Below are positions 1 to 60,000 of a stretch of 60,000 nucleotides of DNA, piece by piece. Positions within the stretch are counted from its first letter, which is position 1. The number at the start of each line of letters is the position of its first letter. Made by a program: the position numbers and the translations under genes. This DNA comes from Botryllus schlosseri (lineage: Eukaryota): NCBI GenBank assembly GCA_051294905.1, contig CM119372.1:16680001-16740000 (forward strand). The letters are read 5' to 3'. The notes beneath the pieces were generated by a model. The model ran no database searches. It saw only the letters and a list, made by a program, of their open reading frames with translations, and was not told the origin of the DNA.

Positions 1-2162
1 CGGCTTTCGACGCAAACGGTCTACTCGAGATTGCATAATGTCACTACACGACGATATCTATAAATCATTATTCAATAAAAGATTCGTTTTAGCGGTGTTC
101 TTGGACTTTGAAAAGGCCTACGACATGGTTTGGCGAGACGGACTCGTACTTAAACTGCGGAAAATTGGCCTCACAGGAAACATAGTGCGGTGGGTGCATT
201 CATTCATTAATAACAGAACTTTTCAGGTTCGTCTCGGTAACACCTTATCAGACACGTTTGCGCTCGATAATGGTATTCCACAAGGAAGCGTGTTGTCTCC
301 GACTTTGTTTGCAATCATGATTAATGACCTCCCTCATGACCTAACGACTAACATCAATGTATTTGCAGATGACGTATGCATTTGGGATATTGGACTAAAC
401 GCTTGTGATATAGCCTCAAACGTGCAAGCCTCGCTCAACTCCATTCAGGAGTGGTGCCACCATTGGGGTTTCAAAATTAACGCTCAAAAGTCGGCCGGTG
501 TGTTGTTCACGAGAAAGCGCAAGTACCCTAACATCAATTTATTCATCGGACAGGTCCAATTGCGCTTAGAACGAGAGTTTAAATATTTAGGGATGACATT
601 TGATGCAAAACTCAACTACGGTCCGCATTCGCGTATGGTAGTCGCAAAGTGCTCAAGACGGCTCAATGTATTAAGGGCATTGGCTGGTACTACCTGGGGT
701 GCGTCTAAGTCTTGCCTTATGATCGTATACAAAACTTTGATAAGATCAGTGATGGAGTATGGTATTGAGGCGTATTTATTCTCACCAAAATACGTATTGA
801 AAGCGCTACAGTTGCTTCAGAACAAAGCACTGCGAATATGCAGTGGTGCAATGTCGAGTACGCCATCGTATGCATTACAGCACTCGTGTCATGAACTGCC
901 TATGCACTTCCGACATCTGCAAGCCTGCCTCGCCTATCGCTGCCACATTATGGCAATCGAAAACCACCCATGTACACCGCTAACAGAGCAGAGTTGGCAT
1001 GAAATCTTTCCAGATTCGTTTCGATTCGAAACTTTTAATATGCTCACAAGGTTGAATGAGGGCATAAAAGACTTGAAAATAGCAGAATATAACCGTTATC
1101 CCGACGCTCCACGGAATGAACAACCATGTTACACCGTCGATACGCACTTGCAATCGATCATATCCAACATACAGCACCCTGATATAATCGAGTTTGAATC
1201 CAACCACTATATTCTGTCTACATACGGTTCTTATATACAAATATTTACGGATGGATCGAAAACGAAATTTAGATGTGGGGCAGGTTTCCACGTAAAAGGA
1301 CTCGGAGTCGATTCCCGCATTGCCTTGGATGAAAATCTATCAGTTTTTTCAACAGAACTTATTGCGATCCTTAATAGCCTAAATTGGGCGCGTAGCGAGT
1401 GCCCAGAACGGTCAAACATAGCTATACTATCGGATAGTTTAAGTGCCATTATCGCTCTGCAATCTCGACAACGTGATAATCAGATCGTTTCCGATATAAT
1501 TATGCTTTGCAGGAGCCTTTCAGGCCGTTCAATACGGGTCACCTTTATCTGGATTCCAGGACACAGGGGCGTTGGTCGAAACGAAGAGGCAGATCGGCTA
1601 GCAAAATCCGCAGCATCAGACGAAAGTCCTGACATCGCTCAGACCCACAGTCTAACTCCAAAAGAATGCAAACCCATCGTTATTGACTATTGCTGGAATA
1701 AGTGGAAGTCTGAACTAGTCAACGAAGACTCGCAATACCAAGATCTGCTACGCAGTAATGCTGAATTTCGTGGAATTTCTTGTCTCTCACGTCGTGAGTC
1801 GTCGATCTTGATCCGACTCCAAACTGGTCATTGCGGGTTGAACGAACATCTGCATAGGATCGGATGCCATGAAAATGGATTATGTGAACTGTGCGCACAG
1901 CCTGAATCAGTGGAACATTTCCTGCTAAAATGTCCGAGATACTCAACTAATAGACAATATATCATCGAAGCTGCAAGGAACCATGGCGTTAACATCGTAT
2001 TATCAGAAATTCTTACCAGCCCTTTCACTGCAACGCCTATTATAGAATTTGCACTCCTTTCGAAACGAACAATTTAGAAGTCTTTTTTTAATCAAACTTT
2101 CGGCCTGGTGCACAAGGCCTCAGTAGCCGGGCACCAATAAAAACCCATACCAACCAACCAAC
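1..2162 (+). mobile_element. Non-LTR retrotransposon (I group LINE), 3' portion; runs off the left window edge
   Basis: Contains the RT-RNase H ORF, a short 3' UTR with a TGGTGC..GCACCA hairpin and AATAAA, and a (CCAA)n-like tail at ~2149-2162. Confidence 0.9.
38..2077 (+). CDS. LINE ORF2 C-terminal part: reverse transcriptase + RNase H + CCHC-type zinc knuckle
   Basis: Motifs FLDFEKAYD, GIPQGSVLSP, FADD, YLG; RNase H FTDGS...SDS...WIPGH.G..NE.AD..AK; C-terminal CELC...ESVEHFLLKC. The frame is open upstream of 38, so the listed start is not the true start. Confidence 0.95.
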   Translation: MSLHDDIYKSLFNKRFVLAVFLDFEKAYDMVWRDGLVLKLRKIGLTGNIVRWVHSFINNRTFQVRLGNTLSDTFALDNGIPQGSVLSPTLFAIMINDLPHDLTTNINVFADDVCIWDIGLNACDIASNVQASLNSIQEWCHHWGFKINAQKSAGVLFTRKRKYPNINLFIGQVQLRLEREFKYLGMTFDAKLNYGPHSRMVVAKCSRRLNVLRALAGTTWGASKSCLMIVYKTLIRSVMEYGIEAYLFSPKYVLKALQLLQNKALRICSGAMSSTPSYALQHSCHELPMHFRHLQACLAYRCHIMAIENHPCTPLTEQSWHEIFPDSFRFETFNMLTRLNEGIKDLKIAEYNRYPDAPRNEQPCYTVDTHLQSIISNIQHPDIIEFESNHYILSTYGSYIQIFTDGSKTKFRCGAGFHVKGLGVDSRIALDENLSVFSTELIAILNSLNWARSECPERSNIAILSDSLSAIIALQSRQRDNQIVSDIIMLCRSLSGRSIRVTFIWIPGHRGVGRNEEADRLAKSAASDESPDIAQTHSLTPKECKPIVIDYCWNKWKSELVNEDSQYQDLLRSNAEFRGISCLSRRESSILIRLQTGHCGLNEHLHRIGCHENGLCELCAQPESVEHFLLKCPRYSTNRQYIIEAARNHGVNIVLSEILTSPFTATPIIEFALLSKRTI

Positions 2163-3399
2163 ATTCAAATCTCGTATACTCAAATGTAATGTGTTAATCT
2201 CAAGTCACCTGCACCGAGTAGAAATTACTTTTGTCTTAGAAAATATATCGAGTAGTAATTACTTTGTCTTGCAAAATAGTAACGACTTTTACAGTTGAAA
2301 AAAAAAAGACGCGTCGTAGGGATATGAATACAGCCGAGCTTGTTACGGACTTTAGGTTTTAGTGATTGTATGGACTCGTGTATGCTTGGATGTTTTCATA
2401 CTGATACTGTTTGAGTTGATTGGGTGAGTTACAAACGGTTTTACTTGCCAAGGTTTTTCCTTGTTGACTCTTTGGAGTATGGTAAGATGGTAAGATGTCG
2501 ATGCGTAATACTATTTCCGTTAACTTAATTGCAACAAAAAATAATCAGACAGCTTGTTCATGGTTTCGACAAATAGATTGAAATATTCCGATTTAACTCA
2601 TCGCGTCGCAACTCGAACGTGGTATGCACAAGTGGTTGTCAAGTAAGAAATATTTACAACAGGTGCTATTTCATTGATTGACTTGATTGTGTGTAGTAAC
2701 ACATTAAAATAACGCGATAGCATAGTGAAATTATTTACTGAAACTCTATTTGACAAACGGAAAACTCAGTCGTGAATAGAGTTGTAAGGTTTCATTACTT
2801 GTTTCAAATCAATATGCGTATAATTTCTAAATATGACTGGGTTGAAAGTTGGTAGTCATGTTTGTCAATCTATTTCAATTCAGACTATGTCAAAGTCCAA
2901 ATATTTCATTTTGGATTATCTGGATTTACCTTTAGTACATCTGGCGAGTGGATTCCGACGCCGTACTATAACACTCTTAATAATACGGGTTCAAGGATTT
3001 TCATGATAGAGTTGACAAGTGATAAGATGCGTGTTTTTGTTAAGAGTTTGATTTCAAGTTGATAAAGACAATAACTGTATAATGCACATACTTGTGATTC
3101 TTGATTCTTGTAGAGTTATAATTGGTATTGATTCGAAAAGTGTGAAACAGCGGCGCGGAATGTGCGAATAATTCGATGTGGCTGAAAGTCGGCGTCAGTA
3201 ATATTCAGGTTACGTTCGATTCAACAGATCGCGTTATTAGGATTTCTTAAAAGAATTAGAGTTGTACCGAATTAACACATTCAGATAAGAATCAACTTGA
3301 GTTGTGTAGTAAGTTTCATTTCAAGTTGACAAATTGACACATTGCTTGAATATTTTCATGATTCTTATCATACAACTAAAGTCAGCCACTATTCCGGAG

Positions 3400-4305
3400 G
3401 CGTGAAACATATAGCGATCGCGGGCAATTGACAAATTGTTGGTTTACGAATCACCGTCTGCGACGGCTCTGTGACAAACTTATTGCGGAAATATTACCTT
3501 GTGAGCGATCGGTATGTCTGGAGCATTACCCTGTGAGCAGTCGTAGGATTTTAAAATTATTTCACACCTTTTGAATAAGCGTTCACTTCACAAAGGATTA
3601 GGGTTAGAGCAAAAATAAGTGACAATTTGTCGCTATTCAAGTTACCGACACTGACGGTCTGTTATTCGTTACTTATTAAATCTTACGAGCAGTATCAAGT
3701 TCTGTGCCAAACTGCTTACGAATATTTCACCACGTGAGCGATCGATATGCCTGTAACACCAAGTCGCGAAAGATGGTTATGTCCGAGACATTATCTTGTC
3801 AGCGATCGCGGGGTTTTGCAAACTATTTCACACCTATTTGAAGTGTTAGTTTGTGAACGCGGCTATTGTCGATATTCGAATCGTCGTCTACGCCGGCTCT
3901 GTGGTAAACTAATTACCAAGCGACTGATTCCTAGATTTAGCAAACTATTTCACACCCTTTTTGGTGAAAGTACGACATGCCGCTCGCATTCTATCAACGA
4001 AAGTACGAATCATCGCCGCGCCCATAAGAATAACGATATGTCGAAGTCGCATTCACCGTAAACGTTAGGATTACCTCGAATACCAGACGGCAGGTCATCA
4101 CCGCAGCCTATACCGAAAGAGTGGGGTCACCAACACGAGTTTTCAAGGTATATCATCACCGCAGCCTATACCTGAAAGGGTGGTATCATCACCGCGCCCA
4201 TAAGAAACAATGGCAGGTCACCACCACAAGGGGGGTCTAAAAGGGTGGGGTCATCACCCCGGGTTTTCAGGCAGGTCACCACCCCGCCCATAAGAACCCC
4301 TGCCA
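3400..4305. repeat. Degenerate tandem/subterminal repeat array, probably the end of a DNA transposon
   Basis: Recurring motifs (T)GTGAGCGATCG, ACTATTTCACACC, CGCGCCCATAAGAA (x3) and GGCAGGTCA(T/C)CACC (x3). Confidence 0.45.
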
Positions 4306-4384
4306 CCGGTTGTGCGATCTACTACACTACTAACATAGCACAAATGCGCGTCATATGTGACCATGACTCATGTAGACAATATAT

Positions 4385-5196
4385 TAGGGATGGTATGAAC
4401 CTCTGAAAGGTTCAGGTTCGTGTGAACGCGAACCTTTTTGAAAGTTTCTGTGTGAACGCGAACGTGAACCTCATGACGTCACGTGACGTCATATTGTCAA
4501 TTCCGACCCTAGATTTCAGTGCAGTCATAGCCTATACTAATGTAGAATTGTACACGATACCAAGCCACGACTCTGGCCACATAATTCCACAATGCTGAAA
4601 TACATATTGACGTGTTGAACGTTGCCGAATGTATCAACTAAAGAAATCAAATGATATAACAATCACATTAAATCAGTATCTTCGTCGCTTTGCCAACAAT
4701 TTCGACGAGGACTTGCAAGGGAATATAAGCTTACTCCTTAACGGTCTAGGCCAAACTGGACAATGAATTCGGCGTCGGAGAATTGCTACATGATATTGAG
4801 CAGAATGTAAAACGGGTTTGTATTCTTGCAACCGGTATTGGTCTCGTACGCCTGCTAGATTTTTTACATCGCAGCAGAGTCACTGAATATTCACAAACGG
4901 AAAGCTGGATATTTCGAGCAAACTTTTGTAACAAAACAAGTAAAAGTTTTGAGATTGTCAAGGTGCATGCTCGTTTAGTGTTGATTTTTTTTACTCTCAG
5001 CGCCATGCATAGAGTGGTCCGCAGCTGAAATGCAATAAATTTCAACCAAAGATGTTAAAATTAAGAGAAAATTGTAATGTATGAAAAAGGTTCACAGTGC
5101 AGAACCTACCAAGGTTCGTTTGTGAACGTAAACCTCTAAAATTATGAGGTTCACACACAGAACTCGAACGTGAACCCCACGTTCGCACCATCCCTG
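4385..5196 (+). mobile_element. hAT-type MITE, family A (TAGGGATGGT TIR, GTGAAC subterminal repeats)
   Basis: TIRs tagggatggt...accatccctg; perfect 8-bp TSD CAATATAT (4377-4384, 5197-5204). Confidence 0.9.
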
Positions 5197-5208
5197 CAAT
5201 ATATAGAC

Positions 5209-6025
5209 TAGGGATGGTGTGAACGTGAGGTTCACGTTCACGTTCTGTGTGTGAACCTCAGGAATTTAGAGGTTCACGTTCACAAACGAACCTTGGTAGG
5301 TTCTGCACTGTGAACCTTTTTCAGATATTACGATTTTTGACGTTATTATATAATATCTATGGTTGAAGTGTATTGCATTTCAACTCTATGCATGACCCTG
5401 ACAGCATAAAAAAAATTAACACTAAACGAACATGCACCTTGACAATCGCAAAAATTTACTTGCTCTGTTACAAAATGTGGCTCGAAATATCCAGCTTTCC
5501 GTTTGTGAATATTTAGTGAATCTCTGCTGTGAGCTTGACCCGCAGTCACACAACATCAAGAGCGAAATACGCTACATGTATAGGTAGTCAGAGAATGATG
5601 CTATCGCAGGGTTTTGATGTATAACTTGTGAATGGGGTAATGTCGGTAGCAAGTATAGAAACCCGTTTAAACTCTGCTCAATATCAACGTAGCAATACTC
5701 GGACGCCGAATATATTGCCCGGTCTGGCCTAGACCGTCGAAATTGTTGACAAAGCGACGGAAGACATTGGTTTTATGGGATTCTTATGTAATTTGATTGC
5801 ACCATGCAGTTGATACGTTTGCCGTCGTTTAAAAAGTCAGTATGTACTTCAGCATTGTGACATAATCCTGTACATTAATATTTCACTTCACTGAAATGTA
5901 GGGTTGGAATTAGCAATATGACGTCACGTGACGTCACGAGGTTCACGTTCACGTTCACACAGAACCTTTCAAAGAGGTTCGCGTTCACACGAACCTGAAC
6001 CTTTCAGAGGTCCACATCATCCCTA
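5209..6025 (-). mobile_element. hAT-type MITE, family A, inverted relative to the adjacent copy
   Basis: TIRs tagggatggtgtgaac...catcatcccta; the interior is the reverse complement of 4385-5196; the right TSD is degraded. Confidence 0.88.
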
Positions 6026-6989
6026 AAGACATTCGAACCCAGGTGATGTCCGAGTCCGAGGATTATCGGTGACCGCAGCGGCATTTCAGAGAGACTAATA
6101 TTTTCCTACGATGAACTGACGGCATTGGAAACTTACGAAATAAACGAATATGACAACAGCATCTCTCAAAGTAAAAATATGTGGGGGCGAGAGCGCCTTT
6201 AACCCGATTATGGATACGCCGCGGCTTATACTACCTAATGCCTAAATAGTGCCATTTGACTAGGGCCTGGATGACAAGCACGCAAGCCAATGATGTGTAA
6301 CTGACAATACATTCTCATTATGACACCCACTAAGAGCTTGTTCACTGTTTAGTTTTATGGTATAGTTTGTATCTAATTAAGTTACACTCAAATCGCCTAA
6401 ACACAATAATGAAATTCTTGTAAGGCATGGAATGTTGCGCACGGTCACACAATTAAACCGTGCAATTGATGACGTACATTTGATAATCCTTTACAACCGG
6501 AAACGAAATATCTCTTTTCTTTTCAACTTATAACATGTACACCAAATAATCTGTGACATTCCGAACAATTCTGAACTCACGAAATTCACCTTTATAAAGG
6601 AATTCCTTTCCGGTTGGAGATCACTGCAAGGCAACAAAAATCAGATTATATCTAAAAATAATCCACACATACACACTAACACAGCCCGTGATGACCTTCT
6701 GGCCGAAGACGAACGCCGACCCGGAATTGGATATGGCGGATTTCGTAATTCAGCAGTGTCACAATATCTACACAAGCAATAAGCATGCACCGATTTATCT
6801 ACAGAAATAGCAGCCATAGATCCAAAATTCACGATGAGTTTTCGACGTATGGTGGCGCTGTCGTAATCTCGATGGCATCTGTAACGTAGAGCACGTTTAT
6901 TTCAGTCCATTTGGGCTGAAACGGGCTCTTTCTAAATTGTGCATATGAAGTCAAAGTTTTCGGTAGTTGGTTACTTACTTTCGTTGCCC

Positions 6990-7290
6990 CGCCATCGTAG
7001 CAACAGACCTCGGTTCGAGTCACCGCAGTAGCACGTTTCAAAGTGCCGGAGGTTTATTCGGGACTGTGGAAAGATGAATGAAAAGGGCAAGGAAAAACGT
7101 CTAAAGATTAACAGCTGAAAAAATCAAGATCTAACACTGTTACATGTTACATCGTCCAATAGAACGAGGTGGATGTTAGATTGAGACCGTATTTGGTCAA
7201 TTCAACGCCCCTTATCTGTTCGTTACATCGTGTCTTGTGTATTGCGTTGTATATTGCGCGTCTTGTGCGGAAGAAGATATTGGAAGCCCC
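6990..7290 (+). mobile_element. Degenerate tRNA-derived SINE copy
   Basis: B-box-like GGTTCGAGTC and GGAGGTTTAT; CGAGGTGGATG and ATCTGTTC.TTACATCG blocks match the SINE at 10891-11270. Confidence 0.5.
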
Positions 7291-8790
7291 GATTATTGCA
7301 CAACGAAATATGTTCGAAATGTCTTTGTAAATTGGGTTCTGTGTCATATATGGCCTCGAGTGGGGCGGGGTCCTTAGGCATCAAGGGACAATTCGATACT
7401 GCTAACCGGCTACATTCAACCGGTTACATCTGAAAGTCAGAGCCATACTATTCACCAGTTCTTTAATTGCTCTTTATCATCATCTGCCGATGAACTTTCG
7501 TTCTTTCCCATTCCTGTTTTCGAACAATACGGAAATATGGACCAATATAGTCATAGGCGTAGGTCTTTACAGTACATTTACAGCTGTGATGTGCATTCTT
7601 ACAAATCAACAATTCTGACACCAGAAAATGGTGGGTTGCGATACAGAAACATTTTAGAGCGCTTGCCTACGCTAAAGTGTACCACAGGCTGATGACTCCC
7701 TAAAAGGAAATACAGAAATAAGCGTATCGATTGTTTGTCGAACCCGTGCGACGGTGATGATGTGAGGATTTCGCATTAACAGTTCAGGCCCGTGGGCGTA
7801 TTATCAGTAGTGTCTTCCCTAAAAAGGCACATTGGTGATAGGGTTAGCTACAACTCATCACGAATTCGTAGGAAATGTTCTTGCGCGCTGCGTACTATTT
7901 ACTGTCGCAATATCGTGTCTCGGGCAGCAATAACTCGCCCGCCGTGTAATAATCCGGTTTCCTTATATGGAAGAATAAATATGATTAATCGACGTGTCGG
8001 TATCTGCTTGCCATTATGTTTGGCGCGTTGCGCTCGAATCGATTGTTTCAAGAGCGAGACCAAACATGGGCTGCGTTATCAAGCTACAACGACATGTTAC
8101 ATGTCGATTGTGCAATTCCGTGTGTCGGGATTTTTCATCTCTTCATCAACAGAACAGGGCGAACACTGAATGTTGATTTGGATACAACATTGAAAACAAC
8201 ATTAAAAATGTGTCGGGGCGAAGAGCATTCAAAACTTACAGAGAGATGAATTGTTTGCATAAATCCCGCATTAGAATCATCGTTCGTTAATTAATTATCT
8301 CTTCTTCGGCGTTAATGGCCCTCGTACTTATTTGATGAAGTGGTATTTCGGATGCATCCACTTAACATTCCTTTTTCGCTCGAATTTTGATGATTTGATG
8401 AGCCGGACGTGAAATCACGGCATTGGATTACGTTCGTCTTCGAGAAAAATCCATACAGGACTGTAATGTCATTCCGATTAACGAGTCTTTGCCGCCACCC
8501 AACGATAGAAATACCACAAATATCATTCACCAGGCATCACAAACTCGTAAGGTCAACGTTGGCAGTTGTACGTCATGATACGGTTCAATGGTCAAGATTG
8601 GAGTGTCTTTGGAATTCATTTCTTCCCTGAATGCTGGATACGGATTTCGTTTCTGTCTCATTAGTCGATATTCTTATCGTAGAAAATATTTTCTGTGATG
8701 CATGCGATGTTTAGTAATAGTAATGTTACCAATAACTCCCTACATTCTGTTACAATTTCTACCATCTCGCGAGACTGCACTGGCGTTAGG

Positions 8791-9176
8791 TAGGGTTATC
8801 ATATTTTGGAATCGGAAAAGGAGGACACTTTTTCAAAATTTTCTGACTTACAATACTGGAGTAAAATCCGGAAAAAATGGTAAATACCCCACGACATTGT
8901 GGTCGGTTGACTAAAAAAAAATCAATTTTCCGGCTCAATTCCCGAAATACAGTCTTTCTTTCAGATTTTCCGTAGGTTGACTAAAAAAAGGTCGTTATTT
9001 ACGTTCGAACCACGAATTTCCTGTTAAGCGTCATTTATGGCCATTTTCACTCGAATCTATCCATCATCTTAACTCTAAAAGCCGTAAAAACGGACGAATT
9101 GCCGAAAAGCAAGACATTTAGGCGTCATCGGAGGACACTTTCAAAAACCCGAAAAAGAGGGCGTACGGTAACCCTA
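8791..9176. mobile_element. MITE family B (TAGGGTTACCATA TIR)
   Basis: tagggttatcata...tacggtaacccta; shares GAGGAC(A) motifs and interior with 16048-16464 and 38609-38857. Confidence 0.75.
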
Positions 9177-9252
9177 CTTTAGATCATAAGTATCGTAGGA
9201 TTCGCAGCACTAAGCGTCGCAATTTGGAATGTTCAGAGAGTCGGGAGCAAAG

Positions 9253-9723
9253 TAGTGCTGGGCGGATCGACAAATTCTCTCGTCCTGCTACGATCTTGTC
9301 TTTTTAAAGCTCTGGTCCGACTCTCGTCCGACTGCTGGTCCAGATTTTAGAAATAACCATGATCCGGTCCGAAAAAACTACGATATTAATTATCTAGTCA
9401 CAGGATGGTATTAAATCTTGATTGAAACAATGCTAACAGGAAATGAAAAAATTCAAAGATCAAGCCGAACCCTTCTGAAGTAAATATGCCATCTTGGACT
9501 TTACCATGTGGTTTATTTCCATGCACGTTTAACCTTACCTATTGATTCGAGGGTAGAAGAAGGTAAGGCTGTCCTCATCTTAGTGAAAAGTACCGATCCG
9601 GCTCCGATACGACTCCGGCCACACCAGAAATAGTACTGATCCGGCTCCGAACCGGCGGCTCCGGCCAAAAATGAGAAAAACCGGCCGGATATCCAATCCC
9701 GTTCCGGTATATGCCCAGCTTTA
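9253..9723. mobile_element. hAT-type MITE with GATCCG/GCTCCG subterminal repeats
   Basis: Imperfect TIR tagtgctgggc/gcccagcttta; 8-bp TSD GAGCAAAG/GAGCGAAG (7/8). Confidence 0.65.
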
Positions 9724-9754
9724 GAGCGAAGACGCATGACAATGTGTAGGACGT

Positions 9755-10070
9755 TATTCTGGGCTCCTCGTCCCCCGCGTCGCTGTTCTTACGGCGAAAA
9801 AAAGCCCAGAAAGAAGACACGATAAAGAAAGAAAAAGAGCAAGAAATAGCTTCTAAAAGGACCGACGAAGAAAGAATAATATCGAAGAAGACTGTGACAT
9901 CGGGTACTAGGACAAGATGAATGCCAGTTTAAGAGGTCTCTTAAAGAGACCCCAACTGATTGGTCGTTCGGCATCACCATATCTGTTCATTACATCGCAT
10001 TGTGCGTCTTGTATGTCGCATTGTACATTGTGTGTGTGTCATGGGCAGAGGAAAATATATAATCTTTCGA
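9755..10070 (+). mobile_element. 5'-truncated SINE, same family as 10891-11270
   Basis: Shares TCTGGGCTCCTC, GTTCTTACGGCG.AAAAAAGCCCAG, TGACATCGGG and ATCTGTTCAT.ACATCGCAT blocks. Confidence 0.75.
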
Positions 10071-10140
10071 TTATTATTGATTATTATGGACTCTCCATGC
10101 CAGGCTCGCACTGTGGCCTACGTTCCTACAAGGACTAGAC

Positions 10141-10657
10141 CAGTGGTTCCCAAACGGTGGGGAATTCCCCATTGGTGGGGAATTCAATGGTTTCTGGTGG
10201 GGAATAGACGCGTTTGTTTAAAATTATCTACAGGACAGTCTTCATATTCATGGAGACACATGCGTAATTACCGCCACCATTTAACTGCTCTGGAATGTGT
10301 GTATCGACAATTCCATTGCGCGGTGTTCACAAAACCTCATTTTTAACTTTGGATGGCCAATCATGGCATCACAAACGCGTCCAGCTCGACTAGTTTGACG
10401 TGAAAGAACGGTTTCGCGAAATTTACCTTACCTTTTCCAACACACCTCACTCAGCTCGACCAGTAAATCTGATTACGTGAGAAGAGAGGGGATGAAAAAT
10501 TGGTAGCAAAATATATGCAATTCCCGATCATATTGACCGATTCAAACATGAATAATATAAATTTTTAGCGCTTTGCGCGTTCACGGTCCTGGTGGGGAAT
10601 GATGGCTCGAAATAAATCTGAAGTGGGAAATGAAGACAAAAGGGTTGGAAACCACTG
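10141..10657. mobile_element. hAT (Charlie/Buster-like) MITE
   Basis: TIR cagtggttcccaa/ttggaaaccactg; perfect 8-bp TSD GACTAGAC with central TA. Confidence 0.88.
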
Positions 10658-10890
10658 GACTAGACATAGTGTGTCTTTATAATCCGAACAGCACGAACTG
10701 TGATTTGCAGTGTGCGTGGACTCATGAGCAATAAGCATGCTATACCATGGCACATGGCTCTTGGGCACGTGAGTTAAAGTTAGCATTAGGTTTTTGGGTT
10801 GTAAAGTCAAGTGATTAAGTATCGAATGTGCAGCTGTCGTTATTCATTGTGTCGAATGCTCAAATGTCGGACAATCGATTTGGTCCTTTG

Positions 10891-11270
10891 CGGGGGAGAT
10901 AGTGTAGTGGTTACGAAAAGCGCCCACCAATCAGACGGACGGTTCGATTCCCGTCGGAGGTTCATCTGGGCTCCTCTTCGCCTGCCGTTGCCGTTCTTAC
11001 GGCGACAAAAAAGCCCAGTAAAAGACCCGACGAAAGAAAGCACTCGCAAGGAATGGAAAGAACTAGTACAAAGGGCCGAGGCTTCAAAAAAGATCACCAT
11101 CGAAAAGAACTGACATCGGGCACTCTAGGCCGAGGTGGATGCTAGAGTAAAAAGGATTGCTACTGATGCGTGTCGTTCGACATCCTCCTATCTGTTCATG
11201 ACATCGCATCGTGTCTTATCTCGTTGTACGTTGTGTGTGACTTGTTCAGATGAAAAAATATAACCCAACG
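10891..11270 (+). mobile_element. tRNA-derived SINE
   Basis: A box TAGTGTAGTGG and B box GGTTCGATTCC, followed by a non-tRNA body that recurs at 9755 and ~7000. Confidence 0.8.
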
Positions 11271-12568
11271 ATGTTATGATGCTAAGTTATGTATTTCCAG
11301 CATGTTGTTGGATGACCGCATTGAAACTACTCAAGGAACCAGAAAGTACTGAACGGGGAAAGTATTTTACAGTAATGTTTTAATCGGCTCGAGCATCGGT
11401 TGGATGACTTCGTTTGCAATGCCTTTATATCTTGCCGCTTGTTTCATTTTCAGGCAACCTGAATAGCGAATAAACATTTCCTTTCATGTGATCATACTAT
11501 CAATGCAATGGCAGTTTCCACCTGATATCAGGGCTATCGAATCTTAGCAATGAAACACACGCAATTACCTGAGAGACCTTCCTAGTAGGCTGCACGGATT
11601 CTGATTCTGACGACATATGTTGGCGTATGCTCCTTTTATTTTAGTCGTGATGTGGCGTTGGGTACGAATCTGGTTCATTATTATTAAATCACCAATCGTG
11701 TTTCCACGAATACCATGAAAGCTCATGGCGTAACAAAAGTCTATTGAACCGCCGCTCTGGACCAAGTCGCCGTTCTACATAGTAGGAGAATCAAGAATTT
11801 ATTTACCGCAACTATAGCGTATAAAGTGCACATTTGATCGAATCGAAATCGAACCGACCAAATGACTCTGTGAGGCCGGGAACCTTTTGAGTCAGATGTT
11901 TTGTAGCAGTGCCACCACATATATTTACGTTATATTATTTGAGCACGATATAACGTGGATACAGCGGTTTAGCATTGACATTTTCGGATTTTAGTATATT
12001 TTACCTGAAAACTCGGATTTTAGTGCGAACTCGTAATTTGTTGTCGATGTAACAGACTGGTTAATAATGGTGACTATATACGTAAAACGCAACATTGCCG
12101 TCGGACTGTTATAATGTATAATAATAACTGTCATATGAATAAGGAATATTTACGACATTTGTCGACTCTACTTTTGACGCTGGTAATACAAGCATTTTTT
12201 ATTTATTTATTTACACCGCATTGCTTCATGCGTGTGTATGTGAGTGGTTGGAGGAAATCGCCAGGCGATCCGGATGTGGCCCGCGGGCCGTATATTGCAA
12301 CCCATACATCGTAGCCTACATGCTTCCAACGTGGAGCGTCACCAAAAGAGATTCAGAACTCAATAGTCGAAGATATAAAAAAATGTGCTATATGGGATAT
12401 CGGAATTCTTTACTCTGTACTGGTAGTTCAGGATGATAAATAACCACCACCTTGCATAATTTACTAAGGATCTTGAATGCGTTTTCTCGTATGTAGACCG
12501 TATATATTATCGTTTTTTTTTCTACTCCGAACATCGCGTTTTTAAATTGGGACCATCACAGTCAACAT

Positions 12569-13164
12569 CAGGGTTGTAATGACTCGAGTCATGACTCGAC
12601 TCGGGTCCGAATCGAGTCACGATTTTCTGATGACTCGACTTGACTCGAGTCATTTTTTTAAAATACGTAAATGACTCGACTCGACTCGAGTCAATCTGTG
12701 TATTGACTCGACTTGGACTCGAGTCATTGCGCATGACTCGGGTCAAGTCATTGACTCGAGACTCAGACGGCCAATACCGACATTTCATTGTAATTTCGAA
12801 GAATTGTGAAGTAACCACCCTACTGAGATTTCGTCTGATTGGTACTGTTACTTTAAAATGCGACCAGGAACTGCAAAAAGGGAGGGGAATTAGTATATTT
12901 TAAATGCGAAACATTCGATATCACCAAACACAGTTATTTAAAGTGAGTTTAACAAAGCTTTAACTGGAAACTGAGCAGTCAACATAATAACTTGGACTCG
13001 GGCTCGAGTCATATTACCATGACTCGGACTTGACGCTCTGCTCGATGACTTGGACTCGGACTTGACTCGGTAGTGAATTGAAAATGACTCGACTTGACTC
13101 GAGTCAAAACAATAAAAGTGAAATTGACTTGTGACTTGAGCCTTGTGACTTGGTTACAACCCTG
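12569..13164. mobile_element. hAT MITE, family C (CAGGGTTGTAA TIR, GACTCGAGTC repeats)
   Basis: TIR cagggttgtaa/ttacaaccctg; both ends match the 25724-27776 element in the opposite orientation. Confidence 0.88.
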
Positions 13165-13179
13165 GCCATAACATGAAGC

Positions 13180-13473
13180 AAGCCGTAAGTCGTTTGTTTG
13201 TTTGGGGTATTCATGGTGTTTGTCGACTACAACGGTCATTTACACCAGGCCGGTTTTCTGCATTTTCGATTCAATATCTGCCGACTTGTCGTACGGCCCG
13301 CTTCCAATCTTTTTGTACGACGCCGCTTTCGTAGATGAGGTGGGGAGGGGAGGAGGAGCCTAGATAAACCTCCAACCCTTAGGTAGGTATTATGAAGTCG
13401 ACCTCGGTTGGACTCGAACCCGCAACCCATTGGTGTTGCAGCCGTAAATTAACCAACTGCGCTATCTCGCCAC
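13180..13473 (-). mobile_element. tRNA-derived SINE (second family)
   Basis: Minus strand has A box TAGCGCAGTTGG, B box GGTTCGAGTCC and a CAAA-repeat tail; related copies at ~54535-54770, ~19790-19837 and ~36935-36980. Confidence 0.78.
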
Positions 13474-13539
13474 AAGCAAGCCATAAGCGCATCTGACTAT
13501 GGGTTGAATATGTTTTTAGTAGGGATACCGCACCCTCTC

Positions 13540-13800
13540 CGAGCGAGATAGTGTAATGGTGATGAGTCCGGTTTCTTGATCGGCAAGTCGTGGGTTCGAT
13601 TCCCGGCCGGATCAGACCAAAGACTTGAATACTGGTATCCGCGGCTATCCTGGTAGGCGCTCAGCATCCACGGATAGCATTGAGGAGAAAAAACGGTGGT
13701 GCAGACTAGGATTCGGTTGCCATATGTGCTGACCGTTTTTCAGTAACCAGCCTATCTCTCATTCGGTTGCCCAATTGTTGCGGTGATCAATATCAAAATT
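13540..13800 (+). mobile_element. tRNA-derived SINE (third family) with a conserved-looking central domain
   Basis: A box TAGTGTAATGG and B box GGTTCGATTCC, then GACCAAAGACTTGAATACTGGTA...TAGGCGCTCAGCA. Confidence 0.75.
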
Positions 13801-15225
13801 ACTATTTTGACCAGTCAACGTGCTTGTGTTTGGTATATATCTGTATCGCCTGTTTGTATATGCTCTCGACGACAAAAACGTTAACAAGTTACCCCTGGAT
13901 AGTATTGCGAAACCGGTGACTCGACGGACTTCGTATTAGATTCGTAAACAGTGATAGGGAACTCGCCTTATCAAATTTTAAAAGCATTACCTCATAGATA
14001 AATGGGAGAGCATTTGATGAAAACCAGAACACCACGTAAAGTAGGCTACAGCGTGTCCGTAGCCCAATATCGACGCTATTGCCGTGATAGTGTTACTGGA
14101 TTGTCTATCAAAGAAAGACACTCCCAGGCATCGTATTCGTCATCGACATTCTTCCCAATGAGAGATTATATAGTTTTTGAGGAGTTTGGCAAGAAAAGTA
14201 CAAAATAAAAGGAAGAATTCTTTAATCTTGGGAGGACGCTTTTGACAATAGACGATAGCCTTTCGTTTGCAGTAAAAGCCTCGCGTTTGGCTACAATCGC
14301 GCCGTAAAGAGATGTAGACTGATCTAAAAGGCAGATCTAATAGTTTATAATCCTGCAGCTCGCGGATGTTCTTAGAATTCTCTACACAGACAGAGCAACT
14401 GTCACGTTTGGACGTTTCATAGCACGAGAAATCAGGATCTGGGTTACCCACTGTAGTGGTTGCAGTTTTCAATCATGAAAAGTATAAAGGAACTTCGACC
14501 ATACCCGTCATCGGAAGTTTTGGAAAGAGCGTCCCCATTAAAGTACTGACGTGAGGTTTCCGATAAATATAGCAGGTATACATTGTAGAGAAATAGGTAT
14601 CATAGCCAAATATATCGCAGAAGCAATTCAGGTGATCAGGAAACCGCCCGAGTAGAATAGATCCGCTTTTACGGACTCTTGTTGGATTTCGTAGAATTCG
14701 GTACTGTGTGAATGGCCTAAGTGCCCAGAAGTATTTGAAAGGTACCTGAATGTTGTTGCTAAATTTTCAAGATAATTACTTTTGCGAATGCGATGCCGTG
14801 GCAGTGAGTTACAGTTCAGATCTCTATGCAGGCTACGTTCCGAGCGGCAACGACTATAATATTCATTGCTCACAATCATGCTCATACTCATGCTTAATTG
14901 CTCACAGATGACGAGGCTACTCAGCCTAGCTAATAAGTAAAATGAATAATGTAGATGTCCTTGTCCACATATCTCTACTTGCCAATCGCATTGGGTGAGT
15001 AGGCCTATTGCTGAATGCTGATACCGAATTAAATGGTTAAATTTCCATAAATTTCCATAGTGACTTTAAGTCACTGACTTACCGAACTATGTAGCTGTAC
15101 GGAACAAAATGTGCCAATACTTTCCACGTTATTCAATATGCATATCTTATTGAATTTTTTTTCAGAGCTATACGATTCTATACTATAAAACTACCTTCAT
15201 CTGTAGCGTGAACTCCGAACAAACC

Positions 15226-18200
15226 ATGTCCAGCGTGGCATCTGAAGTTATATGTTCTGTAATAATACTGCTTGGATTATGCGGCATTTTGGCAGCTATT
15301 CTTGACCCAAAATGGGAGGTTCAAGATCTTGAAAGCATTCGGATACAAGCAAACGCTGAGGTGACGACATATTTGTAATCTCGGACGCAACAGTTTCAAT
15401 TTTAATAACCACTGGGAAAAGAAAAACGCTGCGTTGCAAATAGTGGTTGCCGTGCTAATAGCAGGCCGTGGTAAAATATTTTATATTTCAGTATCGCGGT
15501 CTTTGGATAAGATGCGAACCTGACATATCCGGCAGTACAACCTGCTGGTCGTACAAAAGTTTCTTTATTGGACTGCCGACGAAGTTGCAAGCTGGTAAGA
15601 ATAAAGTAATATACAAAGAACGGAAGAAAGTTCTAAACGCCACATATATCACCCGATTGTTTCTACTTCATTTTGCATTGCTCGTTATTTCGTGTTACCA
15701 CCTTTCTTTATGTACTATATGTTCAATGACCGTGGTGCAAAACGCCGTCAGGCAATAAGCGCCATTTTTTTGTTGTTGAATAAACAACAACAACAACAAT
15801 AACAATAACAAATTAAGAAGGTGATGTGGTGAACAGATCATCCAATTCGATATACTAGGGATGGTGCAAACAGCCAGTTCATGGTTTACGGATACACAGT
15901 AACTTCGGATCTATTGGAAGTTGCTATATATTCCTGTGATAGACATTTCGTTAAATTCACGTCATTGTAAGCAACATTATTCGAATTGCTCCAAGCATAC
16001 TTTGATTAAGGACTATACTACTCAGTCAATATATAGACTATATAGACTAGGGTTACCATACCTCCTCTTTTAAGAGGATTTGTCCTCTTATTTGATTTTT
16101 TTGAAAGTGTCCTCGGAGGACGCCTAAATGTTCTCTTTTTGAGAATTTGTCCTATTCTTTGAAAATTTTGGTTAAATGCACATGGAAATTGGACGGGGAT
16201 ATAGGAAATTTGCGCTCAAGTAACGGTTCGGTCGGCTTTTCGGGTCTGGAGCCAGAAAAATCTTTTTTTAGTCAACCAACGCGAAAGCTCATTTAGAAAC
16301 TCGGTATTTCGGGAGTTGAGGCGGAAAGTTGACTTTTTTTTATTAAGTTAACCAATCACAAACTCGAGAAAAATTAACCATTCCCCGGATTTTACTCCAG
16401 TATCGTGAGTCTGATAATTTTGAAAAAGTGTCCTCTTCTCAGATTCTCGAAATATGGAACCCTAATATAGACAGGGTGCAGACAGAAATACAAAAGTACA
16501 TTCCAATGCAAACCCTCATCTATATTTTGGATTAGGCCTCTATGACTTCGTCGCGTTTTCAAACGTTCATGATATTGCGATTTTAGATAGCTAGTTGGCA
16601 CCTCAAGTATTGCGTATATTTACAGAGTATTTGGAATTAGCTATCGGTATATGTGACGTTTTAGCTCCTCGTTGAGTTTCGTTTGTACAGAGAAACTTTT
16701 ATAAAGCTCGTGTTACTGTTCACACGACCTAGAATCTTTCAGAGGTTCGCACAATCTATACACTGATATGTATATTGTAGAATATATTATATGGCCAAGT
16801 ACGTTTATCGGCTATTGACGTAAACAAGTATGTCGCTCCGCATTCAACTTTGTGGTGTAGGGCTGTAGGCTATATCTTCCGTTTCCTAAAATGTGCGTGT
16901 TGTCGGCATATACATGATGTATTGGCTATGTAGCACTATACGAACAGTTGGGGTGATTCCTGCTCTCGAAAAGTGACCATTAGGGATGGTGTGAACTTGA
17001 GGTTCACGTTCGCGTTCTGTGTGTGAACCTCGGAAATTTCGAGGTTCGCGTTCACAACAGAACCTTGGTAGGCTCTGCACTGTGAACCTTTTTATTAAAT
17101 TTTAATTTGCACTTCATTATAAGATCTTTGGTTCTAATTTATTGCATTTCAACTGCTGCGGGTCACTCTATGCATGGCGCTGGCAGCATAAAAAATCAAC
17201 ACTAAACGAGCAAGCACCCTGAAAACCTTAAAAGTTTTACTTCCTTTTTTGTTACAAAACATTCTCGAAATATCCAGCTTTCCGTTTGTGAATATTTAGT
17301 GACTCTCTGCTGTGAGCTTGACCCGCAATCACTCGACATCACGAGCGAGATACGTAGTCAGCGAATGATGCTTATTCAACCAATCAATGACATTGATATC
17401 GTTTTCTGATGTAAAAAATCGAGCGGGCGTACGGGGTCAATCTGACTTCATATCTTTACTGTACCATTAAAACCAAATCCGTGCGATTAAGGTGCTGGCT
17501 ACTGTTATATAACTTGTTGTTTATGGTATCGGTAGCGAGTATAGAAAACCGTTTTACACTCTGCTCAATATCAATGTAGCAATACTCAGACTCCAAACAC
17601 ATTGTCCGGTCTGGCTAAGACCGTTAAGGCGTAAGCTTAAATTCCCTGGTAAGTCCTCGTCGAAATTGTTGGCAAAGCGACGGAATGTATTGATTTTATG
17701 AGATTATTATATCCTTTGATAACCGCGGTTGATACATATAGCGACGTTTAAAACGCCAATATGTACTTCAGCAATGTGACATTATGTGGCCCGAGTCTTC
17801 TCTAGGTATCGTGTACATTAATATAGGCTATCACTTCATTGAAAGATAGGGTTGCAATTAGCAATATGACGTCACGAGGTTCACGTTCGTGTTCACACAG
17901 AACCTTTCAAAAAGTTCGCGTTCACACGAACCCGAACCTTTCAGAGGTTCACACCATCCCTAGTGACCATATCGACGGGGATGAAAGTATGGCTATATTC
18001 GCAATGCATAGAATAGATAGCTCAACGTCTTCACAACAAATCACTCTTACTCCGTTTTCAGTTCCCGTAGATACTATTATTCACCGTAATAGGAGTCGTG
18101 ATGTGAAGGCAAGCACTTCAGCACTATTATACGAGAATGCCCTATTTCATTGAGATGAGCACACTTAAGTTACGGCAATATCTTTTGATCAATGACCACT

Positions 18201-18877
18201 AGCATCAGCTGCATAGTAATTAGGCTACATCCAATTCCGTCGGCAGAGAAGTCTTGGTTTGAAGTGAAAGTTAGATTCCTCTAATAATAATTCTTTTCAG
18301 CGCGCGGATTCTTGATCACGTCACTCGCACTGAGCCTGTTCTCGTTCGTTCTCTGTATATCCTCCGTTTCCACAATATCATGCGCCAGCGACAATCCTGT
18401 CATCAGGGTAAGTACAGTATTATTTACCGACCGAATGTTATCCTATCAACAATGGCATCATAATATTAATTCCTTCAATTCTATCGTTTGCTGTTCGGAG
18501 CATTAACGTATGACACTCGTAGAATCGATTTCGGAAGCTCGGGGCTGTTTTCGCCCTTCTTGCGGGATTTGCAATACTGTCTGGTACGTCCTGGTACGCT
18601 TCGGACGTGCTGAGAAAATACTACGAGAAGCTGTTCGAGTCGCAGTGAGATATCATGAATTTCCCATCCGATGTATGGGAGCCAAACGTTTTATATTCGC
18701 AGAGAAAGCAGGACGGTGCTTGGTGAAGCAATCTTCATCGGGTGGACGGCTTCATTCCTGTGTCTTCTGGGCGGTGCGCTAGCTGCGTTCATTTCTTGCT
18801 TCTCAGACAACGACGAGACCGAATATCGAAGAGAAGACATTTACGTTCCATCGAAAATTGCGAAGGAGTACGTCTGA
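15226..18877 (+). CDS. Claudin-family tight-junction protein A (5 exons, ~213 aa)
   Basis: Exons 15226-15360, 15492-15594, 18301-18407, 18523-18644, 18703-18877 splice GT-AG in frame. The product has W..GLW..C..C in ECL1 (KWEV...RGLWIRC...TTC), four hydrophobic segments, LGEAIFIGW before TM4 and a C-terminal EYV PDZ-binding motif. Confidence 0.92.
16048..16464. mobile_element. MITE family B in claudin A intron 2
   Basis: TIR tagggttaccata/tatggaacccta; perfect TSD ATATAGAC. Confidence 0.85.
16981..17962 (-). mobile_element. MITE family A in claudin A intron 2
   Basis: Perfect TIR tagggatggtgtgaac/gttcacaccatcccta; perfect TSD GTGACCAT. Confidence 0.92.
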
Positions 18878-19235
18878 TGGATTTGTACGGAATTCGGTAC
18901 CTTTGCAAATAGCGTGGGTGACGGACGATGCGTTTTTCGTTATTAATTTCGCTCTCTATCCGAACGTGTTGAGTCATATTTATGGACTTTTGTAATGTTT
19001 GTAATGTAACGCTGTTGTTGTTGTTAATTTGCTGACGAAATGTGAATCGCCGCAAGCGTTCAACTCAACACGTCTGCTGCATCTATGGTTGTAATGCTGA
19101 CAAGTCGAAATCGGGTGTACTTGTACGTATGTACACTACTCTTCAATAGATTCTCTATGACGAGTCATTGCCAAAATTCATGGTCACTACCTTTGAAACT
19201 GCCGCTTCCAAGTCACACACGTTATGCCTGTAGGT

Positions 19236-20109
19236 CAGGGGCGGGCAACTTCTCCAGTCGGCGGGCCGGATATAAGAAAATGAACTACTTGGCGGGCCGG
19301 ATTGCTGAATCGATACATTGTTCGCCCATTTATACGCATATACAAGGAATAAATTGTATTCAATGAATGTATTTTAACGACAGCAATGTCACTTCAAAGT
19401 CATTTCTCGCCGATAATGACGAATACAATGTGGATTTGAGAAATGCATTGTCATACAGGCGCGGCCATGTATGCTTCTCTCTGATCAATTAACACACGGT
19501 GCAATCCTTAATCAAGATTTCAAGGCGTTCGATAAGCCCGGTACACCGATTTACCAAGATATCAATTCATTAGGGTTGAGTAGGTGACGAGATAGCGTCG
19601 TTGTTCAACTGTTACCTAATTAATCTCGATATTGAATTCATATGGCCGCGTCCTCTACGAAATTTGAAAAGTGGCCCGCGACCCGTTTTGAGTTGGCGAC
19701 CCCTGGCATAAGCGGTGCCTTACAAAAGCCTAGAAATGTGCCGGGCTACAAGTAGGCGGTTACTGAATCAAAAATAAGAAATATCAGACTGGTGTAAATG
19801 ACTATTGTAGTCGACAAACACCATGATTACCACAAACGCCATTAGGGTTGAGTGCATCGTAAATGCCGATAATGCAAGTCTTCCCGCTTCGACGAAGTTA
19901 CGCGGAAGCTCCACTCTCGCACGCTGCGCACACACGTATAAAGTAACATACAGTCACTAAATTTTGACGTAGTGAGCAAGTAAAGGGGAATCTCAGCAGA
20001 CTGGGGCGGTGGGCCACATTATAATGTAAGACGGAAAACTGTCCGCGGACCGGACAAAATTCCTTCGCGGGCCTGACCCGGCCCGCGGGCCGTATGTTGC
20101 CCGCCCTTG
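19236..20109. mobile_element. Charlie/Buster-like hAT MITE with GGCCCGCGGGCC subterminal motifs; contains an internal second terminus and a SINE 3' fragment
   Basis: TIR caggggcgggcaac/gttgcccgcccttg; TSD CTGTAGGT/CTGTAGTT; internal gttggcgacccctg at ~19692-19705. Confidence 0.8.
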
Positions 20110-20167
20110 CTGTAGTTGGTTAGCACCCGTGGAAATCTGAGTGCCCCCAGCCCGATACGATGCGATC

Positions 20168-21365
20168 CAGGGATCGGGAACCTATGGCTCGCGAGTCACA
20201 TATGGATCTTTTGGTGATATGGTGTGGCTCTTTGATAAATTTTCAATTTTTCACTGAATTCGCGTCTTATTCATAGATTTTACAGCAACGTTTTTCAAAA
20301 TTTTCATAACGGCCCGACTCATTATTCTTATGATTGCAGCGACAATTAAATGTGAGGTCAAGGCAGTGGGGAGTTATAAAGGGCTCGGAACCACCCCTTT
20401 TAAAATTCCTAAAATTTGTGTCCAATATTGCTCACTGAAGTGCTCTTTTATCTGTCCAATATGATCGTTGTTTTCTATAATCGGGCAAATACCGTAGCTC
20501 CAAGTTATTTAACGGTCTACATCGAACAAGTCTAATCCACCGAGTTCGATGCGAAGTTTGTATACTTGAAAAACAAAGTTCCTGTCGCGGCCAGTGGCGA
20601 ATATGCCGTGTCCAAGCCACACGCGAATTCGCCGTACCCAATCGCACGCTTTCAAATCTTGGATTGCACGATGTGTTGATTGATGAGAGGGGAAACGCAG
20701 AGAAACCATCGTCGAGAAACGAACTTCACTGGAAGTGACATTGCCAATTACAAATTCAAATTAAAAACATCGTCATGTAGGCTTGCAGCTAAACAATACG
20801 TTGCCGCGGTATGATTTAAAAATTGAGGATTAAAGTTGACCAAATGATATCACTTAATATTATACTCCGTCGCTGAAGAGTTTATCCCGGTTTTGGGTAC
20901 TGATTGAACTTTCCGTGACTGCCACTAGGAAAAGTGAGGTATGGAAATCATCGCGGGTGATGTACGAACTCCGTGGAAAGCCGCTTAATTGTAAACAGGG
21001 TGTTACTGAAGAAAAAACAGTAGATTTACACTTTTACTGTTGTCTACACTTATTGGTTTTGTTCTAAAATGTACGCAAATTGCCTGGAGTTTCGAATAAT
21101 ATCATATATAGCTCTCACGGAAATGCAAGTAAAAAGATGTAATTAGCAAAGGGTTCCCGACCCATATAGCTAAGCAAAGTTAGTACATGCTGGTAACCGG
21201 CTGGATTAGGGCGGGTGCGGGAGTAATAACATCACATGACGTCACAAATATTCAATTATGACGTCACAGTTGGTTGACATCGTCGTATGGCTCTGCATGT
21301 TGGAGGTACAATTGGAAATATTGGACCAATATGACTCTTTTGATGAAAAAGGTTGCCGACCCCTG
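20168..21365. mobile_element. Degenerate Charlie-like hAT MITE(s)
   Basis: Left end cagggatcgggaacct; right-end-like ggttcccgaccca (~21152) and aggttgccgacccctg (~21350-21365); no clean TSD. Confidence 0.55.
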
Positions 21366-22458
21366 TAATATACGAACGGGAGCGGTCAAAGCAATTCCTC
21401 CGTTTGACGCCCTGAAATATGAGATGCAGAAACGAGAAACAAGATTTTTGCAAAGACTGAATAACGCAATGCACGGTATCTGCTTAGAAATATAATGTCG
21501 ATATTCATACGGTGGCCACCGGTCTTGTTTCGCTAGATTAGCAATGACTTTTGTGAGTTTCATTCAGGCCAAAGACACGGAATTATAAATGCACCGTGGA
21601 AATGGATGTACAATTGTATAGTGTACAATACATATTACGCGGTATTAAAGCACCTGACCTGCTGAAAATCAACCAAGCGTCATCATTATATATCGTATCA
21701 ACCCATGAAGAATTAGGCTACGTCACGTCACATAGGACGATTCTGAAAATCGGTGGCGATGTTTAAGGAACGCCATCAATCACGACATTGCCTGTATATT
21801 ATACACTTCGCCCTTATTGGGTCCAATTTATTATGCCAGTACCGGGCACCCCAAAAGAATTGAATCCACCATGCAGAACGATGCTGTACTACGAATTCCA
21901 AACATATTCACATTACACACTCCAACACACACTAAGTCTTAGGACTAACTCATTACATACAAGTATTTTCACCAAACTTTGATTGCTTTAAATTCGTTCT
22001 CAATTTATCAATGCAACGACGAAATTTTCTATGTATTACCATCCCATGAAGTAGCCTCAAATTTTTCGAAACTTTTCGTCAATTATTATAAAGTTTAGTA
22101 TTTTTGAGCATATGTATTCCACTTGAAATGTTTTTTCGCGTTCGGTGCGATATATAATTTCGGTAGTTTTTTAATTGTTGAGTGTCCGCCTCTTGATGAA
22201 TCAGAATAAAAAGGCCTAAATAAAAACACGCATGATGTACAGAATTGTATCTAACTATGCGTGTGTGCTGCCAGCGGTTGCGGGACTATTAGGCATCAGC
22301 TTTTCGGACCCAAAAACACACAGCAAGGCAGATATGTTTTAGCGAACACCAAGTGCGACCCGAGGAAGATCGCCGGCGTTAGAATCTTATTCGCATATCG
22401 TGCGTAATGGCCCAGTCCTTGCAATCTGATTCCGGTAGTAAAAATCCAGGGAGCAGAG

Positions 22459-23403
22459 CAGTGTTGTGATGACTCGAGTCATGACTTGACTCGAGTCACT
22501 TTTTTCGCATGACTTGACTTGACTCGAGTCACTTTGCTAAAACGACTTGACTTGACTTGACTCGGCGTATCAGAAATGTGGATTGACTCGTGACTCGGAC
22601 CAAAATTCACGAGTCAATTTCAAGTCATCAAGTAATCGGTGTCGATAAAAATCACTTGTATCTTGCATATATTCGGATTGTTCGCGAAACGCTGGTGTAA
22701 CCCGTGAGAGCGACTAATCATTAAAATATCGTGCGTTTCACTGAGTCTCGATTGTTCTCTCACAAATAAATTGACCGCAAACGAAGTGATCGAAGCTTAG
22801 TGCTTACGTTGTCGTAACTCTAGTAGTAAAGTAATAAAATAGCGAAATGTTCTCTGTTCTTACCTTAACCAAACCTCTTGTCTTATTGAAATCGAATATA
22901 GTTTATATAGTTCGTAACCATTAGCGCAGGCTCGAATAATATCATATCGATTTTTAAATGGGTAATGTATTGCGTCTTATCAATTCGTTTCTCTATTCTC
23001 TGTTTTGGCTGCTAACTATAAACTGAGGCTATGCAATTACGTAGTTTAACAGTTCCACGTATACGTGAGCGATGCAGCGTCTTCTTGCGTGAATATTTAA
23101 CTCTATATTCGTTCATCGGTTCGGAATCAATGACCACTCGATGTGTATTTCAGACAGCTAGCAAATTGCAATGACGTAATCATGCCTCATACTTCGAAAA
23201 GGCAACTTGACTTAATATGTGACTTGACTCGTGACTTGACTTGACTTGATTCGACTTGACTCGAGTCACCTTCCAAAAATCGAGTGACTTGACTTGACTC
23301 GAGTCACTTTCGAAAATCGATTGACTTGACTTGACTCGAGTCAAAATGGGCAATGACTCGAAATGACTCGTGTCTCGAAGGTAGTGACTTGATCCCAACA
23401 CTG
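22459..23403. mobile_element. hAT MITE with GACTT/GACTCGAGTC subterminal arrays (family C-related)
   Basis: TIR cagtgttg(t/g)gat/atcccaacactg; perfect TSD GAGCAGAG. Confidence 0.88.
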
Positions 23404-25103
23404 GAGCAGAGGCAGTAAATATTGCACCCCGTGAATAAATGCAAATTGGGAATCGTGCGCCTCTCACCAAATACCAAATTTCTCTTTGAATTAGTTGTGG
23501 TACGTGTGAGCGATCTCTTGAGTGGCCACAACTTGGTCTGGGGGTCACAAAACAGTATGCGTCTTAACCAAGTAAGTAGCCAACCCGACGCTCAGTCTCA
23601 GAACTCATGAATAGTCTTTCTGTGTGGTATGAGAATAATAGCTCAAGATGCCCCAAAGTTATTTCTTAAATAAACATAAATTCATAGAGTAGTTTCGTTA
23701 GAATCATTAAAGTTGTAATTTTTCTCCGCGCTTGGCGCGACGTAATGTTACGCTACGTACATGACTTGATTTTATTATGAGAACTCCATTTACCAGAAAC
23801 AATTTGATTTGGTTTGATATATAGAAATAGGCATTTTGGTGTCGTCGACATATGTCCAACTGTAGGTTGTTCCATGTTCATATACGTGCCTAAATGGGCG
23901 GGACCGAATAGTCTGTCTTCGTAATCTGATAAAATGCCGGACTCCGTGATGTAATGTCAACTTGGAATTGTGTTTGTCTCACAAAAGCAGTTCTTCTTTT
24001 TGTTTAGTCCGATAGCCTACATCTGTGCGATTTCAATATCTTTTACCCATATAGCAGCTGGGAATTCACGAAATAACAAGTGAAACAGATTAATTAATAA
24101 CAATGACCCTCCCCCGTAGATGTATAATTAATTAATTAATTAATTAATTGTACATCATTAACGTGCCACAAACTTTCGAAGACACCACCACACTTTAGAT
24201 CTACCGGAAAATCTGATCAAGTGGGTAATTGTATGCAATTACTAATATTCTTGACAAAATTCAGTGATTAATTACGAAATTTATTCGCGCTTCGCATCTT
24301 AAGAGATACACGCTGTGCCTACATGACAATGCATTCGGGCTTTCGAGTAGCCGAGACATGGGCGGTCTAGGGAACAAAGCCCTCCAGATGTTCGGTTGAT
24401 TGTCCAAGACAATTACAAGTAACAATGTTAATGACCAAATTCATCCAATAACTCAATAAGTTTGAAAATTTTCGCGCTTCGCGAATATCTAGTGGCACCT
24501 TTGCTTTCCATAACATTACGATTGTGGGTGAAGGATCACCCTAGCTCAGCGCCTAGAAGTAGTGGTAATCATCCAATAATAGCCCAAGATCATAGTTTTT
24601 TTACCATATTTTTTCAACTGGGGAGGGGGGGCGTTTTTTACTGCATGAAATTTTGCCCCCCTTCCCAAATATTTTTTTCGGGCTACGCTCTTGTATACCA
24701 TCGTCTATCGCCACGTGGTAGTATAGCTAACGAGGATCGTTCCATATTAGATAAACCCTCGCCCGAAATGCAATCAATAAAGTCATGCGGTGATTGGAGT
24801 CATATTGCCATTTCAACGTTCAAAAACGGTAGCATACATCTTCACACTGATCGTAGTCTATAAGATTTATGTATGCATGATTGTACGTATACTCTGAAGC
24901 GGCAAATATATTTGCTACTTGAAATTGCATAAACCGTTTCATATGAACGTCTTCAACTCAATTCAAAATATGTATCTTCATGTATTATTATTTATGATTA
25001 CAAAGTCCGGTAATGCATTTGGTGATAGTGGTTATCGGTCATTGACAAGGGCCACCGTAGTTGCTGGCGTACAATGCGGAGTTCTTCTTAGACTCTGTCC
25101 ATA

Positions 25104-28100
25104 TCAAACATACTCCTGTGTAGCATTCGAGCTGTAGAGATGCACCTTCTGTCCTTGGCTGCTTGTCAATTCATGCCTCTCGCCTGATACCGTACATGAT
25201 GCGCAGAAAGCTAACACGCTACCGAGAACGGCCACGGCCCCCGAAGCCCATCCTATGAATATAGCTGTTCCAAACGCGGTACGTTCTGTATCCGGTGATC
25301 TGATTGTGAAGAGTGAAATTTAGTTATTCGTACATTAGAGAAATAGCTATGGTTTTTCTAAAACCAAATCCGTGCGATTGGGGTGTTGTCTACTGCTGCA
25401 TAACTTCTAAATGGGGTAATATCGGTAGCAAGTATAGAAACACATTTTACACTCTGCTCAATATCAATGTAGCAATATTCAGACGCCGAATATACATTGT
25501 CCGGTCTGGCCTAGACCGGTAAGGGGTTAGCGTGTATTCCCTGGTGAGTCCTCGTCGAAATTGTTGGCAAAGCGACGGAAAATATTTATTTTATGGGAGT
25601 ATTTTATCCTTTGATTGCCTCAGTTGATACATATAGCGACGTTTAAAACGCTAATATGTACTTCAGCATTGTTGCATTACGTGGCCCGAGTCGTCGCTAG
25701 GTATCGTTTACATTAATATGGGCCAGGGTTGTAACCAAGTCACATGGTTCCGAGTCACGAGTCAATCATACTTTTGTGGTTTTGACTCGAGTCGAGTCGA
25801 GTCATTTTCAATTCATCACAGACTCGAGTCCGAGTCCAAGTCACAGGTTAAAGGGTCAAGTCCGAGTCATTGTGTTATGACTCGAGTCGAGTCCAAGTTA
25901 CAGTATTGAAGTCATGTTCAACTCATGTTTTCAATCCTGCTTGGGTGATATCGAATTCCCTGTTTGCGAAACATGCTCATTCTGTCCCTATCAGAGTCTT
26001 GGCACGTGTTTATTTAGGCAGATAACGGACAGGTCCTGGCCTCATTTACTGATGCTAAAGATAACTTTACTAATCTTGGAACTGATAATCAAATATCTCT
26101 CTTGTCAGTCTGATACATCACCAATACAAGCATTCAGATTTTATTATGAACACGTCGACGATAGCTCACGAATAGCTGATAGAGAACCAACGAATTCACG
26201 TCTACGTACTATCTGATAGAGAACCAACAAATTCACGTCAAGATACTAGTTGATAGAGAATCAATGGATGCATGTTTATGTAGAGGTATTTAGAACAGGC
26301 CAGCATGCTGTAAAAGCGTGCATGCAACTATGTGCATTGTGCAGTGACAACAGAACAGATACCTTTTGATTATACTAAAGGTTTTCCCAATTGCATTACA
26401 GACTACATCGCAGTTACAGCATTGGAGAAATAATTGTACAATGGGGCTGTTCAAAAACATTTTTTCAAATTTTCCGGCTACTTCTTAAAATTGCTAGATT
26501 GCCTAAAAAATCAAATTTGGCTCAATTCCAACCAGTAGAAAGCAATGTTATGAAAGAAAATTTTAGACTAATTACAAATAGAGATTTTCGAATTTTACCG
26601 GCTATCTCATGATATTGTTACATTGTGTAAAAATATGATTCATAGCAAATTCGACTCAATTCCAACTAGAAAAAGTGAAGTTATTAGAGTAGAATGTTTT
26701 GGATATGAAAAAACAGTCGGCTTACTACTATGTAATTATATTATATGAAAGAATTTCTCACTAAAATACTCCATTTATATTCAAATCCAAAATATTCTCC
26801 TCTCACATCATTGATTCCACTTTTTTCAAATTAAGCCAGATTCAGTGTTCCTTTTATGCAACATAACAAATTTATCAAGTAACCACCCAGTAAAATAAAA
26901 AAAGAAGTTATTTTAGAACAGCCATATTGTACAAACATCACACAACATTAGCCATTCATTATTACTCACGTGCACAATGCACATACCTAACAAAACGTCA
27001 AATGGACGAGGGGCATTGTGTGTTTTCACAGACAGCAGATCAAATCAATGAGTTACACCTCAAAAATACTAATGTTGAAAGGAGATCCTCAAATATGTTA
27101 AAGCGGCATGGCCGTAGAATGAATCCACATCTACTGAATACACGTTCCACTAGTGCACTAGATGCAGGAATTGACAAGCATTTTTGAACCACACTGAAGA
27201 GCATTGAATACTCATTCTTTCAAGTCGCCCAAAATGCAAAGAATCATCGCCTTCAAATATACACATGAGCTTATCAGTCTCTTCACCATCTGAGTCATTT
27301 CATTGGCTCTAATTGAACTTTGATTCAATTGTTTGCTTGTATAATTGAAAAGTCTTGAGTACTTTAATTGCGGAGGATCTATTACCTCTTCATCACTGGA
27401 CGATTTTGTACAATGCATTGCTACTATGTATCATTTTCTGTTGTTTTTACGGCGGCATATCTGATATCAGACAAGTGCAACGAAAGCAGTGGTGACAAAT
27501 AGCGATGTCGGCAGAATTCGTCGAATGCGTTGATCTAGCCATTATGATTCGCAAATTTCTTCATCTTCAAGTCATATAAAATAAGCCGAGTCAATGACTT
27601 GGGTCGAGTCATGCGTAATGACTCGAGTACAAGTCGAGTCAATCCAAATATTGACTCGAGTCGAGTCGAGTCATTTTCCCATTTCAAGAAAATGACTCGA
27701 GTCAAGTCGAGTCATAAAAAAATCGTGACTCGAGTCTGACTCGAGTCGAGTCATGACTCGAGTCATTACAACCCTGATATGGGCTACCACTTAATTGAAA
27801 GACAAGGTTGGAATTAGCAATATGACGTCACGTGACGTCATGAGGTTCACGTTCGCGTTCACACAGAACCTTTCAAAAAGGTTCGCGTTCACACGAACCT
27901 GAACCTTTCAGAGGTCCACACCATCCCTAATAATTAGACAACCTTGAAAAAAACATCTTTTTTAAAAAAAGGCATTTGTTTAAAGTGTTTTAAAACACCG
28001 TTTGTTATAAATGCAACCCTAGATGTGACCAAAATAATGATAAAAAATTAATGAGAAAAGCAACCATGTTGTATAAACATGCAATTTGTGCTGTGCAATG

Positions 28101-31100
28101 AAATGCGAAAGTTGATCTTGGAAATTATGTAACATATATTATCAGATCAAGTCTAGGCGTTGTTTACTTGATTTTTATGGTCGGACAATATCCGCAAATA
28201 CCTCCAATTGAGGTATATACATTACAGATATACACCGATTGTCGGCCTGCTGCCACATGTAAGATCGTTATTATGCCAAAAGATGATATTTGTACCTATA
28301 AAATTGCTACCCTATCAATAACACTATTGCTGACATTCAATGCCAACCAAAAGCATCTGGGAAGCAGTGATTATGCAATGCTCACATGTACATGGTGTCG
28401 TAGTAGCTCCGCATTATGGTCGATGCATACCACGATACTCCAACAATGATGCAAATGCCGGCTAGGATTCCGGACAAGCCACCTATCATGCGCATACGGT
28501 TCTGAAAGTATTGCAAGGACGTATAGTAAGTTACGGCTGTAAAATATATCTTGTGTCAATTGAAGCGAATTTAGAGATCTCATAATATACATATAGTCAG
28601 ATGTTGCACGATCTGAGGTGGTCAGTAACGAAGTACTCCTACCCTTTTCGGAGTAATCGAGTATAGGTTTTGACTACATGCACTACTACACAAGTGATAA
28701 TCTTTTTAGACTACTTCCACTTTTACTTAACAGTTATTTTGGAAAAATACTTCTCACTTCGGATTTTACAAAGAAGAAAGTAGTTTTGGGCTATGTTTAC
28801 AATGCCTCCATGATTAAAACTGTCATAACTACTCAGCAAAATCCCCCCACCCTGTATCACAGTAGCTGAAGTTTCATTTCTAAAATCACACCGATGTGTA
28901 GTGTCCTTAAGCATTTTACATGATTTCCGAGAGGCGAAACATACCCCATATATGATGTTCGAGTGGCAATAAAGTCCGAACATGCCCCAGACATGGTGTC
29001 CGGGTGGCAACACAGTCCGAGTCTACCCTATACATAATGATGTCATGCCGATGGAATCCATGTTCACTGTTCAGTTTACGAAGAGACCAGCAAGCAGTAG
29101 CTGCATCTAGTTACTCAACCGTGAGTCACGTGCTGCGCATCTACCCGTACATTTGCTGTCTATTCTGCGATTTCGAAAGTCTACTTATTTTTTATTGCAT
29201 CACTTAAGTTGATTACTTTGGAGAGTTTGATTTATACTTCCACATGGAGTAGTTTTGAGATGTCTTGGAAATCGTTACTGCTGCTTTCACCTGGACGATG
29301 ACTACCTTAATCACTTATGTCAATAATATGATGTACGACAGGGTTCGACTAAAACGTTTCCCCCGATTATGTTCAAATGCGGTGAGCTAGTAAGCAAACA
29401 ATCTTACCCGTATCGCCACGTCTGCGCTTGAACATGGCACAGAAGAAATACACGATATCGTAAGGATTGTTCCGAAGGCTTGGAATACAAGTGCTGATAT
29501 CGTGAAGGCTCTAGCTGCGAAAAGAAAACACATGAATGATAAAAAGTAAATGCAACATAGGCTCAATATTACGCAAGTGTAAAATTAAATGTAAATGCAT
29601 ATAAGGATCTACCATATTTTAGTTATTTCTCCGTATCGTTTATAGTCTCAAGTAGCGGCCGTGGGAGGGAGTAATATCGTGACATTTTCCGAAAAGACGT
29701 ACAGGCTAATGAAAGTTAAGAACCACTTTTCTACAGCGAAAATATCCCTCGCATCACATGGTGTGGTTTAATTAATTAATTAAATAATAAAATGTATACC
29801 CCCTGTGATATATAGTATAGGGATGGTGTGAACCTCCGAAACGTGTGACCGCGAACCTTTTCGAAAGGTTCTGTATGAACGCGAACGTGAACCTCATGAC
29901 GTCACGTGCCGTCATATAGTCAAGTCCAACCCGACATTTCAGTGAAGTGGTAGCCTATATTAATGTACACGATACATAGCGACGACATACCACAATGCTG
30001 CAGTACATATTGACGTTGTAAACGTCGCCAAATGTATCAACTGGGGCGATCAAATAATATAATAATCCCATAAAATCGATATCTTCCGTGGCTTTGCCAA
30101 GAATTTCGACGAGGACTTACGAGGGAATATAAGCTTACGCCTTAGCGGTCTAGGCCAGACCGGACAATGTATTCTACGTTGATATTGAGCAGAGTGTAAA
30201 ACGGGTTTCCTTCTGTACTTGCTATACCGACAGTACCCCCATTAACAAGTTATACAGCAGTAGCCAACACCCCAATCGCACGGGTATGGTTTTTATGATA
30301 CAATAAACATATGAAGTCAAGATTAACTCCGTTCACCTGATAGATTTTTTACATCAGACAACGATATCAATTTCCTTGATTGGTTGAATAAGCACCATTT
30401 GCTGACTACACGTCGTGTATTTCGCTCTTGATGTTGTGTGATTGCGGGTCAAGCTCACAGCAGAGAGTCACTAAATATTCACAAACGGAGAACCGGATAT
30501 TTCGAGCAATCGTTTGTAACAAAGAAAGCAAGTAATTTTTTTCAGATTGTCAAGGTGCATGCTCGTTTAGTGTTGATTTTTTATGCTGCCAGCGCCATAC
30601 ATAGAGTGGCCCGCAGCTTTAATGCAATAAATTTCAACCAAAAGATGTTATAATAAAGTGAAAATTGTAATATATGAAAAAGGTTCACAGTGCAGAACCT
30701 ACCAAGGTTCGTTTGTGAACGTGAACCTCTAAATTTCCGAGGTTCACACACAGAACGCGAACGTGAACCCCACGTTCACACCATCCCTAATATATAGTAG
30801 CGCGAACCGACCTCTCTGCACCGTCCGCTTATTTTAGTTTACGACAGCCATGGAGAGTGTATCTACCACTGATGTTCACAACTATACTTGCTTACTTCAG
30901 CAGTTTTCAAAGCGAGCAAATTCTACTTCTAGTTGAAGTCGTTTCGGGTTACTTAGATAACCATTACTCTACTCGTACTTCAGTAGCTTTCTTGAATCAC
31001 GGGTGATTCCCAAATGCTTTAATAGAACACCCTTTTTGTTATTCTTACACCTCACTGGCAGAGATTATTATTGTGTTCATGATGGGATGCGTTGCGGCGG

Positions 31101-31645
31101 AAACAATGTTCGCATTCATTCCAACTTTGATCCAGTATTTTCCCTTCACCAATGTAACTATATTACCTACGAGTCGGACAATTGACCGTATACCTGCTTG
31201 CAAATGAAGCGGTAATCCCAGAAAAAAACTATCAAACGTCGCGCAAGTTTCGGTCCCACTGTCCGCATTGCTTGAGCACTCTTCCCATAGACCACTGCTC
31301 TAAAACAAGGCCGGCGTAAATGCTCAAGTTGCCACCAAAATTATATCATATCCTATATACGTCACAGTATTCTTACACTTACACTTACACAACTCGCAAT
31401 AAAAGGGTTTTCGAGAAAATCATCGCTACTGTACAGTGTACAACTAGAGTGTATACGTGCATAGCTCATTGTCAAGTGTCATCCTCACCATTTCCGCCCT
31501 CACAGACACTCACCATGGTATTGGCTTGCGTAAACACTGTTCCTGTATCTGATTGACTCCATTGGTTGCTTTCGTAAGTAGTGACCATTAGAATTAGTGC
31601 AGCGGCGAATAAAGAAGAGCTTCCTACTTCCAGAACAACAGACAT
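25104..31645 (-). CDS. Claudin-family tight-junction protein B (5 exons, ~218 aa)
   Basis: Minus-strand exons 31645-31514, 31299-31194, 29514-29408, 28501-28386, 25299-25104 splice in frame: MSVVLEV...NQWS...SSGLWEEC...ETC...ARAFTIS...NRMRMIGG...SWYAS...FGTAIFIGWAS...TQEYV*. Confidence 0.92.
25724..27776 (-). mobile_element. Non-autonomous hAT DNA transposon (family C), ~2.05 kb
   Basis: TIR cagggttgtaa/ttacaaccctg; perfect TSD ATATGGGC; GACTCGAGTC arrays at both ends; internal transposase remnant. Confidence 0.92.
27045..27418 (-). pseudogene. hAT transposase C-terminal dimerisation-domain remnant
   Basis: Minus strand translates KCLSIPASSALVERVFSRCGFILRPCRFNIFEDLLSTLVFLRCN, the hAT S(I/V)PA(T/S)S..ER.FS motif; the upstream part is frameshifted. 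Confidence 0.85.
29818..30789 (+). mobile_element. MITE family A in claudin B intron 2
   Basis: TIR tagggatggtgtgaac/gttcacaccatcccta; TSD-like ATATAGTA flanks. Confidence 0.9.
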
Positions 31646-34600
31646 TGCAAGGAAGTGTCGACACTATACACCTATACTCACACAGAACTTCGACGACTAT
31701 GGACGCTGGATAAAATAAAGCAAGGATTTAACGACTATCTTCTCACGTATAAAAGTGATTTTCTGTTATGGCACAGCCATCATCAATCACGATGACCACA
31801 CGAATTTTTTCATTGTGGATTTTATGTCAGCATTAATGCACGATCACCAATATAAATTGCATAGCCGTTCCATTTTACTGTTAACAGAGCAAGGTGAACT
31901 GATTTAGCATGCAGCCCTGTATGCAATTTTACAACACTGCCTTCATCACAATAAATTACATCTCAGCGAATGCGGGTTTACGGCATAATTTTTACGGCTG
32001 ATTTGTGACCCAGATGGCGGCGACGCCTATCACGCATTTGTTCAAAGGCCAACTTCTTCGTTTTGCTTCATTACGAGTGGATGAATTCAGCGCATGCATA
32101 AGACGATATCAGTAATGCGCCCCTGCGCATTAAAGGATTACATTCGCAAATGTCGTACGGTATTTCGCGAGATACATCTGCTGTATCAATATGCGTACTG
32201 GATGAATGCAATAAGCAACTGGTCAAGAACAATTTCTTTCGGCTCACAGTCATTTGTGATGCTATAGTTTCAGGATAAGGCGGAATTTCATGAGCTCTTT
32301 AGATGCGACGGAATTATCAGCATTAGTTTTTCACCTAATTCAATTCGTTAAGGGGAGCTGGCAATTCCTTATGTAATTACCTTAAACAACCAAACAACAC
32401 TTATATTTCCATTGATGCAATCGCCTCTTGAAACAGCTCATCGAAATTGACACGGGCATCGTGACTAATATCATACGACAGTATACCATGCTTCGTGTGC
32501 ATGCGAATTATTTATTTACTTTATGCCAATCCATATCATATAAGAGCAGGTGACCATGACCAATGACCATTGACGACACACATACCATTCATATTCACTT
32601 CGACCAGATGATCTATTCCATCTATATCAATCAGTTCAATACCTATATTCAAAAACTCCATGGTAATTATAATGACAATAAAGATGTAGAAGACAGTCAC
32701 TCCCCATCAGGTCACATATTAACAATTCTTGTGATACAAAGCGTATGTAACCTACAGAATCTCACGCGAAGGCTTAATGAAGGCTTAATAGCGTGCTGAA
32801 AAAACCTGCATTCAACCTAGAAAACGTTTGCTCCACTGAGACAAATATCTATAGTCCACTTAGTTATCCCATTAGGACTATAGTTGGTTCTGTTTCGCTG
32901 CTAATAAAAATTCAATGACCTCAATTACATCCAACAATCAATCAGTCCAGCCATGGCGGGAGGTCGATTACTTCATTTAAACTTGCGCAGCGGACTCGTA
33001 AACACAGCCCAGAGAGTGAGATGACGTCGATTTTGTTGCTACGGTTCTTGTTGCGATTGCTCCAATAGTTGGCTGCAATGAGGTTAATGAACGGAAACTG
33101 AGCTTTTGATAAAGCCCAGGAGTCGGCAACTTTGGAGCGGCATGTTCTTTTCTTCTCTGCCTATGTTTCTGTATAGTTTTGTCTCTCCGTTTTCTATACT
33201 CCTTTGCGATACACGGACCACCTTGAATATCAAACTTCGAGTAAAGATGCTTTTACCGCGATTCTATGCATATTTCTCTACAATTAACATTTTAACGAAC
33301 ACAATTCTATAAACAGGCCTTGAAGGAGTCTTCGGAATAGTCGACATATCCGATTGAACGTGACACAAACTGCCTATTCCGCTCATGACATTAATCGTTT
33401 TTCGTTTTAGTGACACAGTCAGTAAAGTACACTGTGTTATTTCTTTGTTGTCTGTGGCCTTTTCGCCTTTGTTGCTTGAGTCAAGCTAGTGCGGTGCAGA
33501 TATCATCCAGCAGCGGTCCCCCATTCCACCAATTCTCGTTCGCGGAATATACATCCGAACTGTTTTATGCGAGCTTGGAGCGCTAATCATAGCTTTCCAT
33601 GCCTATTGAATGCGTGGAAAATACGTAGCGGGGCTAGCAGCAACGATAAGTAATTTGTATCTGGCGAGTTTTGAATCCAATCATTTACTTCTAACGCGCA
33701 GTTATTGCAACCCTGATTTCATATTCCCCGACTTATTCTTGTTATTACCATCGTAGATAAGACTGTCAACGCGTGAGAAAAAATAATATTCTCGTTAGGC
33801 TTGTCATTTTCCTGGCATCATTTCAGATAAGGACAGCAGTCAGCGGAATAGCCTACTTATGCACAATATTTTATGCCCGTCCTGCATTAAGAATCACTTC
33901 ACCTGCCTTCTTTATTCAGACATTTCGCTCATATGCACTAAGTATGAGAGACTCCGACATATGCTTATTTCGGCGCTAAGCTGACTTATTGACCATTGGT
34001 TGCAGATATGCAACGGTGTAATCGGGGCCTACGCCAAGTTATCGTAGGCACGGTTGCAAGTATTAGGGAAATGTTCGACGAAGGCACAGAGTTGTGATCC
34101 ACGTACCTGTTTGCTACTAAGAATATTTTGCAGGCCGCATGATTTTGACAAAAATTATATGACCTTTTAATAAAGATATCGAACTGAAAATATCAAGCAA
34201 AGTTGACCTGTGGCGATTTGAGGTTCGGCCCATCGACGAGACCGTTGCGCCACTATGTAGAAATGCCGTACGATCATAAAAGCATAGATGTAACAAACTA
34301 TATGCATGTCAACGGCATAGTATAAGATCCGAAGGTCGATATCCCGGTACAGCGTCTTGGTATTTCTTGGTACATAAGTAAGTTAAGTTGTTCGCAACCA
34401 TTGACATTCTGCGGGCCCCTAGAGGTATAGTTAGTCACGTCTTGTGTCTCCTCACCGTGGCATCAATCCCCTTGTATAGCACATGTATCCATACGATAAC
34501 TCCTGCCGCTTCTAAAGTGCCCTATCATGTTAAGTTCAATCAAAGTGCCCTACAATGTTGTGGACACAAGCTAATCTCACAGCTCACTGCGATTGATCTA

Positions 34601-34980
34601 CGTCACACTTTCCAATCGGCCGAAGGCAATTTTACGGTAATTTTTGACCGGCTTGCCGGCTTGCGGCGAACCCCTATCAAATTGGTATCAATCGCCAGAT
34701 ACCTCGGTACTGATTGCGAGCCGTTACATCTCGCTGTGCCCACACCATTTAGGACACTATATGGTGATACGAAGTAGACAAGATCATGTATCAGCGTCAG
34801 CTAGGCGCAACCCTTTGTATCCCTTCACTGCAGCCCTGTTATTGTTTTTAATCAATTCTTTTTTCATTATTTCTGGCATTTATTATACAAAGTAAACCGA
34901 CCGAGTGATTGTAAGAATCTGTATATCTCTATCAACTGTTTATTTGGGATCTTGGTTGGTGCTAAATACTCCGTGTAACA

Positions 34981-36164
34981 CAGGGGTCTCCAACACGCGG
35001 CCCGCGGGCCGCATGCGGCCCGCGAGGTCCTATTTTGCGGCCCGCGACCTGATTTGAAAAAAATTCAGAAAAACGCTTAGTAAATCATGTTGAAACGCTA
35101 GAATTGATTTCAGTTGAAACATAATGTTGTTGTTTTTCAAAGTGAGCCATTCTATGTGCCCACTATCACTATTACTCACTAGTTGATACGGCTTCGGCAT
35201 GGTAATATCATTCCATGGATGAAGAATTTGCTGGTACGAATGGGCATATTGCCTTGACGTGCAATGGCCCACCACTGCCAAGACCGAGACGCCTGCAAAA
35301 CGACTTCGGGCGCTCCAAAAGACAATGCTTTACGAGGAGATAGTTGTCTAGCAAGTAGGCCTACCGTGTATAGCTAACCCCAATATTAATTCTTCAATCC
35401 ATGGGTGGCCAATCTGCAGCAGTAGAAGGAAAATTATGCGGCTGTCGACACTTGTAATAGCAACCCTAAGTTTTCGCAGATACCCCCTGCATCAGCTGTA
35501 TCTGGGAATCTGATCACATTGGCCGAGAAAGGATAAATATTTTATAGTAATATGTGAAACTATACTAATATTTATTGACGAAATTCACTCATGAACATGA
35601 AAAATTTTTCGCGCATCGCGCGACCACAGATTGGTTCTCTGTGGCTATTTACAACGTAACTACTAACGATTTGGTGCGCATAGTAAGCCGATATGTGCAT
35701 ATAGATTAGTTCGGAGTGTACCGGCAATGGACATGGACATGATAACGTGGGTATTTGGCCCCAGCTAGTTTATCACGACTAACCACCGGTATGCGGCCGC
35801 AGGCTACATGAGTACGCGAAATGCGGCCGTGAATTACAAAAATGTTGGCCACCCCTGTTTTAGCGGCTCAAGAGTGTTGTCATTGTCAGGTATCGTGTAC
35901 AGCTCATAGTCCAAAATATAATGACATTGATGATCATGATACCTTTTGTTGTATTTGTGTTTGTTCAATAAAATATTAGTTCTTTTGTGGTGACTATAAC
36001 CGTCGCCTATGTTAGAAAGCACAGCGTTGTAATAACGTAGAGTTATCAGACGTGGTTGTTGAACTGCGTTGCCTACTTTTATATCGATATTGATGTCATG
36101 CGGCCCGCGGCCTCCAGGAATTTGGAAAAGTGGCCCGCGACCTATTTTGAGTTGGCGACCCCTG
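34981..36164. mobile_element. Charlie/Buster-like hAT MITE
   Basis: TIR caggggtctccaac/gttggcgacccctg; perfect TSD GTGTAACA; internal extra terminus gttggccacccctg at ~35843-35856. Confidence 0.88.
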
Positions 36165-37879
36165 GTGTAACAGAAGGTATGGAGTGATAATCCTTCTTAT
36201 TCCATTCCCTGTAAATAGCCAACTTTTGCATGTTATACCGGATAAAGTATTAAGTAAAAATCCGATTGGTGCATTCGATGCTTGCTGAATCCAGCATTAC
36301 TTTTTTCGAAGGTTTATCCCATGCCTTCTCTTCAAGATCACGCGGCGAGTGCTATATTATATATGTTCTGAACGCCTAATTAAGTGGTATTGTGAAGTAT
36401 ACCATACCATCAATGAGATTGTAGGATTAACTTGATTAGACATGCTAGAATAGTTTGTGCTATGTGCCGACTGGAGAGACCAAGCATAGTTTGCGCCGAT
36501 TACCCTATATTTATTGTGGCTGTATTAATAAAATCACGATTTGGGAACGACAAACGCTGTGAGTATTCGGATCCCATGCATCTGGGCGTCGTTTGAAATG
36601 ATTCCGGAAAATATACTTGTCTTGATTTGGCGACTGTGCAAGTTTTCGAGTCAGCTGCGTTGGGATCGATTTCAAGGATTCAGCGGTCTTGGGAAATTTT
36701 CGGCAAATAGTCTAGGAAAAGAGACTAGGAAATGGGTGGGACCCCATTTGTATTGCGCTCACCAAAATGGAGTAGTAATTTAAAATGTTATGAAGAAGAA
36801 GTGTAATCAACCACACCGAATCCAAGACTGTTGTAATAAATCATGTTTCACAGAACTGTGAAGAGTTTATCTAACTGCTGCTATGGTTCTTGGGTCGTGA
36901 GACGCTTATAAAACGCAGAGTTGTAGGTTCACTATTCATGGCGTTTCGACTATCACTATACTAGCGTCATTTACACCATTTATTCCATATTTTTGTTCCT
37001 GATCTGCAGACTTATAGCACGACCCACCCCCCTTCTAGGCATTTGTAAACCACCGCTTACGCAGTCACGTGACGCGTCTCTAACACGTAGGTGGGAATTC
37101 TGGCGTCGATCTCGGTCGAACTAGCCACGCATTGGTGTCGCATCTGTAGAGCGACCCTATCTCACCCAGGGATATCTAATATCTTTTAGATATCCCTGAT
37201 CTCACCAGAGGAGTGTACCAATCTAAATAGTTTGAGAACCTTTACTATACGCCATTCTGCTCTCTCTCTCTCTTTGTCTATGTGAGTCTGTCCTGTTCAC
37301 TTTCACTTTCTATAGTCCTGTATATCAGTATTCCGTTCCTTAGTGTGTTGAAGATATTGGCTTAAACCTGCTTTTTCATGTTGACGTATTGATTTTTAAC
37401 GGAAGTAAGGAGGCACTCTACACTTGTAACAAACTCGCGTATAACTACCTTAGACACACTCTTCATTGTAATGGCCAACATCAGTACATGCGGCCAGAAA
37501 CGAAAACAGGATGAGAAATGGTAAGATGCAGATGTATTTGAGGTACCAGAAATTGTTGTTCTTATACTTTACGCGGAATTATCTTATTATAAATTGAGTG
37601 GCAATATTATACGCACCGACATCAATATAGGGCTAGTGCTAACGAGAATTCCTAATCAGTTGACTGTTTACCCTCCGTATGAAGTTTTTGTACGTGTCTA
37701 TATATATATGGAAAAGCATATGCAACATTCAATACAGCTTATGCATAAATATTCGATAAAATGATCGCACGATGTAATGCATATCATGTGAATATGTTGT
37801 ATATGTAGCCTATATACCAACAATTAAACCCATGCGCTATCTTGAAGAGCATGATTATGATTCCAAAACGATTCGCAAT

Positions 37880-40800
37880 TCAAAATCGCACTGGACACTC
37901 ATATCTTTGCTCCATCGACATCGCAATTCTGTCCATCATCCTTTCGTATCTGGTAATTTTCTTGTTAATACATTCGAATTGATCAGAAATATCTGTTTTC
38001 ATATTTAGCAAGGACATCAAAGTTTCCTTGGTCTGAATAGGCAGGTCCATCGTCATCCATTCCAACCTTTCAAGACTGAAAGTCACGTCTTGAATTCGGC
38101 GGAATCGGCCATTTTCTTTCGTCACGTACACCAGCGTCGCAGTGATCAAAGTGTCGTTGCGGTATCGCATTCCCGCCCCACCATTTTTCTGGTACACAGA
38201 GAGGTTTCTGACTGGGATGAGTTTGATCTGATCGGGATTCGTTGTGCAGTTAGTTATGTTCGTGGAACTTTTATCTTCAGGTCGCGGATTCTTGCTATCG
38301 GACGTCTGGAAACGTAATTGATTTCATTCGTATCGTATATTTATCTATCATATACCCACTTCTGGCATCTGCGAATGCGGTAACCCAGTAGGTTTCGCCG
38401 GAGATACTTTGCGTTTTCCTCTCTGAAATGGAATTTGCTAAAATTCATCAACACATTGGCGCCTAACTATAATCAAATTAGGAAAGGAGAGAGAATAATA
38501 ACTTCACTCGAATGTTACGTCACAGGTACTGCGGATCGGCGTAATGCCTCGAAGAGAATCACTTGTCCTGTTTGCCATGCTCCTACAACAGTGGCCCTTC
38601 ACCTTTCTAAGGGTTACCATATTTTAAGAACTGGAAAAGAGGACACTTAAATTTCCAAAATCGACTCCCCGTAGACCCGCTTTAACGTCAGTTTTTTGTC
38701 ATCCTTCCCGTAGAGATCCGTTTTTCCCCGCCATTTATGGCGTTTATTTGGTTGTGTCTGTGCAATCGTCTGTCCGTCAAAGCTATAAATAGGTACGAAT
38801 TGCCAAAAATGAGTTCATTTACGATTTCTTGATAAAGGAGGACTAATGGTAACCCTATCTTTTTTCTGACGGACCAATACGATAATCTGCAATCCTTCGG
38901 CGAAACCCAAATTTTCGAGTCACAAAAACAAAGGAACTGCCGCATAAAGCATCTGTACTATAGCAGACTGATGCACAAAATGAGATGTGCATCAAAAACA
39001 GTATTAAAAGTAACAAACCATTAAAACATATCTTCACACAAAAGAAAAGACCAATGAATATAACTGCAAATCCGCATGGCTTCTGCTATATGAGTCGGGC
39101 GCGTGCCTTGATCTCCACCGAAACCTCAGCGAAACCTCTATGGCTCAGCGAAACCATAGAGATCATATGAATCCCGGTTAAGAACCGCTGCCCTAGAATA
39201 TGGAACCTCCTACCGCAATAGTAAAACTAACACTGGTAGAATAATTATTATTCACTGATAGCTTAAATCATCCGCAGATCGTTACTCCAATTAAGTTACC
39301 CTAAACTTGCGAAACAAAATTTCGAAAAAGTTGTCTGTCCTAGCTGGCCCGTGTTCTCCCTTCTTCTGTTCCGGGATGCGGTGGTTTTCGACCTAGACAG
39401 AATGTAAGAGAAGTTTAATATTTTAGTTATAATCAATGTGTGGACCTATCTGAGAAAAAGGACGCAGACGGCTGGTAGGCAAAGAATTTGTTCGTTATGC
39501 ACGGATCATTTTGTTATTAGCACTCCATACTGTACGTATACCCAAGGAGCATGCGGCTCATCCTTATTTCTGAATAAGTATTCATTGACGCTCTAATATA
39601 GGTGAAAACTCTGCATGCTGTTGAGAAGTAGCCAATTGTATTCTAGGTATTCTAATCTTGGAATCTGTCACAAGAATCATACGCGCCCAATCTGCCGATT
39701 TCATCACCCTATAGAAATACCTTTTTCGTGAGGTCGTAAGTCATCACAAATGTGCGAAAGAACATTTTTTGAACATCTAAGCAGAGTTTCATCGATTCGA
39801 AGGCATCGGCGTGAGAGATTTTTTCCAGAGTGGCGTAAGTCAGTGCTTTCAACGTGCTTTCACTGAAAACCGGGGCATTGATGTTCTTGATTGTCCAGAA
39901 GGCGATACCAAAGCTGTCCGATGGAGCTGAAAATACAGCAGAAAAACTGATGTATGTAAAAGAATATGGTTTCAAGCCATAGAACGATCTGGTATTATTG
40001 CTGCCATAATGTATCACCGTTATAAATTCGTCGCATTGTGAGCGTTAGTCGGGCTATTAGCCCCTGCTGTCATATTCGTTACTAATACCCCCTTTTCGCC
40101 ACTCATTGTGCGAGGTCAAGCATATGTGGGCCAGGAATTACGATACAGACACACAAGAACCAGAACGCCAATTTATTTGAATTCATAATATAAGATTAGT
40201 AACTTGGCTGTTCCGACGTTTGCCTGCGTTTGCCGGTTAATACAGGGGTGGCCAACCTTTTCGGCCAAGGAGCGACATTAGATTTATGGATCATTGCGCG
40301 GGCCACTTGAATGTTCATGACATTTTTTTAGTCTTCCGATGGGAGCGAACCGGATTAGGTAACGGCGAAAACAATACTTATAATAATACGCATCAAAACC
40401 AATGATAATTATGAAATGAATAGTCAGTGTGCATTGTGCAACCATGTCCTAGTCGGGCACAGCGCGAAAATTTTTCATACATAATGAATAAATTCGGGCA
40501 TAATAATGTTACTTGCATATATTGCGGGTCGCCTCTGCAGATATCGCTGGGCTCCTTTGGCAAGGACAGGATTATTCGGTGTTTGGACTTATAAATATCG
40601 AAGATTTTGGATAACATGCGAGATATTGTACTATACTATATGATCATAAACGACTATAGCCACGAAAAATGTGGCTGGCACCTGGCTACGCCAAGGCATC
40701 GGAACTGATATTTTAGTCATCAAAATCCCAAATTCCGCGATCAAGCTTATCAAATTTTGGTTATTTGGTTTAGGTGAATTATTTTTTGATAATATACCTA

Positions 40801-41094
40801 ATTTCGAGGATTACCTCGCGGGCCATGGGTTAGCCGCCCCTGAGCTAATACTATCCTGACAGAATAGCTACATCTACTGTCGTGAACTAAACGAGTGAAC
40901 ATTACAAATCATAAAATAGTGATAACTGAGCATGAGCTTGAGCAATCATGTTACAGTCCTATTTCATTCCCACTAATATGGACCACGTATCATATAGGGA
41001 ACTAGCTGTATCGGAATTAATATTGCCTTGGCGGAGAGAGAGAGAGAAAAAGAGAGAGACAGGGAGACAGAGAGAAAGAAAGAGAGAGAAAGAA

Positions 41095-41145
<51 letters not shown>

Positions 41146-41160
41146 AAGAGAGAGAGAGAA

Positions 41161-41191
<31 letters not shown>

Positions 41192-41234
41192 AAGAGAGAG
41201 GAAGAAAGAGAGAAAGAGAGAGAGAGAGAAAGAA

Positions 41235-41273
<39 letters not shown>

Positions 41274-44200
41274 TAGCCTTGTAATATCGAAAAACTGTTG
41301 TGGCGATTAGGCAGCGTATGTTGTATCGTTCATAAAACAGCGAATTTCCATACCAAGAACTCCAACTACTTGACCGCTTTGAATAACTTCCAATGATCCA
41401 GAAATGATAAAATACAAGTCAGTAACTTCCTCCCCCTTTTTGATCAAAACACTGCCGGGCGTAGCATAAATTCTTTCCAATTTTGAGGAGATGCGCCTCT
41501 GACTGGCTGCGGTCAGTCGCTGAAAGGTGGTTTGACTGTTCATCACGTTCCTGTGCAGCTGGACACGAGTTTCCGCTCGCAGGTGTTCCGGCAAGAAATC
41601 CAAAACCTTGTGGAAAGTAAAATGTCTGTTATTCTCATTTCTGTGTCGCTTGTCAGTGTGAGATATTTTAATCAACATGAGATTGACAATAACGAAAGAT
41701 AAAATTGATGGTTTCTGTGCCTTGATATTATTAGCGAGGGACATTATACGTGATATGATAAGACTACGACGCAGTTGGTGAATTTGATTTATGTGTGCGG
41801 TGACAAGCACTACTATGAGATATGGCACTATCATTTGAGGAGAAGACAAACAAACAATGAAATATTTTGTTGCCAACAACTCTGTACGGAATATTTCGCA
41901 CACATATGATTCGGTGGTAGTTTAGGACCGAACGCCGCATTTATGTACCCAGACAAGGTCGTAGAATCTCCGTTTTATTGCTCCAATGTCAATGTAAAAG
42001 TAACTTGACACTTTTACTACTTTTTTCTATTTACTGTTCTCCCTGTCGCCTTGCTGTAAATCAGCTCGTGACATAAGATTTTCGAAGGGAACGACTCAGA
42101 GTCTGGATTGTATACTTAGCTTCGGGTTTCAATTCTATTGATGACAACATATCATTGTCCTTCCCTGCGTATGCAACAGCATTACGTTTTCTTGCAATTT
42201 ATGCGTATTCAATAGCATTACGTTTTCTTGCAATTTATGAAATGAAATCTGCATTGGGACGAACTATTCTGACGCGAACTTAGGATTATAGAGCTTAATT
42301 CAAAATTGATTACGCGATTGATCAACGAAGTCTTAGCGACTTATGCACGGGATATGCTACCTTATCGGGACTGATTCCTTTCGTACTAGCATTTGCGAAG
42401 AAGACGTGCTCCTCCAAAGAATCTTTCACATTTCTAGGAAGTTCGTGAGACCCGTTGAAGTCTCGTACCAGCCTCATGGCAATATCAAGCTCGTTTTCTC
42501 CGGCGCACAATATGGTCTGTACTACATTCGTAACATTCGCGAGAATCGTAGCGTAGATAATTCCTTAAAATACGAATGCATATCATATTGTGTAGACTAC
42601 GAGGTATATCAAACAGTTGCAACAGAAAAGATGACCAGAAATTTCCGTCATTTTTAAGGTGCCATGACCAGGAGCAAAGAGCTGAGGCTAATCAAAGAAC
42701 GGGATTTTGTCGATGCTGATTATCCGCTACGCAGCGCAGTTTACTCGGAACATTGACATGCCAACATTTTGAAAGCAGGCATATTGAAATCTCGTACTAC
42801 TTCTTAACGATGTCTCGATTCTTCTCGATATTATGAAGCTAAATACAGAATGATCACCTCCAAACATCAGCATTATGATGCAAAATATTTGTTCATTGTG
42901 GGTTTCTCCAGAGATATTTCCAAATCCTTGCGATACAATCGCTGTCAGCGCGAAATACAGACATGCGATGTAACACGACGGAATCCCAGGTCCACCTAGG
43001 AGCTGATCTAGAGGGATGAAAAGCAGGTCTATAAAACATTGCAATAAGTCGTTTTCATATTAGCCTCTTCGGCATTACTCTAATTGCAATGGCATATGGA
43101 ATACAGAATCAATTAATCATCAGCTATGAATAAAGAACAAAAATGCTCCACAATCATAACATATCTTCGGGAAAAACAACAAGTAGCTTCGACTACTCCA
43201 AAATCAAATCTAAAAATTACGTTTTTCGGACCTCTTATTTGTGACTGTACTACGATTGAACAATGATCATACTGTTTCTACATCTTACATATATTCTGCC
43301 GGACAACAAAGTAGTTCTAATGTCACGGGCATATACTGCCATTACGCAGATCGCAATAAGTGCAATATATTATAAGACACTATGTATAAGAGTCTGTTGC
43401 CAAAACAAGTTCGTCACGATGTGAATTAGAGAGTACCTGTGACATTGTCGAAGTAAAACTCCTCGCGTTGTGATTCTCCAAGACGGAGTAACCAGTTCTT
43501 CGGAGGATTGGGCGTTCGCATGGCTGGCGGTACGGCAGTTTCAGGTTTAGTGGTAAGGCTATCAATCGTTGCGCCACGTTTAGCAGCGTGAATCAGATAA
43601 CCATCCCCGAATAGAAAAATTCTATTTTCAACGGACTCGTGCATATATTGTGAAGTAACCGTGGGTTTATCACTTGCCACCGTCACACCGATGCTCTGCC
43701 GCTGATTTTGTAGGAAAAAAGCGGCCTCCGTCACCGCCAAGGAATACCAAGCGCACCCGATCCAATGACAAAGTAGCAGTATGAGAATCGTCTGGAAAAT
43801 TTGGAACTCAGCAGGTGGGAAGTGCAGAAAGTTGAGAAAGTTGCAGTTAATTTTAACAAAAGTTGCAGCAGAAGTCGCATTCACGCACAAGTTCTATTAA
43901 AATTAAAGAGTTATAAAGTTATGCGAGATATGGGGATACTCGAACTGTTCCGTCGTATAATCCAGCAGTGTAAGATTTTCAGGGTGTCTGCTTGTTCCGT
44001 TTATTTCATCGTAATTCAATCGATCATTCAGTCATCATTTTTATGTTTAGGTTTGAAACCTACATACATGACAGTATTTCGTTGTCAGCTCCAGCGGAGC
44101 TGTCAAATTCGGTACTTTCCCATTTCACGGACGGCCTGGCGAGACCGACCGCCGAAAATTATATTTTTTTGCCGGTACGCAGCATAAAAACGATAATCCA

Positions 44201-47200
44201 TCCCTCCCTTATCCCCAAAACAAGTCAAATAACACACCCCAAACCCCATAGGTCTGCATTCTGCAAACTTGATCCAAGGCATTGCAGAAAACATACAGTT
44301 GTTACTAAGCTATCTCAACAAAACTTGACCTCGAAAGACTAGTCACTAGCCGTTTCCGTTTTTGCGGGCTTGGCCAAGAGGCAAGTCATTCTTCCACTTC
44401 AAATTTAGTTCGGTCTCTGTCGTGCTCGACTGGAGTTGTTCAACTTCTAGCTTGTATGCCAACTGTTGCGTCATAGATAAGATTGACTTGCAGCTAATCC
44501 ATCACGTAGCTCTTTGTTATTCAAATCAAAGAGAATAGAACCAATTTTCGAGCATGTTTTTTAAACCACTCTCTTACATTTGCACAATACTTGATAAAGG
44601 TTGCATGAAAAATATTTTTAAAAAAATGCAACTTGCAAAGACAATGCCTTGCATTATACAATGAGAAATTATTGTCAAGAAAAACATCTTCTGTTACTCA
44701 GCAGGTGTAACTATTATCAGTTGATCACGCATTTTAGTGTATGGCCCAGTAGCGCTGGTTGATATTGCCTTGATTCAAGTCTTACCAGTACTAAGATGGA
44801 GGGATAGGTTCTGGAGAAGTAGCGATCCAGATCCCGTGCTATCCGTAGCAGGCGGAGGAGACGAAAAGTTTTCAATGCTCCCAGTAATCTCGTGTTCGTC
44901 TACAACGAGAAGTATCTCAAAGTCCCGCATAGAAAAGCACGCTGAACCTGCTCAAATTCAAGTGTACCCTTTTTCACAGCAGAAGGTCTGCCAGAGTGAG
45001 AGCCTTTATTTCAATGCAACTTGGACATTATAGCCATTTAGTTGTAGGCTACCTATATGTCAGTTACATTCGCACAGCCACAATTAAATATGGTTGGTTA
45101 TACTTGCAGCTTGCACTTATCATTTCCAAGTCACAATACTTTGGAGATGTAGGCCTATAGATACATATATTGCAAGTCTTAATTGTTTTATGACCTGCAC
45201 CCTTTATGAGTAACTGGGGCAGGTTCCTTTTGAACTTGTGAATTTCTTTTATAGTGGAATGAACTTTAGTGCGGATCCTTCGCATGTGAAATCGCCAATG
45301 TCGCTGTTGTAGGTTGTAGCACTACCAAGGAAATTACTTGGAAATTACGTTAGTTAGTTAGTTGACATGAATTATGGCAAGATGCCATGCAGTCTCCTGC
45401 ATTCATGGATATGCAGCCACACATTTTAAATCAGACAAGTTATTGTCTGCCATTCAACATCATAAACTAACCGCAAAAAGCATTTACATCAGTAGCTTCG
45501 GAGCAAACATTTACTACTGGTAAAGTAGCCTAGTTTTGTACGTACCAGTGTAACTGAGTAAGAGGTCGGTTTACAATATTTTGAGATCCGGAAAAGAGGC
45601 CGCTTTTAGAAGTGACAAAAGATATCATAGTGGGCGAGAAAACGTGTAATATATAAACTTATACGTGAAATATTTTTGGGTTGACCAAGAAAAACCGCTC
45701 CCACGTAAAGTCTGTTGGCGGTGACGAAATGTTCCGCCTCCCGTCATCGCCGTGCAGATACAGATTTCGCGTCATTTAGGGCCTTTTTTAGTTATTCATG
45801 TACCATCCCCTACCTCTCACAGCTTTAAAGGAGGACGAATTGCCAAAAACGAGGACCGATCCTCCTTATGAATGACGTATGGAAACCCTAAAGAACACCG
45901 GCGCTTATTAATTAGTTTGACTATATTTGCAATAAGTATGACATCTGTAGCATGGGTTCTTAACGAGGGTTATACGAAGCAAATATTTCGCAAACCAACA
46001 TATATTGTGATAATTTATGGGGCAGATTTATACAACTCATTTTTTTGGGCCTTGCGCGATTTCACATCAATGGATTTCCCGGGTTTCATATATGTGTACC
46101 ATCCACAGCTGAACACGGCGGAAGATGTAAATTGCAGTGCCTTGCATTCTCGAAGTCACCACCTCCATCAGCTCTGCCGGAAACTCTAATCCAGTGGACT
46201 GGGAGAGCATAAAAATTAAATGTAATTTATGCAAGTACCAATACTATTAACGAAACGCTAGGGAAATTTCATGCTTTGACCGGGTAAAAGGCAAGAAATA
46301 GGCGGTAGGCTCATGATAAATAAATATGTCATCCGTTCAAGAATCGTGTAATTATTGTATATTACTCAATACGGAAAGAGTGTGCTTGTTTGTGAGTAAT
46401 GTTTATAAAGGGTAATTATGAAATTGCCTTTACCGGAATTTGTGTTAAAAACCCCATGGAGTATGGAGGCCCCAGACCAGCTTTCGGTAGCGGCCTGATA
46501 AAGTGCTGCTGCGATTATGGGCACTGTCACTGGGCAGGGGGTACGAGAAATTGTAATGAAAGCTCCGCTGGTAAGAGCGCTAAAAAGGTTAAGAAACACT
46601 GCCTAATAGTATATAGCCTACATAGATAAACATCCGTACATGCACACTTCCTGCAAGCCATAATATCGCGTCGTACGGAATGCAGGTCAAAACGTCCAGC
46701 AAAAACCACGACTTGATGTATCGAGTTCGGATTTCCCAAAAGTCTGTAATGATTTCACCTGGAAAGGAGGATATACTATACATTATTACCATGAATGGTA
46801 TAGGTGACGTGCCACGACTAGGTTTAGAAGACTTTAATGATTCGCCGGGCGGCTCGTAGGTAAAATAAATGGGGATGCTGTGGGATGATCGTTACTGAAG
46901 TCAATGCACCTCAGTTTATCTACTGTCCTTACGTAGCTTTCTATGCCGTGTTTCCTATTCTAGTATCATCGTCAGCAATGTTACGGTTCGGTTTGTTAGC
47001 AATCAGTTCAATACACCACAAAAATTGCGATACAATGAAAAGATAGGAAGATGTCGAAACGGCTTGGAGCATAGTCTTCGAAATCAGACCCCCACCTTGG
47101 CCTAGGCGATGTAAAGAGGAGGCATGCACAGTTGCACACTGAATGAAAAGTAAAAGAAGATAATATAAAAAAGCAAGCGACAAAAAGAGGTGGCATGTCA

Positions 47201-50200
47201 CAGAAGGCGAGATCGAAAGGTCAGGTCGTGGTCGTCTGGCAATCTTTAGGATGGACTAGTATTCATTTAGTGCAGCGAACGCGGGGTTATTCAACATTTC
47301 CGGGGAGGATTTACCACGATGCAGTGTTGGGATGACGACACAGACTGAAAATGTTTGACGACTTGAATCGACTCGAACTCGGAAGAGATGACTTTATTCG
47401 GGTTACGTTGAAAAGTTTTGCGCTAGAATTGAAAATTTTTGGAACTGCGCGATCTGATAAGAGGGTATTGGATTTAGCCTATGTAATGTCGGTCCTAACC
47501 CCAACCCCAAGTTTTACCCACATGCTCAAGTGTCGCATGCTATTATGTCCACGGACCGACAGTGGGATATCATTGGCTATTCGTTGTAATGGAAAAGTCG
47601 CAGATACCGGTAACGTCAAACTTATGACATGACAGAGGCTCAGTAAAGTAACAGTATAATTTGTCGCCAGTTGCCTGCGAGGCCGTAGCAGTTACAGATT
47701 GTGCTCTCTGTATCACCGCTGTAGTTTGCCTGGATGTTTAGTCGTCTTTAATTGTTTGTTTATTGAATTGTGAACGACGTAAAGCCATTTTGAAACAGGA
47801 CCGGTAATTTGTACCGAACAAAGATATATATTGGTACCGGTAGTGAAGACAGGTGATGGTGTCAGAGCGAAATTCACACCATTTCTATGTCTGTGTGTGG
47901 GCATATCCTGTCTGGCTTGGTGTTGTTTTAACCTATTCCTTGGTTGGAAACCTAGAAAGCAGATACTCTGGATAAACGTATGTCGGAACTCAAACGCAGA
48001 TTTCTGGTAGTATAGGCTACATCTCAATGCACGTCGGATACCACATCGGCGACCTGATTATAGGCAGGAGTAGCATATTTTGTTTATTTTACACTTTGTT
48101 GGGCTCTTGGGCTATTGCGGTTATTGTGTATGTATGCATGATGAAGGAAGGGATGATCATGATATGGTTCCCTTCCCAGAAGTTTCAACTTGGAAAATCA
48201 AGCAGCCCCTGTATTAATTTCAAAGCTTATGCTTGAGGACCAATGAAAGATTGAAACGAAACGAATCCCATCGATTATCTTTGAATACTCTTAGATTTAT
48301 ATAAAAAATAATAATCTAGCTACTTGAATGGTCGATTCCCAAGAAAGTATTCAATATAGATTGGAAGGAGCTTCTTGGAGTACAGAACTTCAATATAAAA
48401 TTGAATAGTATATTCATATTGAAATGAACCCGAATATTTTCGGCTGACACTCGTCTGGGGTAATCGTCAGCAACTAGTAAAGAATTGGAAAGAACATTGT
48501 ACATCAACAATCGTATCACAAAATATGACGTCACCAGCATGGAATGAAATCTCAAATAAGAGAGCGTTCAATATACTATTTTAAGGTGGTACACGAACTC
48601 CTATACATAGACAAAGCTTGGGTTGATGTATTTTGATAAAAATCGACTCCAAGGCACACAGATGAAGGTGTGAGCGGCCCCTTGCGATGACGTGAAATCT
48701 GTTGTCTCGATAATTTTTTGCACAAGCTGGATTATCCAACAGATTACATAAATCAATTTCCGTGGCTTACTTCATAATGAAAAACTGCTTGTACACTAGA
48801 TGGCGCTATTACACGGGTAAAATTTATTCCGTTCTGCGATAAGCACCATTGAATTCGTTTAATTCATAAGAATAATTATAACAATGTGGTTATTTTTGGA
48901 CTTTCGATACATTCACCTACAAGAGCTGAAATATCACACGAGAAATGTCATTTATACTGTATGCAATTGCTGTCTCTCTACAGGTCTCATGAGCGCAATT
49001 GTAAAGAGTAGGTATAACTATTATATGCGGGCATTTTCCAATCTAAACCTATCACCGTGTCGCATAACATCGTTTATTATTCGCCGCCTTGACTGTGGAA
49101 TTTTCTCACTGCTTCACAAGAGTATGCATATTCCGAATAATCAAACCTATGATTCAAACCTATGGATGTTGCGATCCTTATTGTAGTAAATGCTCTGACA
49201 GTCTATACAAGTCTTCAGACTTATTACCCCATAACCTGCACACTGTATTACCGGCTTGAATCCAAATTACCGTAACATCTCATGTATTCTGACCAAAATG
49301 TTGATAAGTTGCAGGCGACCCGTGTATATTGGCATTTTCACCCGAGGCTCGGTCATAACGTGGTATACCGCTACCGCACCGCTCTGATTGTGTTGGCTGA
49401 CAATCGCAATACCAGCGATTCCGAGCACATTCTTCGTTGTACCCTTAAATATGTTGTATTCTGAGAACCATCGGCGGGGTGAAAATGGTGGTCTACTTTT
49501 GTCCTCTTCTTACATCAGGTATATATGGTCTGGCAGCAAAATATAATGACAGCTACAATAATCGAAAACTTCACTAAATCCACACATGTCACTCCTTGCC
49601 AAGAATAATTCGCCGGTTTCATTCGGCCAGTCACAAACCAAATATGTATTATAGGGAAACACGTAGTAAGCTTACCGGATAAGCTACTATATCCTGAATT
49701 ATATTTCTTGTATCAATTTATTCAATTTGTAGTTATTAAATATAGAACAGTAATTACGAAATGTACGCATACAATACAAATCTATCAAAACGGTGACGCT
49801 CCTGGTAACGAAATTGTTCCGTGCTAAATGTTAGTAGAAAAGGAATCATGAAATGATATCTTCCAGACGTAAAATGACTACTAAAACAACAACACTAGGG
49901 TGCGAATAATAATGCATTGCCACGACATATCCGTGAGTTACAGAATAATCGTTGCAAAAAAGACCTATACTTGATTACCTCTTATCGTCATAGTAACATT
50001 GTTGCCCTGTACCCTCGCCCAGACATTGATTCTTTGATTTGCTTTTATTCTTAAACTTTCTGTCTTTTTAAAAAAATAATTACACCCATTCGTTACAGTC
50101 AGATTGTATGGAGACAGTGTACTTATTGGATGCGGGCGTGGTCTGACTAGTTAAACTCCAGGATCGTATCGATCTTCCCCATCCTATGCCAAATACTGTG

Positions 50201-51700
50201 GTACGTGTTTTCTATGTCGTCATTTTGCCGTCTGTTTGTTTTGTATTTTAGTTGGATAAAAATTAAAGACACTCTCTCTCCCTCTCTTTCTCTCTCTCTA
50301 GGTGTAAGATGTTGGTGGAATCCAAATTATTGATTAGGATGGAGTTCCTAGACGAGCAAACGTCTTGTGAAGTACTCTAGAAGTGTAAGTAAGGTATTCG
50401 GCAAGCTATTGATGAACAAAGTGACCCCACACTTTGAAGCGGATGCGTAGTTAATAATTTTTCCGATATTACTTCACTGATAAACACTCCGCGCTATCAA
50501 GAGGGTTTAGCGTTTTTTCGAGAGGTACAAAATTCTACTAGGGAATTTCCAAAGCATTTACCCTGTCTAAACCATTTCTAATGTTGCATTTCTCACTAAT
50601 CAAACTACAAGCTTCCGAAGACAAACATTCACGTTCCGGACTTTTAATCGCTGAAACCTCGAAGTATATGTTTTTACGTAGAATTTTAAATGGCAATAAA
50701 TTTTTCCGAATTTTCACGCTCATCGAATTCTTATCTCATGACATTATTACGAAGATATGCGATTACGTGGGCCAACTTGATTGCGGAAACTGTTTTTCTC
50801 ATAACCTGTTCGAAAGTTCTCCGAAATAAGCACCGCTATTTCAATGGGTCATCAATTCTACCTGAAACCATACCTCTTGATCCCGCTCTCGTGGCGTAGA
50901 AATTAAGGATAACGTCACCCAGGAAGAATATGTCGATCAAAGAGTCCGCCAGTATCCACCAGCCACTAAAATAAAATAATAATTTTAAAATCATGCATCT
51001 TTCGTGAGATTATTTCCTGCAAAACGGCATCTTTTCACGTATGTGATGATATACCATCAAACGATTAGAATCGTGCTTTGAATGCTGATATTTCCACTGA
51101 TACTTATCCTCTAAATAACTGCAAAACTTTATATTTTTATCGCTAAACTTTAGATTCGTGAAGGGTTGTGAAAGTATACACTTAGCTGGGTGTGTTCAGG
51201 GCTGAAACAGATACTCCTATTTACTGATTCGAAACCCGAGATTCAGATCGTCATCGCAATTATATAACATTATACATTGATTTGATCACGGAATGAATTT
51301 TTCTGACGCGATCTGAATGGAAGACAACGTACTTTTCGTCGACCATGTCGAATGCTGTCACCAAAGGTACAGCAAAAGCTGTGTAGTACGTTAACGCCAA
51401 TATGAACCAATCCCAATGTGCTTTGAATTTGCCATAGTGAAGAATCAGGTTAGCAATACGCCTTGGCAGTTCTTGTCTTTTCTTGTGCACAACTCCATCT
51501 GTGCGTGAATCTCTCCCTGTGCTTGGAAAACCAACAGTTAGAGTACTACGATAATTCGCCAATCTTAAACTCGCACGTGGTTATCAGCTAGATATGTTGC
51601 TTGACATCATCGTACGGGGCGATTTTGAAGATTTCGACTCACTTAAATTTTTGTAGGTTGGATCTGTATTCCTGTCTTCGCATGTGGTCTTCGAGCTCAT
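37880..51700 (-). CDS. KCNH/ether-a-go-go-family voltage-gated channel with cyclic-nucleotide-binding homology domain (>=13 exons, ~771 aa); 5' end uncertain
   Basis: Exons 51700-51643 (tentative), 51516-51333 (ILHYGKFKAHWDWFIL, S1), 50965-50874 (S2), 46758-46640 (YIKSWFLLD, S3), 44899-44786 (LKTFRLLRLLRIAR, S4), 43791-43437 (S5/turret), 43007-42858 (GGP..LYF..SQGFGN, pore/S6), 42563-42361, 41606-41354, 39926-39721 (LKALTY..TYDL), 39392-39300, 38422-38360 and 38305-37880. All are GT-AG and phase-consistent. Confidence 0.9.
38609..38857. mobile_element. MITE family B, short copy in a KCNH intron
   Basis: agggttaccata...aatggtaacccta; another right end (tatggaaacccta) lies at ~45878-45890. Confidence 0.7.
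40243..40842. mobile_element. Charlie-like hAT MITE in a KCNH intron
   Basis: TIR caggggtggccaacc/ggttagccgcccctg; degenerate TSD GGTTAATA/AGCTAATA. Confidence 0.75.
41033..41272 (+). repeat. (GA)n purine-rich microsatellite, ~240 bp
   Basis: Near-continuous AG/AAAG repeats with only two C residues. Confidence 0.97.
43818..44695. repeat. Interspersed repeat homologous to 55903-56712
   Basis: Colinear blocks, e.g. CTCGAA.TGTTCCGT, TTTCG.TGTCAGCTCC, CTGCAAACTTGA.CCAAGGCATTGCAG and AAATCAAAGAGAA; flanked by a 12-bp direct repeat ACTCAGCAGGTG. Confidence 0.75.
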
Positions 51701-52172
51701 TTTCTAGCATATGAGGTTCCGTGACAACGAACAACGAACAACCTCGAATACATTGCTCAAATCCGATGGTATCGTTGAAGCTGCTGCTCCTGAGCATATG
51801 GCGTATACTTTTATGTAATGAATTGCATCTACTTTTAATAGCTAACACCACTATTAAGGATGCTTTACGCGTTATAATCTTCCCTTTGTGAGATTGGAAT
51901 GGAGCTAACCATAGTGGTGAATAGCACAACCTTGGATCATTGCGCTTAATCACACAACTGCGATAAATGTATGTTGTCGGTCAATATTGACTAAATTACC
52001 CGAATACAAAAGTGTTCTCTAAATCCGAGGCCGGCAATCCATGGCTCATTCATACCTAATGCTGCTGTTCTTCGTAGCTTAGACGCGGCTGTTCGTAGCT
52101 TTCAATAATTCAATTAGTAATTGTCATAATATATAATTTAGCTTTAGTGATTTTTCAGTAACACTATAGTTT

Positions 52173-52830
52173 CGCCGACCGCGAAGCAACATCTGCGGCT
52201 TTGTCTGGCCCCAATCGTCAGGTCCCTGAGGTGACCATCGGAGAAGCTAAGTCACTTGTCCGCCAATATTCGCGAACTCTCTGGCAGGAACTGTACGCAT
52301 GTGAAGATAAAGAGATGCATTATAAGCGTTTCCATAGTTGCATTTCAATTAAATTACCGTCAATGCATGCATGTCGGCAATTCGAGGTCATCATGTTCCG
52401 TCTGCGCTCCGGCCATTGTAGGCTTAACGCCCATTCGTTCAAAATAGGATGTTCAGATACTCCGCTATGTCTCCATTGTAATATCGCCGAAACCGTCGAC
52501 CATTTTCTACTGAACTGTGCAAGATATGATTTTCAAAGGTCCTTTCTCATTGAGTCATGCCGTCATCAGGACATCCCATTCACGACTTATAACCTCTTGG
52601 TCCAGCCCGAGCTATTAACCCCTGTGGCTGAATTCGTGCTATCATGTCGTAGAATCCTTTAAGTTTTGAGTCGTATATAGCCGAGGTTGAATTACATTGC
52701 AAGGGTACTTATACCAGGAGGTAATTTCAGACCGTGGTGCACCAGACCCTTAAGGGAGATAAGCGCCACTAACATTTTTAACTATATTAATAATAATAAT
52801 AATAATAATAATAAGCATAATAATAATAAG
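52173..52830 (+). mobile_element. 5'-truncated I group LINE (3' end of ORF2 plus (TAA)n tail)
   Basis: ORF 52201-52662 (RLRSGHCRLNAH...CLHC...ETVDHFLLNC) is homologous to the C-terminus of the 38-2077 ORF; 3' hairpin followed by (TAA)n; left TSD TAACACTATAGTTT at 52159-52172. Confidence 0.85.
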
Positions 52831-52839
52831 CATTCTCTT

Positions 52840-53421
52840 TTCGTCAAACTAAAAAAGAAAAGAGAATGCTTATTCATTGAACTGGCTGTCCCAGCTGATC
52901 ACAACCTACTGCAAAAAGAATCAGAAAAATACTCCAAATACGCAGACCTCAAAATGGAATGTGAGAAAATGTGGCGATGCAAAATAAACATTGTACCGAT
53001 AGTCATTGGTGCTACAGGGGTCGTGAGCAAAAAACTCATGAGACATATCCAACAAATTCCGGGTAACGTTCGATTCGACATGATCCAAAAGATCACATTA
53101 TTGGGCACTGTGCACATTCTTCGGAAGGCCTTGAATGCACCACTGGACTAAAATTACACTTGTGAATCACAGCATAATTTCTGTAATTTCGATTCTTCAT
53201 CTTCAATCATCTCTACCTCTGCTCTGTAACCCTTGCCAATTCTTCATCTGCTGCAATTCTGTAATCTGACTTCTCCGTGTATTGCATAGGAATAACAATT
53301 TGAATGTATTGCTGAAATTTTAAAAATTTACTCCAATCTCGCCATTTTCGTTTGGGGGCAGGTTGCTCCCCGGATTATGTGTGTATCTACCAGTTTTACT
53401 GTGAATAAAGAATATAATAAT
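52840..53421 (+). mobile_element. R4/Dong-like RLE non-LTR retrotransposon 3' fragment, copy 1
   Basis: Encodes ...CLFIELAVP...K.SKYADL...IVPIVIGATG; 3' UTR with AATAAA and a TAA tail; near-identical to copy 2. Confidence 0.85.
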
Positions 53422-54166
53422 ACATTCATCTTGAATTATGCAAACATTTTAACATCACCACTTCGACAAAAAATTGGTACGATTACAGCCCAGCACCAGT
53501 GACAGAAAACGAACAAGTAAAAATTCTGTGGGATGTACCAGTTATAACTGACCGCGAAATCAGGAGCAACCGCCCGGATATAATCGTCAAACTAAAAAAG
53601 AAAAGAGAATGCTTATTCATTGAACTGGCTGTCCCAGCTGATCACAACCTACTGCAAAAAGAATCAGAAAAACACTCCAAATACGCAGACCTCAAAATGG
53701 AATGTGAGAAAATGTGGCGATGCAAAATAAACATTGTACCGATAGTCATTGGTGCTACAGGGGTCGTGAGCAAAAAACTCATGAGACATATCCAACAAAT
53801 TCCGGGTAACGTTCGATTCGACATGATCCAAAAGATCACATTATTGGGCACTGTGCACATTCTTCGGAAGGCCCTGAATGCACCACTGGACTAAAATTAC
53901 GCTTGTGAATCACAGCATAATTTCTGTAATTTCGATTCTTCATCTTCAATCATCTCTACCTCTGCTCTGTAACCCTTGCCAATTCTTCATCTGCTGCAAT
54001 TCTTTAATCTGACTTCTCCGTGTATTGCATAGGAATAACAATTTGAATGTATTTCTGAAATTTTAAAAATTTACTCCAATCTCGCCATTTTCCTTTGGGG
54101 GCAGGTTGCTACCCGGATTATGTGTGTATCTACCAGTTTTACTGTGAATAAAGAATATAATAATAA
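53422..54166 (+). mobile_element. R4/Dong-like RLE non-LTR retrotransposon 3' fragment, copy 2
   Basis: KILWDVPVITDREIRSNRPDIIV...IELAVP...KYADL is a restriction-like endonuclease (PD..E..K) motif; ends in (TAA)n, followed by the right TSD at 54167-54180. Confidence 0.88.
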
Positions 54167-54534
54167 TAACACTATAGTTTATTTTATATTATTCGAAGGT
54201 AGCATAGTATTGCCGAGCTTACGCAATCGTAAGCTTGTTGGCAACATTATATTTTCAAATCCATTGTGACGAATACGAGGTAAGTTCTCTGACGTTCTGC
54301 CTGTGAGTCGTTTGTGATCAAATTACAAAGTGTTCCTAATATTTAGTTCATAACATAAACACGGCTCTTGAATCGCGATGCCCCCCAAATGGGTTTTAGA
54401 TCGTGGTGCATCTAAAATTCTCTTGAGTTTAACTTCGCAACAGCCGAGCGCTTCGTCACTTTCTGTAAGGGATACGCCACGCATGGGTAGCGACGATGGG
54501 AAGAACATGCTACAACGACTGAAGCTCGTTTTCG

Positions 54535-54770
54535 TTTTGAGGTATTCATGGTGTTTGTCAACAACTATGGTCATTTACACCAAGCCAATTATCTTCAGTT
54601 TATTACGTAGCTACCGATTTGTAACACGGCTCACTATTATATGCTTTCAAAGGACACCGCTTATACGGATGAGATGGCGAGGAGGAGCCTAGATAAACCT
54701 TCAACGCTTGAGTAGGAGCTCTGGAGCTGACCTCGATCGGACTCGACCCACCACTACGCTATCTCGCCAC
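54535..54770 (-). mobile_element. Degenerate SINE, same family as 13180-13473
   Basis: Shared GTATTCATGGTGTTTGTC..GGTCATTTACACCA, GAGGAGCCTAGATAAACC and CTATCTCGCCAC. Confidence 0.72.
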
Positions 54771-55210
54771 CGATGAACGTTTTGTGACTTTATTGAAGTC
54801 TTAACCAATCCAATTCTGAACAGGGCTGTGCCTCCTGCGGCAGGCGGGCCAAATGCTACATGTAGCAAAACAATTTCCAATTTGGAATGACATCTCGCAC
54901 ACGAAGTGGCTATAAAATTTAGCTTTTAGTCTTGTACGATTCAGCAACTGCTCGAATTCCGTTTTGGGTGTCAAAATCTAACGTATGACTCTCCTCCGAT
55001 AGTCCGCCAAAATTGGTTCGCAATATGTGCTCAAAACAAATTCCTCATTGTGATATCCTGGTTTTTGGATAATGATTTTCCTGACGAACGACGAATCGCA
55101 TGTGCGCTGTAGTTGCGACGAGAGTATATTGCAATCAAGAACAAAAAGACAGCAAAATATTGTTCAAAATCGAAATAATACATAACGTATATGTTTCTGC
55201 AATTTCTAGA

Positions 55211-55672
55211 TTTTTTTTTTTTTTGGGGGGGGGGGGTAACCTGGAGGAACCGCAGTAAACCTCCACCCCGTTACGCTTGTGGCAGCCGCATGGCACTACA
55301 CCATGTTGCTGTTGCCACAAGCGCCTTTATAGGTCACTCTTCGGTCCAAAGTACCCGAGAGCTCCCTTAAGGTTGCTTCTGGTTGCCTTCTTTTTACCTT
55401 CAAAGTTCTTCACTTTTTAGGTGCAGACGGCTGTCACAAGCCGGCTTTGGCTGGGGGCGTCTGCGGAGGCTTGTCCCGCCGCCACCATACTTGTGACTGG
55501 GATACTGGCCAGGCAAGCTGACGCAGATCCCGGGTCGGAGCATGAAGGCCTGACGGCCATACTTCTCCTAGGTGTGGGAGTGATTGGAAGTATCGGTTGT
55601 ACCGCGAGGGTTTCGCACCGCCCAGCGTCCAGTAAGGCGATGCTTACCTCAATACAACCAAATACTCCAATA
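55211..55672 (-). mobile_element. Retroposed GC-rich, highly structured element with a poly(A) tail
   Basis: The minus-strand 3' end is C12-A14; 14-bp TSD CTGCAATTTCTAGA at 55197-55210 and 55673-55686. Confidence 0.85.
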
Positions 55673-55902
55673 CTGCAATTTCTAGATCGTCAGTACGTTC
55701 ACCGCGAATCTCCAACATTACAGCAGTATGTCCGTATTCGATGAGGGAATTGTCAAACTCATTTCCCAGATTCCCCAAATTATGAGGACTTTCTTGCAGT
55801 ATAACAAGAATTTTCGGGAGTCCTAATTGTACTTGCAAATTTCTTCTCGCACCTTGATGCCAAGAATTGGTATTACCCAAAACGAATCGCATTGGTGATC
55901 AC

Positions 55903-56712
55903 TAGGGCAAGTTTTTGTTGCACTAAAAATTGTGAGAAAGTTGAATTCATTTATACCAAAAGTTGCATTTATGATATTTTTAGAATTATGAAGGACTAGG
56001 ATGCTCGAAATGTTCCGTTGTATCGCCAAACAGTTTAAGATTTGCAGGGTGTTTGGCTGTACGCTTGTTCCGTTTCTTTATTCGCTATTCAATCGATTAT
56101 GCATACATATTTATGTTCTTTTGGATTGTAACCTACATGACCACATTTCGCTGTCAGCTCCTGCAGAACAGTCAAATTTGTTGCTTTTCCTATTTCCGGA
56201 TGGCCTGGCGAGACTGCGAAAAGCTACATTTCTGCCGGTAATTTATCGCAAAAGTTAAACAGCAAAGCGATAACCCATAAAACATGTTAAATACCACACC
56301 CTAACCCCCTAGCTCTGCAAACTTGACCCAAGGCATTGCAGCAAAACTCAGTATTGGAGACTTTAACAAAATCAATATCCTGAAAAGGTGCCTCTTTGAT
56401 AATGTAATTTTCGAAGGTCTCGCCTGGGCACTGGGCATCCGTCAAATGGGGAAGGACCTCAAATTTGAACGATTGTGCATCAATCGAGCGATCTATTTAC
56501 ATATAGTGCAGGCACTGTCGTGCTTGGCTCGGGTTTTTGAACTTCTAGCTTGCATGCCATTGCTTCATAGATATCATCGAGATGCAGCTAGTCGATCATA
56601 TAGCTCTTTGGCGAGCAAATCAAAGAGAGAACCATACTAGAAATAGTTTTATAGCATGATTTTAAATCACACCTTTACATTTTGGGCAATACATTTGCAA
56701 AAACTTGCCCTA
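55903..56712. mobile_element. TAGGG-type MITE
   Basis: TIR tagggcaagttttt/aaaaacttgcccta; degenerate 8-bp TSD GTGATCAC/GTGACCGC; homologous to 43818-44695. Confidence 0.75.
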
Positions 56713-59700
56713 GTGACCGCCACCAATAAAGTTGTCAATAAATGTTCGAAGTAGTAGCACGCGCGTATACGGGATAAAGTTCCATTCCATTCCATAACGA
56801 TTATGTCATGACGATACCATATCTGTCCTTCGTTAGTGTCGACAATATATAGGCCATACTAAAGCTTTGATCGTGAAAGTTTCGAAATTTTATTACTATT
56901 ACATTAGCATTGCTTCCAGACTCAGGTTCAGTCTTTGATTTCATATATAGGATAATACTACGACATGAATGCAATGAAACTGTAAGAGATGTTATCTTTA
57001 TATTAGGGGTGATACAGAATTTGCGGCTATCGGAGGGATTTATGTGGTTATGAAGATGGGCTCAAACGGCTCTTTGTATGCCAAAGGTTGCCGACTCTCG
57101 ATATAAATATATATATCTATGTCGGCAACATTAGGTGAGTCACAAAAGCCTACATGGGGAAACAAAAGCCTACATGGGGAATATGCTTGTAATTATTATT
57201 TGCATTGAATATATATTAATAGACAAATATTTGGGTGTGTGATAAATATTTTATTATAAAACTTCTTAAACTGTTTTTATGGTGATTGTTTATTACATGA
57301 TTGTTTACAAAATTAAGTCCGTAAACAGCAGTCAGATAACAAAATATTTTGCTCAGAACACTACATCGAATTCTTTCGAAAGATATGTTGTAAAGTTGCA
57401 TCAACTGAAGTGTCACCCAATATCGAGTAGTCGCACAGATGTGAGCTTAGTCTCACTCACAATCGTAGATTTAAATTCACCGGTATTTTCAAATGATCCG
57501 TAACAACAACAAAGGCATTCTGTCCACCGTAATGAACTGTTCACAGAATAACTTGTTCCATGAGTTCGCGAAGAACCATCTTAGCAATATAAATCAAGCG
57601 CGTCTAAATTTGTTTGGCCTACACGTGCGAATCAAAGCATGTCGCGAATAACGAAATATGGGTTGGTATTGATACAATGAAATGAATGCAATTCTTTTTA
57701 AACTGACCATTTCCGATTTTAAAGATGCATGGTAATCTTGGACACACAATTTATGCTTCTCTTATCCGCACAGTTGTCTGAAAATTCAACATGTATAGTA
57801 AACCAGCACATTTGTGTCTTCTAAATCACCGGCATTTGACTGAAATGAAATAAGTGCACGAAGCCGTGGTAATTCGAAGTAATGTGTAATGTATGAATGT
57901 TGAAAGTTACAAAGCAAATTTCTGCGTAGCGCCCCTAATCAAAATGGCTGCTGTTATTTCCGGAAAACAGTGGAAACAAGACAGACAGTAAGGAAACGAC
58001 GCGGTCGTTAGACGATTCTTCGGACATCGAATGTTTCAATTAGTTAAAATCATTTTCAGTCACGTGCCCGATTAGTAAAATAAGTTATTAGCATCGTGCC
58101 ACGTGATATTGCGACCATCAGAGGCGGGACAAAAATTGCGAACGCTCGCAAAAGTGTGATCGATACGTATCCTTAAATTTTTCGAGTTTGTTGATTCCGA
58201 TTTTGAAGTTTAAAAATTCAAACTCGTAGATTATTTGCGGCCTGAAACTGTTTTGGGTATTAAATCCTGCCATCTGTGGAATTTAGACAGCGTACCAGTC
58301 CATATTACCCAAAAACGGTTCAATTACGACGAAACGTGTCTGAGTATCGACTTGGAATATACCGCAGCCGAAAGCACATTCAAATATTGTCTTTAACAAT
58401 GCTTTGTACTTCGTATATACTTGTCATGACCTCTGATATAGCCTACTTTTTGTAACAAACCATGTTCTAATGGATATCCACCATATACTTACCATTGTCA
58501 AGCAATTGGCAGTTTAGTCTTGAAAGCCGGTCTTTTCGGTTTATTCTATAACCGCTCTTTCGAGATTACGCGTCATGTACGTCACAGCAGACATTGGTAT
58601 CTAATATAATGTCAGCTATATTGCTCAATGAAGCACAATGGGCTTTCGGCCGATGGTGGCGATAACTTTATTTTAGGTGATTTGTCTTCGAAATCAATAG
58701 CAATATTGCATACTAGTCACGAATTGATAACCCAACGTCGAAAGTGCAGTACGATGTTGACAGTCATTCAAAGCGGTTAAATCTCGTTTGTCTGATTTCG
58801 CTATTCAGCGACTTGAATTTCCCAGGTAAGAATTCCAGCAATATTTGCTCGAAGTATTAGCGGTCTCGACAAATATTACAGGAATGCAATGCACTTCACT
58901 AGAATTCCTCGACCGTCCGACATATAGGTTCACTACAAGTTTGCGTCAACACATCGACATTCATATCATCTATGGGCGTAAATTTACAGTTTCATTGACT
59001 CGGTATTTCCGTTGTCTCCATTTCCCACAGATAATATTTGCATGCGGAGTCCAAGACATCATAAAGTTTTGCAGTATCTACTGCTACTTTCATAGTTCCT
59101 TTAACGCAGCTTGATGATTTCAAGTATAGATTGCTGTCTGTTGAAATTCGGCAGCGTGTATCAGATTACTGTTTATGATGAGATCATTGGTTGTTTTCAA
59201 ACCAAGACGCGTCTTCTGCGAATAATCTTAACCTACTTACACACCTTTACGTTCATGACATAAAATCGTTCTCGCCATATGGCGCCACAGTTACGCTATT
59301 AGAAATTGAATGAATGTCCTTTTCATATTCGAATTGAAAGAGATACTATGGTTAAAGTTGGAATCCCTTAAATTAATTTAAAAAAACATGCATCTAATAC
59401 GTGTACGTCTTATCAAGCAAATAAACTTACGGGAGGAAAATTGACTAGGCACAATTTAACGCAATCAAGCACGTTCGATTAAAAACTTTCGTTGAAGTGT
59501 ACCTAAAATTGATGCATTCTGCCATATATGCGAGATAACGCAAGCGCTTCCCCTTCTAATGATGTTGCAAAGATACCATTGTTCCTCTATCAGGTTAGAT
59601 CGGTCTCATAATCTGATGCAGCCTTTTGCACGCCATTACGTAATGGGTGGTCGATTGGTCCTGACTCATGATTTGTTGAGCTTATATTTTGACGCATTTA

Positions 59701-60000
59701 TTGAATTTGGAATTTCCTGACTACAGCGCAATAAATAATAACACTAAAGCGGCGAAAAACAAATCACAAGTGAATCTTTGGCATAAGGGGCAACCATGTG
59801 GATGCTTAGATTGCAGATATTTGCTTTCGCAATCTGTTGTTTGAAATCACTTGCCAGCGCATTTGCTTAAGATATATCCGGGCTCGTGAGATGTTGAGAA
59901 GCGAGTATCAGCTGACGGCGGTTCGACTAGAAAATTCCTGAACTAGGCTGAAAAATAAAACTTATAAGTCCAATTTGAAAAAAGCAGTTCATCAACACGC

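Follow-up and report, generated by a model that had tools for sequence, protein, structure and literature searches.

A clade of EAG-derived KCNH genes with an altered selectivity filter in Botryllus schlosseri and other ascidians

The selectivity filter of K+ channels is lined by backbone carbonyls, and the side chain of its valine packs behind the filter. A role of this valine in folding and gating is described in PMC7872957, and the effects of its replacement have been reported for several channels. For instance, Kv2.1 V378A does not discriminate among monovalent cations and retains its voltage gating, and Shaker V443A is cited second-hand as similar (PMC4621747). In hERG, V625A is reported to disturb the selectivity and to attenuate the inactivation (PMC4959829, PMC4564290), and both the T623A and the V625A channels conduct (PMC4564290). 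A table of long-QT variants includes T623I, V625A and V625E (PMC7212895). A mutant study with Gln at the filter valine position was not found in the literature search.

Among natural channels, the sea-urchin CNGK has a Thr at this site and displays Na+ block and rectification, its class being described as K+-selective (PMC4749565). According to PMC9614928, the K+ selectivity varies among channels that have a G-Y/F-G motif, being strong in some and weak in HCN for reasons that are still open, and residues outside the filter shape it as well.

As for the KCNH family, the accessible text of a recent work (bioRxiv 10.1101/2025.09.21.677649) lists Eag duplications for chelicerates, hydrozoans and some protostomes, with tunicates absent from that list, and reports PAS loss in some Erg channels. 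A KCNH phylogeny of 2026 includes three Ciona proteins, and the one with the altered filter treated here is not among them (PMC13398235). A description of an ascidian EAG clade with an odd filter was not found in the literature searched, which covered few of the subscription papers.

The gene described here is located on the minus strand of a 60,000-nucleotide stretch of the B. schlosseri genome (the window; contig CM119372.1, positions 16,680,001 to 16,740,000). Its pore exon (150 nt, flanked by AG/GT splice ends) is translated as LYFALTAIVSQGFGNIS and the filter reads V-S-Q-G-F-G, with S-Q-G-F-G at 42933-42919 (-). The alignment with hERG residues 602-648 is free of gaps and places Gln opposite V625 and Val opposite T623. 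Splice ends, translation and alignment thus bear out the preliminary description, in which a KCNH pore exon with this filter and the position of its S-Q-G-F-G had been proposed. The same description regarded the valine place as almost invariably V or I. This holds for KCNH, where V or I occupies the place of the Gln in 262 of 266 G[FY]GN motifs and the remaining four all belong to orthologues of the Botryllus gene; it does not hold for CNGK-like four-repeat proteins, which have T, A or L. The motifs come from 269 retrieved proteins (150 from a first and 119 from a second homologue search), the four-repeat CNGK-like ones left out.

A sequencing error as the origin of the Gln was ruled out, since Styela also has Gln at this site. 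The region 42500-43521 is covered by a contig of a different sample (X5, depth 76), which differs at 15 places; the 40 of 569 difference rows listed include no entry for the Gln codon (42928-42930). By comparison of the predicted proteins, the filter variant is real and lineage-wide in ascidians.

The phmmer search retrieved one odd-filter protein with a similar S4, a Ciona model named "KCNH1-like" (P0015). When this protein was used as the query, three more strong matches from Ciona, Clavelina lepadiformis and Styela clava were obtained, followed by vertebrate KCNH1/5 (best 120 of 1056). The orthologues are XP_039267571 (Styela clava), XP_076822434.1 (Clavelina lepadiformis) and XP_018669472.2 and XP_078491576.1 (Ciona), in records named just "KCNH1/5-like", "eag-like" or "uncharacterized". 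Their filters read I-S-Q-G-F-G in Styela and I-S-A-G-F-G in Clavelina and both Ciona models. Among the best 150 of 589 and the best 120 of 1056 matches, orthologues with the odd filter come from ascidians only. Further orthologues were found neither with the pore exon against longer proteins (none of five candidates) nor with Styela residues 310-470 against shorter proteins (none of 120), nor among 413 pattern matches in metagenome contigs.

In the maximum-likelihood tree (26 rows and 601 columns; HCN, P0020 and P0079 left out), the five odd-filter sequences form one clade (100/100), Botryllus and Styela group together (100/100), and all of them fall within EAG (100/100). The branching inside the clade matches the expected ascidian groups; its position within EAG is not resolved by this KCNH tree. 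When the tree is rooted on Botryllus HCN, the clade again groups with EAG (95/88). ERG orthology was rejected by the AU test (p-AU 1.7e-5), and an origin specifically from ascidian EAG was neither supported nor rejected (p-AU 0.27). The gene is also no HCN, as its filter is not C-I-G-Y-G and the clade joins EAG on the HCN-rooted tree. Consequently, the divergent KCNH paralogue suggested earlier, for which alignment and phylogeny had been named as the check, was supported and can be narrowed to an EAG-derived clade present in four ascidian genera or lineages. On this tree, the Botryllus branch measures 1.29 and that of Styela 0.43, a threefold difference in length.

Elsewhere in the Botryllus genome (495.5 Mb), EAG (C12) and ELK (C6) are each represented by a canonical gene that has PAS exons and the filter T-S-V-G-F-G, and HCN genes lie on C9 and C13. 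The ELK gene (L015-L017) has a long branch of 2.2 and a divergent S4 with a canonical filter. An unnamed ELK-like fragment (P0079) has the filter T-R-V-G-F-G, with Arg at the inner Ser/Thr site, which may be an error. A multi-exon CNBD channel with the filter T-S-T-G-Y-G-D (L004; C2, 19,234,811-19,237,927) is, from its sequence, likely a CNGK repeat. Three ERG queries against the whole genome, with the best candidates scored, recovered only the EAG, ELK, HCN, CNGK-like and odd-filter loci and one weak match with stops on C7. ERG may therefore be missing from the Botryllus genome or from the assembly. A separate "Kcnh6" model exists in Ciona (PMC13398235, Table S1).

The closest relatives in structure are the EAG/Kv10 channels (KCNH1 and KCNH5, Ciona XP_026694540.1 and the C12 gene), with which the clade has S1-S6, the C-linker and the CNBHD in common; in the membrane core, the identity to rat KCNH1 and the C12 gene amounts to 40-46%. 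In detail, the clade retains the six-helix core, the charged S4 (in Botryllus the K-R-R-R-R noted before is confirmed in exon 5), the acidic residues of S2/S3, G-F-G-N, the C-linker and the CNBHD. Pfam Ion_trans exceeds its cut-off in all five orthologue models, and cNMP_binding is matched in four of them, the fifth being without an exon. On the other hand, the filter of EAG, T-S-[VI]-G-F-G, is replaced by [IV]-S-[AQ]-G-F-G, and the clade differs from EAG in having no detectable PAS domain, a longer S5-pore loop and a clade-wide change of Lys to Asp at or after the end of S4.

A PAS exon was found neither in the window nor in the 30 kb upstream, with queries that do find the PAS exons of EAG and ELK. 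A PAS domain was likewise absent from all five orthologue models; the Ciona canonical EAG model also has no match, and such models can be short. The K+ signature T-[ST]-[VI]-G-F-G is absent here (V-S-Q) and in the orthologues (I-S-Q or I-S-A). From the S5 CHW motif to GGP, there are 115 residues in Botryllus and 109-145 in the orthologues versus 49-52 in two canonical EAGs. The preliminary description had not covered the change of Thr to Val/Ile, the absence of PAS, the enlarged loop and the Ala form of Ciona and Clavelina. Judging from these sequences, the clade is an EAG (Kv10) paralogue by descent and, being without PAS and the K+ signature, two defining features of Kv10, it is not classed here as a Kv10 K+ channel.

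The identity from the pore helix to S6 is 62% with Styela and 51-56% with Clavelina and Ciona, and G-F-G-N and the inner Ser are unchanged in all five sequences, which argues for a pore that is maintained, not decayed. With Styela, the membrane core shows 60-66% identity, the C-linker 39% and the CNBHD 47%; between two ascidian EAGs the identity is 69-93%. On these comparisons the clade is constrained yet fast-evolving, with the Botryllus branch as the fastest.

The features of the locus are collected in table 1. The open model comprises 12 exons and 784 codons, with GT-AG in 11 of 11 introns and zero internal stops, and ten consecutive exons (51797-39721) provide 612 stop-free codons. Of the earlier claim of no stops across 13 exons, the first part stands; 12 exons could be built, exons 1 and 11 among them being putative, and a thirteenth was not confirmed. 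Exon 1 bears a faint likeness by eye to the Styela N-terminus. Exon 9 matches Pfam cNMP_binding at E 2.7e-5, which is under the curated cut-off. Exon 11 matches the EAG tail motif weakly (rank 89 of 67,661); another EAG-tail-like 11-mer, at 32204, is enclosed by stops and was regarded as a chance match. By inspection, the introns in S5, S6, the C-linker and the CNBHD coincide with those of the canonical EAG gene on C12, whereas those of S1-S2 differ.

Table 1. Exons and other features of the odd-filter gene (positions in the window)
Feature	Position	Strand	Basis or remark
Exon 1 (putative)	51643..51797	(-)	ATG at 51797, short N-terminus without PAS, GTGAGT donor, frame fits exon 2
Exon 2, S1	51333..51521	(-)	tblastn with Styela P0157, E 3e-13; splice sites
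Exon 3, S2, both acidic residues present	50874..50965	(-)	Styela tblastn, alignment
Exon 4, S3	46640..46758	(-)	Styela tblastn, alignment
Exon 5, S4 K-R-R-R-R; Lys-to-Asp at S4 end clade-wide	44786..44899	(-)	Styela tblastn
Exon 6, S5 and enlarged extracellular S5-pore loop	43437..43791	(-)	Loop length count
Exon 7, pore helix, filter, first half of S6	42858..43007	(-)	66% identity to Styela, 50 residues
Val codon	42936-42934	(-)	hERG T623 position; Ile in every orthologue
Gln codon CAA	42930-42928	(-)	hERG V625 position; Gln in Styela too
Exon 8, S6 end and C-linker	42361..42563	(-)	Styela tblastn, alignment
Exon 9, C-linker end and first CNBHD half	41354..41606	(-)	Styela E 3e-23
Exon 10, second CNBHD half	39721..39926	(-)	Styela tblastn; donor at intron position of canonical EAG
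Orthologue-like post-CNBHD segment	39687..39726	(-)	One base out of frame, across A5 run
Exon 11 (putative), phase 0-0	39300..39392	(-)	Frame kept
Last exon, conserved C-terminal domain with a long helix at its end	37880..38305	(-)	tblastn E 2e-7 (Styela), 3e-8 (Clavelina)

Several repeated elements accompany the gene. Intron 3 contains very high-copy repeats at 47000-47250 and 48380-48750 with many opposite-strand joints, which are probably foldback or MITE elements, and a (CT)n/(GA)n microsatellite of ~250 bases (window 41020-41270) lies just inside intron 9. At window 2-2074 (+), an open frame of 690 codons with reverse transcriptase and RNase H represents a non-LTR retroelement. A fragment similar to the tail of this element is located at 52162-52659, and two near-identical tandem copies of an endonuclease-like retroelement tail, with a unit of ~740 bases, are found at 52681-53148 and 53421-53891 (+).

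The region directly after the CNBHD deserves separate mention. The 13 residues directly behind the CNBHD of Styela, Clavelina and Ciona have their best match in a shifted frame starting at 39725, which ranks first of 61,045 open 13-mers on both strands of the window; without the first two residues, it ranks second of 67,661 11-mers. The segment (39726-39687) occurs in one copy in the Botryllus genome. The splice at 39721 preserves the frame and omits this orthologue-like segment, and since that donor and an intron of canonical EAG share their position, splicing may bypass the segment. An assembly error, a true frameshift (possibly with intron loss) and an exon part skipped by splicing are the possible sources of the shift. 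Hence the earlier statements that the gene is intact and has no frameshift remain valid for the core from S1 to the CNBHD, which the shifted segment does not affect, and become doubtful at 39726-39715, immediately after it.

On these grounds, the Botryllus copy could be in decay, or cut short behind the CNBHD, in a clade that is functional elsewhere. The shifted segment and the long terminal branch agree with such a decay, as does the contig of the other sample, in which two of the three exonic differences (among the 40 of 569 rows listed) replace residues of the variable loop. On the contrary, the joins are free of stops over ten exons and 612 codons and over all twelve and 784, the identity to Styela persists across the membrane core, the last exon is conserved and has an open frame, the donor at 39721 is placed as in canonical EAG, and a run of five A is a typical site of assembly error. 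A decaying copy is, on balance, very unlikely.

With regard to expression, a bulk RNA run (X22; 12,895,792 reads, ~6% of one run) gave a depth of 0 over 41290-43575, a range from which a rare or tissue-bound transcript could escape; the missing pore-exon reads would again fit a decaying copy. In another run, guessed to be RNA (X7), a piece extends over a boundary of intron and exon, and joints between exons are absent from the 15 of 527 rows listed. The several isoform models of Styela and Clavelina suggest RNA support in those species.

The reading favoured here, which is nearly as probable as its contrary, is that the Botryllus gene and its orthologues encode a cation channel that is activated by depolarisation and selects K+ poorly. 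A duplicate of EAG (Kv10) that arose early in ascidians would have lost the PAS domain and enlarged its outer loop; as canonical EAG and ELK genes are found elsewhere in the genome, the duplicate may have been freed. At the base of the filter two residues would have been replaced, Thr by Ile/Val and Val by Ala/Gln. Four subunits, putatively of the same kind, would assemble into a channel whose opening on depolarisation relies on the intact S4. The G-F-G carbonyls would stay, the bracing side chain behind the filter would be lost, and Na+ would be expected to pass alongside K+, producing a depolarising current. By analogy with the known mutants, such a voltage-gated channel may excite cells rather than calm them.

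The positions changed in Kv2.1 V378A, Shaker V443A and hERG V625A are one and the same, and Ala is the natural state there in Ciona and Clavelina, which bear the equivalents of T623I and V625A together. The mutants are single disease or engineered changes, whereas the ascidian change is fixed lineage-wide and accompanied by a second one adjacent to it. From Kv2.1 and Shaker, the reduced K+ selectivity proposed at the outset is plausible. The altered inactivation proposed with it appears weak, because the parent is EAG and the link to hERG inactivation is an analogy.

The other changes of the clade could also compensate for those in the filter, and a depolarisation-activated channel that is still K+-selective, altered only in rectification, Na+ block or filter gating, would be distinctly unlikely and yet consistent with several facts. 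G-F-G-N and the inner Ser are conserved in the five sequences, the hERG T623A and V625A channels conduct (PMC4564290), and CNGK tolerates Thr (PMC4749565), with T, A or L in the CNGK-like matches. Opposed to this, Ala, the state of Ciona and Clavelina, abolishes the selectivity in Kv2.1 and Shaker (PMC4621747), no other KCNH motif among the 266 lacks V/I, and the CNGK repeats are asymmetric, with Thr in three of four, where a homotetramer would have four altered subunits. In fact, CNGK/tetraKCNG resembles the clade in its natural polar Thr at the same filter place (PMC4749565) and differs from it in its four-repeat chain, its G-Y/F-G-D motif, its gating by ligand or pH and its description as K+-selective.

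HCN is like the clade in belonging to the CNBD superfamily, in its G-Y/F-G motif, in its weak K+ selectivity (PMC9614928) and, as seen in the Botryllus HCN on C9, in a hydrophobic residue at the T623 place. It is unlike the clade in having Ile at the valine place, in opening on hyperpolarisation and in constituting a separate family.

A poorly selective channel has to be weighed against the part of the protein beyond the pore. The C-linker identity is 31-39% within the clade versus 93% between two ascidian EAGs, and 25% to EAG; this divergence, as it appears in the alignments, would be expected of a regulatory subunit and counts against the favoured reading, as do the depth of 0 in the bulk RNA run, the long Botryllus branch and the possible frameshift after the CNBHD. 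Furthermore, since the filter site matters for folding and its variants are listed for long-QT, folding or trafficking of a homomer may fail. A modifier ("silent") subunit, without activity of its own and co-assembling with canonical EAG so as to shift its gating, suppress it or lower its selectivity, is rather unlikely, and several observations are in its favour. Canonical EAG is present as a partner in the same genome, the C-linker and CNBHD diverge fast, S6 differs close to the gate (Leu instead of Phe at hERG 656 in the five sequences, Ala instead of Gly at 657 in Botryllus alone), and a C-terminal helix possibly lies at the place of the EAG assembly coil. In Kv families, silent subunits arose repeatedly and assembly takes place within subfamilies; those named in the accessible text of the same source are, however, all of the Shaker family (bioRxiv 10.1101/2025.09.21.677649).

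The C-terminal domain is barely alignable to that of EAG, which argues for separate assembly. It gave a weak profile match to the EAG tail (E 0.009, probability 4.5%) and no BLASTP match to rat KCNH1, so that the helix of the last exon is, at most, possibly the EAG assembly coil. A monomer model of the Styela protein (pLDDT 62.8, pTM 0.39, TM-score 0.31) includes a long C-terminal helix at 780-825 and has Eag1 as its best fold match (5k7l, E 1.4e-39); it is too coarse to inform on the geometry of the filter.

The enlarged S5-pore loop bears on another explanation, namely that the central pore is non-conducting and the function lies in the voltage sensor or in the large outer loop, the protein being a sensor, a scaffold or an ion path through S1-S4. 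The loop is twice as long as that of EAG and contains, in all four species, one or two N-glycosylation sequons; the base of the filter carries two changes, and zebrafish HCNL1 is a precedent for a non-conducting pore. All S4 charges are present, however, and thus leave no gap for a gating-pore current, and G-F-G-N and the pore helix are conserved. This explanation is the least probable of those considered.

If the poorly selective channel is retained as the preferred reading, the clade would represent, tentatively and with a somewhat better chance of failing than of holding, a fourth kind of KCNH channel. Such a channel would be EAG-derived, PAS-less, opened by depolarisation and permeable to Na+ and K+, that is, a depolarisation-gated counterpart of HCN, with changes at the sites of human disease variants (hERG T623I and V625A; Kv2.1 V378A) fixed before the main ascidian groups split.

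The clade provides naturally matched pairs, a single animal having both a canonical EAG and a relative with Ala/Gln for the bracing valine. With two filter sites fixed, it would be an experiment of nature on the basis of selectivity in a G-Y/F-G filter. If the channel is still selective, its compensating residues would show how a change that causes human channel disease is tolerated, and if it is a modifier, silent subunits would be extended to the EAG family. If it is non-selective, a lineage of K+ channels would have turned excitatory in the closest invertebrate relatives of vertebrates.
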